Positions 1 through 64,000 of a stretch of DNA of 64,000 bases are shown in pieces (the first letter of the stretch is position 1; the number at the start of each line of letters is the position of its first letter). The position numbers and the translations under genes are program-made. The notes under the pieces were generated by a model that saw only the letters and a program-made list of their open reading frames with translations, made no database searches and had not been told where the DNA came from. The DNA is from a virus, in the IMG/VR virus record IMGVR_UViG_3300047547_000167, positions 1 to 64,000 of that record; one strand, 5' to 3'.

Positions 1-734
1 TCCAGAGCGGCAACAGCAGCAGCAGCGCCAGCGGCCACGGTGCTGGCGTTGTTGGCGGTTGCCTGGGCAGCAGCAGCGGCAGCAGCAGCGGCAGCAGCGT
101 CGGCTGCAGCAGCGTCGGCTGCAGCCTGGGCGGCGGCGATGGCTGCAGCGCTGGTGCTCAGGCCAGCCAGGGCATCCTGCAGGGCAGTGATGCGAACCGA
201 CTGCTGGGCATCCGACGCTTCCAGGTTGACAGCGCGGTTGGTCAGGTCGGCAATCGCTGCGGTCAGGGCCACGCAGTCGCAGTCGCCGCCCGTGCCGCCA
301 GTGCCTTCGTTTTGAATGGTAACGATCTGCTGGGTCAGAGTGGCAACAGTCGCCTCCAACTCGTCCAAGTCGCTGCGCAGAGCCGTGTCGCCAGCGGTGC
401 GGGCGGCGGTTTCAGCGGTCAGGGCGGTCTGGATGGCGTCGACAACAGCGGTCAGGTCGGCAACAGCGGTGCTGCCTTCCAGCACGTCCAGGCGGCTGTC
501 CAGAGCGGACAGCTGGGCCAGGATGGACTGGGCGGTCAGCTGGTCACCTTCGGTGTTGCTGGCCAGCAAGGCATTCAGCGTGGCGATCTGCGCGCTGATG
601 GCGTTGATGTCAGCGCCCTGCAGGGCGAGGACTTGGTCGAATTTTTCCTGGACCGCTTGACCGATCTCGTCACCGAAGGTGGTGGAGATACAGCTGATCA
701 GGGTATTCAGTTCGTCGTTGTACGTGGTGGACAT
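1..734 (-). CDS. Ala-rich coiled-coil protein, truncated by window edge (possible virion fibre/structural protein)
   Basis: Not in ORF track because there is no stop in the window. ATG at 734 opens MSTTYNDELNTLISCISTTFGDEIG..., an open frame with heptad-like pattern and poly-Ala, at the end of the portal operon. Confidence 0.75.
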   Translation of the reverse strand, partial: MSTTYNDELNTLISCISTTFGDEIGQAVQEKFDQVLALQGADINAISAQIATLNALLASNTEGDQLTAQSILAQLSALDSRLDVLEGSTAVADLTAVVDAIQTALTAETAARTAGDTALRSDLDELEATVATLTQQIVTIQNEGTGGTGGDCDCVALTAAIADLTNRAVNLEASDAQQSVRITALQDALAGLSTSAAAIAAAQAAADAAAADAAAAAAAAAAAQATANNASTVAAGAAAAVAAL

Positions 735-775
735 AAGTGTTTCCAATTAGGGATGGGACAGGGACAAGCCGCCAC

Positions 776-976
776 TCACGCGGGCGGCGTTGCGTTCTCC
801 AGCTGGCTGGGGGAATCGGTGGCGCAGGACTGGCCGTTCAAAACGGCCTGGAGGTCGCTGATGCGCTGCATGTGTGACGCGATCTCGGCTTGCACCAGGC
901 AGTGCAGCAGCTCGCCAATTTGCTCGCCAATCGCCACCGCGAAACAGGACAGTTTCTCATCGAGGATATTGCTCAT
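776..976 (-). CDS. hypothetical protein; N-terminus resembles that of the downstream gene
   Basis: 66 aa in the same operon; KLSCFAVAIGEQIGELL versus LISCISTTFGDEIGQAV. Confidence 0.65.
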   Translation of the reverse strand: MSNILDEKLSCFAVAIGEQIGELLHCLVQAEIASHMQRISDLQAVLNGQSCATDSPSQLENATPPA

Positions 977-1010
977 GTGGGGCCCTTATGGATGCCGAAG
1001 CAGCGGGGAA

Positions 1011-2015
1011 TCACGCCTGCTTCTGAACCGCTCGCGTTATGTTTCCGTCCTTGTCGCGTTCGATCTCGGTGACCACGCGGCGAGGCTCTGGCAATTCTAG
1101 TGTCACGTTCGGAGCGGGAACCACGACCGGCTCAATATTCACGACAGGGGCCGCCACGTTGACCACTGGCGCGGGCACGACCACGGGGTCGATGTTGACG
1201 ACCGGGGCCGCCACATGAACGTCGGGGGCCGCGACGTTGACCACTGGCGCAGGCACCACGACCGGCTCGATGTTGACAATCGGCGCTGGCTGCTGGGGGA
1301 CGTTGACGTGCACCACGGGCGGCTGCGCCTCGGGCACCGTGACGTTGACCACGGGCGCCACTTGCTCCGGCACCTTGACGTCGATGCGCGGGTCAAAGTG
1401 GATGACAGGCTGGGCTTGCGCGAGGGCCTGGATGGCCCCCACAAGCTGCGATTGAAGCTCGGCCAGGCCATCCAGGCGGGCCACGATGGCAGAGGCGTCC
1501 TGGGCACCGCTGGCGGCCACGGACGCGGCAGTCTGGTGCACGGCCACCACCATACCGTCCAGTGACTTCGCCAGGTCGGACAGACCATGCAGGTCCACGC
1601 GCGTCGCGGCGGGCATCAGGCTCACGGCGGGCGCATGAAAAGACTTGGCGAGAGCCGACGGCCGCGCCTTGGGCTTGTCCAGCGCCAGGCGCTCGCCACG
1701 GGCCTCGGGCGGGATGCCGACATACCGGCGGTTGCCGGTGGAGTCCGCCACGATCATGCCGTCGGAGCCTTGCTCCAGAACCCGGTACCGCTGCACGGCC
1801 CGCTTCTTGTGGCCCGCGATGTGCTCCCACTTGACCCTGTGCTGGGCGCCGCCGTGCTCCACGGTGCAGCCGTGCTGGCCGACGCAAATCACCTTGCCGG
1901 AAACGGGGGTGCCTGCCTTGTGGAAATAGACCTCATCACCCGGGAATGCGTGGCACACGGCTGGCGTGGCCGCCTGCTTTTGATTGGGCGTCTTGGGGGC
2001 GTTGAAGCTGGCCAT
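1011..2015 (-). CDS. head-region protein with PVVNV/PVVVPAP repeats
   Basis: Overlaps portal stop; about 9 (A/P)P(V/I)V(N/H)(V/I) repeats; two LAKS motifs. Confidence 0.7.
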   Translation of the reverse strand: MASFNAPKTPNQKQAATPAVCHAFPGDEVYFHKAGTPVSGKVICVGQHGCTVEHGGAQHRVKWEHIAGHKKRAVQRYRVLEQGSDGMIVADSTGNRRYVGIPPEARGERLALDKPKARPSALAKSFHAPAVSLMPAATRVDLHGLSDLAKSLDGMVVAVHQTAASVAASGAQDASAIVARLDGLAELQSQLVGAIQALAQAQPVIHFDPRIDVKVPEQVAPVVNVTVPEAQPPVVHVNVPQQPAPIVNIEPVVVPAPVVNVAAPDVHVAAPVVNIDPVVVPAPVVNVAAPVVNIEPVVVPAPNVTLELPEPRRVVTEIERDKDGNITRAVQKQA

Positions 2016-3724
2016 CAGGGCTCCACGGTGAACACGGGCAGGCCAAACGACTTCTGCATGTCCTGACCATCGTCCTCCTGCCCGGGGTCGGGCTGGCCGC
2101 CGTCATCGAACATGCCGTCTTCAGGCTCGCCGCCCTGCTGGTCGTCGCCATCTTCAGGCGGCTGTCCACCGCCGGGCCCGGGGGCGCCGTAGTCCTCCTG
2201 CTGGGCCTGGTTTTCAGCCTGCCACGCCGACATCAGCGCAGGGTTGAGCGGGGCGTTGCCCCATTCGCCCTTGACCTCTTCCATGCCCTGGGCCTTGCGG
2301 GCTTCGTTGAGCGTGAGGATGGTCTTGTCCTTGTCCCAGCGCATCTGGGGGTCTTCTTCATCGAGGCCAGTCCAGCGGAAGACGTACTTGTCGCCGAACT
2401 CGGACACGATGTAGTCGGAGAACAAATCCTCGAAGTGGGACAGCAGCGGGCGCAGGCCCTTGTCCTTGCTGTTGATCAGCTTCTCTTCGGTGTCGGAGCC
2501 AGACAGCGAAGACGTGCCAGCGGTGAACGACTCGAAGTTGATCTCGTCCGGCGCGATGCCGTAGATCGCGCAAATGATGGACGTGAGGAACGTCATCCAC
2601 TTGGCGAACATGATCTCGTTCACGTCCACACCGAAGTTTTCAAACGCGGCCTTGGACTCCTGATTTTTCGACACCAGCACGGGGAGCGTCCACGCGTTGT
2701 TGATGCCCTTCACCATGGCATTCCAGTACCGCTTGAAGGCGGCCATGTCCTGGTCGCTGTACTCGCCGGTCAGGTGCAGCAAGCCCTTGGGGATAGCATT
2801 CGAATCGAAATACTTGGTGTTGTACGAAAAGGCGTTGAGGAAGCCCGTGACCACGCGCACCAGCAGCTCGGTCTCGGACAGGCCGTAGCCGCCCACCAGG
2901 ACATCGGTGCGGGGATTGCGCGGGACGTAGATCAGGTCGTCGTGGGTGTAGGCGGCCCGGATGTTCCCATCCACCACCTGGAGCGCGAAAATCTCATCCT
3001 CGTCGCGGTAGCCGATCTCGTTGGCGAGCCGGATGGTCGCGCCGTCCACGGCATACATGCCGTCAATCCCCAGCGACTTGTCGCGCTTGTATTCGGTTTC
3101 GATTGGGGCGCTGTCCAGCGTGAGGCTGTCGCGCACCAGCTTGGCCATCAGGTTGGAGAAGTTGTCGCGCTTCAGGCGGGCGCGCTGGCGCGGGTTGCGC
3201 TCCCAGCCGCTGTGCGTGAAGAAGTCCTGCATCAGCGCGATGGATTGCTGCTCGTCGCTGCCAAGTTTTGCGTTGGGGTCTTTCAGGCGCACCTGGAACC
3301 CAGGGCCCTTGCCACCGTCGGGCACGCGGCAAAACCGCTTCACCTGACGGATGCGGGTGAAGATCACGGCCGACAGAATCGGGGTCTGGTCAACCATGCC
3401 GCGCAGCATGTCGAAGCTCATGTTCGACCACCGCTCGCGCCACTCGCCCATGGCGTTGCCATAGGTGTCGTTCACCCACACGGACTGCATGCCCGCCTTG
3501 CCGTCGGCGATGGCTTTGCTCGGAAAAGGTATGACCTTGGCGTGAGACAAAGACTTTGAAAGCTCTTGTTCGGCGTATTGCTCGCGCATGAACTCAACAA
3601 TCGGCATCATGTCCGCAACGGACGAAGGAACAACGCTCGACTGAGCCTGCAGCATCGCATCCGCCCGCTCGTCATTCGGTGCGAATTGGTTGTATGCCGT
3701 TTCGAGGGCTTTCTGTGTTGTCAT
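2015..3724 (-). CDS. phage portal protein
   Basis: 569 aa; motifs VDGATIRL, GYGLSETE, PKGLL, NAWTLPV, TLNEAR; acidic tail; near TerL. Confidence 0.85.
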   Translation of the reverse strand: MTTQKALETAYNQFAPNDERADAMLQAQSSVVPSSVADMMPIVEFMREQYAEQELSKSLSHAKVIPFPSKAIADGKAGMQSVWVNDTYGNAMGEWRERWSNMSFDMLRGMVDQTPILSAVIFTRIRQVKRFCRVPDGGKGPGFQVRLKDPNAKLGSDEQQSIALMQDFFTHSGWERNPRQRARLKRDNFSNLMAKLVRDSLTLDSAPIETEYKRDKSLGIDGMYAVDGATIRLANEIGYRDEDEIFALQVVDGNIRAAYTHDDLIYVPRNPRTDVLVGGYGLSETELLVRVVTGFLNAFSYNTKYFDSNAIPKGLLHLTGEYSDQDMAAFKRYWNAMVKGINNAWTLPVLVSKNQESKAAFENFGVDVNEIMFAKWMTFLTSIICAIYGIAPDEINFESFTAGTSSLSGSDTEEKLINSKDKGLRPLLSHFEDLFSDYIVSEFGDKYVFRWTGLDEEDPQMRWDKDKTILTLNEARKAQGMEEVKGEWGNAPLNPALMSAWQAENQAQQEDYGAPGPGGGQPPEDGDDQQGGEPEDGMFDDGGQPDPGQEDDGQDMQKSFGLPVFTVEP

Positions 3725-3725
3725 T

Positions 3726-4409
3726 TCAAAGTCGCTCGTAGATCGGCATGTCCGGCCAATGCTTGTTGTGTTTTGAGATGTTCTTGAACCGGTCGATTAT
3801 CGCCAGGTTTGTGTGGCACTGAAGCCCCTGAACCAGTGGAATCAAAGGCCCAACAAAGCGAGACTTTGGCTGAAAGTTGCCGTCAAGGCTCTGCGCCTTC
3901 GGGGGAGTGATTGGAACCACGTGATCAACTGCAACTTGCTTGCCCTCGCCGCGCATTTGGATTGCCAGAGCATAAATCGCATCAACCTCCGCGTGGTCAC
4001 ACCATGCCGCCACGGAGCCCATCTTAGATGCTCGCCTTGCAGACTCGTGGGCCGCTACACGCTGACGGTTTTCAGCTTTCCACCTCGACATTCTCTTGGC
4101 TTGGGCCGGCTTGTTTGCGTCGGCGTAAGCCTTCTTTTTGGCCGCAAGCTCATCTGCGTTTTTTTGGCGGTAATCAATCATGTACTCCCGATGCCGACCT
4201 TTGTTTTTCTGATACCGCTCCTTCATTTCAGCCACGAGTTGATCTCGTTTCGCGTAGTGACGAGACAGCATCCTGGCCGCATGGCACTCGCGGCATACCC
4301 AGTGGGTGCCGCGCTCTCGGACATAAAAGGCAGAAAGCGGCAGGATGCGATTGCAGTCGCGGCACGCATGCGTATCGGCAATCACGGTGGAGAGTGCAGT
4401 TTCGGCCAT
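3726..4409 (-). CDS. HNH endonuclease with N-terminal Zn finger
   Basis: CxxC...CxxC, VDHVVP...GLQCHTNL...NISK; lower GC. Confidence 0.75.
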   Translation of the reverse strand: MAETALSTVIADTHACRDCNRILPLSAFYVRERGTHWVCRECHAARMLSRHYAKRDQLVAEMKERYQKNKGRHREYMIDYRQKNADELAAKKKAYADANKPAQAKRMSRWKAENRQRVAAHESARRASKMGSVAAWCDHAEVDAIYALAIQMRGEGKQVAVDHVVPITPPKAQSLDGNFQPKSRFVGPLIPLVQGLQCHTNLAIIDRFKNISKHNKHWPDMPIYERL

Positions 4410-4415
4410 GCTGGA

Positions 4416-4431
4416 AGTGTGCCGTCACGAC
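4416..4431 (-). promoter_or_regulatory. putative late promoter GTCGTGA-CGG-CACACT, 6 nt before ATG
   Basis: Member of a motif family recurring upstream of late genes. Confidence 0.7.
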
Positions 4432-4457
4432 AACAAAAAAGAAGGCGGCGCAATTTG

Positions 4458-4480
4458 CGGCAACATTTTTGCAGTAGAAT
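4458..4480 (+). promoter_or_regulatory. 17-bp operator + TAGAAT -10 (early promoter)
   Basis: CGGCAACATTTTTGCAG-TAGAAT, followed by AAGGAG RBS. Confidence 0.65.
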
Positions 4481-4504
4481 TGAGGCATCAACCAAGGAGC
4501 CAAC

Positions 4505-4624
4505 ATGAACACACGAGAGATGACCCCAAGCGAGCGCCAAGTCGAGAAGCTGAAAGACTACGTGCTTGCCGCCGCGATTTCACTTGGTTTCGTGTGGTTC
4601 CTGGTTGATAGCCTGACCCACTAA
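4505..4624 (+). CDS. 39-aa single-pass membrane peptide
   Basis: AAGGAG RBS; MNTREMTPSERQVEKLKDYVLAAAISLGFVWFLVDSLTH; below ORF-track cutoff. Confidence 0.6.
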   Translation: MNTREMTPSERQVEKLKDYVLAAAISLGFVWFLVDSLTH

Positions 4625-4640
4625 CACACCAAGGAAGATC

Positions 4641-4856
4641 ATGAGCGCAAAACGCATCTATCGCACCGAAGACACCAACGGCGCACGCAAACTCATCAGC
4701 GCCACCACGTCGCACCAGGCCGTGGCCCACCACGCCAAGAGCACGATCACCGTGCGCGTGGCCACCCAGGAAGACCTCATTGCGCTGACCAAGGCCGGCG
4801 TCGAGGTCGAGGAAGCGGGCGCGGCTGCGACCGCAGAAGGCGGGGCAGCGGAATGA
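4641..4856 (+). CDS. hypothetical protein
   Basis: RBS; ATGA-coupled to dUTPase. Confidence 0.7.
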   Translation: MSAKRIYRTEDTNGARKLISATTSHQAVAHHAKSTITVRVATQEDLIALTKAGVEVEEAGAAATAEGGAAE

Positions 4857-5293
4857 CGCCACCCGGCCCACTCAAGGTCCAGAAGCTGCACCCGGACGCC
4901 CGGGTGCCGGAGTACGCCACCGACGGCGCGGCCTGCTTTGACATTGCGAGCATTGAGGAAATGGCGGTCGGGGCGGGCGCGGCTCACACATACAGAACCG
5001 GCTTGGCCTTTGAGGTTCCAGATGGTCACACCATGCTGATTTTCAGCCGCAGCGGCCACGGCTTTAAGCACGGCCTGCGCCTGGCCAATTGCGTCGGCGT
5101 AATTGACGCCGACTATCGCGGCGAGGTGATGGTGAGACTTGCGAACGACGGGCTCACGACGATGAGAATTTGCAGCGGCGACCGCATAGCCCAAGCCATG
5201 ATCCTGCCAGTGCCTCGCGTGCAAATCCAGGAAGCCGACGACCTGACCGAAACAGAGCGCGGCGTCGGCGGCTTCGGGAGCACCGGCAAATGA
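4853..5293 (+). CDS. dut: trimeric dUTPase
   Basis: Motifs AACFD, SRSG, GVIDADYRGE, GDRIAQ, RGVGGFGSTG. Confidence 0.95.
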   Translation: MTPPGPLKVQKLHPDARVPEYATDGAACFDIASIEEMAVGAGAAHTYRTGLAFEVPDGHTMLIFSRSGHGFKHGLRLANCVGVIDADYRGEVMVRLANDGLTTMRICSGDRIAQAMILPVPRVQIQEADDLTETERGVGGFGSTGK

Positions 5294-5751
5294 GAAAACG
5301 CACGCGCCGCAAGGTTTACCCCCTGGTGAACCCCATCGAAATGGCAATCAGTGGCGCAGGTATCGCCACGAACGACCGACTGGACAAACTCCGCGCCCTG
5401 GAGCTGTCCGCCATCGACGCCATTGCGCACGGGTCCGGCACGATGGGCGACCTTGGGACGCTGCGCGACATGCTCAACATCGCAGAGGTGATGGCACTTG
5501 GCGGGGTTGGCCCGGAAGTGCTGGAGCCGTCCCGGCTCGCTCAGCGCGAGCTGGTGGACATGATCGAGCGCCACAACCGAACGGGGCGCATTGGCTCCAC
5601 CGGGGCCGGGCTTGAAGCATTCCGCGAGGCATACCGGTGGCACGACATCCAGCGCACCAGCATCGCGCGCAGCGAGTACGAGCACTTCATCAAGAAAACG
5701 GCCAACGCCATCAAGGGCGGCAAGGCCAAAGCGGTCACGGTGGTCGCTTAA
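5290..5751 (+). CDS. hypothetical phage protein
   Basis: ATGA overlap with dut; MRKRTRRKVYPLVNPI. Confidence 0.7.
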   Translation: MRKRTRRKVYPLVNPIEMAISGAGIATNDRLDKLRALELSAIDAIAHGSGTMGDLGTLRDMLNIAEVMALGGVGPEVLEPSRLAQRELVDMIERHNRTGRIGSTGAGLEAFREAYRWHDIQRTSIARSEYEHFIKKTANAIKGGKAKAVTVVA

Positions 5752-8369
5752 ACCGCAATGAACAACGGGCACCCGGGGTCGGTTTCGCGCACGCGAACAC
5801 CATCCCGCTCGTTGCACCGGCCGTTGTCGAATGAGATGCACCGGCCACACACGTCGCCGGACACCTGCAGCACCTCCTGAATGGCATTGCTCAGCGTCGG
5901 CGTGTAGCGCTCCAGCACCACCTGCACCGATGTCTCCTTGGGCTTTTCAGGCTCCGGCAGGATGAACATATTGGTGCCATACGCGCGGGCCCAGGCTACG
6001 TCAGTCAGCATATTTGCGTAGCTAGAGTGCGGGTCAATCCCCACTTTAACCACCCGGCGCTTGAACTTCTTTTCTTCCTCGTCCTTTTCCGCGATCAGCG
6101 CCGTGCGCGTGAAGTGGAAGAACGCGTACTCCTTGCACACGGGCGACATGCGCCACTTGCCCTTCTCCAGCACCTCCTGCACCAGCCCATCGGGATCAGG
6201 GAACAGGCAGAGCTTTTTCTGGAATCGGCCCATCGACACCTGCATGCACTTGTACTGGTCGAGGGTGACGGTGTAGCGGTCCCGCAATTCCTCGTCCGTC
6301 CTGCGCTCGCTGGTGTCCAGCTTCGGGGCATCGCCCCAGCGCAGCATGTCGCCCTCCATGTTGCCGTACCCAGCCAGGAACACGCGGCCGTCATGGCGGC
6401 GGGCAAACGACTTGGCGTTGTCGTAGTTGGGCAGCGTTTCCACCACGCAGCACTGCACACCGTAGGCCGCCATCAGCTCGTCGCAGCGGTCCCATGGCGA
6501 GGCCTCGGGGTCGTCCTTCGTTGGCGCCCGGAAGATGTACTCCATGTGCACCACGGCCTGGCGACCGTCGGGCAGCCGCTCCTTGATGATGGCCACAATG
6601 AAGGAGCCCATCTGGTCGAGCCCCATGAAGGTGCCGCGACCGTTGCGTCGCCACTGGAGCCCGTACTCCATGCCCACGCGAGCGCACTCGTTGAGCATTT
6701 CCAGGTTCACCGGCACCTGGGACGGGTCGGTGTAGGGCTTGCCCAGCTTCCGGTTAAAAAAGTTCTTCATGTCGTCGGCGTTGTGGTACGCCTCGATGAT
6801 GTCCCGGGGGCTGATTGTGGGCGACAGGAACTGGGGGAAGTGCACCGAGCGAATCTCAGCGTCCGGCGCCTTTGCGATCCACTGGCCGACCTGCGGGTCG
6901 TCAATCCACCCCTGGCACGACACGCACCGGTACCGGTACTCGCCACGGGTGGTGCCACCCTCACGTTGCAGCAGGCGCGGCGCCTCGGCGTCGTAGCCGA
7001 TGCACTGGGGGAAGTTTTCGTCCAACACCTGCAGCGTCGCGCAGTGCGGGCACTCGGTGTGGAACTGGTGCTGGGTGCCCTTCTTGTACCAGAAGTGAAT
7101 GTCGGAATCCGGCCAGTTGGCCGTGGAGCCCATGAGCGTGTACCGCAGCGCCGAGGCGGACATACGCTCGCGGGTTTTCTCCATGTCCGCGATTGCCATC
7201 TCCTGCACCTCGTCAAACGAGACGACATCCATAGGGAAGGATTCGGTCGCGGTCTTGCCGGTGGTCCAGAGGAAGTGAAACCGGGATGAGCCCAGGTTTC
7301 GGATCAAGATGTTGCCCTCGCCCCCACGGCCACCAGAGGCCTGCTTCTCGGTCATCAGGGCGTACACGTCGGGCACGGTCCGCACGATGGGCATGAAGCG
7401 CTCGCTCGACTTGCCGGACGCCAGCATCTGCGAGGGCATGAACATGCCGATCTTGGCCGGCGAGAACCGCATGGCCAGGTAGATCATGGCCAGCATTTCC
7501 ATGACGGTGAAGCCCACCTGCGTGCACTTCATGATCACGTCGGTGCGGTTGAAGGCGTCCTCAATCGTGGCCGGGATGAGGTCGTAAATGAACCGCATGG
7601 CCGGGCGGTCGGACAGCGTGAAGGCGCGGCCGTCCACCTTCAGACCATCGGCCTCCAGCCGCTCGCACCACTGGAGGAACGTCTCGCCGGGTTTGAGCGA
7701 GCGCTGCTCCTGGGTGAACTCGACGGCCACGTCAAAGAACTCGGCGCCGAACCGCTGGCGCTGCTCCAGCTCGGTGGCCAGCGACGCCGCCAGGCGCGCC
7801 TCTTCGGGCAGGTGCGGATTGCAGAAGCTGTCGAACTGCCACACCGACCAGTCGGGGTCGGTCTGGCCGAGGCGGCACAGCCGGTAGAAGTCGTTGCGCT
7901 TGCCGAAGGCCCCGGACAGAAACCAGGCGTCGCCGTTGTAGACCTTCAGCATGGGGCGGAGCACGTCATCCCACAGATTGAGCAGGCCCTCCACCAGCCG
8001 GGCGTCGTCCACCACGATCAGGCCGTACTGCTCGAACAGCTCCTGGGGCTTTTCCAGGCTGTAGAAGTCGATGAATCCGCCGGACACCAGCTCCAGGCGG
8101 CGCGCATTGACGCGGCGTTTGATGAGCGGGTCGATGGACCGCATCACCTGGCGGCGGGCCTCGATCATGGCGTCGTCGGTGGGCGAGAACCAGGCCACGG
8201 GCTTTTTGCTGTTGAACGCGCCCTTGGGGCCCGCCAGCAGCACCTCGATGCCGAGCGTGGTCTTCCCGAACTGCTCCCCGGCGGCCACGGCGTTGAACCG
8301 GCTGGCCCGCGCCAGCGCCTTCTGCTGGGCTGCGTGGGGGGTTGGGAGCGAGATTTTTACTTGGGCCAT
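5748..8369 (-). CDS. terL: terminase large subunit (gpA type) with extra N-terminal degenerate terminase ATPase domain
   Basis: KCTQVGFT, SFDEVQEM, CPHC/CVSC, FFNRKLGKPY, GLDQ in the C-terminal part; PHAAQ...GEQFGKT...VVDDA...NPHL in the N-terminal ~213 aa. Confidence 0.85.
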   Translation of the reverse strand: MAQVKISLPTPHAAQQKALARASRFNAVAAGEQFGKTTLGIEVLLAGPKGAFNSKKPVAWFSPTDDAMIEARRQVMRSIDPLIKRRVNARRLELVSGGFIDFYSLEKPQELFEQYGLIVVDDARLVEGLLNLWDDVLRPMLKVYNGDAWFLSGAFGKRNDFYRLCRLGQTDPDWSVWQFDSFCNPHLPEEARLAASLATELEQRQRFGAEFFDVAVEFTQEQRSLKPGETFLQWCERLEADGLKVDGRAFTLSDRPAMRFIYDLIPATIEDAFNRTDVIMKCTQVGFTVMEMLAMIYLAMRFSPAKIGMFMPSQMLASGKSSERFMPIVRTVPDVYALMTEKQASGGRGGEGNILIRNLGSSRFHFLWTTGKTATESFPMDVVSFDEVQEMAIADMEKTRERMSASALRYTLMGSTANWPDSDIHFWYKKGTQHQFHTECPHCATLQVLDENFPQCIGYDAEAPRLLQREGGTTRGEYRYRCVSCQGWIDDPQVGQWIAKAPDAEIRSVHFPQFLSPTISPRDIIEAYHNADDMKNFFNRKLGKPYTDPSQVPVNLEMLNECARVGMEYGLQWRRNGRGTFMGLDQMGSFIVAIIKERLPDGRQAVVHMEYIFRAPTKDDPEASPWDRCDELMAAYGVQCCVVETLPNYDNAKSFARRHDGRVFLAGYGNMEGDMLRWGDAPKLDTSERRTDEELRDRYTVTLDQYKCMQVSMGRFQKKLCLFPDPDGLVQEVLEKGKWRMSPVCKEYAFFHFTRTALIAEKDEEEKKFKRRVVKVGIDPHSSYANMLTDVAWARAYGTNMFILPEPEKPKETSVQVVLERYTPTLSNAIQEVLQVSGDVCGRCISFDNGRCNERDGVRVRETDPGCPLFIAV

Positions 8370-8380
8370 GTGCCAATGAT

Positions 8381-8401
8381 AAAGCCCGCGCGAGGCGGGC
8401 T
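8381..8401 (-). terminator. intrinsic terminator abutting a TATCAT -10 for terL
   Basis: AGCCCGC-CTCGC-GCGGGCT-TT then TATCAT, 6 nt, ATG. Confidence 0.5.
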
Positions 8402-8422
8402 GTTGCCGGGGGGCGCGGGCTG

Positions 8423-9127
8423 TCAGTCGTTCATGAGGTGGCCCGAGTGGGTTACCCAGGCGCGGCGGTCGCCGGAATCAGATTGGTGCGAATACTCGTA
8501 GGACGCCTCGCCGGTTTTCATGTTCTTGCCGGACTTGCCGGTGAACGAGAACAGCTTGCCGTCGTGGTGCACCATGTGGTCGCCCTTGCCGTTGCTGGGT
8601 GGCTCGAACCCGCCAACGTGATGCGTGGAGCCGTCGTCGTGCTTGGCGGCCAGCTTGTCGCTGTTCTTTGCCAGCAGCGGGTACTTTTCACTGCCCACGT
8701 TGGTCATGCGCGCTGGCGCGGCGGAGCCGGTTTTGGCGGCGGCCTTCTTCGGCAGCGCCAGGCGGGGCTCGGGCTGCTTGTCGCCATCCAGCGGCGCATG
8801 CTTATACCCGTTCTTTTCCATGCGCTGCGAGTCGGCGCCATTGACCACGACGTGGTGCCCGTGTTCAGGGTGCGACATGACGAAGGCCCCACCCTTGGCA
8901 CCGGCAGCCTTCGCGGCAAACGAGTGAGCGGCGGCAGCATTCGAGAACGCAGCCACCCCAGATTTGTACTTTGCCCCGGCGGCGACCGCGTGGGCCACGG
9001 CAGGGTGAACCTGAGCCGCCATCCGCTTGTCATCGTGGGCCTGCACCACGGTGCCATCAGACCGCGTGTACTGGTCCACATGAGACTTCAGCAGGTCAGG
9101 GAAAACGATGATGGTTGGCTTCGACAT
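8423..9127 (-). CDS. basic His/Ala-rich putative internal head protein
   Basis: Own late promoter and GGAG RBS; N-terminal LLKSHVDQYTRSDGTVVQAH motif. Confidence 0.65.
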   Translation of the reverse strand: MSKPTIIVFPDLLKSHVDQYTRSDGTVVQAHDDKRMAAQVHPAVAHAVAAGAKYKSGVAAFSNAAAAHSFAAKAAGAKGGAFVMSHPEHGHHVVVNGADSQRMEKNGYKHAPLDGDKQPEPRLALPKKAAAKTGSAAPARMTNVGSEKYPLLAKNSDKLAAKHDDGSTHHVGGFEPPSNGKGDHMVHHDGKLFSFTGKSGKNMKTGEASYEYSHQSDSGDRRAWVTHSGHLMND

Positions 9128-9157
9128 GGTGGCTCCAGAATTTCCGACAGTATGCGG

Positions 9158-9502
9158 TCACGACAGGCTGCCGCGTGGAGCGCGAGCGTATGGGCCACCG
9201 GGTTGCAGCGGAGCCACGGCGTGCCAGACATCCATGTAGGCGTCGTGCAGCTTGCGGTCCTTGGTTGAGCCTTTGAAGTTCGAGTAACCAATACCCATGA
9301 TCCGGGCGGAAACAGCATCAGCAATCACGGTGCGTTTGATTGCGGCGCGATAGCGGTAGTCCGTGCCGAAGCTCTCGACAACGGTGACGCCGGGAAACAC
9401 CCGCTCAATGTCACCGGGACGGCGAGCGCGAACAAGCAGCTCGTCGTGCTCGCACTCTTTGTCAACAATTGAAAGAAAGGCGTCGTTGAAACAGGCCCAC
9501 AT
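9158..9502 (-). CDS. conserved-looking phage hypothetical protein
   Basis: AGGAG RBS; MWACFNDAFLSIV...LLVRAR...DYRYRA...YSNFK; start corrected from ORF track. Confidence 0.75.
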   Translation of the reverse strand: MWACFNDAFLSIVDKECEHDELLVRARRPGDIERVFPGVTVVESFGTDYRYRAAIKRTVIADAVSARIMGIGYSNFKGSTKDRKLHDAYMDVWHAVAPLQPGGPYARAPRGSLS

Positions 9503-9531
9503 GAGAACACTCCTAAAAAATTGGTGAGGCA

Positions 9532-9554
9532 ATGTTACCTCAACAATTTTGCGG
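9532..9554 (-). promoter_or_regulatory. 17-bp operator + TAACAT -10
   Basis: CCGCAAAATTGTTGAGG-TAACAT on minus strand. Confidence 0.65.
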
Positions 9555-9566
9555 CGCGTTGCTTTC

Positions 9567-10376
9567 TCAGAACAATTTTTTACTGCCGGTCCACTTCGCC
9601 TGCGCAGGCGGCTCGGGCTTCTTCGGGGCCGGGCCAGCGCCGATGGCCTCGGCCACTGGGTGGTCGGCCCAGCCGTTGAGCAGCTCGTACAAGTTTCCCT
9701 TGGGGCACAGGTGGACCGCTTGGGTTTCCCAACCTGAGTCCGTGGGGTCGCCGCCAACGCGCACGGCGCGGTACATGCGGGCCTTTGACGTGGTGCGGTC
9801 GAAGTCCCCAATGAAGCCGGTGATCCGCACGCGGAGCCCGGTCTCTTCAAAGGCCTCCTTGATTGCGTTCGCCTGCAAGCTGAGCCCCTTCTCCGCCGTG
9901 CCCTTGGGCAGCGTGGCGTGGTAGCCCCCGAAGGCGTTGGTCGGCGCGCAGAGCCACACGCGGCCGTCCGGCTCTTCCACCACCACACCAGCACCGACGG
10001 ACTTGCCCGGGGCCACGTGGAACGCGGGCTCTTCGAGGTCTTCCGCGATGCCGTCGCAGTAATCCCACCCCTCCGCCGTGGTCGGCGCATCGCGCCAGCG
10101 GCGGAACGGCACGCCGTTCAACTCGCGCGGCACGTCGCCACCAGGCACGAACGTGGCCACGGCGTCGGGGTTGTCCCAGGTGGACTCGGCCGACGGATGG
10201 TGGGGGGCCTTGACCAGCACGGCCTCGCCCTTTTCGCCTGGCTTCGGGTGGTGGTGCGGCGGCAGCGGCTCGTGGCCATTGCGGTCATACGGGCGGACGT
10301 AGTGCTGCCCGCGCATGTGGCCCTTGACGTGGGCCTTGGCGAGATCGTCGCCGAACTCCAGCACGGCGTCAGTCAT
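9567..10376 (-). CDS. Nudix hydrolase with N-terminal LAKAHV extension
   Basis: Nudix box PKGTAEKGLSLQANAIKEAFEETGL; start at MTDAVLEF overlaps upstream stop. Confidence 0.85.
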   Translation of the reverse strand: MTDAVLEFGDDLAKAHVKGHMRGQHYVRPYDRNGHEPLPPHHHPKPGEKGEAVLVKAPHHPSAESTWDNPDAVATFVPGGDVPRELNGVPFRRWRDAPTTAEGWDYCDGIAEDLEEPAFHVAPGKSVGAGVVVEEPDGRVWLCAPTNAFGGYHATLPKGTAEKGLSLQANAIKEAFEETGLRVRITGFIGDFDRTTSKARMYRAVRVGGDPTDSGWETQAVHLCPKGNLYELLNGWADHPVAEAIGAGPAPKKPEPPAQAKWTGSKKLF

Positions 10377-10869
10377 TACCAACCACCCCCACCAGTGCCA
10401 TGGAGATCGACCGCACTGCCGCCACCAGGGTCTGCTGCGCTTCCTCTTCTGGCGCGCCAGCGGACACCTCGCGCAACAGGTCATAGACCGAGTGCACGAA
10501 CACCGCGAATGCCTGGGCCACAAGCTGAACGTCGTCATCCTCCGGCACCAGCTCGCGCTCCATGCGGTTGCGTAGGTGGTCGGCCAGCGGCTTACCCGTC
10601 CAGTTGCGCACGGGCGCATAGGCTGGGTCTGCACCAGTGAACACCCCGGCAAGCGCCAGGCACTGCGCCTGGTCGGCGGCAGCGGCATCGCTGGGTGTGA
10701 GCACGCCGTGCCCCACCTCGTCAAACCGCGTGATCACCTCGGAGGCGAACTGGCGCACGATGCGCTCGACCGCCTGAATGTCGCCCAGGAACGGGCGGCC
10801 ATCGGTGGCGGCCTTCAGGGATTCCAGAAGGCCGGACGGGTCGGTGTGGCGGTCAAGTTTGTCGGTCAT
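10369..10869 (-). CDS. hypothetical helical protein between ART and Nudix genes
   Basis: 166 aa, tightly coupled to both neighbours. Confidence 0.75.
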   Translation of the reverse strand: MTDKLDRHTDPSGLLESLKAATDGRPFLGDIQAVERIVRQFASEVITRFDEVGHGVLTPSDAAAADQAQCLALAGVFTGADPAYAPVRNWTGKPLADHLRNRMERELVPEDDDVQLVAQAFAVFVHSVYDLLREVSAGAPEEEAQQTLVAAVRSISMALVGVVGND

Positions 10870-10873
10870 GGTT

Positions 10874-13800
10874 TTATTCCGTTGGCAGGATGATAGCCTC
10901 GATCACATGGGCCTGGCCATGCGCGCCGAAGCCGTCGGCGTCTTTTCCGCCGCTGCGGACAGACATGACCAGCAGGCGGGTACCAGGAGGCAGGATCATC
11001 TCATCCTCACCGGACTTACTGGAAAGCGCACCGCCGCCAGGAAGCGAGTGGTGACCCACCCACAACCCCTTCACACCGGGACCGACGTGCAGCTTCAGCT
11101 GAACATTCTTCACCCACGACGACGGGCGAATTGATGTGGACATGATCGCTGGCTCTTGCAGAATCTTGCCCACCGAACCGAGAACGGCCTTCAAATTTTC
11201 CCCATGCAAACTCAGCTGACGAGAAAGGACCGTGCCCGGGGCAATGTCGTGCCCCAGCGTCTTCAGGGCCTCGCCGGCAGCCTTTGCCGCCCCCGTCGGG
11301 TTGCCGTCCCACAGTGAGCCGTTCATCGCGCCATACGAGCTGCCGGTGTACGACTTCACGGCCTGCTTTTGCGTGGCGGGCATCTTGGCAATCGCGGCCT
11401 GGGCCTGCTTGGCGTAGGTGTTCACAGACAGATTGCCGCCGCCCTCCGCATGCGTGATCTTCTCCGGTAGGCCCAACTCCGACAGCTTCACCACGCCAGG
11501 CTCGCCCAGCACGATGAACTTGCCCAGCTTCTGGGCGACCGTGCTGGAGGCTGGGCCGGTGAAGGCCGGATACGCCGCATTCAGCGAGTGCAGCGGGTGG
11601 CCGCCGTCAAACCTGAACTTCTTGGGCGGGTTGAGCTGGTAGTTGATCTCGTTGACGGCCTGCTGGGCGTAGCCCTTCACGTGCTGGCTCGGGTGCTCCA
11701 GCACGGGTTTCTCGCCTGTGACCTGCCCGGTGTCCTTGTCGTAGACCTTGGCCTTCAGGCCCTTGATGGCGTCCAGGTCGCCAGTCTTGGCGGCCGCGAA
11801 GATAGCCTGCACGGCCTCCTCGTTGGCCTTGTTGAGAAACTCCTTCGAGGACGGGCCCGAGCTGCCCTTGCCGCCCCAGTTGAGGAAGGAAGGCGGCGCG
11901 CTGATGTCCTCGGGCTTGAAGACCGGGGCCTTCTTCTTCTTGACGGCGGCGGGGAACCGTTTTGCCAGGTCAGCCTTGCGGGCGATCAGCGTGTCGGCCA
12001 GCTTCGCCTTGGCGGCGGCGTCGCCGGGGCCGTACTGGTTGACCATGGCCCGGATCGCCACGTCGCTGATGGCCAGCACCTTTGCCGCGCTGGCAGTCAG
12101 GTCGGCCGTGGTCATGCCCTTGAAGACAGACGCGGCCTGCGGGTTCTTGCCCGCATCCAGCAGGGTGTCCAGCTCGTCCACCTTGGAGCCAAACGGCTTC
12201 TTCTCGCCCTGGGCGCGGTATTCGAGCGAGCCACCGGCATCCACGCGGTGGGCCTTGCCGTCGGGGCCGATCTGCAGGTTGTCGTAGGACAGCCCGACCA
12301 CGTCCCAGTTGCCCAGCCAGGCATCGACCACGAAGCCGGACTGAGCGCCGTCGGCCTTGGCGAGCGCGCTGGCGCTGGCGGCCTTTTTGATGTCCACCCA
12401 CTTGGTGGCGATGGCGGTCTTGCCACCCTTGCTCACCAGCATGCAGTCCTGGGACGAGAGGCCCGCCAGGGCGTACAGCTTGGCCGCGAGCACCTCGGAC
12501 TTGGCCGCCTCGGCGTCGTCCGGCCACTTGCAGTACCACTCCTGGCCGCTGGGGTCTTTGAACTTGCCACCGGGGTTGGAGCCGCCCTGCCCTCCGGTCT
12601 GGGCCCAGTTGTCCATGGATGGCAGGCCGCCGGACGGGGTGGCCGGGGCTGCTGCGGGAGGCGGAACGGGGGCGGAGGCAGGTGTGGCGCCGCTGTCCCA
12701 CTGGCTGACGTCCACACCCATGGCCTGCGCCACGGCTTTGATGTGTTTCGCGGTCTTTGGAAGGCTAAACGACACGGCCTTGGCGTAAGCCTCCGCCATG
12801 CCGGGGCCGTCGCCCTTCTTGGCTGCGGCGGTGGCCAGCTTGCCCGCTCCGTTGGTGGAGAATTTGGTCTGGCCGGGAGTGATGGTCTGAATGGCGGTGC
12901 TGATGTCGATCAGGGTCGCCTTCTTGACCTTGGCTGGGGCGGCCTGCTCGACCTTCACCCAGTGCCCATTTTTGAACACCAGCATGCCGTCAGCGCCCTG
13001 CTTGGTGTCGCCTTCTTTCGGGCCAGCCTCGGCCGCCGCCAGCGCATCAATCGCGGCCTGCTGCGTTGGGAAGAACTGGCCGTGCAGCACGTCGGCCTTG
13101 GCCTCGTTGTGGGCGACGACGAACCACCCCAGGCCCGCAGCGTTTTTGTCCACCATTCCGCCGTCCGGGCCGGGCTTGGTGGCCACGCCATCGGGGGAGC
13201 CGCTCCAGCCTTCGGGGAGCTTCGGGCCGGCACCAGGCTTCTTGCCATCAGCCAGCGCGTGGGCGTGCTCCAGCGCGTCCGACTCCTTGCTGAACGACTT
13301 GATCGTGGGCAGGAACTCGCCGGAATCCACGTCCTTGACGACCACCGAAAACTTGGACCCTGGGGCCGACTTCGGCGTGGCGATGTGCACCTCGTAGCCA
13401 GCCTTGGCGTCCGACGACGGGATGACGTGCAAGACCTTGGAGGCCGGGGTGTCGTGCACCGCCAGAGGGTCGGCCTCGGCGGCGGGAGCCGCGTACCCAC
13501 TCCCCTCCCCCTTCGCGTGCGCCAGAGCAGCAGCATGCAGGTCGAGCAGCTTCTTCGAGTTGGGCGTCTTGCCGTGCCACATCTTCTTGGCCGGGTCGGG
13601 CATGCCTTCCAGCACGGAGACGTTGCCCGCGTGGCCATGGTCGATGATCTTCTGGCCGACGCCTTGGTACAGCGCCTGCACGCCCGTGGTGGTCTTGCCC
13701 TCTTGAAAGTCGGGCATGGTCAGGGGGCCAGTGGGGGTGGCGGCCTCGGGCTCGGGCTCCTTCGGTGCCAGGTGCTCTGGCAGCCCAGTGGGATGCGGGT

Positions 13801-14278
13801 CGGCGGGCTCGGCCACCTGGGCGGCGGCGTGGGTGCCCGGCTTCTGGCCGGGGGTGACGGTGTGCGCGGAGCCGTGGAGCCCGAGCAAGTGGTTGGCGAT
13901 TTTGGCGAGCTTCGCGCCATAGGTGTTCGTGCCGTATTGAGCCCCAACGATAGCCGTCACGTCACCCGCGTCAGACCAGGTGCGCAGCTTTTCCAGCGCC
14001 TTGTTGAAGACCGGCGCGTTCACATTCGAGTCCGGCAGCTTCAACGCGGCCCACTGCTCGTCCGAAAAATGCGCAGCGGCCTCGTGGTGCCCGGCGGATT
14101 TGGGGTGGGCTGCGACCGGTGCGCCCTTGGGGGCTGGTGCGTCGGGAGTGATTTTGTGCCAGCGCGGAGGGTTGCCGTACTTGGCATAGCCGCCCTTGTG
14201 CGCAATCGAGGTACCGGTGCCGGGCCCGGACTTGAGCAGCAGGACGAGGCGCGGTGTGGTGGCGGGCATGGTGTGCAT
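10874..14278 (-). CDS. polyvalent protein: PI3/4-kinase/HipA-like kinase domain + C-terminal R-S-E ADP-ribosyltransferase
   Basis: GGSNPGG..WYCK, SEVLAAKLY, DAWLGNWDVVG..DN, RVDAGGSL; YTGSSY..MNGSL, LSR, MSTS, EDEMILPPGTR. Confidence 0.8.
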   Translation of the reverse strand: MHTMPATTPRLVLLLKSGPGTGTSIAHKGGYAKYGNPPRWHKITPDAPAPKGAPVAAHPKSAGHHEAAAHFSDEQWAALKLPDSNVNAPVFNKALEKLRTWSDAGDVTAIVGAQYGTNTYGAKLAKIANHLLGLHGSAHTVTPGQKPGTHAAAQVAEPADPHPTGLPEHLAPKEPEPEAATPTGPLTMPDFQEGKTTTGVQALYQGVGQKIIDHGHAGNVSVLEGMPDPAKKMWHGKTPNSKKLLDLHAAALAHAKGEGSGYAAPAAEADPLAVHDTPASKVLHVIPSSDAKAGYEVHIATPKSAPGSKFSVVVKDVDSGEFLPTIKSFSKESDALEHAHALADGKKPGAGPKLPEGWSGSPDGVATKPGPDGGMVDKNAAGLGWFVVAHNEAKADVLHGQFFPTQQAAIDALAAAEAGPKEGDTKQGADGMLVFKNGHWVKVEQAAPAKVKKATLIDISTAIQTITPGQTKFSTNGAGKLATAAAKKGDGPGMAEAYAKAVSFSLPKTAKHIKAVAQAMGVDVSQWDSGATPASAPVPPPAAAPATPSGGLPSMDNWAQTGGQGGSNPGGKFKDPSGQEWYCKWPDDAEAAKSEVLAAKLYALAGLSSQDCMLVSKGGKTAIATKWVDIKKAASASALAKADGAQSGFVVDAWLGNWDVVGLSYDNLQIGPDGKAHRVDAGGSLEYRAQGEKKPFGSKVDELDTLLDAGKNPQAASVFKGMTTADLTASAAKVLAISDVAIRAMVNQYGPGDAAAKAKLADTLIARKADLAKRFPAAVKKKKAPVFKPEDISAPPSFLNWGGKGSSGPSSKEFLNKANEEAVQAIFAAAKTGDLDAIKGLKAKVYDKDTGQVTGEKPVLEHPSQHVKGYAQQAVNEINYQLNPPKKFRFDGGHPLHSLNAAYPAFTGPASSTVAQKLGKFIVLGEPGVVKLSELGLPEKITHAEGGGNLSVNTYAKQAQAAIAKMPATQKQAVKSYTGSSYGAMNGSLWDGNPTGAAKAAGEALKTLGHDIAPGTVLSRQLSLHGENLKAVLGSVGKILQEPAIMSTSIRPSSWVKNVQLKLHVGPGVKGLWVGHHSLPGGGALSSKSGEDEMILPPGTRLLVMSVRSGGKDADGFGAHGQAHVIEAIILPTE

Positions 14279-14284
14279 GCCCGA

Positions 14285-14300
14285 AGTTTGCCCTCACGAC
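14285..14300 (-). promoter_or_regulatory. putative late promoter GTCGTGA-GGG-CAAACT, 6 nt before ATG
   Basis: Motif family member. Confidence 0.65.
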
Positions 14301-14621
14301 TCACGCCACCGGCACGACCTTGCAGCTCTTCGCGCCGAATTGGACCTCCACGTCCATGGCGAACACGCCCGACAGGCGGATCGGCGCGCGCTTGATGGAC
14401 AGCGACTCGGCGTGCGTGAGCATGTCCACAGACCACTCGTACTCGGGCATTTTGCGCGCCAGGCGCTTCGCCATTTTCATGGCCATGCCCTCGGTGGGCC
14501 GGATGGTGTAGATCATCCGGCGGCCGGGGTCTTGCGTGGGGAAGCCCGGGATGACCACGAGGATGGTCGGGTACTTCTTCGGCGGCTTCTTTTCCTTGGC
14601 CGGGGCGGCGGTTTCAGCCAT
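14301..14621 (-). CDS. hypothetical protein
   Basis: GGAGG RBS before MAETAAPAKEKK. Confidence 0.65.
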   Translation of the reverse strand: MAETAAPAKEKKPPKKYPTILVVIPGFPTQDPGRRMIYTIRPTEGMAMKMAKRLARKMPEYEWSVDMLTHAESLSIKRAPIRLSGVFAMDVEVQFGAKSCKVVPVA

Positions 14622-14847
14622 GCGACCTCCCGAGGTTGTACCAGTGGGCGGCGTTGGCCGAGACGTGGCCACCGCAGGCCGAGCACCGCCACTTGGCACT
14701 GAGCCGGGTCGGGTCTTCGCACTCGAAGTCGTGGCGCGGGCACGCATTCAGCACGGCGTTGTTGGCCTTCACCTCGTCCCAGATTTCCAGCATGGTCGCC
14801 CGGCTCAGGCCGGTGGCCGCGCCGATAGCGTCGACGGAATCAGCCAT
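14614..14847 (-). CDS. small Cys/His protein
   Basis: GGAGG RBS; CPRH, CSAC. Confidence 0.6.
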   Translation of the reverse strand: MADSVDAIGAATGLSRATMLEIWDEVKANNAVLNACPRHDFECEDPTRLSAKWRCSACGGHVSANAAHWYNLGRSHG

Positions 14848-15037
14848 GCAGCGCCTCCCGAAGCGCCCGCTGTGCGCCCTGGACGCGAACAGCCAGCGCG
14901 AAACCCACGCCAGCCAACGCAACTCGCACGCAGGTCCAATGACTTAGGATCATCGGTCGGTCGCGGTCAGGCGCGGGCAGGCCACCAGGAGCGCAGCCAC
15001 ACGCCCCACAGTAGGTACAGGGCGAGCGGGGGCCACA

Positions 15038-15595
15038 TCAGACGAATGTCCCGGTAACCACGGAAAACCCAGCATCGCGCCAGCGGGCTGACTTGGCATC
15101 AAAGCCATCTGGCAACGGGGCGAATGCCGGGCCGCTAGAGCATCCTAGCCCAACGAACGGAAGCCAACCCAACTGATCCCCGTTCCACAAGCCAAACACC
15201 CGGACGCCATCCGCTGCGCATTCCATTTCGTACCACCCCATGTGCTCCGGAGTGTCGGTGTGCTCGCGCCACAGGCCTGGCTCAACAACCTCCAGCCCGG
15301 CCCCTTCGGCGAGCGCCTTCAGCGTTTCCATCGAGCAGCCATCGGTCAGTCGCTTGCCGTTTTCCACCGGCACCAGCATGGTGACGGCGCGCACCAGATC
15401 ACGGCGACCGGGACCATCCACAACGTCCACCGTGGTTTGAAATGGCCATTTCTCGCCATCGGTCGCACCCTCCAGAATCATGGTGGGCCGAAACACTTTG
15501 TCCGCCACGTCAGCAGTGAAGTTACCGCCGCCGATATGGCGCCAGCCGCCAAGGTACGCACCAACGGGCAAGGACATGGAAAGCAGCTTGCTCAT
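15038..15595 (-). CDS. hypothetical protein
   Basis: ATGA-coupled ORF, 185 aa. Confidence 0.6.
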   Translation of the reverse strand: MSKLLSMSLPVGAYLGGWRHIGGGNFTADVADKVFRPTMILEGATDGEKWPFQTTVDVVDGPGRRDLVRAVTMLVPVENGKRLTDGCSMETLKALAEGAGLEVVEPGLWREHTDTPEHMGWYEMECAADGVRVFGLWNGDQLGWLPFVGLGCSSGPAFAPLPDGFDAKSARWRDAGFSVVTGTFV

Positions 15596-15975
15596 TGCAC
15601 CACCTCCGAAGCCTTCACCATGCCCACCGACTCGCGGGCCTTGAGCACCTTGTCGGCGTCAGCCAGGCGCTCCAGCATGGCCATGGCCTCGGGGTCGCGC
15701 TGGGCGGCGGCGATCTCGACCGCGCGGGTCGCGGCGACGGCATCGAACACGAACGAGCAGTGGTGCGTGGCGGCGCCGAACGGGAAGGTCTCGGAGTCCC
15801 AGGCGACGGGCAGGCCCTCCACCTTCTGCTCGGCGTCGGCGGACATGCCAAGCAGCACCAGTGGAGGTAGGTCGGACACGAACTGGCCGTCACCCTTGTG
15901 GACGAAGACCTGCTGGCCGCCGGTGGGGGCGGACACCACAAGCGCGGCGCCCTTGGGCAGTGAAAACGAGAACAT
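15592..15975 (-). CDS. hypothetical protein
   Basis: AGGAG RBS; 127 aa. Confidence 0.65.
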   Translation of the reverse strand: MFSFSLPKGAALVVSAPTGGQQVFVHKGDGQFVSDLPPLVLLGMSADAEQKVEGLPVAWDSETFPFGAATHHCSFVFDAVAATRAVEIAAAQRDPEAMAMLERLADADKVLKARESVGMVKASEVVQ

Positions 15976-16017
15976 GGCGGCTCCTGAAAAAATTGATGAG
16001 GGCTCGATTCTACGCGG

Positions 16018-17451
16018 TCAGAACGGCTGGCCGTCGTCCTCGTCGGGGGTGGGCTCGGTGAGGTCGGCAGGGGCGCGCACCTCGCCGTCGCGGGGGAATG
16101 GCTCGCCGGTAACGGCATGCACAGCACGGCGGCCGGTCAGCATTTCCCAGCGGCGCACGGCCACGTCCACGAACTTGGCGTCCAGCTCGGTGACGCGCGC
16201 CACCAGGCCCATGCGGTCGGCGGCGATCATCGTGGTGCCGGACCCCGAGAACCAGTCGATCACCACGTCACCCGGGCGGCTCGACGGCTTCATCAGCTTC
16301 TCCCACAGGCCCACGGGCTTGGTGGTGGGGTGCAGCTCGGAGCGCGACGGCTTGTCGTGGTAGATGACCGAGCCGGGCACTTCCTCGATGGTCGCCTGGC
16401 CGTCCACCACCAGGACGGAATCGCCCACGGTGATGGCCCAGCGGCCGTCTTCCAGCTTGCGCACGGGACCGGACTCGCCCCACTCCACCACCGTGGTGCG
16501 CTTGCGGCCGCCGTACCAGCGGTGGGCAGCGCCGGGCTTCCACCCGTACAGGATGGGCTCGTGCTGCCACTGGTAGTCGGAGCGGCCCAGCACCAGGGAG
16601 TTCTTGCGCCAGATCAGGCAGCCGGACAGCTTGAAGCCAGCCGCACGGAAGGCGTCGCGGAAGTTGAGCCCCTCGGTGTCGGCGTGGGCCACGTAGATCG
16701 GCGCGCCGGGCTTCATGACGGCGAACATCGAGTCGTACCAGCCGCCCAGCATGCGGCGGAACTCGGCGTCGGCCATGTTGTCGTTTTTGATCGACCCGGC
16801 CAGCTTGGACTCGTAGGCCACGTTGTAAGGCGGGTCCGTGACGCACAGGTCCGCCATTTCGCCCTGCATGAGGGCATCGATCAGCTTGGCATCGGAGCAG
16901 TCGCCACACGCAATGCGGTGGGGCCCGCACACCCACACGTCACCCGCACGGGAGTGCGGCACGTCCGGCGTGGGGGGCACGGCATCGGGGTCGCCACCAC
17001 CCTCGGGGGGCTCAGGGTCAACCATGCCCTCAAACAGCTTCGCCAGGTCTTCCTCGGCGAAGCCCGTGTACAGCTCCAAGTCGATACCCATGGCGCGGAG
17101 GTCGTCAGTCTCCAGCTTCAGCATGTCCAGGTCCCAGGTCGCCATTTCGGCGAGCCTGTTGTCAGACACAACGAGCCCGCGACGGTCGACGTCCGACAGG
17201 TGCGAGAGGTCGATGCCCGGCACGCGGGACAGGCCCAGCTTTTTCGCGGCCATGATGCGGCCGTGACCAGCCAGGATGCCGCCGTCGGCCACCAGGATGG
17301 GGGTGGTCCAGCCAACGCGCTGGATGGTGCCGGCGAGCGCCTCGATTTGAGCCGGGCTGTGCTTGCGGGAGTTTCGGGCGTAGGGCAGCAGGGCCTCGAC
17401 CTCGAACATGCGGATTTCAGACGGCATCCGCACGCCTTCATCAGCCGCCAT
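16018..17451 (-). CDS. ParB-like N-domain + N4/N6 DNA methyltransferase
   Basis: PYARNSRKH, ILAGHGR, DNR; TDPPYNV, HPTTKPV, DWFSGSGTT. Confidence 0.9.
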   Translation of the reverse strand: MAADEGVRMPSEIRMFEVEALLPYARNSRKHSPAQIEALAGTIQRVGWTTPILVADGGILAGHGRIMAAKKLGLSRVPGIDLSHLSDVDRRGLVVSDNRLAEMATWDLDMLKLETDDLRAMGIDLELYTGFAEEDLAKLFEGMVDPEPPEGGGDPDAVPPTPDVPHSRAGDVWVCGPHRIACGDCSDAKLIDALMQGEMADLCVTDPPYNVAYESKLAGSIKNDNMADAEFRRMLGGWYDSMFAVMKPGAPIYVAHADTEGLNFRDAFRAAGFKLSGCLIWRKNSLVLGRSDYQWQHEPILYGWKPGAAHRWYGGRKRTTVVEWGESGPVRKLEDGRWAITVGDSVLVVDGQATIEEVPGSVIYHDKPSRSELHPTTKPVGLWEKLMKPSSRPGDVVIDWFSGSGTTMIAADRMGLVARVTELDAKFVDVAVRRWEMLTGRRAVHAVTGEPFPRDGEVRAPADLTEPTPDEDDGQPF

Positions 17452-18056
17452 CAGAACTCGCCCCCGTCGTCGGTACCGGTGGCCACGGCGGGCGCAGCAG
17501 CACCACGCTCGACCACAACGACGGTCTGGCCATCACCGGCGCGCGCGTCGTGGTTGATCCCGTAGGCACGGCACTCGCCCACCTGCACCAGGGTCAGGGT
17601 CTCGGCGGTGATCTTCGCCAGCTTGGCGCGCTCGAAGCCGCCAGCAATGTCGCCCTTGCCCGCCTGCTGCAGCGCCTCGTAAGCGACCTTGCGCGGGGCG
17701 GCCCACTCCTTGCGGTGGCGGTCCAGCACCTCGGCGCGGACATCGGTGGCGAACTCCTGGGCCACCTCACGGGAGGCCTCGGCGGCGGCGACTTCATCGG
17801 AAAGGGGTTTGCCCAGCTCTGACATGCGAACCTTGAATTTGTTGGCAAGCTCGCCAGCGCGAGCGGAAAGCCCGGCAGCGGGCCGGGTAGCGACGACCCA
17901 CTTGCCCTCGGACTTCCACGAGCGGATCAGCTTGTGATCCACGCCCACGGCAGCAGCCACGGTGTCGATGGTCGCGCCAGGCTGGCCCTCGAACAGCGCA
18001 CGGGCAGCAGCGCGGCGGCTGGCCATGTCCTCGACAAGTTTCTTTTTTACGGTCAT
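17451..18056 (-). CDS. putative terminase small subunit / HTH protein
   Basis: N-terminal HTH (TIDTVAAAVGVDHKLIRSWK), helical body; late promoter; adjacent to ParB-MTase. Confidence 0.55.
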   Translation of the reverse strand: MTVKKKLVEDMASRRAAARALFEGQPGATIDTVAAAVGVDHKLIRSWKSEGKWVVATRPAAGLSARAGELANKFKVRMSELGKPLSDEVAAAEASREVAQEFATDVRAEVLDRHRKEWAAPRKVAYEALQQAGKGDIAGGFERAKLAKITAETLTLVQVGECRAYGINHDARAGDGQTVVVVERGAAAPAVATGTDDGGEF

Positions 18057-18062
18057 GGGCTG

Positions 18063-18078
18063 ATCGTGCCGTCACGAC
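18063..18078 (-). promoter_or_regulatory. putative late promoter GTCGTGA-CGG-CACGAT, 6 nt before ATG
   Basis: Motif family member. Confidence 0.65.
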
Positions 18079-18196
18079 CAACACGCCAGACGGTGCGCCC
18101 GCGTCGCGCCCTTGGGGCAGGCAGAACGGGCGAAACCCACGCCCAGCAAGGCCCGGCGGGCACAGGCTCGGTGACTTGCAATCATTTCGACAACAA

Positions 18197-18221
18197 AAAG
18201 GCCCAGCGGTGGGGCTGGGCC
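18197..18221 (-). terminator. intrinsic terminator
   Basis: GGCCCAGC-CCCACC-GCTGGGCC-TTTTTG on minus strand. Confidence 0.6.
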
Positions 18222-18239
18222 AGTGAGGGAGGAACAACG

Positions 18240-18518
18240 TCAGCGCGCAGAGCACCACCATCGCCAGGTGCCCCGATTGCGCCAGAGCCAGCGCACGCCC
18301 CACAGGGCCGCGTCCAGCAGCAGGAGCGCGACGACACCGCCCGAGATGAGCAATGGCCCCGCCAGCAGCGCGAACAGCCACGGGCCATCCACGATGATCA
18401 GGTAGGCCAGCAGCGACAGCCACAGGGTGACGGCGTAGAGGCAGGCGATCAGGACGTGCACGGAAAGAACCCCAGCGGCGACGGCCCAGGGTAGGACGGC
18501 GGGCAGGCTCGGGCTCAT
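18240..18518 (-). CDS. small membrane protein
   Basis: Two or three hydrophobic helices. Confidence 0.6.
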   Translation of the reverse strand: MSPSLPAVLPWAVAAGVLSVHVLIACLYAVTLWLSLLAYLIIVDGPWLFALLAGPLLISGGVVALLLLDAALWGVRWLWRNRGTWRWWCSAR

Positions 18519-18549
18519 GGGAAGGCGGGAAAAGCCGGGACAGGCCGGG

Positions 18550-18783
18550 TCAACGCAGGGCGTCGCGCCAGCGCAGGGGCCACAGGGCGGCGTACTCGAA
18601 CGCCACCGTGACCAGCGACAGCGCCATGATCAGCGCCGCAGCCCACACGGGCATGCCTGCCCCGAATGCGGCGCGGCGCAGGTGGGCCATGGACGGGCCC
18701 GAGCGAAACAGGCGCACCACGGACACGGTGGCAAGCGATGCGCCGATGGAGGCGTAGGCGAGAAGGAGGTCGGAGGTGGTCAC
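18550..18783 (-). CDS. small membrane protein
   Basis: GTG start 7 nt after GGCGTGA-CGG-CACAAT; two TM segments. Confidence 0.55.
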   Translation of the reverse strand: MTTSDLLLAYASIGASLATVSVVRLFRSGPSMAHLRRAAFGAGMPVWAAALIMALSLVTVAFEYAALWPLRWRDALR

Positions 18784-19275
18784 CGACCGGATTGTGCCGT
18801 CACGCCCCGAGCGGTCAGCAGAACGGCGCCGCGAAGCACAGCAGAAAGCCGCGCCCGGGTTTGCCGTCCAGCACCAGCGAGACACCCACGCACCAGATCA
18901 GGACGTTCATGGTTCCCGCAGCGCCCACAAGGCGGCCTTGCCAAGCGGGCCGGCGCGCACGCTGGCGCACAGGTGCCAAGCGGCCACAGCCACGCTGGTC
19001 CGGCGCGGAGCCGTCCAGCCGGTGGAGGAACCCGGGTCTGGCACCAGGATGCGGTGACCACGGCGGCGGGCGAACCAGGGATGGCCGTCAGCGGCGAGCC
19101 ACGGGCGGTCGTACATAGGCGGCCTCGAAAAGACGTTGAAGGTCGCGCGCAGCAACGCGGCGCTCGGCCTCGTGGGCGGGGCTACGAGGCAGGCTCAGCC
19201 GCACCATGGTGCAGTTGCAGTGGGGCTCGCCGTTGCGCGGGCCCAGGCAGGCGCAGAGGGTCGGCAGGAGTGCAG

Positions 19276-19689
19276 TCACGCGACACCCCGCGCACGGATG
19301 GCATCAGCGCAGCCAGACGCGATCTGCTCGGCGCCGTTCCAGAAGCCACGGTTCGACGGGATGTCGCTGCTCCAGCTGAACAGCGCCCGGCTGGCCTCGC
19401 CACCGCACACCTTGGCGCACGCCTCACGCTCAGCCAGCACGGCCTCCCGCACAGCACGGCGCTCCGCCACACCAGACGCAGCCAGCCGGGCCTTCAGCGC
19501 CTCGTTTTCGACCTGAGCGGCGATGCGGGCGGCACGGGCGTCGGCAGCCACCAGGGCGGCGAAGCGCTCCAGCGCGCCAAAGTCATCCGCCTCAACTGAC
19601 TCGCCAAGGTCTTGACCATCCACGTTGTGCATGTCGTAGAGAAAAAACCCAGCCTCACGCGCCATGCGCAGCACGTCGTCGCGGCTCAC
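19276..19689 (-). CDS. hypothetical phage protein
   Basis: SRDDVLRMAREAG...LERFAALV...EREACAK..AIRARG, a recurrent phage pattern. Confidence 0.65.
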   Translation of the reverse strand: MSRDDVLRMAREAGFFLYDMHNVDGQDLGESVEADDFGALERFAALVAADARAARIAAQVENEALKARLAASGVAERRAVREAVLAEREACAKVCGGEASRALFSWSSDIPSNRGFWNGAEQIASGCADAIRARGVA

Positions 19690-20075
19690 AGCCACCCCCT
19701 CATGCTGGCCAGCACCAGCAGGGACGCGCCAGTGCACCAGAACCCGACGATCAGCGCAGCAACCCGGCCCATGCCATCGGGCTCCAGCAGGTCGGGGGCA
19801 TGGGCCACGGGCGCGGCGGCAGGGCAAGCCAGCAGCCAGCGCTCTCGGCGCGGCCGCATGCGGATCACCGGACCAACGGGCGCAGGCCACGGAACCTCGG
19901 GCATGAACACGTGGCAGGGCACGCGGTCGCCCACCGGGGCGGGCTCGTCGGGCTCCACAAGGTCGATGGGCAGGCCATGGGGGACGGGCGAGCGGGGCGC
20001 GAGGCAGGCGCCACTGCACTCGCCAACGGGGTAGCCGCAATGCGGCAGAGCGCACGGGCTCAGGGAAACGGACAT
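19686..20075 (-). CDS. hypothetical protein with C-terminal TM helix
   Basis: Coupled ORF. Confidence 0.45.
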   Translation of the reverse strand: MSVSLSPCALPHCGYPVGECSGACLAPRSPVPHGLPIDLVEPDEPAPVGDRVPCHVFMPEVPWPAPVGPVIRMRPRRERWLLACPAAAPVAHAPDLLEPDGMGRVAALIVGFWCTGASLLVLASMRGWL

Positions 20076-20371
20076 CAGGATTCTCCAGAAGAAGCGGCAG
20101 CAGCAGCGCGGCGACGCTCCCACAGGCCAAGGACCACCGCCTCAAGGCGGCGGCGGTATTCGGGGCCATGACGGGCCTCAATGCGGTCAAGGTGGGCGCG
20201 GCGAGTGTCGCGGCTGCCCATGGCCAGCACGGCACGGGCCTCGACCTCACGGCCCCGCGTCTCCTCGCGCCAATCGGGACACCACGAGCACACGGTCTGG
20301 CCCGACAGCAGCACCACGGTGGGCGCGTCGGCGACCTCCAGCCGTGAACAGCCCAGGCAGCCGTCGCTCAC
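20075..20371 (-). CDS. hypothetical Cys-containing protein
   Basis: GTGA overlap with upstream ORF. Confidence 0.55.
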   Translation of the reverse strand: MSDGCLGCSRLEVADAPTVVLLSGQTVCSWCPDWREETRGREVEARAVLAMGSRDTRRAHLDRIEARHGPEYRRRLEAVVLGLWERRRAAAAASSGES

Positions 20372-20559
20372 ACAGCACCCCGACGTCGCGGCACGCAGGC
20401 CCCAAGGTCGATGCGGCGGCGGCCATCGCTGGCAATCGCGTACTTGCAGCCGGTGAGCGCATCCACGAACACCACCTGGCGCGGAGGCGCGGGGCGAGCC
20501 GGTGCGCATGCGGCCACCAGGGCGGCCAGGGCAAGGGTGAGCGAGATGGTGTAGTTCAT
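20368..20559 (-). CDS. small lipoprotein
   Basis: Signal peptide with lipobox-like LVAAC. Confidence 0.55.
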   Translation of the reverse strand: MNYTISLTLALAALVAACAPARPAPPRQVVFVDALTGCKYAIASDGRRRIDLGACVPRRRGAV

Positions 20560-20630
20560 GGGGTAGTGCAAAATTGATGCGGGAATTTTACCACGGGAGC
20601 GGACGGGTAGCCGGGGCGGGAAAACCCCCA

Positions 20631-20695
20631 TTTGCGCCCTATGTGCGCCCAGGAAAAACGGCCACCCAACAAAACCCAATGAAATCAAGTGGTTA
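20631..20695 (+). promoter_or_regulatory. tandem GCGCCC arm-like repeats + IHF consensus site
   Basis: TTTGCGCCCTATGTGCGCCC; AATCAAGTGGTTA matches WATCAANNNNTTR. Confidence 0.55.
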
Positions 20696-21082
20696 CGCAT
20701 GTCCGCGCACTGATTTGGAATCATTCGGCCTTGGAGATTCCCCAGCAATTGCAACGATTTGAGAGGGTAGCGCTGGCGTGGGGTTGGGGTTGGGCGCGCA
20801 CCGCACACCAGCGTCGGCCTCGCCCGCCCTGCCCTTCAGCCTGAGCCCGCAGGAGCACAGCACATCGGGCGCCGCCCCCACGGCCTCGGCCCCGCAATTG
20901 GAGCACACATAGCGCCGCGTGTCGGCCCCAGGCACCAGGGTGGACAGCAGGCGGCCGAAGCAGTGTCGGCATACATGCGGCTCAAGGCGAAACCCCACGT
21001 CCGGCGCGGGCGCGCGCGTTTTTTTTGATTGGGTCGATAGGTTTTTCCTATCGGGCCCGGCATCGCAATAGTTTTCACCCAT
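20693..21082 (-). CDS. Zn-finger protein
   Basis: CRHC, CSNC, CSC, C. Confidence 0.65.
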   Translation of the reverse strand: MGENYCDAGPDRKNLSTQSKKTRAPAPDVGFRLEPHVCRHCFGRLLSTLVPGADTRRYVCSNCGAEAVGAAPDVLCSCGLRLKGRAGEADAGVRCAPNPNPTPALPSQIVAIAGESPRPNDSKSVRGHA

Positions 21083-21641
21083 TCATCACCCCGCCACGTC
21101 CCAAGCCCATCACAACCCGCCGCGTCGAATCCCGCAGCAGCTCCACCACCAGCTCATCCGTCCCAGCCGTCAGCTCCCGCACCAGAACCCGAACCTCGCC
21201 CCCGACCGCGTACACCACGCGACGCTTCGCCAGCACCGGGTGCAACTTCGGGAACTGCCCCTTGGCATTCTTCCCTTTCACCCACTCGTACTCGCGGTTC
21301 TTGCACCCCACGCACACATTCCCCCCGATCAGCCGCAGATCGGTCCGATGACACCGCGCACAGATCGACACACCCCGCAGCCGGTGGTAGCTCGCATCCC
21401 CCTCGCCCGAGTGCTGCGCCCCAACAGGGCAAGCCCGGCACCGGAACAACCGCTCAGGCACACCCCCCTGGCTGTTCGCCTCGGCCCACATCCCCACACA
21501 CGACACCACGCGAATGCTCGCGCTCAACCGGTCGCACCGGAACATCGGCTGGCCCGGCATCAGCTCGGACTCGAAGTAATCCACCCCCGGCACCTGGACA
21601 GAGCCAGGCGCAGGACAGGCAGCGCGGGAAGCTGGAGGCAT
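21075..21641 (-). CDS. multi-Cys Zn-finger protein, candidate regulator
   Basis: CRACPVG, CARC, CVGC. Confidence 0.7.
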   Translation of the reverse strand: MPPASRAACPAPGSVQVPGVDYFESELMPGQPMFRCDRLSASIRVVSCVGMWAEANSQGGVPERLFRCRACPVGAQHSGEGDASYHRLRGVSICARCHRTDLRLIGGNVCVGCKNREYEWVKGKNAKGQFPKLHPVLAKRRVVYAVGGEVRVLVRELTAGTDELVVELLRDSTRRVVMGLGRGGVMNG

Positions 21642-21729
21642 GGCAGTGGCCCGGAAATTTCGATGCCCGGGATTATGCCGCCCCTACAGTCACGACAGGC
21701 CGTGAAGCCGTGAATTGGCGGGAAAACAA

Positions 21730-22106
21730 CAGAGGAACCGAAGCGGCAGCCAGTTCCCCTCCGGTTCCCTTTTTGGTTCCCTCTCTCTTCTCTTTATTTA
21801 TCAAGACTTAATCAAGATAGTAGTAGTAGAGGGAACCAGGGAACCGGTAAAAGATAGATAACCCCCTAGCGAGAAGACTAGAAAACAGATACCCAGCATG
21901 CAGCATTTTTGTTGCATCACACATACACTCTTTTTCTAGGGTGCTTAGCCTATCGGTCCGGTTCCCGGTGCCTTTGGTTCCCGACACGCAGGAACCCCAA
22001 TGAAATCAACGGTTTTTGCAGGAACCAAGGCGGGAACCACCCCCCGAAAATGCATCAAATTTGCGGGGAACCCGAGGGGGAACCTGAAAGCGGTTCCCGG
22101 TTCCCG
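21730..22106. repeat. putative replication origin: 14 GGTTCC/GGAACC iterons around an AT-rich core
   Basis: Non-coding divergence point; hexamers in both orientations; AT-rich 21781-21830. Confidence 0.7.
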
Positions 22107-22124
22107 CAAGTATTCGAGCACATG

Positions 22125-22147
22125 CCGCAAAATTGTTGTGGTAGAAT
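22125..22147 (+). promoter_or_regulatory. 17-bp operator + TAGAAT
   Basis: CCGCAAAATTGTTGTGG-TAGAAT. Confidence 0.7.
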
Positions 22148-22178
22148 TGAGCCATCGAAACAGACGCCAGACAGCAAC

Positions 22179-22544
22179 ATGACCACCTACAAATGCAGCC
22201 GCTGCGCCGGTACCGGACGCCTGACCCAATTCAGCAACGTGATCGGCGGCACCTGCTTCAAGTGTCACGGCGCTGGAACCCAGCCCAGCAAGCCCGCGAA
22301 GCCCGGGGCCATGTGGGCGGTCTTCGGGTTTGACCGCACCACCGGCACGCTGGCCAGGATTTACAACGTGAGCGCCAAGACAGAGCAGGAGGCCATCAAG
22401 AAGGCCGCCGCCACCATGGCCAGAGCCAGCGCCGAGTACCGCGCCCGGTACGCCGAGCCCGAACGGGCGATTGCATGGACAGACATGACCAACCAGGCCG
22501 CCCTGACATGGGACGAGGCCACCACCACCAAGGAGAACGTATGA
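22179..22544 (+). CDS. CxxCxGxG Zn-finger protein
   Basis: CSRCAGTG...CFKCHGAG. Confidence 0.7.
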   Translation: MTTYKCSRCAGTGRLTQFSNVIGGTCFKCHGAGTQPSKPAKPGAMWAVFGFDRTTGTLARIYNVSAKTEQEAIKKAAATMARASAEYRARYAEPERAIAWTDMTNQAALTWDEATTTKENV

Positions 22545-22897
22545 GTTACACCGACACCCTCGCCGCCATCCGCGTAGCCGGATACCACAACGACCAGCGC
22601 ACCAGAGTGCGCCTGTTCACCGAGAGCCGCGTCAGCCGCGAAGCAGCCGACAAGGCATGGGCCAAAGGCATGGACCAGCGCGCGGCTGGCATGGCCTGCG
22701 GGTGCTACCAGTGCAAGGAAGCGTTCCACGCCAACCTGCGCCAGCAGGAGCGCCTGCTCAACGCCGGATGCCTGACCACCTGGGACGCCACCACCGGCCA
22801 CACCACATGGACCGTCGCCGGGCAGGTCGTCGGCCACTCGGTCGGGCAGGTCGGAGCCACCACCGGATACATCAACCAACCAGCAACCCAAGCATGA
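22541..22897 (+). CDS. hypothetical protein
   Basis: AAGGAG RBS; ATGA overlap. Confidence 0.65.
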   Translation: MSYTDTLAAIRVAGYHNDQRTRVRLFTESRVSREAADKAWAKGMDQRAAGMACGCYQCKEAFHANLRQQERLLNAGCLTTWDATTGHTTWTVAGQVVGHSVGQVGATTGYINQPATQA

Positions 22898-23169
22898 CCA
22901 CCACCCCCACCCCCCTCGAATGGCAACCCCTCTGGGACGCCATGGACGCCGCCCCAACCGCCTGGATCGAAACCACCAGCGAGATGTTCTGGCAGATGCT
23001 CGAATGCCTGCCACCCCGGGCCCAGCGTCGCGGAGCCTTCCTGGTCGGCGAGGCCAAGACGCACAACGAGAACGGCCAGGCCGTCCACGCATGTTTCAAC
23101 GAGCGCGCCGATGGACGCTTTTTTGCCCGCCACATGACCGTGGCAGAATTTTTGAAGGAGTTTTCATGA
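22894..23169 (+). CDS. DUF1419-like protein
   Basis: ETTSEMFWQMLECLPP..FLVGEA pattern. Confidence 0.55.
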   Translation: MTTTPTPLEWQPLWDAMDAAPTAWIETTSEMFWQMLECLPPRAQRRGAFLVGEAKTHNENGQAVHACFNERADGRFFARHMTVAEFLKEFS

Positions 23170-23351
23170 GCACTGCACAGCACACGCCAGGAGAGTGGGA
23201 AGCGCATGCGGGAGTGGGTAAACGAAAACCTGCGGAAGGAGCAAGCATGACAGAAGCAGACATAGACAACATAGATTGCAACAAGATTCGGCAGGTGTTT
23301 CGATTGGCAATCCTTGTGCCGAAAGCTAAACGCAACAAGGGGAAAGAATGA
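23166..23351 (+). CDS. hypothetical protein
   Basis: AAGGAG RBS; HTPGEW. Confidence 0.5.
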   Translation: MSTAQHTPGEWEAHAGVGKRKPAEGASMTEADIDNIDCNKIRQVFRLAILVPKAKRNKGKE

Positions 23352-23545
23352 CCCGCCCAGACTCCCCCTGCATCGCCATCTGCGACACGCTCTACCAACC
23401 CACCCACTGCTCAGGCTGCGGCCGCACCATCCAGGAGGTGGCCAACTGGGTGGCCCTCAGCGAAGCCGAGAAAGACGCGGTGTGGCAGCGCATCGAGGCA
23501 GAGGGCACCGCCAAGCGTTTCACCACTTACCGGGAGCGGACATGA
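23348..23545 (+). CDS. DUF1289 (predicted Fe-S) protein
   Basis: SPCIAIC...CSGCGRT..EVANW. Confidence 0.8.
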   Translation: MTRPDSPCIAICDTLYQPTHCSGCGRTIQEVANWVALSEAEKDAVWQRIEAEGTAKRFTTYRERT

Positions 23546-23793
23546 GCCGCCACATCCCCTACGCCGCCTACCTGCTCAGCCACCCCGTCGTCATCACCAC
23601 CCCGGGCCAGTACATCACCCGCGCAGGCGAGGCGGTCACGGTTGACAACGTGAGCGACTACCACTGGAAGCGCGGCACGTATTCCACCGGCCAGCGCGAG
23701 TGCTGGCACAGCAGCGGCCGCATCTTCAGCGGACAGGAAACGGCCAACGACATCGTGGGCCAGGTCGCAGCAGAATCCAGGCTGGAACCATGA
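23542..23793 (+). CDS. hypothetical protein
   Basis: Coupled ORF. Confidence 0.6.
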   Translation: MSRHIPYAAYLLSHPVVITTPGQYITRAGEAVTVDNVSDYHWKRGTYSTGQRECWHSSGRIFSGQETANDIVGQVAAESRLEP

Positions 23794-24293
23794 AACTCCA
23801 CACCATCGAATCCATCCACCAGCGCTGCGTCGAAGAAGGCGACTGCTGGGAGTGGCAAGGCTGCACCACCGCCACAGGCCACCCGACGGTGCGCCACGAC
23901 GGCAAAACCGTACTGGTGCGACGGCTTGTGGTATCACTGTTAGGCCGCCAGATAGGCCCAAAAGACAAGGCGGTGACGACTTGTGAGAACACTAAGTGCG
24001 TCAACCCAGACCACGTCGTCACACGCACGCACCGCCAGGTCATGAAGCGCCAAGGCGAACTCGGGAAGCTGAGCGATCCCGCCCGCATCGCCAAGATCGC
24101 GGCCACCAAGCGAGCTGGCCATCAAGCCAAGCTGACCATTGATGACGCCCGCGCCATTCGCGCCAGCAGCGATACGCACAAGAAAATCGCAGAGCAATAC
24201 AGCATTCACCCCAGCAAAGTCGCGTCAATCCGGCAACACCGATGCTGGAGAGAACTCACGGGAAACCCGTTTGCCGGGCTGGGCGCGCGGTGA
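23790..24293 (+). CDS. HNH-like protein with C-terminal HTH
   Basis: CWEWQG...CENTKCVNPDHV...KLT..ARAIR. Confidence 0.7.
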   Translation: MKLHTIESIHQRCVEEGDCWEWQGCTTATGHPTVRHDGKTVLVRRLVVSLLGRQIGPKDKAVTTCENTKCVNPDHVVTRTHRQVMKRQGELGKLSDPARIAKIAATKRAGHQAKLTIDDARAIRASSDTHKKIAEQYSIHPSKVASIRQHRCWRELTGNPFAGLGAR

Positions 24294-24323
24294 GTAACCA
24301 CAAAAATTGGTCATGAATACACG

Positions 24324-24346
24324 CCGCAATAATTTTGCGGCACAAT
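24324..24346 (+). promoter_or_regulatory. 17-bp operator + CACAAT
   Basis: CCGCAA-TAATT-TTGCGG, perfect arms. Confidence 0.7.
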
Positions 24347-24379
24347 CAGCGCATCAACAACCACCAAGGGAACAACACC

Positions 24380-24634
24380 ATGAACCTCCAAGCCCACATC
24401 ATCAGCACGCGCGGCAAGCGCCTGCACAGCATCCAGGTTGTGACCGCGTCCACAGGCCTCGACCGCGTCACCATCTCCCTGGCCGAACAAGAAGCCCGCG
24501 ACTGGGCCCGCACCAACGGCCACAAGGTGATCAGCGACATCGTCAGCCAGGGCGAATACCGCGCATGGGTCGAGCCCATCCCCGCCGGTCGCCTGCGCAC
24601 CATGGCGCAACTCGGTCGCGGGGTGGCGGCGTGA
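24380..24634 (+). CDS. hypothetical protein
   Basis: Follows operator/promoter and RBS. Confidence 0.6.
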   Translation: MNLQAHIISTRGKRLHSIQVVTASTGLDRVTISLAEQEARDWARTNGHKVISDIVSQGEYRAWVEPIPAGRLRTMAQLGRGVAA

Positions 24635-24987
24635 ACACCATCCCCCCAGGCTTCCAAGCCCCACCCGTCGTGCGCGCATTCCAGCGCCTCCAAGCCGAAC
24701 TCGATGCCACGCGCACCATCGCGCTCTCCGAGGGCGTGCGCGCCACCACCCTCGCCGACCAGCTCGACGCGCTCCACCAGGATGCCATGCGGTACCGGGC
24801 GCTGAAGACGCGGCACCCGTACATCATGGTCACCCGCCTGATCCAACCCGGCGGCGGTTACAGCAGCGCGCGAGCCGAGAGCGTCATCGATGCATTCGCC
24901 GACAAGGCCGTCGCCGAGGTCGCCGACTGGGACGCCACGACACCCGAAGCCCGCATGGCCAACGCCCTCGCCGAGGTGCGCCAATGA
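24631..24987 (+). CDS. hypothetical protein
   Basis: GTGA coupling; DAMRYR motif. Confidence 0.6.
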   Translation: MNTIPPGFQAPPVVRAFQRLQAELDATRTIALSEGVRATTLADQLDALHQDAMRYRALKTRHPYIMVTRLIQPGGGYSSARAESVIDAFADKAVAEVADWDATTPEARMANALAEVRQ

Positions 24988-25241
24988 CCGCCCCCACCCG
25001 CGACGTGACGCGCATCGAGAAAGCCCGCGTCACCACGCTCCACGAGTGCAACGCCTACATCGGCCACGCGACCGGCGTGATGATTGCCGGTGGCGTCGAG
25101 TGCATCGTCATCACCGCCAACCGCGAAGAAGCGCAGGCCTTCATGGATGCCTTCTTCCCCACACAGGGAGACGCCCGGTTTTCAGCCCCCGTCGCCATGG
25201 TCCAGCGCAAGGACGTGGCCATCACACCCGCATCATCATGA
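24984..25241 (+). CDS. hypothetical protein
   Basis: ATGA coupling. Confidence 0.6.
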   Translation: MTAPTRDVTRIEKARVTTLHECNAYIGHATGVMIAGGVECIVITANREEAQAFMDAFFPTQGDARFSAPVAMVQRKDVAITPASS

Positions 25242-25429
25242 TCACCATCACGCACCAAAAGAAGACCGTCGCAGCCATCCACCGCCAGAACGCAGGGGAT
25301 GACGGGTACACACCAGCCGAACCATGGGTGCTGAAGTACGACGCCGGGCGCATCGAGCGCTTCCACAACTTGAACGCCGCGAAGTACGAGGCAAACAAAA
25401 CGTGGCCAGGCTGCAAATTTATCAAGTAA
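25238..25429 (+). CDS. hypothetical protein
   Basis: ATGA coupling. Confidence 0.55.
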   Translation: MITITHQKKTVAAIHRQNAGDDGYTPAEPWVLKYDAGRIERFHNLNAAKYEANKTWPGCKFIK

Positions 25430-25440
25430 AACGGTGGATG

Positions 25441-25463
25441 CAGCAAAATTGTTGCAGTAGAAT
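25441..25463 (+). promoter_or_regulatory. 17-bp operator + TAGAAT
   Basis: CAGCAAAATTGTTGCAG-TAGAAT. Confidence 0.7.
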
Positions 25464-25489
25464 AGAGGCATCGCAACAAGGAGAGCAGC

Positions 25490-25708
25490 ATGACCCGCAA
25501 ATACCACCTTCAAGACACTAAGCACTACGGCCCAACCTGCCAAGGCGGCCGCAGCGGCGCCGGCCTTATTCGTAGCGGCGAGCACACCACCGTCCATTAC
25601 AGCGAGTTCTCCGCGACGGCCCGTGAACTGCGCTGCGACCGCTGCAACAACGGCAAGTTGTTCGCGTTCCTTGAGCGCCAAACCGCAAAAGCATTGTTGG
25701 CCGCCTGA
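25490..25708 (+). CDS. hypothetical protein
   Basis: AAGGAG RBS; CDRC. Confidence 0.65.
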   Translation: MTRKYHLQDTKHYGPTCQGGRSGAGLIRSGEHTTVHYSEFSATARELRCDRCNNGKLFAFLERQTAKALLAA

Positions 25709-25767
25709 TAACACCCAGCCATTCGGGGCCACGGCCCCTGACCAAAAACAAACAACGAAAGCGCACC

Positions 25768-26064
25768 ATGACCGACCGTACCACCCTCGCCCTCGCCGCC
25801 TGCGCCGGGCTCACCGACGCCGAACTCGCCGAGCGCGGGCCCCAGGGCTTCAAGAAGATGCGCGACCGAAAGCGCCAGTACGCCACCGCCGCCCGCATGC
25901 TGGCGAAAGGCATGGAACTGGCCGAGGCGAAGATCGCCGACCTCCAGAAGCAGCTGGACGCCGCGAAGAAGCACGCCGCAGCACTGGAGCAACTCGACGC
26001 GCCGGTGACCGACACCACGCAGGCCGCCAACCTGTTGGCAGCACTGGGCAAGACCACCAAGTAA
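25768..26064 (+). CDS. coiled-coil hypothetical protein
   Basis: 98 aa; ACAGL motif. Confidence 0.65.
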   Translation: MTDRTTLALAACAGLTDAELAERGPQGFKKMRDRKRQYATAARMLAKGMELAEAKIADLQKQLDAAKKHAAALEQLDAPVTDTTQAANLLAALGKTTK

Positions 26065-26099
26065 CGCAACCCGCCCGGAGCCAACCGGGCACATCAACC

Positions 26100-26408
26100 A
26101 TGAAACTCAAGCACCTCACCATCATCGCAGCCATCCTCGTCAGCGCGACAGCGCACGCCCAGGACCGCAACATCCACATCGACACACACGAGGGCAAACT
26201 CATTCTGGAGCCCAAGGCGTGCCAAAAAGGCGGACGGGAAGCCACGTTCATCGAAAGCCGACACAACGGCGGCGGCGGCTACGGCTGCTGGTACGTCTGG
26301 AACGACAACGTGTACGTCGCGTGGCACACCTTCATGGGCGCGAACGGAAGCATGCTCCGAACCAACACGGTCATGACATACCCAGCGCCACCGGAGCTGC
26401 GTCGTTGA
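26100..26408 (+). CDS. secreted/periplasmic protein
   Basis: Signal peptide MKLKHLTIIAAILVSATAHA; GCW motif. Confidence 0.65.
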   Translation: MKLKHLTIIAAILVSATAHAQDRNIHIDTHEGKLILEPKACQKGGREATFIESRHNGGGGYGCWYVWNDNVYVAWHTFMGANGSMLRTNTVMTYPAPPELRR

Positions 26409-26534
26409 CCGCCCCACCACCCGGCTGGCCGTTTCCCACATGGAAGGGCCGGCCGATCCCACCACTACCGCCCCAGCCGTACCCGGGCAAGGCACCGTTT
26501 TAACCCGCCGCCCCGGTCGCACGGGGCCAGAACC

Positions 26535-26957
26535 ATGACCAAACAAATTGAAACCCTGATGGCGCTGGCCGATGAGTACGCAAAAGCGTGGCACGCAAGC
26601 CAGACAAGCCGATTGATTGCAGCGTATGACGATGGCGACCATCGCAAGGCACTGCGCACGGCAATTGAGGCTGCGCTGAAGCCGGGGGTGGAGCCTGTAG
26701 CGAAATACATCGGAGAGTGCCCGAATGGTTCATTGGTGCAGCTTTTCGATGATTTGAAAAAAGGAACTGAACTCTACACCGCCGCACCCACAGCGCAAAC
26801 ACCGCCGCCACGGCTGAAGGACACAGCGGTCGAAGCATGTATCAAAGCGGTCGAAGATGCATTCGCGTGGACTGGTGGACATGGTGAGCCATCCAAACCG
26901 GGGCCAGACGCGATAGCGAACATCATTCGTTCGCACTTTCACGTTGCGCAGTCATGA
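26535..26957 (+). CDS. hypothetical protein
   Basis: EPVA...LYTA phage pattern. Confidence 0.6.
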   Translation: MTKQIETLMALADEYAKAWHASQTSRLIAAYDDGDHRKALRTAIEAALKPGVEPVAKYIGECPNGSLVQLFDDLKKGTELYTAAPTAQTPPPRLKDTAVEACIKAVEDAFAWTGGHGEPSKPGPDAIANIIRSHFHVAQS

Positions 26958-27175
26958 CCAACCACCGCGCCACAGTCGGCCCCATCACCACCTGGCTACT
27001 GACCCGCGTGGTCGGCGGCTGCCAGCACAGCATCTCCGTCACGTACAACAACCGACACGAACCCAGCCCCGAAGTCGCCCGCCGCATCTGGCGCGCGCGC
27101 CGCCAGCTCCAGATCGCCTGCGAGCAGCAGCGCGACGCGATCCGAATCCAGCAACAACTTCACCACCACTACTGA
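26954..27175 (+). CDS. hypothetical protein
   Basis: ATGA coupling. Confidence 0.55.
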   Translation: MTNHRATVGPITTWLLTRVVGGCQHSISVTYNNRHEPSPEVARRIWRARRQLQIACEQQRDAIRIQQQLHHHY

Positions 27176-27180
27176 CCATC

Positions 27181-27339
27181 ATGAAAATCATTGCCACCAC
27201 CATCACCTGCATCGGCGCGCTGATGCTCGCCAAACACCTGTTTTCAGGATTCATCACCGGCTACGCAACAATGGACGGCAGCGACATCTCTGCGGTGCTG
27301 CTGCTCGCCATCGCCGTGCGTCTGACCTTCCAGGAGTGA
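27181..27339 (+). CDS. small 2-TM protein
   Basis: Hydrophobic, 52 aa. Confidence 0.55.
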   Translation: MKIIATTITCIGALMLAKHLFSGFITGYATMDGSDISAVLLLAIAVRLTFQE

Positions 27340-27533
27340 CCATGCACACACCCGAAGAAGCCCGCGCCTTGTGGTGCCCCATGGTTGTCGGACGAGGCTC
27401 AAGCGAAAAATGCAGGGCCGACCGCTGCGCCATGTGGCGGTGGGCGCAACCACCCCACCCCCAGGACGGCATCGACCGCAGTCACCAGCCACGTAGTGGA
27501 TACTGTGGGCTGGCTCCACTTCACAAAACCTGA
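27336..27533 (+). CDS. small Cys-rich protein
   Basis: WCPM...C...CAMWRW...GYCGLA. Confidence 0.6.
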   Translation: MTMHTPEEARALWCPMVVGRGSSEKCRADRCAMWRWAQPPHPQDGIDRSHQPRSGYCGLAPLHKT

Positions 27534-27538
27534 CCACC

Positions 27539-28117
27539 ATGAAACCCTACGTTCCCCAGCCCGGCACCATCCCCAACCGCGTCATCGAGCACCTGAAAAG
27601 ACTGTCGCCAGACACCGAACTGGCCACTGCAGTGCTGGCTGAGATCGTCGGCCAAGACACCAAGCAAATGGCGGCATGCCTGGCCTCGCCCCGCAAGCAT
27701 GGCGCGTTGATCATGCGCAAGCGCGAAGACGGCATCCACGTCTGGTCGCTTGGAAGCGGCAAGCCCACACCGCTGCCGCCAGATCACACGCCCGACGAAC
27801 CGCTGCACCCCGTGCCAAAGACCCCCGCCAAGCCCGCGTCGCCGTTTGACCTGCGCAAGCCGCGTGCACTGACGCCGCGCGAGGCCAAGCCGACCCCGCC
27901 CGCCGATCCACCCCCGGCCCCGGACACGTACATCGGAATTCCGATATCCACCATCACCGCCATCCCCGCGCCAGAACCCATCAAAGAGTCATGCGTCCGG
28001 TTCGGCTATTTCAGCGACGGCTGCCTGATCATTGAGAAGATAGGCAACCGGATCGGGCTGACAGAAGAAGAAGCGCAAAACCTGATCAAATTCATACAAA
28101 AACACGCACAGCAATAA
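27539..28117 (+). CDS. putative wHTH protein with Pro-rich linker
   Basis: YVPQPGTIP..V; helix-turn-helix-like N-terminus. Confidence 0.6.
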   Translation: MKPYVPQPGTIPNRVIEHLKRLSPDTELATAVLAEIVGQDTKQMAACLASPRKHGALIMRKREDGIHVWSLGSGKPTPLPPDHTPDEPLHPVPKTPAKPASPFDLRKPRALTPREAKPTPPADPPPAPDTYIGIPISTITAIPAPEPIKESCVRFGYFSDGCLIIEKIGNRIGLTEEEAQNLIKFIQKHAQQ

Positions 28118-28134
28118 AATTGTTGCAGTAGAAT
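28112..28134 (+). promoter_or_regulatory. operator variant + TAGAAT
   Basis: CAATAAAATTGTTGCAG-TAGAAT. Confidence 0.6.
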
Positions 28135-28172
28135 AGGGGCCGGGAATTGCCCCTTTTTTTCATTTCAAGACC

Positions 28173-28364
28173 ATGAACATCCTCGAACACTTCAAGCGCC
28201 CAAGCGCCGAATTGCTGGCCAAACGCGAACTCGAAGAAGCGCGACGCGAACTGCTCGCCGCCGAGAGCGCAGCCGAGTACGCGCAAAAGATGGCGGCCTA
28301 CCACTCCGCCCGCATCACCCGCCTGACCGCATTCATCAGCCGTTCCACCACCCAAGCATCATGA
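28173..28364 (+). CDS. hypothetical helical protein
   Basis: 63 aa, coupled to rdgC. Confidence 0.7.
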   Translation: MNILEHFKRPSAELLAKRELEEARRELLAAESAAEYAQKMAAYHSARITRLTAFISRSTTQAS

Positions 28365-29296
28365 TCAAAAACGCCCACGTCTACCGCGCCGACATCCCGA
28401 CCGATCTAGTCGCACTCCACAACCACCTGTCCGAGCGCTCGTTTTCAGAGCCACTCAGCAACCAGACACAGAGCCACGGCTTTGTGCCGCCATTCGGCCA
28501 GGGATGCACCCTCGTCGGCGCCTACCTGGGCGGCATGGCCTTCAGCCTGCGCGTGGACACCAAGGTGATGCCCGCCAGCGCAATCAACGCCGAGGTGAAC
28601 AAGCGCGTCGCCCTGCGCCTGGAGCAAACCGGCCAGAAGCGCCTGAGCAAGCTGGAGCGCGCCGACATCAAGGACGTGGTGCGCTCCGAGTTTTGTGCAA
28701 AAGCTATCGTCACCACGGCGGTGATAAACATTTTCTATGACACCGAGTCCCGGTTCTTGGTGGTGGCCACAGCCAGCCAGCGCATGGCCGATCTGGTCAC
28801 CACGGCGCTGGTGGGAGCCATCGGCAGCATGAAGACCGAGACGATCAACGTCAGCAGCGTCAAGCTGGGCCTCACCACCCGCCTGACCGAATGGCTGCCC
28901 CGCGTTGACGCGGAAGGCGACCAGCTCGAAGGCGACATGGATGCCTTCGGTGAATTCAGCCCAACCGGCGAAGTGGCCATGGCCAACGCCGCGCGCCACA
29001 AGCTGACCGTCAAGGCCGACACGCTGGCTGCCGCCACGGACGCCCTGATCGAAGCCATCAAGCGCGGGTACAGCGTCACGTCGATCCGCCTGGCCCACGG
29101 CTGCTGCACCTTCCGCTTGACCTCCGACTTCCACCTGCGCGGCATCGACATCCCGCGCGAGGAAAACCCGGTGGGCAACGACTGGGAGCACGAAGCCGCG
29201 TGGGAGATGACCAACGTCGTCGCGGTGATGAACGACCTCTGCGCCATGTTTGCCTACAAGGCGCCCGAAGGTGCCGAGGAAGGCGGTGAGGCATGA
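28361..29296 (+). CDS. rdgC: recombination-associated protein RdgC
   Basis: IKNAHVYR, SHGFVPP, KVMPASAI, DIKDVV..KA. Confidence 0.85.
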   Translation: MIKNAHVYRADIPTDLVALHNHLSERSFSEPLSNQTQSHGFVPPFGQGCTLVGAYLGGMAFSLRVDTKVMPASAINAEVNKRVALRLEQTGQKRLSKLERADIKDVVRSEFCAKAIVTTAVINIFYDTESRFLVVATASQRMADLVTTALVGAIGSMKTETINVSSVKLGLTTRLTEWLPRVDAEGDQLEGDMDAFGEFSPTGEVAMANAARHKLTVKADTLAAATDALIEAIKRGYSVTSIRLAHGCCTFRLTSDFHLRGIDIPREENPVGNDWEHEAAWEMTNVVAVMNDLCAMFAYKAPEGAEEGGEA

Positions 29297-29520
29297 CCAA
29301 CCAGGAAACCGTCATGCAGCTGGCCGAGCTGCTGCTGATGCGGGCCGCCGAGCTGGGAATGAACGTCACCATCACCCGCGTCCCCAACCACCCACTGGCC
29401 ATGGGCAACATGCGCGACGTGATCGAGGTGTGGCCCATCCGCCAGCTGGCGGAGCCCATCCGCCGCGCCCCCACCGTCCAGCACCTGCCCGCCGACGACA
29501 CGGAAGGCGGTGAGCTGTGA
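29293..29520 (+). CDS. hypothetical protein
   Basis: PLAMGN motif; coupled. Confidence 0.6.
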   Translation: MTNQETVMQLAELLLMRAAELGMNVTITRVPNHPLAMGNMRDVIEVWPIRQLAEPIRRAPTVQHLPADDTEGGEL

Positions 29521-30314
29521 AGCAATACACCGACCTCGTGAAACACGTGATCGACAACGGCGAGATGCGCACCGACCGCACGGGCGTGGGCACGCTGAGC
29601 GTCTTCGGCGGCATGCTTGAGTTCGACCTGCGCGAGCGCTTCCCGCTGGTGCAGGCGAAGGAAACGCGCTGGCGCACGGCGTTTCTGGAAATGCTGTGGT
29701 TCCTGCGCGGCGAGGACAACACCGACTGGCTGCGCGCCAACGACTGCAAGTTGTGGGATGCGTGGACGGACGACGACGGGTACCTTGGGCCGGTTTACGG
29801 CGTGCAGTGGCGCAGCTGGCCAGCCAACGAAGGCCCATGGCACGACCAGATCAAAGCCATGATCGAAGGCCTGCGCAACAACCCCACCAGCCGCCGGCAC
29901 ATCGTCACAGCGTGGAACGTGGCCGACCTGAACGACATGGCCCTGCCACCCTGCCACTGGGCCCACCAGTGCTACGTCGCAAACGGCTGGCTGGACATGA
30001 TCGTGCACCAGCGCAGCTGGGACTTGGGTCTGGGTGCACCCTTCAACATCGCCCAGTACGCCCTGCTCCAGCACCTGTACGCCCGCGCCGCTGGCCTGAA
30101 GCCCCGGCACATGAAGTTTGCCTACGGCGACGCCCACGTCTACCTGAACCACGTCGGTGCCCTGGAGGAAATGCTGGGCCGCCAGTACCAGCCAGACAGC
30201 GCCAGCCTGGTGTTCAAAGCCGACAACACCGACATCGACGGCTACAAGCCCGGCGACTTCGACATCGAGGGCTACGAGCCGCAGCCGTTCATCAAGCTGG
30301 AGGTGGCCCTGTGA
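29517..30314 (+). CDS. thyA: thymidylate synthase
   Basis: DRTGVGT, LGPVYGVQWR, SRRH, MALPPCH, QRSWD, PFN, DAHVYLNH. Confidence 0.95.
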   Translation: MKQYTDLVKHVIDNGEMRTDRTGVGTLSVFGGMLEFDLRERFPLVQAKETRWRTAFLEMLWFLRGEDNTDWLRANDCKLWDAWTDDDGYLGPVYGVQWRSWPANEGPWHDQIKAMIEGLRNNPTSRRHIVTAWNVADLNDMALPPCHWAHQCYVANGWLDMIVHQRSWDLGLGAPFNIAQYALLQHLYARAAGLKPRHMKFAYGDAHVYLNHVGALEEMLGRQYQPDSASLVFKADNTDIDGYKPGDFDIEGYEPQPFIKLEVAL

Positions 30315-30607
30315 ACCCGCCAACCCACCCAGGCCAACGCTGCCGCGTCATCGGCGGCCGCATGGCCTTCAACGGCGAGGGCCAGGGGCCCAACCAGGGC
30401 AAAGAGGTCATCACCGTCTTCATGCACGATGAGAAGGCGGGCGTGGAGCAGGAGAACGTCTGGCGCTGCCGAGCGGCCAGCGGGCACGCGCTCCAGACCT
30501 ACTACGGGGCGGGCACCGAGGCTGACTTTTTGGAGTGCTGGCTGGAAATCGTTGAGCCGCCAAAGCAGGTGAACACGACCACCACCGAGCGCGAGGTCAA
30601 AGCCTGA
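30311..30607 (+). CDS. hypothetical protein
   Basis: GTGA coupling. Confidence 0.6.
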   Translation: MNPPTHPGQRCRVIGGRMAFNGEGQGPNQGKEVITVFMHDEKAGVEQENVWRCRAASGHALQTYYGAGTEADFLECWLEIVEPPKQVNTTTTEREVKA

Positions 30608-30927
30608 TGGCACAAGTCCGGGTAAACGCGCTTTCGTTCGCAATGATGGTCCGGGCCTTGTATGACGGCCCCAAGACCCTGCACCAGCTCTGCGAGATCA
30701 CGGGCCTCCACGTTTGGACGGCCCGTCATTACGTCAAGGCGATGCAAAAGCAGGAGGTGGTGCACATCACCGGCTGGACGAAGGACAGCATGGGCCGCGA
30801 CGCCATCGCCCACTACGCCCTCGGCATGGGCTTGGACATGCCGCGCGAGTGCAAGACAGGCGCACAGAAGCAGCAGGCACTGAGGGCCCGCAGGCGGGCT
30901 GCCGTCGAGGCCGCGAACAACTCCTGA
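30607..30927 (+). CDS. wHTH DNA-binding protein
   Basis: TLHQLCEITGLHVWTARHYV..VHITGW. Confidence 0.65.
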   Translation: MAQVRVNALSFAMMVRALYDGPKTLHQLCEITGLHVWTARHYVKAMQKQEVVHITGWTKDSMGRDAIAHYALGMGLDMPRECKTGAQKQQALRARRRAAVEAANNS

Positions 30928-30946
30928 CACCAGGGTGGCCTGGGCA

Positions 30947-30973
30947 CAAAAAAACCGCCAGATGGCGGTTTTG
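30947..30973. terminator. bidirectional intrinsic terminator
   Basis: AAAAAAACCGCCA-GA-TGGCGGTTTT between convergent genes. Confidence 0.75.
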
Positions 30974-30989
30974 TCGTTTGGGCAGCTGG

Positions 30990-33737
30990 TCAGATTGGGG
31001 GCTCGTCGTCGTCCAGGACCAGGGACAGCGGAACGGTGATGACCTTGCTGTTGGTGCCCGCGTACTTCCGCGTCCGGTTCCCGTAGTTGGTCGCGCCAGG
31101 CAGGCGTGACAGCTGGCCGCGAAGGTCTGTCACGTAGGCCGTGTCCTTCACCAGCGCATTCAGGTTGGTCGAGCGCACGCCGAACAGGATGGCCTTGTCC
31201 TCGATCATCATCCCGTTTCGGCGCAGGATATCCATGCAAAGTGGGCCGCCAATCGAGGTCGAGCTGACCTGGCGGCCAACCGCCTCGGACAGAATCTCGT
31301 GCACGGTCACGTCGGAGTTCGCCACGCGAATCTTGGCCTCCATGATGGCAGCCAGGGCCTTCTCTGGATCGCCAGGCCCGCCGGACACGTCGGTGTGGTC
31401 CGTCCAGTCGTAGCTGTTGATCATGGCCAGCGCCTCGGCTTCGCTTGCCACCTTGCTGGACGTCAGGCACCACGTACCGGCCAGCAGCGTGCCGTACTGG
31501 TCACCCTGGCGCTGCGTCCCAAACCGAGCGGCAGCGACCCGGCAGAACACCTCGACGTTGGCGATGACAGTGGGCAGCAGCCAGAGGCCGCGAGCCAGGA
31601 TGCGGGCAGGCCAGGTGCCGTCGCGCTTGATCTTGTGGAGCGACTCCTCCAGCTTTTGCCACTGGTCGTCCGACGCGCCCGACTTGGCCGCAGGCCTCAG
31701 CACCAAGGGCGTGATGCGAGACTGGTCCGAGTCCTTGTCGAGCATGGTGTTGATCGAGGCCACGCAAAACATCGACCGGATGTGGAACCGCATGGAGTCG
31801 CCAGAAACCGTGCCCTTGGCCGTCTGGTGCGCGCCTTCGGATGACGACTGGCGCATCAGCATCATGATGGACTTCATGCGTTTGCGGTCGCCCTCGTCGT
31901 TGGGCTCGAACTCGTCAATCAGCGCGGGAACAGCGTCCGCCCGCAGGGTTTGCCGGATGCCGGGCTCGGTGGAATCGCCCTGGAACGGCTCCGAGATGCC
32001 AGACAGCAGCGCCTGAACGTAGTCACTCTGGATTGTGGACTTGCCGGACCCGGCCGCGCCAGTGATCCAGACGTGGGGCCGCCAATTCAGCGCGCCACCA
32101 ATCGGGCTCAGGAACACCCAGCCCGCCAGCAGCGCAGCGGAGCCGGGCCGCGTCCAGCGCGCCATCTTCGCCACTTCGAGCATGTGCTGGCCATCCTCGT
32201 CGGACAGCGGCGTCTCGGCAGGCGGCGTCATGGTCCGCGACATGGGATAGACCCAGCGCGACTCGATATCGGTTATGTCCGTCCGCACGCCATCGACGGA
32301 CAGGTAGTCGCCGTGGTGGAAGACCGCCCGGCCATTGTCGCGCCAGGCGCCACGGCCGCGTACATTCCGGGGGTCGTACACGCCACGCTTGTGAGCAATT
32401 GCCATGATCCACTCGAAGGCCTGCACGCGGTTGACGCCGCCTTTGTCGCCCGGGAAATGCATCTCCCACCAGTTCGTGGGGGCCAGCTCCGCCAACCCCA
32501 TGTCGCTGAAGTCCTGCCGCGAGCGGTGGAGCACCATCCGCTTGGCGCGGTGGAAAAAATAGTAGTAGTCGCCGTCGTAGCCCAGGATGGCAAAGTGCCC
32601 GTGGTCGAGAAGCGCCTCGTCTTCGCCATCCAGCGCCGGGATTGAAGGCTGGCCTTCCGGTGGGGGCTCATCGGGCGAGGCGGGCTCCCCCTCCCAAGGC
32701 GGCAAATCATCAGGCGGCACCGGCGCAGGCGCAGGAGCCAGCGCGGCATCAATGACGCCGGCCACGGCCTCCAGCCCCTCGGACTGCTGCAAGTCGTTGA
32801 AGTCGCCAGGAGGCGGCACGGCCACCAGGCCGCCGACGGCATCGGCCGCCTTGCGCGCAGCGGTCACGCCAGGGTTGCCCGCCGTCTGGGTGTCGTTGTC
32901 GGCAGCGAACAGGATGATGGCGTCGGGCTTGGCCGCGCGCAGCTTCTCGGCCACGCGCAACAGGTTCGAGGTGTCGAAGCACACCAGCACCAGGTGGCCG
33001 GTGGCCGCGTGCACGCTGGCACACGTGGCGTAGCCCTCGCCCAGCACGTAGACCACCCGGCCGTCGTGCTGCCGGGGCTTGCCGATTGGGAAGAAGTTGC
33101 CCGACTTGGCCCCGTCTTTGAAAAAGCGCTTCTTGCCACCTTCCTCTGGGTCGATGCCCTGAAGGCTCCAGAGCTTGCCCTTGTTGTCCTTGATCGGGAT
33201 GAGCAGAGACTGCTGCGTGACCACGAACACCTCGCCGGTGTCGGGGTCCACGCGCTCCCAGGTGCCCACACGCAAGCCGTAGGACGAAACGCCCTTGCGG
33301 GCGAGGTAGGGATGGGCGCCGCCAGGCGAAGCCGCGTCCCAGATTTGCTGGGCACGCACGGCGCGCTCTTCATGGAGCGCCGCCTCTTCAGCGGCGGCCT
33401 GGGCGGCACGCTCAGCAGCCCGAGCGCGGTCGGCGTCGATCTCGGCCTTGGAGCGCTTCTTGTGGGTGCCAGCGTCCACCCAGCCCGCCGACTTGGCGTC
33501 GTAGAACAGGCTGGCAATGGTCAGCTTGCCCGCCGTCTTGATCGACTTCCACACCGACTTGGCCGCGCCAGCGCTGTAGCTGTCGCACTGGGAGCCCCAC
33601 TGGTCCCAAATTTCAAAGCCCTCGTCGGGAAACTCGCTCTTGATGCAGGTCGCGGCGCGAACCCAAACCTCACGGCTCGCCGGGTTGAGGTAGCTCAGCG
33701 CAGACCGGACACGCTCAATGCTGGTGGCGTCATGCAT
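30990..33737 (-). CDS. primase-helicase (PriCT-2 + TOPRIM + P-loop helicase)
   Basis: WDQW..W.S N-domain, HPYLARKG, EGYAT, AADND, DFNDL, GAAGSGKST, LIDE. Confidence 0.85.
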   Translation of the reverse strand: MHDATSIERVRSALSYLNPASREVWVRAATCIKSEFPDEGFEIWDQWGSQCDSYSAGAAKSVWKSIKTAGKLTIASLFYDAKSAGWVDAGTHKKRSKAEIDADRARAAERAAQAAAEEAALHEERAVRAQQIWDAASPGGAHPYLARKGVSSYGLRVGTWERVDPDTGEVFVVTQQSLLIPIKDNKGKLWSLQGIDPEEGGKKRFFKDGAKSGNFFPIGKPRQHDGRVVYVLGEGYATCASVHAATGHLVLVCFDTSNLLRVAEKLRAAKPDAIILFAADNDTQTAGNPGVTAARKAADAVGGLVAVPPPGDFNDLQQSEGLEAVAGVIDAALAPAPAPVPPDDLPPWEGEPASPDEPPPEGQPSIPALDGEDEALLDHGHFAILGYDGDYYYFFHRAKRMVLHRSRQDFSDMGLAELAPTNWWEMHFPGDKGGVNRVQAFEWIMAIAHKRGVYDPRNVRGRGAWRDNGRAVFHHGDYLSVDGVRTDITDIESRWVYPMSRTMTPPAETPLSDEDGQHMLEVAKMARWTRPGSAALLAGWVFLSPIGGALNWRPHVWITGAAGSGKSTIQSDYVQALLSGISEPFQGDSTEPGIRQTLRADAVPALIDEFEPNDEGDRKRMKSIMMLMRQSSSEGAHQTAKGTVSGDSMRFHIRSMFCVASINTMLDKDSDQSRITPLVLRPAAKSGASDDQWQKLEESLHKIKRDGTWPARILARGLWLLPTVIANVEVFCRVAAARFGTQRQGDQYGTLLAGTWCLTSSKVASEAEALAMINSYDWTDHTDVSGGPGDPEKALAAIMEAKIRVANSDVTVHEILSEAVGRQVSSTSIGGPLCMDILRRNGMMIEDKAILFGVRSTNLNALVKDTAYVTDLRGQLSRLPGATNYGNRTRKYAGTNSKVITVPLSLVLDDDEPPI

Positions 33738-33764
33738 AGACGCCCCTGAAGAAAGATGAAGACA

Positions 33765-33869
33765 AACCGCACTCCCCACGGAATCCTCCCCGACAAGTAA
33801 AGGTGGGCGGCGCGCACAGGGGGAGGACTGCGCGCGCCTTTTCAGCCGGTAGCTAACCGGCGTAGCCCA
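33765..33869 (-). ncRNA. structured leader RNA upstream of primase (multi-stem, c4/CI-like)
   Basis: GGGC/GCCC closing stem, GCCGGT-TAGCT-ACCGGC hairpin, GAAAAG, GC hairpin with GTCCTCCCC loop. Confidence 0.5.
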
Positions 33870-33938
33870 AAAACGATTGTGGCCACACGGCGACCGAGTC
33901 GCTGACGTGAAGCCGGGAATTCGTGTGAAGGCTGCATC

Positions 33939-34382
33939 TTACAGCGGATCGGGGGCGCTCCCACGCCGCCATGCTGCAATAATTTCAACAGCCTGCTCGG
34001 GCGAGCTGGCAAACCCAGCGATCCCGCCAGCGCGGTGCATCTGCTGCACGAAGTTGATCTGCGCGTCGCGTTTGCGACCGCCGCCGCTGGCCTTGCACTC
34101 CACGCCAGTGAAGACGGGGATGGTTCGGCCCACCATGTCTGGGGTGATGACCACAGGGGTCCAGCCTATGAGGTCGGGCGCCCCTTGGAGCGGGTCACCA
34201 GTCGGAAGCGCAAGACCCAAAGCCACAGGGCGACTGCCAGGCGGCAGAACAACGGAGCCGTCGTTAAGCCGCCTGACCTCGCCATGACACACCCAGCCCT
34301 TGCCAGTATTCAACCTGAACAGGCGACTGACCGGCCCGAGGGCCAGCCACACCTGGCGCATGACGGTGGACTCGGTAGCCAT
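33939..34382 (-). CDS. VRR-NUC domain nuclease
   Basis: LFRLNTG, GAPDLIG, VECK, Q..F....GGIAG. Confidence 0.85.
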   Translation of the reverse strand: MATESTVMRQVWLALGPVSRLFRLNTGKGWVCHGEVRRLNDGSVVLPPGSRPVALGLALPTGDPLQGAPDLIGWTPVVITPDMVGRTIPVFTGVECKASGGGRKRDAQINFVQQMHRAGGIAGFASSPEQAVEIIAAWRRGSAPDPL

Positions 34383-34903
34383 CAGCGGGGCACCACGCGG
34401 TAGGCGATCACGTCGCTGGGGAGGCCTCGATGCTCCCAGATGAAAATCGAGGCGCGCCCCATGCGGGGAATCTTGCCACGGCGCTGGCACTCAACGACCA
34501 CGCTGGGGCCAACGGGGGCCGTCCCACCACTCCACTTGATCCACCAGCCAGTAGTATCCACCACCGCCCCAGCAAACGCCACGCTGTCCGGGTCGTACTC
34601 AGGCGGCGGCGGGATGACCACGGCGTCGGCAGCGGCATCCTCGTCCAGCATTTCCAGCCGACGCGTCAGCGTGTCGATGGCTTCCTGCACGTCGCGCCTG
34701 AAGTCCTTGCCAGCGCCACGGCCACCAGGGGCGACCAGCTTCTTGATGGCGTGCCCCAGGGCCTGGTCGGTGACGCCGAACAGGTCCAGCATGCGGTAGA
34801 TGTCAATCTCGCTCAGGTGGGCTACCGAGCGGAAGTAGTGGGCGTGTTTACGTGCGCCAGCCTGGTTTTTGCTTTGGGTTGTGGACGTCATGGTAGTGGT
34901 CAT
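34382..34903 (-). CDS. DUF3310-related protein
   Basis: HYF...IDIYR...HAIKK....RG.GKD..DVQEA. Confidence 0.55.
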   Translation of the reverse strand: MTTTMTSTTQSKNQAGARKHAHYFRSVAHLSEIDIYRMLDLFGVTDQALGHAIKKLVAPGGRGAGKDFRRDVQEAIDTLTRRLEMLDEDAAADAVVIPPPPEYDPDSVAFAGAVVDTTGWWIKWSGGTAPVGPSVVVECQRRGKIPRMGRASIFIWEHRGLPSDVIAYRVVPR

Positions 34904-35321
34904 CGGGGTAAGCCAAGTGAATCTCTCTGTGGTGAGGTGGACAAAGCCAGATCACATCAAGGGGGCGGGAGTAGTCAGGGTGGTGCGCCTCAACGTCCGC
35001 AGCGCCACAGCACGCGCAAGGCTGCTTTGCCAGCCTGCCGGTCTTCAAGGCGGCGGCCACTGCGCCGTTTGCTTTGTAGCGATCAGGAAACCGACGCCGG
35101 TATTCCGCCGTTCTCTCATGGCCGAGGTGGACACGGTGCGGGAGTTTTGACCGCTCACGGTCATAAGCGCGTATCGCGTCGCCGTTGGCGCGACGATGCT
35201 CAAGCATGTCGCGCTTTGTGCACGCCTTGCATTTGTTGAGGTGTCCATCCGCCATCATTTTGTGCCGGTAGAACTCCGACAGCGGCTGGCAAACACCACA
35301 CTTGAAGCACGCTTTCACCAA
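34848..35321 (-). CDS. HNH-like Zn-finger protein
   Basis: CFKC..CKAC; HHPDYSRPLDVIWLC..HH. Confidence 0.7.
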   Translation of the reverse strand: MVKACFKCGVCQPLSEFYRHKMMADGHLNKCKACTKRDMLEHRRANGDAIRAYDRERSKLPHRVHLGHERTAEYRRRFPDRYKANGAVAAALKTGRLAKQPCACCGAADVEAHHPDYSRPLDVIWLCPPHHREIHLAYPDDHYHDVHNPKQKPGWRT

Positions 35322-35773
35322 GGCCCCCGCATCGGAGCGAATGGGATGTCGTCATCCATTGCGCCATACCCACCACCAGCAGGCGCGGCAGCCGGTGCAC
35401 GCGCTGGCGCGGGAGCAGGAGCTGGTGCGCCGCCTTCAGGCTTTGCCCCCAGCAACTGGAAGTCCTGGCCCCGCACCTCGGTGACGTACTTCTCGGCCCC
35501 GTCCTTGTCGGTGTACTTGCGCACCGAGAACTCGCCGTTCGCCCGCATCTGCGAGCCCTTCTTGGCGTACTGGCCAATCAGCTCGGCGGTCTTCCCAAAG
35601 AACGAGAACGGCACCCAGGTGGTCTGCTCCTTCATTTCACCGGTGGCCTTGTCCTTCCACTTTTTGCCCACCGCCAGCGAGATGTTCACCGCCGCGTCGC
35701 CGTTGGGCATGCGGCGCACCTCGGGATCACGCCCCAGGCGTCCGATGACGCAAACCAAATTCAAATCAGCCAT
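35315..35773 (-). CDS. ssb: single-stranded DNA-binding protein
   Basis: IGRLGRDPEVR, KKGS, DDDIPF (plus a 7-aa extension). Confidence 0.95.
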   Translation of the reverse strand: MADLNLVCVIGRLGRDPEVRRMPNGDAAVNISLAVGKKWKDKATGEMKEQTTWVPFSFFGKTAELIGQYAKKGSQMRANGEFSVRKYTDKDGAEKYVTEVRGQDFQLLGAKPEGGAPAPAPAPARAPAAAPAGGGYGAMDDDIPFAPMRGPW

Positions 35774-35800
35774 AACGAATACCCTTTCAAAAACTCACGG

Positions 35801-37411
35801 TTAGAAGGCCCGTGATTTGCCCGAATTCTTGCGCTGCCGCGCGTTCCACAAGTGTTGCGCCCACCCCCGGGAATAACCACGCTGGGCCGCGATCTTCTCC
35901 AGCTCCTCCAGCGTTTTCGCCCCCGCCACCTCGACCTTCTTCTGTCGCTTCAACGCTTCCTCCATTTCCGGGGTGATCTCGGCCAGCTCGCCGTCCACGT
36001 GCTCGGGGCCCTTGCGGACGCGCCCTGGGATGGCGTGCCCGCAATTGGGGCAGACGTGCTCCTGGCCAGCGGGCCGGTCCTTGGGGTCGAAAACCGAGTA
36101 GCACTGGGGGCACTGCGTGAGGTCGATCTTGGGCTCGTCGTCCTTCTTCTTGCCCTTCTTCTTTTTGATGCCGTCCAAGTCCCACTCGCGCTCGGCGTCG
36201 GCGAAGCCGTGCTTCTGCCAGAGCCCGCAGTGGTCGATGACAAAGCACTTGCGCCCCTTGGGGCCGGCGTCGATGGCCGCAAAGCGCTGCTCCGCAGTGT
36301 CCAGCGGCATGCCGGGCGCGAAGATGGGGCGCAGTCCGCGCCCGATGGTTTGCAGGTAGGACGACAGGCTCATGGTGAGCCGCAGCAGGATGACGGCGCC
36401 GATGGCCGGGCAGTCCACGCCTTCCACTAGGAGCATGGCGAACGTGATCAGCTTCAGACGGCCGTCGGACAGCATCTGGAGCGCGCGGTCGCGTTCCTCG
36501 CTGGTGTTCTCGCCCGACAGCGCCAGCGCCGGGATACCGGCGGCGTTGAACTCCTCTGCGACGTGCCGGGCGTGGGCCACGTTGGTGCACCAGGCCACAG
36601 CTGGAACACCGGGGCAGATTTTCTTGTATTCAGCGATGGCGCTCCCGGTGATGACGGGCTTGTCCATCAGGTCGGCCATGGCGTCGGCGTCGTAGTCGCC
36701 GCCCACCTTCTTCACGCCAGACAGGTCGATTTGCTGCTTGGAGGCGAACACGGCGGGCTTCACAAGATAGCCGTTGGCTATCAACTCCTTGATGCTGATA
36801 CCCTGCACCATGGTGTCAAAGCAGCCGCCAGCGTGGCGACCCAGGCCCTTGCCGTCCAGGCGCACCGGGGAGCCGGTCACACCCAGCACGCGGGCCTGGG
36901 GCCACGCGGCCAGGATGTCCATGTAGGACTTGGCGGCGCTGAGGTGGCACTCATCGATGACGATCAGGTCGAAGCCCACGCCCACCGCCTTCATTTTGTC
37001 GATGCGGCGCACCAGCGTCTGCACGCTGGCCACTTGCACCAGGCGGCGAGGGTTGGGGGTGAACCCGGCCATGATGATGCCGTGCTGCACGCCGTTGTCG
37101 TCCAGCTTGCGGCTGGCCTGTTTGATGAGCTGGTCGCGGTGCGCCAGGATGAGCACGCGAGAGCCTTTAGCGGCGGCCGACTTGGCGATGTAGCTGAACA
37201 CGACCGTTTTGCCGGCACCGGTTGCAGCCACCAGCAGGACGGCCTTATGCCCGTTGCGGTACTCGATGCGGACCTTGTCCACGAAGTCGTGCTGGTAATC
37301 GCGCAGGCTCACAGTCGGCGCAGGCGCGGCTGGTCGAGCAGCAGGCGCGGGCCTTGGAGCGGCTGCATTGATGGCGGCAGCCAGGCGCCCGGGTTGATGG
37401 GGAGCGTTCAT
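35801..37411 (-). CDS. SF2 DExH helicase with Zn ribbon
   Basis: LRDYQ, ATGAGKT, DECH, EGVD, QTIGRGLR, CPQC/CPNC. Confidence 0.9.
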   Translation of the reverse strand: MNAPHQPGRLAAAINAAAPRPAPAARPAAPAPTVSLRDYQHDFVDKVRIEYRNGHKAVLLVAATGAGKTVVFSYIAKSAAAKGSRVLILAHRDQLIKQASRKLDDNGVQHGIIMAGFTPNPRRLVQVASVQTLVRRIDKMKAVGVGFDLIVIDECHLSAAKSYMDILAAWPQARVLGVTGSPVRLDGKGLGRHAGGCFDTMVQGISIKELIANGYLVKPAVFASKQQIDLSGVKKVGGDYDADAMADLMDKPVITGSAIAEYKKICPGVPAVAWCTNVAHARHVAEEFNAAGIPALALSGENTSEERDRALQMLSDGRLKLITFAMLLVEGVDCPAIGAVILLRLTMSLSSYLQTIGRGLRPIFAPGMPLDTAEQRFAAIDAGPKGRKCFVIDHCGLWQKHGFADAEREWDLDGIKKKKGKKKDDEPKIDLTQCPQCYSVFDPKDRPAGQEHVCPNCGHAIPGRVRKGPEHVDGELAEITPEMEEALKRQKKVEVAGAKTLEELEKIAAQRGYSRGWAQHLWNARQRKNSGKSRAF

Positions 37412-37461
37412 GAAGTAAAGCGCGGCATCAGTAAAAGTCCGCGTTCAAAAAGAGTGGAAGA

Positions 37462-37770
37462 TCAGGACGGCTGCTCGGCCCCGTCCAGGATGATGACGCG
37501 CATCCCCAACTCGACGGCTACCTTGTGCTCCAGAGTCGCGCCACGCGATGCCGACCAGCCAGGCAACAGGGCGATGGTGTCGCACGTCACCAGCTGGGCC
37601 AGAGCCATCCTCATGTACGCAGCCCAGGTGCCACAGGCAGGCACCGGGTTCTCGGCTGGGTTTTCCACGTGCGCACCGGTTGCTCGAAGGCGAGCCGCCG
37701 CCGCGTGGAAAGCCGGGTAGTTAAAGGCTGGCAAACCGGACATCGGGCCAGCCAGGTACGTGCGGTCCAT
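37462..37770 (-). CDS. DUF4406 (nucleoside deoxyribosyltransferase-like) protein
   Basis: YLAGPMSG..FNYPAF, NPA, LPGW..SRGA.LE. Confidence 0.8.
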   Translation of the reverse strand: MDRTYLAGPMSGLPAFNYPAFHAAAARLRATGAHVENPAENPVPACGTWAAYMRMALAQLVTCDTIALLPGWSASRGATLEHKVAVELGMRVIILDGAEQPS

Positions 37771-37997
37771 CAGGAGCCCGCAGCGGCCGCAGCCTTTTCG
37801 GCCTCCAGGCGCACCACCTCGGCCTCCAGCTCGTCAACCTTCGACACAGACTGGGGAGCGCGGTAGCGCCAGCGTTCGACCGTGGCGCGGGCGATGCCGG
37901 TCTTCTTGCAGATTTGCGTGAGATTGCTGCCCGTCGCCTTGGCGCGGGCTTCGATGGATTGCAGGCGGCTCTGCAGCTCTGCGGCGAAAGTGGACAT
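37770..37997 (-). CDS. Cro-like HTH regulator
   Basis: LTQICKKTGIARATVERW; first gene of the divergent replication operon. Confidence 0.75.
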   Translation of the reverse strand: MSTFAAELQSRLQSIEARAKATGSNLTQICKKTGIARATVERWRYRAPQSVSKVDELEAEVVRLEAEKAAAAAGS

Positions 37998-38161
37998 AGG
38001 TACTCCGTTGAAAAGATGGCGGAGTTTACATTAAAAACGCTGCATCCCGCAAAAATGTTTTACAATAAAGCCGTGACGCAGCGGGAAATTCCGGTAATTC
38101 CGGGGTTTTTACATTGCAGGTTACTGACGGTTTGTTTCAAAATTTTTGAGAAAGGTGATTC

Positions 38162-39019
38162 ATGATCCAAGCAGCGCAGCAGACATCAGGAGTTATCGCC
38201 AGAGAGGAAGCGGGCGCTGCCGGGTACAAGCGCTACTTCACCGGCGTGCCGTGCATGAGGGGGCATGTCGCCGAGCGACTCGTGACCAACACGCGATGCG
38301 TCCAGTGCCACAGGGAGAAAGCCAAGGTGCAGCGGGCCGCCGATCCGAGGTTGGCGGCCAGGCTGGAGGCGGCCGCGTCCGCAGCAATAGCGGCCGGGAA
38401 AAATCTGCTGTCGCGCCAGGAGGCCATCGCACTTGGCGCGAGGCACTTTTTCACGGGGGTGGCATGTATTCGAGGACACATCTCCGAACGACTTGTCAGC
38501 GATCACTCATGCAAAGAATGCAACAGGGCGAAGGCCGCACAAGAGCGCGCACTCAATCCCGAACTGGTCAGGCGCAGGGTTCGGCAAAGCTATCAACGCC
38601 ACATCGAAAAGCAGCGCGAACAATCTCGTCAGTACATGAATGCCAAGTACGCATCCAACCCAGAGGCATTTCGAGATAGGCTGCGTCAACGACGTGCAAG
38701 CGACCCAGTTTTTGCCTTTAACCACCGCGCTCGACAGATGGTCCGATCAGCGTTGATGAGGACTGGATTCAGAAAGGCCAACAAGACAGAGGCCCTTCTG
38801 GGTTGCTCCCTGGCTGAATTTAGAGGGCACATCCAGCGTCAATTCTTGCCCGGTATGGGATGGCACAACATGAGAGCTTGGGAAATCGACCACATCGTCC
38901 CGATCTCAACAGCAAAAACCAAGGAGGAAGCCGAAGCCCTCAACCACTTCACCAACCTGCGACCGCTCTGGAAGATCGACAACAGAAGCAAGCACAGCAA
39001 GACCACGCACCTGATTTGA
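38162..39019 (+). CDS. HNH endonuclease with two tandem Zn-binding repeats
   Basis: 2x (Y/F)FTG..C..GH..ERLV...C..C; GMGWHN..WEIDHIVP..NHFTNLRPLW..DN. Confidence 0.8.
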   Translation: MIQAAQQTSGVIAREEAGAAGYKRYFTGVPCMRGHVAERLVTNTRCVQCHREKAKVQRAADPRLAARLEAAASAAIAAGKNLLSRQEAIALGARHFFTGVACIRGHISERLVSDHSCKECNRAKAAQERALNPELVRRRVRQSYQRHIEKQREQSRQYMNAKYASNPEAFRDRLRQRRASDPVFAFNHRARQMVRSALMRTGFRKANKTEALLGCSLAEFRGHIQRQFLPGMGWHNMRAWEIDHIVPISTAKTKEEAEALNHFTNLRPLWKIDNRSKHSKTTHLI

Positions 39020-39027
39020 GCACCAGC

Positions 39028-39861
39028 ATGACTACAGAACCAAAGAAACTCGGTCTCGTGATCGAAACCAATGACGAATACCACTCCCACACGGAGTCGA
39101 TCAGCAAGAGCCACCTGGACACGATAGCGTCCGGGTCTCCCCGCCATTACTGGTGGAAATACTTGGCGCCTAACCGCGAGCGCCAAGAGCCCACCGCCGC
39201 CATGATCATGGGTACAGCGGTGCACTCGGCCATCCTGGAGCCCGACCTTTTCACCACGGAGATCATCGAATCGCCGGACTTCGACCGCCGCACCAAGGTG
39301 GGCAAGGCCGAGTACGAGGCATTCCAGCAGGCGAACAAAGGCAAGATCGTCCTCGCCCCCGAAGACTTCGCCACCTGCCTGGCCATCCGCGATGCCGTGC
39401 ACGCCCACCCGGTGGCCGCAGGCCTGCTCCAGGGCGGGCGTGCAGAACAATCGTTCTACGCCATCGACCGCGAGACGGGCGAACTCATCAAGTGCCGCAC
39501 CGACTACATGCACGACAGCGGCGCGATGATCGTGGACGTGAAGACGACCGAGGACGCCAGCCCCAACGGGTTCGGCAAGTCGGCGGCGAACTTCCGGTAC
39601 CCCATCCAGACAGCCTGGTACAACGGCGTGCTGGATGCCGCGTTTGGGGAGCACCCGAACACCTGGGTGTTTCTCGCGGTCGAGAAGAAGCCACCCTACG
39701 CGGTCGGCATCTACTTCATGGACGACGACACGCTGGCCCGCGCAGAGATCGCCGCGCGCCGGGACTTCCTGCGCATCGTGGAGTGCAGGCGGTCGGGCGA
39801 ATGGCCCGATTACGGCATGCAGCCGATGCCGCTGGCCCTGCCGGGCTGGAGCAAGCTCTGA
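39028..39861 (+). CDS. RecE/exonuclease VIII-like PD-(D/E)xK nuclease
   Basis: YH, ISKSHLD, GTAVHSAILEP, KCRTD, VDVKTT, Y.IQ.AWY, AVEK. Confidence 0.9.
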   Translation: MTTEPKKLGLVIETNDEYHSHTESISKSHLDTIASGSPRHYWWKYLAPNRERQEPTAAMIMGTAVHSAILEPDLFTTEIIESPDFDRRTKVGKAEYEAFQQANKGKIVLAPEDFATCLAIRDAVHAHPVAAGLLQGGRAEQSFYAIDRETGELIKCRTDYMHDSGAMIVDVKTTEDASPNGFGKSAANFRYPIQTAWYNGVLDAAFGEHPNTWVFLAVEKKPPYAVGIYFMDDDTLARAEIAARRDFLRIVECRRSGEWPDYGMQPMPLALPGWSKL

Positions 39862-39887
39862 TTTCTCACCTCACGAAAACGACCACC

Positions 39888-41207
39888 ATGAAAATCTCAT
39901 TCGTCAAAATCTCCAACATCCTCGGCATCGACCACCTCGAATTCAGCCCCGAGGGCTTCACGCAGATCACCGGGCCCAACGGCCAGGGCAAGACCAGCGT
40001 GCTCGAAGCCATCAAGGCCGCCACAGGGCAAGGCCACGACGCCACGCTGCTGCGCAAGGGGGCCGACAAGGGCGAGGTAGTGCTCGTGCTGGACGACGGC
40101 ACCGAAATCCAGCAGCGCGTCACCGCCAGCCGCACGACCCGCGATGTGGTGCGCGACGGCAAGAAGGTCACGAAGCCGGGCGACGCCATCAAGGCGCTCA
40201 CCGACGCGCTGAGCGTGAACCCGGTCGAGTTCCTGACCGCCCGCCCCAAGGACCGCGTGCAGGTGCTGCTGGAGAGCATGCCCATCGAGCTGGACGCCGC
40301 CAGGCTGTCCCAGGCCTCCGGCCTGCCCGTCACCCCCACGGCAGGCGCCCACGCCCTGGCCATCATCGACCACGTGCGAAAGCAGGTCTTTGATGACCGC
40401 ACGGGCACCAACCGGGCGGTGAAGGAGAAGGACGCGACGATCAACCAGCTGCGCATCGCCATGCCCGACGCGCCAGGTGGCGTCGAGGGCGACGAAGACA
40501 GCCTGCGCGCCCAACTGGAGCAGGCGCGAGTCACGCTCGACACCGAGCAGCAGCGCATCGACACCAAGCTCTCCACCATCCGCGCCGAGAGCGTGGCGCG
40601 TACCCAGGCCTTGAAAGATGAGGCCCGCGCCAAGATCGACGCCATCCAAGCGGAGCTGGCCGCAGCCATCGACGCCGAGCGCACCACGCTGGCCGACACA
40701 GAGGCCAAGGCCGGGCGCGTGCGCAGCAAGGCCGGTCAGACGTACCACGAAACGGCCAACCCGCTGGAAGCCGCCATTGCAGCCATCGCCGCCAACCGCG
40801 ACGCCGCCGCCAAGCGCAAGGCCACCGCCGACACCATCGCCATGATGACCACCGAGCTGGCCGAGCTGCAAGCCGACGCCGCGCGCCAGACCAAGGCGCT
40901 GGACGACATCGACGCCTACAAGGCCGAGCTGCTGGCCAACCTGCCCATCCCCGACCTGGAAGTGATCGACGGCGAGGTCTACCGCAAGGGCGTGCCATTC
41001 GACCGCCTGAACACAGCCCAGCGCGTCGGCATCGCCTTCGAGATCGCCAAGCTGCGCGCGGGCGAACTGAAGGCGGTGTGCCTCGACGGCTGCGAGCTGC
41101 TGGACGACGAGCACCTGAAGGAACTGGAGCGCAACGCAGAAGAAAGCGGCATCCAGGTCTTCATCACGCGGGTCACCGGCAAAGAATTTGCGGTAGAAAC
41201 CAAGTAA
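39888..41207 (+). CDS. SMC/Rad50-like ABC ATPase
   Basis: GPNGQGKTS, central coiled coil, LNTAQR, CLDGCE. Confidence 0.85.
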   Translation: MKISFVKISNILGIDHLEFSPEGFTQITGPNGQGKTSVLEAIKAATGQGHDATLLRKGADKGEVVLVLDDGTEIQQRVTASRTTRDVVRDGKKVTKPGDAIKALTDALSVNPVEFLTARPKDRVQVLLESMPIELDAARLSQASGLPVTPTAGAHALAIIDHVRKQVFDDRTGTNRAVKEKDATINQLRIAMPDAPGGVEGDEDSLRAQLEQARVTLDTEQQRIDTKLSTIRAESVARTQALKDEARAKIDAIQAELAAAIDAERTTLADTEAKAGRVRSKAGQTYHETANPLEAAIAAIAANRDAAAKRKATADTIAMMTTELAELQADAARQTKALDDIDAYKAELLANLPIPDLEVIDGEVYRKGVPFDRLNTAQRVGIAFEIAKLRAGELKAVCLDGCELLDDEHLKELERNAEESGIQVFITRVTGKEFAVETK

Positions 41208-41275
41208 TCGCGGGAAATTGCGTTAAAATTAGTGCATCACAACCGCCCCATCGGGGGCTTCAACCAGGAGAATTC

Positions 41276-41548
41276 ATGAAACCCAAATCAACCAAAGCGC
41301 CCGCGAGCGCAAAACCCAAAGCAACCACAGAGCCCGCAAGCGCACCAGGCCCGACGATCCAAGGCCCGACGATCCAAAATTGCAGCATCGTGAACACGAG
41401 CGCCGCCAACGAGCACACACGCGCCGCAGTCGAAGCACTGGCTGCAGCCGTCAAAGCTAACGCCGAGGCGATCACAGCTATCGCCAACGGCCTCAAAGGT
41501 TCACCGGCCACGATGCAGTCCGGCATTCACCTGCAGGGCCTGCAATGA
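41276..41548 (+). CDS. hypothetical protein
   Basis: AGGAG RBS; QGPTI repeat. Confidence 0.6.
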   Translation: MKPKSTKAPASAKPKATTEPASAPGPTIQGPTIQNCSIVNTSAANEHTRAAVEALAAAVKANAEAITAIANGLKGSPATMQSGIHLQGLQ

Positions 41549-41607
41549 CCTCCGTGCGCCTACACCGCGCCCACGCCTGATCACACCCCGCAACTACGAA
41601 AGAAACC

Positions 41608-42618
41608 ATGAGTCAAGAACTCGTCACCCAGCAGCACCAGTCTGCACCGTTCGCGCAGGGCCGCGCGCTGGCAGCCAGCGTGAACGCCGGCGCCGTAAGC
41701 GTGGAACAGGAGCGCGCGGTCGCGGAAGCCCAGGGCCAGCTCGTGCTGGCAAAGAAATTTCCCCGCGACAACAGCGCGTCCTACGCGGAGCTGATGGAGT
41801 CCTGCAAAATGCCCGCATTCGCAGCGGTCGCGTTTTACAGCGTCCCTCGCGGCGGCGGGAAGGTAACAGGCCCCAGCATTCGGCTGGCTGAAGAAATCGC
41901 CCGCTGCTACGGGAACTTCAGTTATGGGCACCGCGAGCTGTCACGAAGCGCCGGAAAGTCCGAGGTGGAGGTTTACGCCTGGGACATGGAGAAGAACAAC
42001 CGCCGCATCCGGCAGATCACGGTCGAGCACGTCATCGACACGCGCGACGGCCCCAAGAAGATGCGCGACAGCAAGGAAATCGACGACAAGATCAGCAACG
42101 TGGCGAGCAAGCAGGTGCGCGGCCTGATGCTGGCCTTGATGCCAAAATGGATGGTGGAGAGCGCCATCGAGGAATGCCGCAAGACACTGGCCGGCAACAA
42201 CGACGAGCCGATCAGTGTGCGGGTTCGCAAAATGACCCAGGCATTCGCCCGGTTCGGCGTGACCACAGAGCACTTGGAGCGCCACCTCGGCCACAAACTG
42301 GACGATGTGCTGGCTGACGAGCTGGTGGACCTGATGGGGGTTTTCAACAGCCTGAAGGAAGGCACCCCAGCATCCGAGTTCTTCGGCCAGCAGGAAGCCG
42401 CCGAGGCCGTGGCCAACACCGCCGAGGCGATCAAGGCCACGGCAGCCGCCGCGCCACGAAAGGCAGCCGCAGCGAAGCCCGAACCCGCCCCCGCTGCAGC
42501 GCAGCAAGAAAGCAAGGCTGTGACAAAACCGAGCAATCCGGTGAAAGAACAGCCAGCCCAGGCAGAGGTACAGGAGCCCACCGCATCCCCCGCAGACGAT
42601 GGAGCTGACGTCTTCTAA
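41608..42618 (+). CDS. putative ssDNA-annealing recombinase
   Basis: KFPRD, FYSVPRGG, GPSIRLAEEIAR; next to RecE-like gene; acidic C-terminus. Confidence 0.6.
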   Translation: MSQELVTQQHQSAPFAQGRALAASVNAGAVSVEQERAVAEAQGQLVLAKKFPRDNSASYAELMESCKMPAFAAVAFYSVPRGGGKVTGPSIRLAEEIARCYGNFSYGHRELSRSAGKSEVEVYAWDMEKNNRRIRQITVEHVIDTRDGPKKMRDSKEIDDKISNVASKQVRGLMLALMPKWMVESAIEECRKTLAGNNDEPISVRVRKMTQAFARFGVTTEHLERHLGHKLDDVLADELVDLMGVFNSLKEGTPASEFFGQQEAAEAVANTAEAIKATAAAAPRKAAAAKPEPAPAAAQQESKAVTKPSNPVKEQPAQAEVQEPTASPADDGADVF

Positions 42619-42836
42619 TGAGCACCGCACGATTTCTGAGCGCGCAGGAAGTCTCAGATCGCTACGACGGCAAGATCAGCGTGAGAACGCTGGCCAACTG
42701 GCGAAACCTGGGCTCCGGCCCGCCATATTCAAAAATTGGAGGCCGCGTGCTGTACCCATCAGAGAAGCTGGTGGAATGGGAACAGCGCAACACAGTCAAA
42801 TCCACCAGCGAATACTCAAGAGGTAACACAGCATGA
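42618..42836 (+). CDS. excisionase/AlpA-like HTH protein
   Basis: TLANWR..GSGPPYSKIGGRVLY. Confidence 0.8.
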   Translation: MSTARFLSAQEVSDRYDGKISVRTLANWRNLGSGPPYSKIGGRVLYPSEKLVEWEQRNTVKSTSEYSRGNTA

Positions 42837-43108
42837 TGAAAAAAGCAGAACTGGCTAAGGCCATCGCAGAAAAAGTAGGCATCACCAACGTCAAGGCGCA
42901 CGAGTGCCTGGATGCATTGGCCGCCGTCACCAGTGAGCAGCTGGCAGAAGGCCAGGAGATCTCTCTCCCTGGCATCGGCAAGCTCAGCACCACGGCGCGC
43001 CCCGAGCGCCCTGGGCGCAACGTGAAGACCGGCGAGAGCATCACCATCAAGGCGTCGACCGGGGTGAAGTTCAAAGTAGCGTCATCCCTCAAGGACGCGG
43101 TTCAATAA
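42833..43108 (+). CDS. HU-like histone-like DNA-binding protein
   Basis: MKKAELAKAIA, PGIGK, RPERPGRNVKTGE. Confidence 0.9.
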   Translation: MMKKAELAKAIAEKVGITNVKAHECLDALAAVTSEQLAEGQEISLPGIGKLSTTARPERPGRNVKTGESITIKASTGVKFKVASSLKDAVQ

Positions 43109-43134
43109 AAAAACGGGGCCTTCGGGCCCCGGTT
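43107..43134. terminator. intrinsic terminator hairpin
   Basis: A-run, CGGGGCC-TTCG-GGCCCCG. Confidence 0.65.
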
Positions 43135-43150
43135 CATTCTCGGGAGGTGT

Positions 43151-43876
43151 ATGAGTTGTTTGCACGTTAGACCTGTCGCATACCATGTCACTTTGATGGA
43201 TGGAAGGTGGTGCATTGCCTACGCGCTGCACAACGCGACCGCTAAAAATCGCGGAGCAAAATCACTTGGCGAGAAAAAAGGAAACGTCGCGTCATGCGTT
43301 CGGTTTCCAGAGCTTGACGCCGCTGCACCAGACGAATCCTCACTGGCGCAAAAGCGTGGGCGCCCACTGCCTCCTGGCGCTCACGATGCCGAGAAAGCAG
43401 ACCAGAACATCAGGTGTTGCACCACATGCGGCAGCATGAAGCAAAAGTCAGAATTCAACATCTTGTCAAAAGCGTCTAACCAACTCACACGCGAGTGCAA
43501 GCAATGCAGGTCTGAGAGATGGAAGAAGCTGGAGCCTGAAGACAGGATAAATCAGATGCTCTCAATGGCGAGGCATCGCGCAAAGAAGATGAAAATACCA
43601 TTCAACTTAAAGCCATCTGACATTAAGATACCGGCGCTTTGCCCCGTCCTTGGTATACCAATTCAATTTAGCGATTTGCAGAATCGCCACAACTCTCCAA
43701 GCCTCGACAGAATAATTCCCGAGCTCGGCTACACACCAAGCAACGTGATTGTTGTTTCATGGCTTGCAAACGACATTCGGCGCAACTTTAGACCTGACGA
43801 CATCGTGACGGTTGGGGCGTTTTACAAAAAAATTGCCGTGACCCGGGCGGCGGAAAGGGTGACGGTGGTGGTATGA
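43151..43876 (+). CDS. HNH-type homing endonuclease (low GC)
   Basis: CTTC/CKQC; CPVLG..SPSLDRIIPELGY..NV.VVS..AN. Confidence 0.7.
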   Translation: MSCLHVRPVAYHVTLMDGRWCIAYALHNATAKNRGAKSLGEKKGNVASCVRFPELDAAAPDESSLAQKRGRPLPPGAHDAEKADQNIRCCTTCGSMKQKSEFNILSKASNQLTRECKQCRSERWKKLEPEDRINQMLSMARHRAKKMKIPFNLKPSDIKIPALCPVLGIPIQFSDLQNRHNSPSLDRIIPELGYTPSNVIVVSWLANDIRRNFRPDDIVTVGAFYKKIAVTRAAERVTVVV

Positions 43877-44100
43877 GCTACTACACCCCAATACAAACAC
43901 TGGTCGCCCGCAAGGAGCACCGCTGCACTAATTGCGGCGAGTCAATTAACGCGGGCGACGCCTACAAACGCTGGTCCAGCGTGGAGAATGTCTGGTTTAC
44001 CAGCAAGATGCACCCCGAGTGCCTCCAGTGGCTCCTGGACGATGCCGATGGCGGAGAATTCGAGTACACGCCATACGATGGCGAGAGGCCCAAGCCATGA
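43873..44100 (+). CDS. small Zn-binding protein
   Basis: ARKEHRCTNC..I..G..Y..HPEC. Confidence 0.7.
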   Translation: MSYYTPIQTLVARKEHRCTNCGESINAGDAYKRWSSVENVWFTSKMHPECLQWLLDDADGGEFEYTPYDGERPKP

Positions 44101-44363
44101 CCCCCCAACACAAAACCCACATCGCCGCCGAACCCGGCCAGGTCTTCTGGCGCCACGGGCGGTGCCCGCATCGAGGCTCCAAGGTGCTGCTGCTGACCAT
44201 CGGCGGAATCTGCGTCACCGGCAGCTGGTATGGCGAGCCGGGGCAGTATTTCTCCGCCTGGTCGCCCATGCCGAAGACGGGATCGCCGCCGCCGGACATC
44301 CGCAGCGCCTCGCTGTGGGAGCGCATCAAGTACGCCGTCAGGCTGGTGATGGGGTGGGCGTGA
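44097..44363 (+). CDS. hypothetical protein
   Basis: KVLLLT.GG..V.G.W..AW.P.P. Confidence 0.6.
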   Translation: MTPQHKTHIAAEPGQVFWRHGRCPHRGSKVLLLTIGGICVTGSWYGEPGQYFSAWSPMPKTGSPPPDIRSASLWERIKYAVRLVMGWA

Positions 44364-44642
44364 AGCGCACCGGGTGGTACCGGCCGGATCAGGTTCCAGC
44401 CAGGCGCGGCTGGTACGAGCGCGACCACCGCCAGGTGCCGTACCAGAACCGGGAAGACCGGCGAATCAGCCTCGACCTATGGGAGCCGGTGCGTGACCGC
44501 CGAAGCATCCTGTACCCGGGTGTGTGGTACGTCCAGGGCACGCCGTACTGGTACACGTGCGGGCGCACCGGGCAGCGCGTGCTGGCGGACAACATCAACG
44601 ACGCCAGCCACCAGAACCTGCCGTGGCGGGGGGTGGTGGGGC

Positions 44643-44653
<11 letters not shown>
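44360..44653 (+). CDS. hypothetical protein
   Basis: TGWY...P.R.GWYE...WRG. Confidence 0.6.
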
Positions 44654-44955
<302 letters not shown>

Positions 44956-44964
44956 GAGGACAAC

Positions 44965-46128
44965 ATGCCAAAACTCACCAAGACCACCATCGACAACCTG
45001 AAGCCCGCCGCCACCGAGCAGTGGGTCTGGTGCTCCGAGCTCCCCGGCTTTGGGGTGCGCTGCCAACCCAGCGGCAACAAGACCTACATCGCCCGCTACC
45101 GCACCCAGGACGGCACCCAGCGCAAGCAAAAGATCGCCCGCACCTGCGACATGCCACCGGACAAAGCCCGCGACCTGGCGCGCAAGGTCTTCGCCGCCGT
45201 AGCCGAAGGCAAAGACCCCAAGCAGGACCAGCGCGACGCCAAAGCCGCGCCAACGGTCGCCGAAATGTCGGCCCGCTACATGAAGGAACACGCCGAGCCC
45301 TTCAAGAAGGACGCCAGCGTGCGCAGCGACGCCAACAACTGGCGCCTCCACATCCTGCCAGCCATGGGCAGCAAAAAGGTGCGCGCCATCACCAAAGCCG
45401 ACGTGCTCAGCCTCATGGGCAAGATGACCGACAAACAAGCCGCAGCCAACCAGGTGGTGGCCCTGCTCAGCAAGTCCTTCAACCTCGCCGAAGACTGGGG
45501 CTGGCGAGACGCCAACAGCAACCCCTGCCGCCGCATCAAAAAGTACAAGATCGCCGAAAAAGAGCTGATCCTCAGCCCCGCCGAAATCGGCACGCTCGAC
45601 AAGACCATGACCGACATGGTGGGCAGCGGCACCCTGCGCCCCGAGTTCGCGTCCTTCATCCGCCTGCTCATGCTCACCGGCTGCCGCAAGAGCGAAGTCA
45701 TGCTGGCCCGCTGCGAGTGGATCGACCTGGAACGCGGACTCCTGCTCCTGCCCGACTCCAAGGTCGGCCAGCGCAAGATCGCCATGTCGCCAGCAGCCAT
45801 CCAGATCGCCAAGGCGCTCATGGCCAACGGCGGCGAATGGCTCATCCCCGGGCGGCGCGTCGGCAAGCCGCTCCAGACCCCGTACAAGGTGTGGAAGGCC
45901 GTGAAGGAAGCCGCAGGCCTGCCCATCGAACTGCGCCTCCACGACCTGCGCCACAGCGCCGGGTCACTGGCACACATGGCCGGCGCCAGCCAGAAGCAGG
46001 TGGCCACCATGCTGGGCCACAGCCAGCTCAGCACCACCGAGCGATACCTGCACGGCCTGACCGGCGACGCGGCCGCCACAGCGGCCAAAATCGGCGACGT
46101 GATAACGAAGGCATGGGCCACGGCGTGA
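44965..46128 (+). CDS. int: tyrosine integrase with arm-binding domain
   Basis: ELPGFGVR; TGCRKSE, K, HDLRH, LGH, RY. Confidence 0.95.
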   Translation: MPKLTKTTIDNLKPAATEQWVWCSELPGFGVRCQPSGNKTYIARYRTQDGTQRKQKIARTCDMPPDKARDLARKVFAAVAEGKDPKQDQRDAKAAPTVAEMSARYMKEHAEPFKKDASVRSDANNWRLHILPAMGSKKVRAITKADVLSLMGKMTDKQAAANQVVALLSKSFNLAEDWGWRDANSNPCRRIKKYKIAEKELILSPAEIGTLDKTMTDMVGSGTLRPEFASFIRLLMLTGCRKSEVMLARCEWIDLERGLLLLPDSKVGQRKIAMSPAAIQIAKALMANGGEWLIPGRRVGKPLQTPYKVWKAVKEAAGLPIELRLHDLRHSAGSLAHMAGASQKQVATMLGHSQLSTTERYLHGLTGDAAATAAKIGDVITKAWATA

Positions 46129-46180
46129 TGCCACAATACCAGCGGCCCCAATCCGGGGCCGCTATCACGTCGAGAACAGA

Positions 46181-46408
46181 ATGAGCCTTGAAGACAACGC
46201 CCAAGACTACGAAGCCAAGGAATGGGCGGCCAGGAACGCACCACGGCCAGAGCGCCCAACATACGCTCCAGGCGACGCCGGGTATGGCCCCGAGGAATGC
46301 GATCAGTGCGACGGAGCCGTGCACCCCGTGCGCCGAGCCAACGGCTGGAGGCTGTGCACGTCGTGCCAGTCGGCACGCGAGATCGTTACTGCCCGGCTGG
46401 CGCGCTGA
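46181..46408 (+). CDS. DksA/TraR C4 Zn-finger protein
   Basis: CDQC...RR....LCTSCQ. Confidence 0.8.
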   Translation: MSLEDNAQDYEAKEWAARNAPRPERPTYAPGDAGYGPEECDQCDGAVHPVRRANGWRLCTSCQSAREIVTARLAR

Positions 46409-46700
46409 GAGCCTCCACGACCTGCCGGTGGCGGTCCTGGCAGTCGCGGTACATCCGCGCCGTGTTCACACCCCAGCGCAGCACGGCGCCAGCAGTCCCG
46501 TCCACGGGCTCACCGAGATCAGGGCACGGCTGGCGAAGGCTTGCCGGAATCGTTGTGGCCTCCGTGGATGGCATCGGAGAGGACGCGCAGCCCATCAGGA
46601 TCGAGGCAGACATTGCGGTAAACAGGCCGCTCCACAATCCGGTCCACCGTCTCGGTGATGACTTGGTACACGACACGCTCGCGCTCCTTGAAAACTTCAT
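46386..46700 (-). CDS. o-spanin (Rz1-like lipoprotein); start uncertain
   Basis: LMGC lipobox, Pro-rich, overlaps i-spanin. Confidence 0.65.
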   Translation of the reverse strand: MKFSRSASVSCTKSSPRRWTGLWSGLFTAMSASILMGCASSPMPSTEATTIPASLRQPCPDLGEPVDGTAGAVLRWGVNTARMYRDCQDRHRQVVEALSAPAGQ

Positions 46701-46875
46701 GGGTGGCCGCCGCCGTGTCGGCCTTGCGGGCACGCAGGCGCACCAGCTCGGCAGCATCCTCGCGCCGCTCCAGCTCGGCAGAATCGCGTCGCCAGCCCTG
46801 AGCCTTCCAGCCCGCGCCAAATGCCACAGCAGCCGCCACAGCGGCGACAACCAGGTGCGACTGGAACGGGATCAC
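46519..46875 (-). CDS. i-spanin (Rz-like)
   Basis: N-terminal TM, GWKAQGWR, coiled coil, PVYRNVC. Confidence 0.75.
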   Translation of the reverse strand: MIPFQSHLVVAAVAAAVAFGAGWKAQGWRRDSAELERREDAAELVRLRARKADTAAATHEVFKERERVVYQVITETVDRIVERPVYRNVCLDPDGLRVLSDAIHGGHNDSGKPSPAVP

Positions 46876-47495
46876 GCCAGCGCTCGGTCGGCGGCCAGCG
46901 TCACCTCGGCGCGGTGCTCAATACCCACCGTGCCGCCATTCACGCGGCGCGTGACCTTCACGATGTTGTCCATGATGGAGTCCGGCAGGTTGCCCTCCCA
47001 CCACGCCACGGATGCGCGCAGCGCGCACTCAGGCTGCGCCAGGAGGTCGGGGTTGCCCGTCAGGTCCACACCAATGGCGCGGCCCACGGCGGTGTAGTTG
47101 TCCCGGCCGGTGACCTGGAGCAGACCGCGACCCCGGAAGCGGAAGCCGTCGCCATGCTGCATGTTGCCCATGCGGCCGCTGTAGACGTAGTTCGCCAGGC
47201 CCTCGGGGTTGCGCACGTAGGGAGCCGCGTCGGCCGGCGTGCGGAACCGGCGCGGCCACACTTTGCACAGGCGGTCGGCGCTGGTGTACGTGAGGCCTTC
47301 CTCGACGCGCTCCAGCATGCCGGACTCGTGGAGCACCTGACCCAGGAAGTCGCCCAGCTCGGACGCGCCAGCGCTGAAAGAGCCGTCTGTGATGACGGCA
47401 GAGAATACGGGGGCCCAGCGGGTTGCCGTGGCGCGCTTGACGCCGCAGCGCGTGAGAATTTCAGTCCACTGGGCGGGAGTCTTGGAAATCGTCAT
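46872..47495 (-). CDS. GH19 endolysin
   Basis: FLGQVLHES, DGFRFRGRGLLQVTGRDNY, TRRVNGG. Confidence 0.9.
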   Translation of the reverse strand: MTISKTPAQWTEILTRCGVKRATATRWAPVFSAVITDGSFSAGASELGDFLGQVLHESGMLERVEEGLTYTSADRLCKVWPRRFRTPADAAPYVRNPEGLANYVYSGRMGNMQHGDGFRFRGRGLLQVTGRDNYTAVGRAIGVDLTGNPDLLAQPECALRASVAWWEGNLPDSIMDNIVKVTRRVNGGTVGIEHRAEVTLAADRALA

Positions 47496-47775
47496 CGGGG
47501 TTCTCGCGGAAGGCAAACGGCACGCCGTGGCGCCAGTGGAATGCCGTCACGGCCTGCAGAGCGAGGATCGCAAACAGCATGAAGATCGAGTCAGGTGTCG
47601 CCCGCCAATCCGGGACGACGAGGGGGGCGAAAAGCGAAAAGACCACCGCCGCCGTGAGCAAGTAGAAGGCCAGGAGAATCGGCAGCTTGGTGCTGCCGTC
47701 CGTCTTCACCGCCCTGCAAAACTGGGAGTAAAGCAGGGCCAATGACAGGGCGATGTGGAGGTCTGTGAGGCTCAT
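47461..47775 (-). CDS. membrane lysis protein (holin/antiholin-like)
   Basis: 3 TM segments within lysis cassette. Confidence 0.6.
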   Translation of the reverse strand: MSLTDLHIALSLALLYSQFCRAVKTDGSTKLPILLAFYLLTAAVVFSLFAPLVVPDWRATPDSIFMLFAILALQAVTAFHWRHGVPFAFRENPDDDFQDSRPVD

Positions 47776-48158
47776 TTCTGGTCCCCGGAAGATGCGCCGC
47801 CAATACCGCGAGCCAGTGCGGCCAGCCCTTGCTTCAGCGCGTTGAGCACCGTCGTCCAACCGTTGCCCATCGCTCCAATCGCAAACGCCACCACGGCCAT
47901 GCCGTGGATCGCCGGGAAGCCGTAACTGGTCTCAAGGTGCCAGGCGGTCGGGATGGTCAGGATCAGTGCGGCAGTGATGATCCTGAAAAGGAAAAAGGCA
48001 CCGCCAATCTTGGTGGTGCCGTGCATCGTTGACAGAGGCCACATCGCGCCCAGCAGGGAGCCCATGACGATGACCGCGTAGGGGCCAGCAAGGGGCCCGA
48101 GAAAGGCGGTCAGCAAGACAATGAGCGTGACGCCGCTGGTGGAAGTTGGTTCTGCCAT
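47772..48158 (-). CDS. putative holin
   Basis: MAEPTS N-terminus, multiple TM segments, first in lysis cassette. Confidence 0.7.
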   Translation of the reverse strand: MAEPTSTSGVTLIVLLTAFLGPLAGPYAVIVMGSLLGAMWPLSTMHGTTKIGGAFFLFRIITAALILTIPTAWHLETSYGFPAIHGMAVVAFAIGAMGNGWTTVLNALKQGLAALARGIGGASSGDQK

Positions 48159-48188
48159 TTTTCGGATCGTTTGGGTGTGACTGGGCAG

Positions 48189-48204
48189 ATTCTGGCGTCA
48201 CGAC
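48189..48204 (-). promoter_or_regulatory. putative late promoter GTCGTGA-CGC-CAGAAT
   Basis: Motif upstream of lysis cassette. Confidence 0.7.
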
Positions 48205-48213
48205 GACCGGGTG

Positions 48214-48773
48214 TCAGGCCGAGATTTCGCGCACGGTCAGCGTGGACGCGATGAGGCCGCCGAGGTTGATGTCCTGGTGGGTCTTGTTGAGAGTCATGGC
48301 CCCAGTGTTGTGCCCACCCGGACGTTGAACGTGGTGGCCGCAGTGGAGCCAGCCACAACCCGGTAGCGGATCAACGCAGAGCCGCTGGTGAGGTGGTTCC
48401 CGCCGCCGTTCATGCCACCCACGAAGCTGGCCGCCACGGCGTCAGCCCCAGAGTCGCGGAACAGCGCGGCCAGGATAGAGTCGCCCACGTTGGTCAGCTC
48501 AGAGCCGTGCACCACGGCCTCAACATCCAGCAGACTGCCGGCAGAGGTTGGAGTGATGGTCGCCGTCAGCACCTGGGTGCCTTCGGTGTTTTGCGGGATG
48601 GTCGAATCGGCGGGTATCGTGGCCGAGATCACGGTGTTGTCGGTATTCGACTGGAACACCGACTGCACCACCTGACCGCTGCGCGCCACGAATGGCGCAG
48701 CCCCAACGCTCAGCAGCTGGGAGAGGTAGTTTTGCAGGCCGGAGAGCTGGGCAATTTTGACGGCAAGGCTCAT
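48214..48773 (-). pseudogene. tail-associated protein, apparently frameshifted near 48310
   Basis: DSTIPQNTEG..ITP..ALFRDS..AGSTAATTFNVRVG; natural-looking end GGLIASTLTVREISA* lies in another frame. Confidence 0.6.
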
Positions 48774-48809
48774 AAAACTCCAATGAAGCGGTCAGACACC
48801 GCGCAAAAA

Positions 48810-49439
48810 TCAGTACAGCCAGCGACGGAAGCGCAGCTTGTCCGTTGTCGCGGCTCCGACGGTCAAAACAACCGACACGCCGCTGCTCGCCGTGAAATCG
48901 TCGCCTTCGCCGAAAAGCATGGAGCCATTCAGGTACACGTCAATTTTGCCAACGGTGTACCCACCGGTGATCGTGAACAGCGTCTGCCCCTCAGTGCTTG
49001 GCACCACGATCTCATCGGAGAACAGGGCGCCGACCGCAGCCTTGGCGCGGGCGTTCGTGAAGTAGAGGTTTGTCGAGCCTTCGGTGACTTCATCCGTGGA
49101 GCCGGGCGAGCCGACGATCTCCACGTAGGCCGAACCCCCCCAGCGATACTGGGCGTTGTCGTTCAACGTGATGTAAACCTTGCCGGACTCACCTGTCCCG
49201 GGCAGCGAGGCAAAGTCGGCGACCTCAATCACATCGTCCACAAACGAGGGTAACTGGGCCGAAGGCACCTTGCCGCCCACCAGGTCGGCCTTGATCGCCA
49301 GCGTCTGGTCTTGAGCGTTGAGGGCCGAGTCCACGCTGGTCAGGGCCTCGCGCAGCCGCGCCACGTCATCCTTCAGGACGTTGCTCTGGTTGGGCAGCGC
49401 CAGGTTGTAGTGCGGGGTTCGGTCATTGATGATGGGCAT
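48810..49439 (-). CDS. tail/fibre-associated protein
   Basis: KADLVGGKVP..QLPSFVDDV; TD.V.EGSTNLYFTNARA. Confidence 0.7.
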   Translation of the reverse strand: MPIINDRTPHYNLALPNQSNVLKDDVARLREALTSVDSALNAQDQTLAIKADLVGGKVPSAQLPSFVDDVIEVADFASLPGTGESGKVYITLNDNAQYRWGGSAYVEIVGSPGSTDEVTEGSTNLYFTNARAKAAVGALFSDEIVVPSTEGQTLFTITGGYTVGKIDVYLNGSMLFGEGDDFTASSGVSVVLTVGAATTDKLRFRRWLY

Positions 49440-49452
49440 TCAGGGCTCCGGG

Positions 49453-52400
49453 TTACAGGACAAACACCCGCAGGTCGCGCACAACAGGCCGGAAGGCCGT
49501 GCCGCCGGACAGCACCAGCTTGATCTGCACCGCTGTCTCGTTGATGCCGGTGGCCGAGTGAACAAACTCCACGAAGCCGTCGTCCACGTTGCGGGTGGTG
49601 GGGCTGGTGATTTCGGCCCACACGTCGCCGCCGTCGATGCCCTTCCAGTAAGCCTGGACGGTGGCACCGCTCGGGATGATGGCCTCGTAGATGATCTTCA
49701 CGGCAACGCTGGCCCCGCCAGGGATGGCGCGGGTCACGTAGTCGCCGGTGGCCGCGACCTGGCCGGCCACAAGCTGGGTGCCGGGGTGCAGCACAGCCGA
49801 CCAATCGGCGGTGCCGTTGATCTTCGCGGACACGGCCACTGTACCCGTGACTGCAGATGGCAACCGGATCGACTGACCATCCGATGCCGACACGGTGGAC
49901 GCATCGGGCAGGGTCAACAGGTACTCCACGCCGGTGGCGCTGGCTGGCGTCTCTGCGTAGGACATGAGCAACAGGTCGGTCGCCGCCGTGACGTTTGCGG
50001 AGCCCAGCGCCACAGTGCGGGTGGTCTGGGTGAAGGCCGCCGAGAGCAGGCGAAACGCCATGTCGCGGTCTTGGTGCGGCGTCCAAGTGCTGGCGTTGCT
50101 GGACGACAGCAGCACACCCACGGTGTACGGCTGGCTGGTGATCCAGCGCTGCGCGTTGCTGTCGAACTTGCCCAGCTCAGCCACGGACAAGGCACCCACA
50201 TCGTCGTCGCACAGCACCACCAGGGCGTATTCGACGCCGCCCAGCAGCGTGACAGGAGATGGGAACACCACCCGCGTGTGGCTTCCGTTGGTGACGATGG
50301 AGCCACTCGGAATCACCACGTTGGCGATCACGGTCTGGTTAGGCAGCCCTGTATCGGTGGCCCGCACCTGGAGCCGCACGGGCGTGGTTGGCGCAGCCGT
50401 GAACCAGAGGTCCACCGCCGTCGCCTGGGTGCCGGACACGAGGGTGAAGGTTTGAGCCAGGGGGTCGCTGCCGCCGCCTTCAAACACCACAGCGGGAGCC
50501 GGGGGTGGCGGCGACTGCCAGCGGCGCTCGTTGATCGTCGTCTGGCTCTGCCAAGTCTGACGTTCCAGCGTGCCCTGGCCTGAATACACCGCGCTTCCCG
50601 AGCTTCCACCGGCACCCGTGAAGACAACCGACTTGCTGCCCGACGGCACGCCGCTGGGCACCGTGAATGTGCCAGTGACCACGCCGCCGCCGTTGGCCAC
50701 AGCGCCGCCAGTGGGCAGGCTCAAGCCGTCAAACGTCAGCGACTGGAGCACCTCGCCGCCGCCGAAGCCAGACACGCTGTACGACACCGTCGTCTGGCGC
50801 AGCGTCTCCACCGCGCTGAAAGACGTGTTAATCAGGGCGGTACGCGTGCTGGACGACGTGTCGGACTGATCTCCCCAGCCGAAAGTGAAGCGCTGCGTCA
50901 GAGGCCCAGCCCAGTCGGACTGAACCACCGTCCAGCGGTCAACCGATGGCGTCAGCGTGACCTGCGCGGGCACCGGGGCAAACGACAGATACGGGTTGAT
51001 CTTCATGGAGCCCGTTCGCAGGGACTGCTCCAAGGTGATCACGTCGGTGTATGTCAGCGTCGTGGGCGTCGCCACATCGGCGGACATCTGCAACACCACG
51101 CCAGTGATGGGCAGCATGAGCAATCCGCTAACAATCGCGGCAGACTGCACAGTCCCGGCGTCGCGCTGGCTGTCATCTAGGAACGGGTCAACGAACAGCC
51201 CTTTCTTCGTGCCACCCTCGCGGGTGTGGATGCTCGACTCCAGGCGCTGCTGTGCGATCAGCTGGGCCAGCAGGTCCATGCGGCCATCAATCGCGGCCAG
51301 CGTGGGCATGGGCACCACGCGCACGCCGTCATTGATGACGCGGCGCGCAGAAGTCCAGGTCTGATAGACCGTGGAAATGGACAGCAGGTCGCCGGGAACA
51401 GTGGGGAATTGCGGATTGGCGTCCGACGACACGCCGTGCAGCCACACAATCGCGCCGGACTGGTCCAGGCACAGCTTGTCGTAGCGTGGCAGCATCTGGC
51501 TGTAGGTCAGCAGGATCAGGGTGCCGGTGACGGCGCCGGTGACCGTGAGGCCCGTTTCATCGACCAGCGTGGGCGTCACCAGGGTGATGTAGCGGTAGGT
51601 GCACGAGTACGTGCTGCCGGGGGCGGGCTCTGCGCCAGGCGGCGTCCAGTCCACCTTGCCAGCGGTCAGGACGTAGTCCGTGCCCTGGGTGTAAATCGTG
51701 GCACCCTGGGACACCTCCATGATCTGGAGCACCGACGTGTCGGGGAGCTGGTCCTGAGCGCCGGTGAACACGCCGTGCGTGAGCGTCACCGTCTTCTCGG
51801 CTGTGATCGAAACGGCGGTAACAGCGGTGCCCGGCGCGCGGTCGAAGTTGACGCGCTGCGCAGCGGTGCCCGTGGATAGGTGCGGCTCGTTGGTGATCAG
51901 CTTCAGGTCCGGGTCGGAAGCCAGCGTCAGGCGTCGCCCGGTGGGGTGCTCCACACTGAAGCCGAACACGCGCGCCCGGCCCTCGGACAGCGAGTAAACC
52001 TGATTGCCACCGACATCGGGCAGCGCCTTCAAGTTGAAGCCAGACACCACATAAGCGCCGCCCGCGCTGTCACGGTCGTAGCGGGCCAGCGCCTGGTTCA
52101 CGCCGTCCAGATTGGGCGGCGGCTCTTTGGACTGCGCGAAGCCGTTGGACACCTCGTAGACGGGGTAGAACTCCCCCGTGGTCACGCCGTCGCCCGACCA
52201 GCCCCAGGCGGCATCCACGCGCAGGCGCTCGGCACCCGGCGAGTTGTAGTTGCGCGTTCCAGTTGCAGGGTCACGCAGGTCTGGGTCTTGGAGCGATGTG
52301 ACAACGCTCTCGGTCAGCCGGACGCCGATGGCAATCGTGCCTGTGGTGGGCACGGTGAAGGCCGCCGGGGGCACGCCACGCACGGCCCCACGGATGTAGA

Positions 52401-52644
52401 CGGCACCGGACGCGCACTGCACGGCACCGGTGATCTCGTCCACCACAACACCGGCATCGCGGATGATGTCGCCGTCCTTGAAGATGGCATCGGCCAGCCC
52501 CTTGGTGCGGTACGCGGCCGTCTTCTGCACCTCGTTCAGCTCTGCGGACTGAAGGGCCCTGCCAGCAATGAACAGGTGCTCGTCGTAGTTGTCGGCCGGG
52601 TCAAACCGGCTGTAATACTGGCTCGGCATCGTGGCCATAGTCAT
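49453..52644 (-). CDS. large baseplate/tail-fibre protein (DUF4815-like)
   Basis: YYSRFDP..GRALQSAELNEVQ, PGAERL, FVDPF, DPLAQTF. Confidence 0.75.
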   Translation of the reverse strand: MTMATMPSQYYSRFDPADNYDEHLFIAGRALQSAELNEVQKTAAYRTKGLADAIFKDGDIIRDAGVVVDEITGAVQCASGAVYIRGAVRGVPPAAFTVPTTGTIAIGVRLTESVVTSLQDPDLRDPATGTRNYNSPGAERLRVDAAWGWSGDGVTTGEFYPVYEVSNGFAQSKEPPPNLDGVNQALARYDRDSAGGAYVVSGFNLKALPDVGGNQVYSLSEGRARVFGFSVEHPTGRRLTLASDPDLKLITNEPHLSTGTAAQRVNFDRAPGTAVTAVSITAEKTVTLTHGVFTGAQDQLPDTSVLQIMEVSQGATIYTQGTDYVLTAGKVDWTPPGAEPAPGSTYSCTYRYITLVTPTLVDETGLTVTGAVTGTLILLTYSQMLPRYDKLCLDQSGAIVWLHGVSSDANPQFPTVPGDLLSISTVYQTWTSARRVINDGVRVVPMPTLAAIDGRMDLLAQLIAQQRLESSIHTREGGTKKGLFVDPFLDDSQRDAGTVQSAAIVSGLLMLPITGVVLQMSADVATPTTLTYTDVITLEQSLRTGSMKINPYLSFAPVPAQVTLTPSVDRWTVVQSDWAGPLTQRFTFGWGDQSDTSSSTRTALINTSFSAVETLRQTTVSYSVSGFGGGEVLQSLTFDGLSLPTGGAVANGGGVVTGTFTVPSGVPSGSKSVVFTGAGGSSGSAVYSGQGTLERQTWQSQTTINERRWQSPPPPAPAVVFEGGGSDPLAQTFTLVSGTQATAVDLWFTAAPTTPVRLQVRATDTGLPNQTVIANVVIPSGSIVTNGSHTRVVFPSPVTLLGGVEYALVVLCDDDVGALSVAELGKFDSNAQRWITSQPYTVGVLLSSSNASTWTPHQDRDMAFRLLSAAFTQTTRTVALGSANVTAATDLLLMSYAETPASATGVEYLLTLPDASTVSASDGQSIRLPSAVTGTVAVSAKINGTADWSAVLHPGTQLVAGQVAATGDYVTRAIPGGASVAVKIIYEAIIPSGATVQAYWKGIDGGDVWAEITSPTTRNVDDGFVEFVHSATGINETAVQIKLVLSGGTAFRPVVRDLRVFVL

Positions 52645-52646
52645 CC

Positions 52647-53129
52647 TCAGAAAGTGATCACAACTTCAAAGCTCTCGCGGATGGCCGGTGAGCGGTAGAT
52701 GGGCCCGATGTTCTCCAGGGACAGCATGCGGCCGGGGCTGGAAACCTGGGCGGGGGTGAAATACTCCTGCCCAGGTGGCAGGCCACCCACCGTGACGGTG
52801 CCCACGAAAACCGCGATTTCACGGATGACCTCGGACAGGCCGTCCTCGAAGTCGAAGGCTGTGCGGATGTAGAGGTGGTTGGTAGGTGTCACCGACCGGC
52901 TGAATGTTGCGTCGTTTGGCAGCACAATGTTGCCGCCAGCGTCAGGCACCACGAAGGCAACCTCGGTAGCGGTCCGACGCCCGATCTCAGCCTGCAGGGC
53001 TGTTGCAACCAGGGATTCGGCGGGTGGTGTGACCCACGCGCCATCGCCGCTACCCCAAGCCAGGTGTATGGCGCGCAGGGCGATGGACTCGGCGATAGAT
53101 ACGCGGCCAGCGTCAACAAGGATAGACAT
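52647..53129 (-). CDS. baseplate/tail-collar protein
   Basis: LAWGSG, EIGRR, IREIAVF. Confidence 0.7.
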   Translation of the reverse strand: MSILVDAGRVSIAESIALRAIHLAWGSGDGAWVTPPAESLVATALQAEIGRRTATEVAFVVPDAGGNIVLPNDATFSRSVTPTNHLYIRTAFDFEDGLSEVIREIAVFVGTVTVGGLPPGQEYFTPAQVSSPGRMLSLENIGPIYRSPAIRESFEVVITF

Positions 53130-53153
53130 CGGTGCTCCAAATTTCCTGGGGCC

Positions 53154-53169
53154 ATTGTCGCGTCACGAC
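53154..53169 (-). promoter_or_regulatory. putative late promoter GTCGTGA-CGC-GACAAT
   Basis: Motif family member. Confidence 0.7.
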
Positions 53170-53200
53170 GAGCCGCGTCGGTCTGAGATCACGCGGCCGA

Positions 53201-53488
53201 TTACACCAGCCCGGAGGCGTCCAGCAATCCGGCGACCGCTAGGGTGGCCACAGCAGGCAAGGCCCAATCGAGGATGGCCTTTTGGTTCCAGGCCCTAGCC
53301 TGTCGAAGCGGCGCGAACGCGGGCATGCTGGACCGCTTGCCACCGTAGTAGTGCTCAATCAAACGGTACTCGGCCTGGGCGTATTCGCGCCCCACGAAGT
53401 ACCAAGCCCCCGCAGCTGCTCCAACCCACCATCCGAAGACTGGGGCTGTGCAGAGCTGGATAAAGATGGCGAGCGGGACGTGGTGCAT
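53201..53488 (-). CDS. membrane protein
   Basis: GREYAQAEYR..MP..DW pattern; TM segments. Confidence 0.65.
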   Translation of the reverse strand: MHHVPLAIFIQLCTAPVFGWWVGAAAGAWYFVGREYAQAEYRLIEHYYGGKRSSMPAFAPLRQARAWNQKAILDWALPAVATLAVAGLLDASGLV

Positions 53489-53710
53489 TTACTCACCGTT
53501 TTGCTGATGTGTTTTTGGACAGATCACATCTTGATTTGTCATGACCCGCGCCTTAGCAGTCTCCGCATGCGGAGACTGGCTAGATTTGCCAATCTCTGAG
53601 TTGATGTGGGCAAACAATGGCGCTGCAAGGTGATAAGGCAGTTGCTGCAACGCCTTATCAATGATTGCGAGTTGGTCCTGCGTGAATGTAATGTTCATTT
53701 CTTTCCTCAT
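53489..53710 (-). CDS. small protein downstream of tail fibre (possible chaperone)
   Basis: ALQQLPY..AAPL..I. Confidence 0.55.
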   Translation of the reverse strand: MRKEMNITFTQDQLAIIDKALQQLPYHLAAPLFAHINSEIGKSSQSPHAETAKARVMTNQDVICPKTHQQNGE

Positions 53711-53747
53711 GCGTTGTAAATTGATACTTTGATAGTGTACTATTAAT

Positions 53748-53773
53748 TTTTAGTGTTGCATCACGACGAGGTT
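53748..53773. repeat. 26-bp direct repeat, copy 1 (contains late promoter)
   Basis: TTTTAGTGTTGCATCACGACGAGGTT, identical at 55186-55211. Confidence 0.9.
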
Positions 53774-55163
53774 AGCCGGTTGTGCCGTTGTTGATGAGGC
53801 CCATGTCTGCGAGCGCGGCAAGCAGGTCAGACAGCGCAGCGTTACCACCTCGTGACCCCGTGATTGTAGGCTTGGAAACGGGAGTCGCGCCGAAAAAGCC
53901 GATGCCAGTGGTATTGATCCGAATTTGTTGAGCTGTGCTCCCGGCGGACAGAACAACGCCACCCCCACCCTTGCCTCGCAGAACAAGGTCAATGTCGGTA
54001 TCTGCGCCATCAGCAATCAAGTGTGGGTTGCCCCCAACCCCGAATGCAATTGCCCGGATGTGGTTTACAGGCGACCCAAAGCTAGCGTCTTCGACGCGAA
54101 GCGTAAGCCCGCCATTTGAGATAAGCTGGGTCTCATGGTTAGCGAAAACGATCTGCTGATGGGCGTTGGCTGCGTTTACATCCGAGCGGATTGCTGCGCC
54201 CAGGTAAGCCCCAGTTTTCCACTGGATGACATGGCCCTTCGCCATCTCCATGGCAATGCCTAATCCAGTGATGCCATCAGTCCCGGCAATCGCATTGGCG
54301 CCAAATACGATGCCCTTTGCATATCTATTGCCAGCTGCCGCAGACTCAGAGTTGATGATGCCGATGCAGCAAGAAACGTTTTGCAGCAGCGCGCCCTGGC
54401 CGTTCGCCTGCAAGCCCTGGGCGGTTTCTCCACCAACCCCAAACCAAGCCGTTGCAGTTGTGCCATTAGCCCCGGTCAAGTACGGGTTGACCTCGACCGC
54501 CGGCTGCAAGCTGCACACATCCAGCTCAATCGCCGTTGTAAAAAAGTTCGACTGCTCGTGGGCGGCGTGTCCGTAGATCGCCCAGGCCGACTTTGCTAAA
54601 GCTGGATTCGTGTTGTCATTCTTCGCGAAGAATGCCCCGCCTATGGTGTTGAGCTCCTCGGGCAGTCCATCCGATGTGCGAGAGGCCCCGGCAATACCGA
54701 TTCCGCCGATTGACGAAAATGAGGCAAAACTGCCACGCGTCTCAAAGTACGTCATGTACCCATTGGCCGAGTACCCAACCCACGATTTTTGAGAGCCTCC
54801 AGCCTTTGTTCCAGCCCCCTCCGTGGCAGCGTCGTCAACAAACACGCGGCGCCCCATGCGGAAAAGACGCCCAGGCGTTGGGTCATCATCCCAAAACCCG
54901 GCGGGTGCGGATGCGGTCGCCGCAACACGGGCGGCCTCGGGCGTGCTGTAGTCCTGCGTTGCGATAACGCTCCGCATCTTGCCCTGAGCACTCGTAGGAA
55001 CAGCGCCCGCACCTGCCGGGAGGTAGCCAGGATACGTTCCCAACACCCAATCAGCCAACGCCGACAGCGGCGAGCGCCGCGTCACCACGTTCTGCACCAG
55101 GGGGACGATCTCAGCCCCGGTAAGCGGGAGCGCGGGGTCGAGTTCGGTGATTTTCTTGGTCAT
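53772..55163 (-). CDS. tail fibre/receptor-binding protein 2
   Basis: KITEL N-terminus, GAGAV..AQGKMR..DY; Gly/beta-rich; low GC. Confidence 0.75.
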   Translation of the reverse strand: MTKKITELDPALPLTGAEIVPLVQNVVTRRSPLSALADWVLGTYPGYLPAGAGAVPTSAQGKMRSVIATQDYSTPEAARVAATASAPAGFWDDDPTPGRLFRMGRRVFVDDAATEGAGTKAGGSQKSWVGYSANGYMTYFETRGSFASFSSIGGIGIAGASRTSDGLPEELNTIGGAFFAKNDNTNPALAKSAWAIYGHAAHEQSNFFTTAIELDVCSLQPAVEVNPYLTGANGTTATAWFGVGGETAQGLQANGQGALLQNVSCCIGIINSESAAAGNRYAKGIVFGANAIAGTDGITGLGIAMEMAKGHVIQWKTGAYLGAAIRSDVNAANAHQQIVFANHETQLISNGGLTLRVEDASFGSPVNHIRAIAFGVGGNPHLIADGADTDIDLVLRGKGGGGVVLSAGSTAQQIRINTTGIGFFGATPVSKPTITGSRGGNAALSDLLAALADMGLINNGTTG

Positions 55164-55211
55164 GGTTTTATTTTCTTGGTCATGGTTTTAGTGTTGCATC
55201 ACGACGAGGTT
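55150..55211. repeat. 20-bp tandem duplication of the start region + 26-bp repeat copy 2
   Basis: ATTTTCTTGGTCATGGTTTT twice, then repeat. Confidence 0.9.
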
Positions 55212-55305
55212 GGGTGACACGCCGCTGCGCTGATTCACCACGCTGAAGACGTGGATGTCGCCAACTTGAACCAACGCAATACAGCGAGACGCCCTATCAC
55301 ACACG

Positions 55306-56724
55306 TCAATCAATGATTGCCAGTTTTCTCTGATTACCAAGAGAATCTTTTATGACAATGAACCCGGTAATTAAAGAATCCACCGTGGCCGCATGAATAC
55401 CAAAACGCACCAACCCGCTACCTTTACCCAGCAAAGTGAGGTCTATATTTGCATCCACACCCTGGGGTAGAATCACAGGCCCATTTCCGGGGCCGCCACC
55501 GTAGATGTTGATGCCGCATGTGCTGGCGCTGTCACTGGTCAGCGTAAACAGTGCGTTCTCGCCGCGCCTCAAAGACATTTCGGCAGTGTTTGCTAACATT
55601 CCCCACTTGATTGCGGATGTGTTGGCGCCAACAATTTCAAACGCTGTGTTGCCCGCCGCGTTGTACCATCGGATTGCGTGGGCACCACCGATGCCCTCAC
55701 TTGACATAGCGATAGCTTCGCCGCTTGTCAGAGAGTTACGCATAAAAACGATGCCACTGTTCCAGGTGTTGAACGCGGAGCTTTCCCCCGCAAGCACGAC
55801 CATCGCAGCGGTGGCCGGTGCGGTTGGCGATCCAGCAAAGCGCTCATCTCCACCAGCTGCATACCAAGAGCCGTACATGCCCACAACTTGCGCGTTTGGC
55901 GTCAGGACTGCGTTGTTGCCTTTGTTCTTGGCTCCGATCTCAATGCCGTAGACTGATGCATCACTGATCTCCCGCTGCATCTCAAAAATAGAACCCCAGG
56001 CGTAAGAGCCTGGTCGATTTGCGATTACGTTTACACCTAGGCCAATCGCTTCCTGGTTCGTGTCTGAAGTTCTAACTCCTGCGACGAACATGTACGGCAC
56101 ATCGTCATAATCCGGGGTGCTCGAAACAACAACCTTGCCGTTTCGAGCCAAGTAGTGCGCAGATATGCCGGCGTCAGCAAACCAGCTCGTCCCCGCATTC
56201 GCGGTGTCTTCTCCAGACAACTTAGCTGCCGCATCCCCAATAAACACCCGGTCGGCAAATCGCCAGATGTTCTGCCCATCCGCCCAATTCGGCCTTCCGC
56301 CTCGCAAAATACTCAATTTTCCAGAATCGGTTAAAGCCTCCCAGCGAGCGGCGGGATCGAGAAAAAATGCCACTTTTTTTGGGGTAATTGGCGCGGCAAA
56401 TTTATAGCTGGACACCGGGCGCCCAACAAAAGTGTAAATGCCGTTTTCTGCTGCAGCCAAAAACGCATCCGAGTCATCCCCGCTACCGCTACCTGATCCG
56501 CCATAGTCTTTGACGCTGCTGGCCATTTCGCGCAGCTTTTCCTGCAGGCTTCTGCGAACGCCGCCCAAACCCAACGGGATGTAACCAGGGTATGTACCAA
56601 CCACCCAGTCAGCCAAGCCACCCAGCAAGGTCTTCTTGGTAGCGCCAGCGTTGACGACCGGCAGAGCGTCCGCCGAGGACAGCTCTGAAGCCTGAGTCAT
56701 TTCCGAAATTTTGATGATTGACAT
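55306..56724 (-). CDS. tail fibre/receptor-binding protein 1
   Basis: KISEM N-terminus, LQEKLRE..SVKDYG..G.GDDS.AF; paralog of neighbour. Confidence 0.75.
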   Translation of the reverse strand: MSIIKISEMTQASELSSADALPVVNAGATKKTLLGGLADWVVGTYPGYIPLGLGGVRRSLQEKLREMASSVKDYGGSGSGSGDDSDAFLAAAENGIYTFVGRPVSSYKFAAPITPKKVAFFLDPAARWEALTDSGKLSILRGGRPNWADGQNIWRFADRVFIGDAAAKLSGEDTANAGTSWFADAGISAHYLARNGKVVVSSTPDYDDVPYMFVAGVRTSDTNQEAIGLGVNVIANRPGSYAWGSIFEMQREISDASVYGIEIGAKNKGNNAVLTPNAQVVGMYGSWYAAGGDERFAGSPTAPATAAMVVLAGESSAFNTWNSGIVFMRNSLTSGEAIAMSSEGIGGAHAIRWYNAAGNTAFEIVGANTSAIKWGMLANTAEMSLRRGENALFTLTSDSASTCGINIYGGGPGNGPVILPQGVDANIDLTLLGKGSGLVRFGIHAATVDSLITGFIVIKDSLGNQRKLAIID

Positions 56725-56755
56725 TGCGTTACTCCATTTTTTTAACTGGCCGCGA

Positions 56756-58126
56756 TCATTCTTCAGCCCCCAGCAGGCGTCCGCTTTCGGTCAGGATGTA
56801 GAACTCGCTCTCCGCGACCACAGCGGTATCTGGCGAGACAAGCGCGGCCAACAGCTCGTCGCTCTCGGTTGTGAGGTACTCGGACGCCTCGGTGAGCAGC
56901 AGCTCCTCGGGGGTGAGCAGGCGTGTGACCTCGCTGCGCACCGCCGGGCCAATTGCCGCCCAGGTCTCGATGTCGCTCCACGCGGATGGCCGCTCCCAGC
57001 TCTGCTGGTACTCCACCCGTGCGTAGTGGGTGCGGTAGTCGCGGACGTGCAGTGCGGCCCGGACGATGTACTGGAAGCCAGCCCACGTCTCGGCGCCCCA
57101 CGGCAGGTCCACCCAGGCTTGGGACGGCACGACCACGTGCGCGAGCCCCCGGCGGACCTCGCGCACGTTGAACAGCGCGGGGTGATTGAGCACGATGCCG
57201 GTGCCGTCGCTCAGCACCAGGGTGTTGTCCAGCGTCTGGCCGCCTTCCATCAGCGCCACACCAGACCTCTGCCGCAGCACACCCAGGCGGGCCACGTGAC
57301 CGGCAGACCCGTCCACGCCTGACGTGTGGGTGATGAGCGGTGGCAGGCTGATAACGCCAGCGGCGCGGTTGCGCTCGATGACGGCATTCACGGCATCCCA
57401 TTCAACCGTGGAGCGCGCCACGGGCTGGATCAGGTGGTGCCCTACCCGTTGGCCGTCCTGAAACTTGGCCGACCCCGACAGCTCGGAGTTGTCCAGCTGG
57501 AAAATCTCGCGCCAGGGCTCCTCGATGCGGACATCAAACCCGGTGGCGTCGAGGATGGCCAGCTCGATGGCGCGGGCGTTGTTGCGGGCGCGGAAGGCCT
57601 CGCGCGGGATGCGTATGCGCAGAGCGGCATCCGCCTCGCCGGGCAGGCGTGGCACGCCGTACAGGGCAGCCCAGAGGTCGAGCCATTCGCCTTCGGCGGT
57701 GCCAATGACCATTTGCAGCAGCGCCTGGCGCACCTGCTCCTTGGCCCCCAGCACCTCGTCGGCGTAGCCGCTCAGCAGCACCCACAGCAGGGAGGTGAAG
57801 CCCGTGATGTGGTCGCCATTGGACTGCGCCTGGTCGCCCGAGCCCTCCACCAGCACCACGGCGGACAGGCCGGAGAATTTCGTGGACAGCGACTCGACGG
57901 TGAACCCGTCGGCAACCAGCGCGGCGGCCAGCCCACCCACGGTGTACTGCCGCAGGTCGTGGGTGACGGACAGCATGCCAGCGGTGGCCGTGAGCACGCG
58001 GTCTGCAATTTCCCAGGACGCGCCATCGGCGTGACTGAGCCGGAACGCCAGCTCAGCCGCAGGCGCAGCGTCAAACACCGCAGCATGCGGGTATTTGAGC
58101 AGCCGCTGGAGCGCCGTCTGGGTCAT
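56756..58126 (-). CDS. baseplate wedge protein (P2 gpI-like)
   Basis: AEGEWLDLW...GVPR..GE.D..LR.RI; follows baseplate J; C-terminal L(L/T)TE repeats. Confidence 0.7.
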   Translation of the reverse strand: MTQTALQRLLKYPHAAVFDAAPAAELAFRLSHADGASWEIADRVLTATAGMLSVTHDLRQYTVGGLAAALVADGFTVESLSTKFSGLSAVVLVEGSGDQAQSNGDHITGFTSLLWVLLSGYADEVLGAKEQVRQALLQMVIGTAEGEWLDLWAALYGVPRLPGEADAALRIRIPREAFRARNNARAIELAILDATGFDVRIEEPWREIFQLDNSELSGSAKFQDGQRVGHHLIQPVARSTVEWDAVNAVIERNRAAGVISLPPLITHTSGVDGSAGHVARLGVLRQRSGVALMEGGQTLDNTLVLSDGTGIVLNHPALFNVREVRRGLAHVVVPSQAWVDLPWGAETWAGFQYIVRAALHVRDYRTHYARVEYQQSWERPSAWSDIETWAAIGPAVRSEVTRLLTPEELLLTEASEYLTTESDELLAALVSPDTAVVAESEFYILTESGRLLGAEE

Positions 58127-59217
58127 AGCGCCGTGACAGTCAGCGCGCCAGCCACCAGCGCCTCACTGGGGCCGCATACGATGTTGGCCGTGGAGCCGGG
58201 CACGATGGACGCCACGCCGGGCGCGGCCAGCATGGACTCGACCAGCGAGCCCAGGTACAGCGTGGCCCCGGGCGGGACGGCGGCAAGCTCTGCGGCCATG
58301 ATGTCCCCCAGGCGCTGCTCCACGGTGCTGTTGAGCGTGTAGCCGTCGAACATGCCGACCTGCACGGCCAGTGGCACGGCACGCTCCACCATGGGGAGCA
58401 CCTGAATCTCGACCCCGGCAGATCGGTACCCGGGCGTGATGACGCCCAGCTGGTCGTCGCGGCTGCCTTCGAGCAGTGCTTGGGCGGCCTCCAAAATCTC
58501 TGAAGATGGCTCGCCACGGTTGGTGTAGAGGTAAATCCGAACCAGGCCAGGCTGCTCATCGAGCCCGGCGCGGGTGACGTATTCGAAGACGTTGCCGTCG
58601 GCATCCAGCACCACAGGCGACCGTGCGGCATAGAGGCACGCATACACGGTGCCGCGCGACAGCGCGCCGACAAACTCGGCGAACCGCGCCTCGCGCTCGG
58701 CGTCGGTCTCTGGGTCGCGCCCGGTGGTGATCGCCGGATTGCTGACGGTGTAGCCGTCGCCGAACGCCGACGATACCGTGATGAGCCCGGCTGCGATGTT
58801 GCCCACCAGGCCGGGTGTGCCAAACGACACGGGCACGCGCACCACGGTCTGGCTTGCTGCCCAGGTGACGGCTGCCGTGGACTCGTAGACGCGGCCATCC
58901 ACGGCGGTGAACACCGTGCCAATCGGGATGGCCAGCGGCGACACCACGGGGGCCGGGCGGGAGATGCTGACGAACCCGGAGGCGCGCGCCGCCGGTAGCT
59001 TGGTGAAGCCGAACGACTGGAACGTGGCCACCGGAATGGCGTCGCGCAACCCCAGGAACATCTGGAGGTAAAGCTCCTCCATTTCCACGGCTGGGGCTTC
59101 CATGAGCGTGCGCGCCACAGAGCCCGGCTGGAAGTCGGTGATCTTGGTGGTGACGCTGCGCGCGTGGTTGATCTGCGCGGCGACAATCGAAACAAAGTCC
59201 TTCAGCTGGAACGGCAC
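58123..59217 (-). CDS. baseplate J-like protein
   Basis: TDFQPGSVARTLME, G..GN, G.D.ETD.E..RF. Confidence 0.85.
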   Translation of the reverse strand: MPFQLKDFVSIVAAQINHARSVTTKITDFQPGSVARTLMEAPAVEMEELYLQMFLGLRDAIPVATFQSFGFTKLPAARASGFVSISRPAPVVSPLAIPIGTVFTAVDGRVYESTAAVTWAASQTVVRVPVSFGTPGLVGNIAAGLITVSSAFGDGYTVSNPAITTGRDPETDAEREARFAEFVGALSRGTVYACLYAARSPVVLDADGNVFEYVTRAGLDEQPGLVRIYLYTNRGEPSSEILEAAQALLEGSRDDQLGVITPGYRSAGVEIQVLPMVERAVPLAVQVGMFDGYTLNSTVEQRLGDIMAAELAAVPPGATLYLGSLVESMLAAPGVASIVPGSTANIVCGPSEALVAGALTVTAL

Positions 59218-59225
59218 AGGAATCC

Positions 59226-59843
59226 TTAATCGCTGACCACGAGGTCAACGGAGCTACCCTCAATCGCCACCGCGCGAGCGGTGACCTTGACGGCATCAAA
59301 CTGCACATCGGCGCGCGAGGAATCGACGCTCGCCACCCTGTAGTCGGCCTCCAGCGCGGACTTCACGTACTGGGCACCCAGCAGGCCCGCCACGGGGCCG
59401 TTCATGGAGCCCAGGAGCCGCCAAACCCGGCAGCCGTACTCCGGGTGCCGACGGGCCTGCCCGGTGGGCGTGATGAGCCTGTGCTCCAGCTGCTGCCGCA
59501 GGTTGTCCAGCCCGGCGCGCACCATGATGTCGCCCGCGCCGTCGTCCTGAAGCTGCCGCCCCACCATGGCGCAATCCCGCTCGTAGACCTGCCCGCGCTC
59601 GGCATCGTCGGTCCACACCCCAACCGGCGCCGGAACCTTCAGGGCCGCCCCGCTGAGCACCACGCCCGGCGCGACACGCTGCGGGTCGTCGGTGATGTAG
59701 GGCCACACCAGCTTGTTCAACCAAACCAGCTCCACCCATCGGTTTGCGTCGCCCAGCTCTCGCGCGGCAACGGACTGCAGGTCGTCGCCGCGATGGGTTT
59801 CCACCAGGCGGTAATTGGGCTCGCCGCGCTCAAACTCGCTCAC
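59226..59843 (-). CDS. baseplate wedge protein (LysM-like + gp25/W-like)
   Basis: GDDLQSVAARELGDA.RW; GLDNL.Q..RL.TP.G..HPEYG. Confidence 0.75.
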   Translation of the reverse strand: MSEFERGEPNYRLVETHRGDDLQSVAARELGDANRWVELVWLNKLVWPYITDDPQRVAPGVVLSGAALKVPAPVGVWTDDAERGQVYERDCAMVGRQLQDDGAGDIMVRAGLDNLRQQLEHRLITPTGQARRHPEYGCRVWRLLGSMNGPVAGLLGAQYVKSALEADYRVASVDSSRADVQFDAVKVTARAVAIEGSSVDLVVSD

Positions 59844-61027
59844 GCCGCCACCTCCACACCGCCAGAGATGATTGAGGTGAGGCGCCCGATTTCAGGCATG
59901 GGCACAGGAGCCAGCACGGGGTCCATGCCAACCAGCGTCGAGATGCCGCCCAGAGCCGCACTGCTTACCGAGACGGGCCCCTTTTCGGGCGTCATCAGCT
60001 CAAAGACGTTGAGGTTGGCATACGGGCTGTAAGGGCGGCCACCGGTCGTACTGGAGCAGTTCGATGCCCCGTAGAGCCCCGTGTACTGCTCGTAGACTTT
60101 GCGAGGCCGCAGGCTGTTGGCGAAGATGCACAAGGCCTCGTTGTAGGCCGCCGCCACGTTGGAAATTTTGGAGCGAATGTCGCCAGGCAGGCCAGCAATC
60201 GAACTCACGACGCGAAACACATTGAGCCCCACACTGGCCAGGCTGCTGGCGACCGAGATCAGGCGGTTGCCGACACCGGTGGCCAGGTTTTTTGCGTCGC
60301 GCAGCACGCTGAGCACGGAACTGAGCACGCCGTTTGTCATGGACACGAATCCGGTGATGGCCTCCGAGACGCCCGCAAACACCCCGTCGAGCGCACCCAG
60401 CGCATCATCCAGCCAGCTCTTGACGCTGGGCTGGTAGGACGCCAGGCGGCCGACCGTGCGATCAAGCGCGACCACGCCGTTGGCCGGGCTCCCGTACCCT
60501 GGCCCAAGTTTCACGGAGGCCTCCACCGAGGTGCTGACGGCCTGCAATGTGATGTTGTACTGCCAGAGCAGAGGCCGAGACTTTGAGCGGCGCAGCACGA
60601 ACTGCATGGGCACCACGGACCACGCGAAGCCGTCCAGCGTGTCGATGAACAACAGCTTCACCATGGCGGGGTCCATCCCGCGATCAATCGCCGCCTGCTT
60701 GGCATTGTGGTAGTCGTGCACCACTAGCTGATTCAGGGCGTCAAACGCCTGCGCGCCGTCCATGCCGGTGCCAAGGGCCTGGCGCCAGCCGGTGTGCCCG
60801 GAGATCGTGACCGAAGGCATCCCGGCGCCAAAGTTGTCCACCCAGCCCTTGATGTCGCCATGCGCCAGCGTCTGGTGCACGGCAGAGCGCGATGGCTCGT
60901 TGCGGGTCAGGTCTTCCGGGCGAATGTTGAGGCTGACAGCGCGACCAACGGAGCCCACGTTGTCCAGCGCGAACGCAATCGGACGAACTCCGGCTCGCTG
61001 TTCTGTGGGCGCAGGGCGGTCAATCAT
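59840..61027 (-). CDS. tail/baseplate protein (tube-initiator-like)
   Basis: RPEDL, QTL..WVD.FG, ISGHTGWR, RSKSRPLL. Confidence 0.6.
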   Translation of the reverse strand: MIDRPAPTEQRAGVRPIAFALDNVGSVGRAVSLNIRPEDLTRNEPSRSAVHQTLAHGDIKGWVDNFGAGMPSVTISGHTGWRQALGTGMDGAQAFDALNQLVVHDYHNAKQAAIDRGMDPAMVKLLFIDTLDGFAWSVVPMQFVLRRSKSRPLLWQYNITLQAVSTSVEASVKLGPGYGSPANGVVALDRTVGRLASYQPSVKSWLDDALGALDGVFAGVSEAITGFVSMTNGVLSSVLSVLRDAKNLATGVGNRLISVASSLASVGLNVFRVVSSIAGLPGDIRSKISNVAAAYNEALCIFANSLRPRKVYEQYTGLYGASNCSSTTGGRPYSPYANLNVFELMTPEKGPVSVSSAALGGISTLVGMDPVLAPVPMPEIGRLTSIISGGVEVAA

Positions 61028-61033
61028 GCCGCC

Positions 61034-61049
61034 ATTCTTGCGTCACGAC
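61034..61049 (-). promoter_or_regulatory. putative late promoter GTCGTGA-CGC-AAGAAT, 6 nt before ATG
   Basis: Motif family member. Confidence 0.7.
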
Positions 61050-61058
61050 GACGGCGGA

Positions 61059-61802
61059 TCAGCCGACGGGTGGGTCGGTGTTGTCCGGGCCGCGCAGAAT
61101 GCCGCTGTGCACGTGCTCCAGGAAGCTGATGCCGTCGATGGTCACATCGCCATCCACCACCACTGGGCCGGTGATGTGGGTGCTGGGCGTGTCGAGCGTG
61201 ACTGATGGGGCCTTGATGGTGAGCGCCTCGGCGAATTCAAGCGCCCCGCCCTTGGCCACCGTCACACTGAGCGCGCCGTCTGGTGTCAGGCTCAGGTCGA
61301 AGGCGCCAGGCACGAACACGCGCACGCCGATGTTGCGCTCGGTGTTGCGGTCGAGCGCCAGGTTCTTGTCCACGTTCTTGCCGCCCAGGTCTTCGTGCTC
61401 CAGGCTTTCGGCGAACCGGACGAATGCGCCGCTGGGGTGGTGCAGCTCCATGTTGCCGTTGGCGTCCACGGTCGAATAAACGTCCGATGTGTGCCGCGTG
61501 AAAGCGCGGTCCTGCTCCTTGAACGTCATCTGGGAAATCTGCGGGAACAGGTAGCCCACAACCACGGGGTTGTTGCGGATAAACCCCACGATGGCGATCT
61601 GGTCCTGCCCGTTTCGCTTGGTGATATCCCACTTGTCCTTGCGCGCCGGCACGCTCGGCATGTTGACCGAACCCGAGCGGGCGCTGCCGTTTGACGTGAG
61701 CACCTGCACGCCGATCATGCGGGAGCCGTCGTCCATCATGACCAGATCGACGGAGTGATCCTCCGGGTGAACGTCCACCACGATACCTTGACGCATGTTC
61801 AT
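61059..61802 (-). CDS. baseplate central spike (gpV-like)
   Basis: OB-like N-terminus, beta-helix, C-terminal HVH metal motif. Confidence 0.8.
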   Translation of the reverse strand: MNMRQGIVVDVHPEDHSVDLVMMDDGSRMIGVQVLTSNGSARSGSVNMPSVPARKDKWDITKRNGQDQIAIVGFIRNNPVVVGYLFPQISQMTFKEQDRAFTRHTSDVYSTVDANGNMELHHPSGAFVRFAESLEHEDLGGKNVDKNLALDRNTERNIGVRVFVPGAFDLSLTPDGALSVTVAKGGALEFAEALTIKAPSVTLDTPSTHITGPVVVDGDVTIDGISFLEHVHSGILRGPDNTDPPVG

Positions 61803-63355
61803 GGCAGCACCCCTTGGCGGCTGGACTGTTCCACGAGCCACGGAGACGACGACAGGCCCTCCATGGATGTGCGCAGGGCAAAGCCCTCCCCGCGCTCGAA
61901 TGTGAGCGTGGTCACGTAGCCCTGGTACGGAATGAACTCATGGTCCACCTGGACGATGTAGGCGTCCCACACCATGCGCCCGAGCACGAAACGGGCGTAG
62001 TCGCCAGCCTTCAACATCTCGGCGCCATCTGGGCGCATGAGGCCGCCCTTGATGCGGGCGGTACCGCGCTCCAGCACGACGTTGTCCCGGTTCATCTCCA
62101 CCATGTGGCGGCGGCGGCGCTCGATCCACGCCTCCTGCTTGACGGACCGCTCGTCCTGTTCCTTTTCGGGCTGCCCGCTTTGCTGGTTGGTGATCTCGTC
62201 CCCGGCCTGCTGCGTCTCGGCATACATGGGCCGCACGCCGTAATACTTCACAGCGGTGTTTGGGTACTCGCGGGTGGAGACGGTCTCGCTGTTTTCAGCG
62301 ATAGCCGACAGCTTGCGCTGCATGTCATCAATCAGGTCGAAGCGGCTGTTGTTGACCCAGTAGAAGTTGGCCACCGTGGCGTCGGTCCGCATCACGGACA
62401 TGCTCACGATCTGCTCATCCAGCACCGGTACGTAAACGGGGTCTGGCGCGTCATCCTGAATCTTGCGGTCGGTGGAGCCATCCGGGGCTGTGAGGTGCAA
62501 CGCCGGGATGGCACGGTACACGCAGTGCACACCGTCCTCGCGGTCCTCCACGTAAAGCTCGTTCCAGACACCAACATCGCCGTGCAGCCGCATGATCTCG
62601 TAGAGCGACCCCTGCATGGACTGGAACGACTGGTTCACCGAGCCGTGCTTGACCGAGATGCTGTCGCCGGTCTGTATTTCCTTCGGAATGTCGGACGGCA
62701 GCGTGTCCGGCAGGAACCCAGCCAGGTGCGGATTGATGATCTTCTCGACCATCTGCCGAATGAACTCGCCAGCTGGCAGCGCCGCAACCACGCTGACACC
62801 GAAAAGCTCGGACAGGTTGAAGCTGGTGAGCAACGCTTTGCCCTCAACATAAGACGGTAGGTGCAGCACCTGGAACGTCTGCCAGATTTTCCCGTAGTCC
62901 TGCCCGGTGATGGCCACTTGCCGCTGCGGCGTTCCGTCCTGGCTCATGCTCTGGCTGCGGTGCACCTCGGACACGAAGCCCCGCATGACGATGGGGTACT
63001 TGCCGCCAGGCGGAGCGGAGCCAACCCCGCTCCACATGCGAATCTCGATCACGTCCATCGGCTCCACGAGGCCGTAGACGGTTTCCAACGACTGGAAGCC
63101 GGGCGGCGTGAAGTTTGACACCCAGTCCTTCTGGGCTGCGTCCATGAAGGTGATGGACCAGCCGCCTGCTGGCTCGCGCACGGACTTGCTTGTCCGCACG
63201 GATGAGCCATCCCCAAGAAATGGGGTCAGATCAATGTAGGGGTCTTTGCCCTGGTACCGCGTTGACACGCCGGATTTGCCATCAATGGTCCGGCGGTCGA
63301 TGGTTTTGAAAAGCCAGACCGCGCAGCGTGGGGTTGCGTCTTGAAGCGTTGCCAT
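61799..63355 (-). CDS. baseplate hub protein
   Basis: Between tape measure and spike; ITGQDYGK, WNEL. Confidence 0.65.
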   Translation of the reverse strand: MATLQDATPRCAVWLFKTIDRRTIDGKSGVSTRYQGKDPYIDLTPFLGDGSSVRTSKSVREPAGGWSITFMDAAQKDWVSNFTPPGFQSLETVYGLVEPMDVIEIRMWSGVGSAPPGGKYPIVMRGFVSEVHRSQSMSQDGTPQRQVAITGQDYGKIWQTFQVLHLPSYVEGKALLTSFNLSELFGVSVVAALPAGEFIRQMVEKIINPHLAGFLPDTLPSDIPKEIQTGDSISVKHGSVNQSFQSMQGSLYEIMRLHGDVGVWNELYVEDREDGVHCVYRAIPALHLTAPDGSTDRKIQDDAPDPVYVPVLDEQIVSMSVMRTDATVANFYWVNNSRFDLIDDMQRKLSAIAENSETVSTREYPNTAVKYYGVRPMYAETQQAGDEITNQQSGQPEKEQDERSVKQEAWIERRRRHMVEMNRDNVVLERGTARIKGGLMRPDGAEMLKAGDYARFVLGRMVWDAYIVQVDHEFIPYQGYVTTLTFERGEGFALRTSMEGLSSSPWLVEQSSRQGVLP

Positions 63356-63360
63356 GACCG

Positions 63361-64000
63361 TCAGTATCCCATGGATGGCCGCCAGTTTGACTGGACGCGG
63401 GTCTGGACCTGCTGGGGCGCCCCCATGGGCCGTCCATTGGCATCCACCACGCGCACAGTGATGTCGTCGGCGCTGATGTTGTAAGACGGGGTGGCGCCGC
63501 GACTCGACCCAGCGCCAGGCGGCAGCGGAGTCCCCTCCCCGATCTTGGTTCCATCAACGCGGGCCATGATATCGGCGGCATAGGCCTCGGCGGCGGGGCC
63601 CGAGCCGTTGTAGGCACGAACACCGGAGCGCACGCTGCCCGTCCGCTGAATGTTGTTCTTGAGCAGCTTCGCAGCCTCTTCAATCGACCGCTCGGGATTG
63701 CGCCAGTCGTCGGTCAGCCCGCGCTCGGCCAGGAAGGCGGAGTTGTGTTGCATCAACCCGTAGTCCCGGGTGCCGTTGCGGTTGACGCCGCCCACCGCGC
63801 CAGGGCGCATGTTGGACTCCTTCATGGCGATGGCCTTCAGGATGCGCGGGTCCACGCCGTACTGCTTGCCGTACTTCACGAACAGGTCGTCAAACGTGCC
63901 AGGCGCCTCTGCGCCGCCGCTCGACGTGTAGCTGCGCCCGCCTCCACCTGCGGCTGCCGGAGCATTCCCCATCCGGCCCAGCCGCGCACTCTCTGCTGCC
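63361..64000 (-). CDS. C-terminus of tape measure protein with lytic transglycosylase (SLT) domain; start outside window
   Basis: DPRILKAIAMKES, DYGLMQ, AYN. Confidence 0.8.
   Translation of the reverse strand, partial: AAESARLGRMGNAPAAAGGGGRSYTSSGGAEAPGTFDDLFVKYGKQYGVDPRILKAIAMKESNMRPGAVGGVNRNGTRDYGLMQHNSAFLAERGLTDDWRNPERSIEEAAKLLKNNIQRTGSVRSGVRAYNGSGPAAEAYAADIMARVDGTKIGEGTPLPPGAGSSRGATPSYNISADDITVRVVDANGRPMGAPQQVQTRVQSNWRPSMGY

Follow-up and report, generated by a model that had tools for sequence, protein, structure and literature searches.

Polyvalent proteins of phages and conjugative elements were described by Iyer, Burroughs, Anand, de Souza and Aravind in 2017, and the ADP-ribosyltransferase (ART) is the commonest protein-modifying domain among them (PMC5512222). 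T4 Alt is a precedent for ARTs that are made late and packaged (PMC5512222), and packaged ARTs and Nudix proteins both occur in myophages, packaging being predicted for Nudix proteins encoded near head genes (PMC9503650). The locus analyzed here belongs to a 93-kb tailed phage, of which a window of 64,000 nucleotides (the whole stretch of DNA under analysis) was available. Its largest product is like the polyvalent proteins in being a putatively late protein with unrelated enzymatic domains, encoded beside packaging genes and predicted to be injected: a kinase-like domain and an ART are combined in one 1134-aa protein, with a late-promoter motif ahead of the gene and TerL and the portal gene beside it. 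The kinase of the 2017 survey is a Ser/Thr/Tyr kinase without a C-lobe and comes mainly from Verrucomicrobia-Chlamydia and Bacteroidetes prophages, whereas here the atypical kinase is complete, resembles CtkA and CotH and has an N-W-D catalytic loop; similarly, the polyvalent ARTs were set apart from the R-S-E Alt/VIP2 clade, whereas the present ART is of the R-S-E type (PMC5512222). A small partner linked to the ART subtype and an obligatory Nudix neighbor are absent from the published descriptions (PMC5512222, PMC9503650).

T4 Alt shares with the 1134-aa protein a late-made R-S-E ART, the match to PHROG Alt-like families and the proposed mode of action. In contrast, it lacks a kinase domain as well as a dedicated partner gene and a coupled Nudix gene, and packaging and N-terminal processing, which were shown for T4 Alt, are only predicted for the 1134-aa protein. 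HopAG1, a type III effector of Pseudomonas syringae, has the same kinase fused to the same Nudix and pre-Nudix domains, an N-terminal ART (PMC9963460) and injection into a target cell. It differs in being a single polypeptide of 701-716 aa, whose ART is of another family and which has no 166-aa partner, and in passing through the type III system into plant cells, whereas the phage block would act from phage to bacteria. A functional precedent is the T7 protein kinase Gp0.7, which phosphorylates many host proteins early and was recently reported to disarm several defence systems (PMC13645617); it differs in its early expression from the injected genome, its stand-alone form and its kinase family. 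The ART toxin/immunity pairs of polymorphic toxin and type VI systems are also similar, with a small gene directly 3' of the ART, co-divergence with the subtype and an acidic partner facing a basic toxin, but the phage protein is a candidate partner and may be packaged along with the toxin.

The three-gene block and its relatives

The block consists of three genes, all on the minus strand. The first encodes the polyvalent effector protein (P0001, 10874-14278, 1134 aa), whose homologues in eight isolated phages are 1134-2253 aa long; the second (P0002, 10369-10869, 166 aa) encodes a candidate cognate partner of the ART domain; and the third (9567-10376, 269 aa, starting MTDAVLEF) a Nudix hydrolase. 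For the latter, a 385-aa frame with a TTG start (9567-10724) was considered over-extended, and the 269-aa frame was adopted. The TAA stop of the ART gene is followed after 4 nt by the ATG of the 166-aa gene, whose stop overlaps the Nudix ATG (ATGACTGA). These junctions indicate translational coupling of the three genes, and the tight coupling claimed in a previous sequence-only reading agrees with them. Directly past the Nudix stop, a terminator-like hairpin with a T-run (9525-9542, minus strand) closes the block.

A late-promoter motif ahead of the 1134-aa gene, also claimed in that reading, was found as GTCGTGA-GGG-CAAACT at 14285-14300 on the minus strand. The general form GTCGTGA-N3-nAnnnT occurs nine times in the window, always on the minus strand (expected 0.25; 0 of 100 shuffles), and from its enrichment and position it would act as a promoter. 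Only 6 nt separate the end of the hexamer CAAACT from the ATG at 14278, so that a leaderless or almost leaderless mRNA is probable. An alternative promoter motif, GGGCAAACTTCGGGC, was scanned and showed no enrichment. The proposed head/packaging setting was borne out by the adjoining genes for TerL (5748-8369) and the portal (2015-3724), while a Pfam scan of the neighboring 114-, 234-, 106- and 334-aa proteins gave no match.

The neighborhood survey proposed in the earlier reading found the three genes co-conserved in every relative examined, with their order preserved throughout the eight isolated relatives and 56 non-redundant IMG/VR loci. The relatives are myophages of ~90 kb and include Dolphis, Jeremy, Touem01, Mecenats66, ST4 and fHe-Yen8-01. 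The block is a clade-wide module and no novelty of this phage, and the ART and Nudix proteins are already annotated in GenBank relatives. A literature search for a description of the three-gene module found none; it returned no paper on fHe-Yen8-01, no proteomics for Mecenats66 and a mention of PHB04 only in passing.

We consider it rather probable that the block is a typical module of this clade, made of a packaged kinase plus ART effector, a subtype-specific partner and a Nudix enzyme, which is released into the host. A promoter specific to the phage would drive these genes late, along with those for packaging. The first product is of the polyvalent type, with an atypical kinase of the CtkA/CotH/PI4K/HipA fold group as its constant core and an Alt/VIP2-like R-S-E ART behind it; the second, a small acidic helical protein, may bind the basic ART as a subtype-specific inhibitor or chaperone; and the third is a Nudix hydrolase. 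The proteins would probably be loaded into the particle and released with the DNA into the next host, where the kinase and ART may covalently modify host proteins, either of the transcription/translation machinery or of defence, and the Nudix may hydrolyze a nucleoside-diphosphate-X, such as a NAD/ADP-ribose-derived molecule or an RNA 5' cap.

The ADP-ribosyltransferase and its candidate partner

The ART domain (subtype A, 10877-11566, minus strand) carries R1020, S1047-T-S1049 and E1091-D-E1093. It matches Pfam ADPrib_exo_Tox (PF03496) with 28.5 bits (cut-off 23.4; E 1.1e-6), and the C-terminus matches PHROG 3895 and 802, which are 'Alt-like RNA polymerase ADP-ribosyltransferase' families. 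The triad is invariant in 15 relatives and, in an alignment with SpvB and VsdC, its STS and ExE line up with those of SpvB. The intact R-STS-ExE domain described earlier is thereby upheld, and these matches identify the C-terminus as an R-S-E ADP-ribosyltransferase that is Alt/VIP2-like. Two ART subtypes, A and B (hhalign prob 99.4 between them), are swapped repeatedly among close relatives, with at least nine changes on the kinase plus Nudix tree. An ART of either subtype follows the kinase in 125 of the 150 best kinase-domain representatives, and ART tails are also present in more distant kinase-domain lineages.

The 166-aa protein had no match in Pfam, PHROG or NCBIfam and no homology to any known immunity family. 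Its AF2 model (pLDDT 84.6) has six helices and gave no Foldseek match at E<=1e-3, and the ESM Atlas returned no usable match for the protein. A TetR C-domain identity was rejected, since the best VIA Z of 7.4 is too low for helical bundles, and a faint precomputed TetR_C_30 match on two homologues was discounted likewise.

At matched kinase similarity, the similarity of this partner was 0.29 within an ART subtype and 0.06 between subtypes, whereas the kinase (0.63 vs 0.66) and the Nudix (0.54 vs 0.60) showed no difference. Partner and ART subtype were concordant in 49 loci, against two borderline discordant ones, and the pI of the partner is 4.6, compared with 9.4 for the ART domain. That the partner changes with the ART subtype, and not with the kinase or the Nudix, suggests a cognate binding partner, and the ART-directed inhibitor or chaperone role once proposed for it gains support from this co-variation and from the acidic and basic pI values. 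The adjacent small gene diversifies together with the toxin domain, as in cognate pairs, with the caveats that the ART tail directly adjoins the partner gene in the DNA, whereby one recombination could swap both without a functional tie, and that an independent-pairs test of co-change (~4 pairs in the same direction, none opposite, one unchanged) gave a p of 0.125, with too few events for significance.

Co-variation and charge complementarity would equally be expected if the 166-aa protein were not an inhibitor but an assembly or ejection chaperone or adaptor, keeping the ART end unfolded or docked for head loading or tail passage, and perhaps a third effector. We hold this to be a possibility of some weight, though on the unlikely side. 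A small acidic protein dedicated to one cognate effector is a typical form of secretion chaperone, and the Yersinia homologue of the 166-aa protein is labelled as particle associated, so that it would travel with the effector; however, this label is unspecific, and structure searches linked the protein to no known secretion chaperone and to no assembly factor.

The kinase-like domain and proposed particle delivery

The atypical protein-kinase-like domain extends over aa ~551-780 (11939-12628, minus strand), and its AF2 model has a pLDDT of 91.9. All motifs quoted in the sequence-only reading are present (GGSNPGG, WYCK, SEVLAAKLY, DAWLGNWD, DN and RVDAGG, together with the R, STS and ExE of the ART). 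They provide the five canonical catalytic positions (Lys, Glu, Asp, Asn, Asp) as K584 in WYCK, E595 in SEVLAAKLY, D659 in a catalytic loop that is N657-W-D659 rather than H-R-D, N667, and D680 in RVDAGG. In alignment A1, D659, N667 and D680 are invariant and E595 is nearly so, and the placement of these residues fits the strands and helices of the model. Foldseek gave 48 matches at E<=1e-3, all of them kinases, including CtkA at E 1.7e-6. With VIA, 42 chains were found at Z>=8, among them CtkA (16.3), CotH (14.0), PI4KII-alpha (12.7), MavQ (12.4) and HipA (11.9). On these matches the two-lobed kinase fold is real, and the kinase-like domain claimed earlier is upheld.

The likeness to H. pylori CtkA (PDB 3AKJ/3AKK/3AKL), a secreted Ser/Thr kinase, covers 208 residues with an rmsd of 3.5 and a TM of 0.61, but identity over the structural alignment is only 13-17%. 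A phmmer search of the whole 1134-aa protein against PDB sequences gave weak ART matches and neither CtkA nor any other kinase, and the A1 profile against all PDB sequences matched only the phosphatase part of fused members. Since these searches miss CtkA and identity is so low, the domain lies outside the CtkA sequence family (H. pylori JHP0940) and is a fold-level relative. Its own family comprises 4691 clusters (50% identity, E<=1e-3), 454 IMG/VR contigs and 298 bacterial loci, with no Pfam, PHROG or NCBIfam model; Pfam matched neither the N-terminal 539 aa of the 1134-aa protein nor the Gordonia and Actinomycetia homologues. A conserved middle region (aa ~790-905, HPSQHVKGY...QLNPP, 11564-11911, minus strand) follows in alignment A1 and is common to both ART subtypes.

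Kinase-fold enzymes can catalyze other reactions or phosphorylate lipids and small molecules, and the kinase-fold protein SidJ regulates SidE. The domain might be no protein kinase but a lipid or small-molecule kinase (as PI4K, MavQ or LepB), another ATP-dependent transferase, or a regulator of the ART. The lipid kinases PI4KII-alpha and MavQ are among the best fold matches, the loop is N-W-D, and a regulatory or sequential relation would suit a domain that is invariably paired with an ART. We nevertheless consider this unlikely: the protein Ser/Thr kinase CtkA is the best match by a margin, followed by CotH, all five catalytic positions are conserved, and the stand-alone versions in bacteria carry a fused protein phosphatase of the dual-specificity or CDKN3 type.

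For the proposed packaged effector, delivery by the virion is what we infer for all three proteins. In Yersinia phage fHe-Yen8-01, all three homologues are labelled 'particle associated', but the label covers ~58 of 136 genes (~43%), including the primase and methyltransferases, and it was downgraded as evidence for being applied so liberally across the record. The 1134-aa protein showed no MuF, portal or other known head-anchoring domain, nor is there a MuF or portal fusion in this lineage. Comparison of homologue N-termini points to a peptide at aa 1-45 (PRLVLLLKS...IAHKGGY...PPRWHK, 14144-14278, minus strand) as a candidate particle-targeting signal. It is a variant of a motif common to other late proteins, which the 269-aa Nudix protein carries as LAKAHVKGHMRGQHYVRPYDR (10281-10346, minus strand), and in Jeremy the gene upstream carries both variants. 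A profile of the Nudix motif matched two further proteins of this genome, as well as several from close relatives. Because the Nudix alone was matched in the Yersinia phage, a shared cargo signal appears lineage-limited and stays a lead; the portal N-terminus has no extended motif.

It is quite improbable, in our view, that the module acts late inside the producing cell and is not delivered, serving to shut off the host, modify phage proteins, exclude superinfection or, through the Nudix, manage the nucleotide pool. Late-promoter expression is the sole evidence of timing, no head-anchoring domain was detected and the Yersinia proteomic label is weak, all of which would suit this reading. Against it, HopAG1, which acts only after injection, uses the same kinase and Nudix core; the kinase domain of the actinophage GodonK (Gordonia) sits in a giant gene right after the portal; the N-termini of the ART protein and the Nudix share their peptide motif with other late proteins; and T4 Alt is both made late and packaged (PMC5512222).

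The Nudix hydrolase, HopAG1 and wider meaning

The 269-aa protein has a conserved pre-Nudix domain (aa 40-125) and a Nudix fold (aa 126-240) with the box G159..K173-E-A-F-E-E-T-G-L181. The claimed Nudix identity is secured by Pfam NUDIX (PF00293, 42.2 bits, cut-off 21.1; E 1e-10), and 581 homologues were found, the best 120 at >=62% identity. Relative to GX5EX7REUXEEXGU, G159 and the core E174-A-F-E177-E178-T-G180-L181 are invariant in alignment A3. The box deviates at two positions, with Leu165 for the first Glu and Lys173 for the Arg, which is present in one of 18 aligned relatives. Since the metal-binding glutamates are present, the enzyme is probably active.

Among solved structures, the nearest in sequence belong to an Ap4A hydrolase and a MutT-like protein, and even these reach only E ~1e-3. 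The ESM Atlas gave only generic Nudix clusters, and the NCBIfam matches lay far below their cut-offs, neither of which assigns a substrate. In ADP-ribose pyrophosphatases, a Pro is expected 16 residues past the Nudix box, where Ser197 is found here. The NudC motif SQPWPFPxS is absent and, to our knowledge, the protein carries no ADP-ribose pyrophosphatase signature residue.

ADP-ribose and ADP-ribosylated proteins are substrates of some Nudix enzymes, and NudE of T4 acts on ADP-ribose (PMC9503650). Between loci of different ART subtype the Nudix keeps ~60% similarity, whereas ART and partner diverge to the detection limit. Kinase-Nudix fusions, in several lineages with a second kinase domain, occur in nine phage loci, and the Nudix lies inside giant kinase proteins in two more. 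The earlier pairing of an ART writer with a Nudix eraser, in which the Nudix would act on the ART product within one cycle, trimming protein-ADP-ribose to phosphoribose or removing free ADP-ribose, is very improbable and gains no support. It would agree with the adjacency, translational coupling and constant co-conservation of the genes, with the coexistence of ART and Nudix in HopAG1 and with the Nudix precedents; but the Nudix is independent of the ART subtype, is fused to the kinase (in phages and HopAG1) and not to the ART, has nearest solved relatives of another kind and has Ser197 in place of Pro without the NudC motif.

The HopAG1 kinase is 36% identical to the phage kinase (E 8e-34), and its Nudix plus pre-Nudix domains, fused directly to the kinase, are 45% identical to those of the phage (E 2e-48); an hhalign comparison of phage ART subtype B with HopAG1 gave no match. 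A bolder proposal, which we regard as speculative and rather unlikely, is that kinase, ART and Nudix are one conserved injected weapon of three enzymes, used by phages against bacteria and, as HopAG1, by bacteria against plants. The enzymes would act sequentially on a common NAD/ATP-linked target or defence pathway, and not as unrelated effectors. The phage version would be held inactive by the subtype-specific acidic partner and addressed to the particle by an N-terminal peptide (a hydrophobic stretch, K-[S/A] and H-V-x-G-Y-x-R-x-D-G-x-x-V-x-x-H) common to several cargo proteins.

Judged from its genes, the block most likely represents a known phage strategy, host-acting enzyme cargo at the start of infection, in a widespread form. 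New are the two swapping ART subtypes, the 166-aa partner linked to them, the Nudix-kinase fusions and the core shared with HopAG1. This core links phage-bacterium and plant-pathogen conflict through one enzyme set, and HopAG1 gains a kinase domain, of which one published account makes no mention (PMC9963460). The joint swap of ART subtype and partner is a natural experiment for specificity, and the block occurs in cultivable phages of Pseudomonas, Yersinia, E. coli, Morganella and Aeromonas. In the light of T7, a ready-made kinase plus ART entering with the DNA would, if delivered, act even earlier than Gp0.7. The kinase-like domain is a very large family without a model, almost always tied to an ADP-ribosyltransferase, and its size and this linkage point to a major class of phage effectors that is now annotated only as 'ADP-ribosyltransferase' or 'hypothetical'.

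Organization and conservation of the three-gene block

The virus record is complete (92,927 bp, about 64% G+C), and the window covers its first 64 kb. The large gene, defined by its ORF and translation (1134 aa; 10874-14278, minus strand), is followed by the partner ORF (166 aa; 10369-10869, minus strand), whose ATG lies 4 nt past the TAA of the large gene, and by the Nudix gene (269 aa; 9567-10376, minus strand), whose ATG overlaps the stop codon of the partner gene (ATGACTGA). A 385-aa frame starting at TTG (9567-10724) was rejected as an overlong version of the Nudix frame. The Nudix stop codon is followed by a hairpin with a T-run (9525-9542, minus strand), and farther downstream come a 114-aa gene and a 234-aa gene, then the large terminase (5748-8369) and the portal (2015-3724). 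The 4-nt gap, the stop/ATG overlap and the nearby terminase and portal bear out the description of three tightly coupled genes close to the packaging genes. Upstream there are small genes and a ParB-methyltransferase; the upstream gene and the ATG of the large gene are just 22 nt apart. The 148-aa ORF at 14301-14747 (minus strand), just 5' of the large gene, probably corresponds to two genes: within it, an ATG at 14621 with the Shine-Dalgarno sequence GGGAGG gives a 106-aa protein overlapping the stop codon of an upstream frame.

The gene order, with a large protein, a gene of about 160 aa and a Nudix protein of 250-285 aa, is kept in all eight isolated relatives: Pseudomonas phages Jeremy, Dolphis and Touem01, Yersinia phage fHe-Yen8-01, E. 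coli phage ECML-606-1, Enterobacter phage phiT5282EW, Morganella phage Mecenats66, which is a myovirus (PMC9503643), and Aeromonas phage ST4. The kinase domain occurs on 454 IMG/VR contigs. Among 79 IMG/VR loci fetched, 56 non-redundant ones have the same three-gene order, so the neighbourhood survey proposed in the sequence-only reading did find a conserved block in isolated and metagenomic phages. In these 56 loci, the stretch after the kinase domain is 350-510 residues long, mostly 350-420.

The motif GTCGTGA-N3-nAnnnT is present nine times in the window, compared with 0.25 expected copies, and none of 100 shuffles reached nine. All copies are on the minus strand (4416-4431, 9149-9164, 14285-14300, 18063-18078, 48189-48204, 53154-53169, 53752-53767, 55190-55205 and 61034-61049), mostly 6-22 nt 5' of a start codon. 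In the copy at 14285-14300, the hexamer CAAACT stops 6 nt 5' of the ATG of the large gene, and further copies stand in front of the HNH gene (4431), the gene that comes next after the Nudix block (9164) and the gene at 18056. This makes for a genuine, well-positioned motif. It had been proposed as a late promoter driving the large gene; the motif and its placement stand, while we only infer the promoter role, as a phage-specific late promoter without a -35 box giving near-leaderless mRNA. Another candidate promoter motif, of different sequence, was not enriched.

Kinase-like and ADP-ribosyltransferase domains of the large protein

Pfam and PHROGs detect only the C-terminal ADP-ribosyltransferase (ART) domain in the large protein, with matches to Alt-like PHROGs and a PF03496 score of 28.5 bits (cut-off 23.4). 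This domain aligns with the STS and ExE motifs of SpvB and VsdC, and 15 relatives show no variation at R1020, S1047-T-S1049 and E1091-D-E1093. The ART domain with R-STS-ExE is thus intact, as had been claimed.

Residues 551-780 (approximate limits) gave no match in the family libraries. A search of 1.84 billion representatives retrieved 4691 clusters at E ≤ 1e-3, where the domain is nearly always part of proteins of 1000-7000 aa, with 2-5 copies in some. The AlphaFold model, built from an alignment of 16 short or stand-alone homologues, has a pLDDT of 91.9 and is closest to the Ser/Thr kinase CtkA of H. pylori (Foldseek E 1.7e-6, TM 0.61; exhaustive aligner Z 16.3 over 208 residues at 3.5 Å), followed by CotH (Z 14.0), PI4KII-alpha (12.7), MavQ (12.4), HipA (11.9) and actin-fragmin kinase (10.5). 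All canonical catalytic positions are present: K584 lies in strand 3 and E595 in helix C, the catalytic loop N-W-D...D-N contributes D659 and N667, and D680 belongs to the D-x-G-G motif. Since the structural matches and the catalytic residues agree, the kinase fold called from sequence is confirmed on the model, and kinase activity is predicted. Membership of the CtkA sequence family is unsupported, as no kinase was recovered from the PDB by either sequence or profile searches.

A scan of bacterial genomes found the domain in 298 loci, including Pseudomonas cerasi and P. fragariae. Bacterial stand-alone forms are joined to a dual-specificity/CDKN3-type phosphatase, which fits a role of the domain in protein phosphorylation. 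The phosphatase is N-terminal to the kinase-like domain in the single chain of three chromosomal, non-phage proteins (P0158-P0160); an example of such a fusion is the 407-aa protein of Rhodovulum euryhalinum on a 239-kb contig. Endozoicomonas, symbionts of marine animals, carry many kinase-domain proteins, with several loci per genome (L107, L108, L110, L115, L120, L121-L123 and L128), which may be secreted effectors and not prophage cargo.

Co-variation of the partner protein with the ART domain

For the partner, 52 homologues of 163-168 aa were found, together with single longer forms of 185 aa and 217 aa; the family libraries gave no match. Its model is a six-helix bundle (pLDDT 84.6) without significant similarity to solved structures. 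The C-terminal ART domains split into subtype A, found in the window, and subtype B, found in ST4, which has R/K-W, M-C-x-S and E-x-E-(I/V)-T-T-L as motifs. Subtypes A and B are homologous, with aligned catalytic positions (hhalign probability 99.4, E 1.8e-21), and so are their partners (probability 99.5).

Normalised bit-score similarities were compared for pairs matched at a kinase similarity of 0.55-0.75. Within subtype A (106 pairs), the values were 0.50 for the ART, 0.29 for the partner, 0.63 for the kinase and 0.54 for the Nudix protein, against 0.05, 0.06, 0.66 and 0.60 between subtypes (121 pairs). Jeremy and locus L023 are a clear example, with 0.78 for the kinase, 0.74 for Nudix, and 0.07 for both partner and ART. 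Partner class assigned by profile agreed with ART subtype in 49 loci, with two borderline discordant and five unclear. On the kinase-plus-Nudix tree there are at least nine switches of ART subtype, and supported branches force five of these. Taken together, the similarities, the concordance and the tree indicate that the partner travels with the ART; an independent-pairs test had the same direction (about four pairs in favor, none opposite, one unchanged), below significance (p 0.125). A further caveat is that the ART tail directly adjoins the partner gene, so a single recombination event carries both. The partner is acidic (pI 4.6) and the ART domain basic (pI 9.4); with the co-variation, this is what would be expected of a cognate binding partner, and the 166-aa protein is a candidate for one.

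Nudix protein, probable particle delivery and relation to HopAG1

The Nudix family is tight: of its 581 homologues, the top 120 share at least 62% identity, and many members are on contigs of about 90-97 kb. Its N-terminal motif (L-x-K-A-H-V-K-G-H/Y-x-R-x-x-G-x-Y-V-R/K-P-Y/H), a pre-Nudix domain of about 85 residues and the Nudix box are conserved. In the box, the metal-binding E174, E177 and E178 are intact, Leu occupies the first Glu position and Arg is replaced by Lys. The Nudix call is upheld. Comparisons with NCBIfam, solved structures and ESM Atlas pointed to no particular substrate. Nudix similarity is independent of ART subtype. Nine phage loci (L043, L044, L055, L059, L064, L068, L070, L082 and L085) encode a Nudix protein of about 500-570 aa that ends in a second kinase-like domain, and in L081 and L090, Nudix is embedded in a giant kinase protein. 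The proposed pairing of the ART as writer with Nudix as eraser is therefore unsupported; HopAG1 (below) ties Nudix to the kinase no less closely than to the ART.

A motif of about 30 residues, with a hydrophobic stretch followed by L-x-K-[S/A]-H-V-x-x-Y/H-x-R/K-x-D-G-x-x-V-x-x-H-D, is common to the N-termini of Nudix (10281-10346), the 234-aa late protein (9050-9127) and a third protein beyond the window (genome 76831-77406), all on the minus strand. The Nudix-motif profile matches the 234-aa protein (8423-9127) at E 1e-8 and the third protein at E 3e-7. The N-terminus of the large protein has the variant RLVLLLKS...IAH..GY...RWHK (14144-14278, minus strand), and in Jeremy, the gene 5' of the ART carries both variants within one peptide. 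The motif is seen in close relatives and is confined to part of the clade, since the Yersinia phage has it on Nudix alone. It may be a particle-targeting or cargo-addressing signal, or a (prohead-)protease processing signal. Within the large protein, GADGMLVFKNGHWVK (12944-13006, minus strand; aa ~429-443; in relatives conserved as EGDTKQGADGMLV..NGHW) is similar to the N-terminal ...GYxLxNGRWHK (14144-14278, minus strand); as a short module that recurs, it may indicate where domains meet or where processing occurs.

The module is probably delivered by the particle. This inference is favored by the presumed late expression next to packaging genes, the polyvalent architecture, the precedent of polyvalent proteins and T4 Alt (PMC5512222, PMC9503650), the giant kinase-bearing gene adjoining the portal in Gordonia phage GodonK, and the analogy with HopAG1. 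The GenBank record of fHe-Yen8-01 labels all three homologues "particle associated protein", but this has little weight because roughly 58 of its 136 genes, including primase, methyltransferases and terminase, bear the label. Against delivery, the large protein has no MuF or portal domain.

HopAG1 is described as an N-terminal ART with a C-terminal Nudix, with no mention of a kinase domain (Hulin et al., PMC9963460). The 701-aa kinase-domain protein of P. cerasi, in the 90%-identity cluster "Type III effector HopAG1", matches the window kinase domain with residues 261-515 (36% identity, E 8e-34) and the window Nudix, including its pre-Nudix domain, with residues 495-685 (45% identity, E 2e-48). 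Like the phage block, HopAG1 combines kinase and Nudix with an ART; this ART did not match phage subtype B by hhalign. The peptide directly after the phage kinase domain (APVFKPEDISAPPSFLNW; 11876-11929, minus strand) resembles the start of the pre-Nudix domain (EAVLVKAPHHPSAESTW; 10176-10226, minus strand), and in HopAG1 one such peptide forms the direct link from kinase to Nudix; the peptide may be left over from an ancestral fusion or may serve in docking.

Overall, the observation is confirmed, the domain calls are correct, and the interpretation given by the sequence-only reading is partly supported. The literature had already predicted that polyvalent ART effectors and Nudix proteins are packaged, and proteins of the relatives carry ART and Nudix annotations. 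Undescribed in the literature found are this very large family of CtkA-like kinases and its constant association with an ART, the partner linked to ART subtype and the kinase-plus-Nudix core shared with HopAG1. An effector module of kinase and ART with a candidate cognate partner and Nudix is well founded, and since HopAG1 unites kinase, Nudix and ART in an effector active only after injection, the analogy is an argument that the three activities form a unit and would work in the recipient cell.
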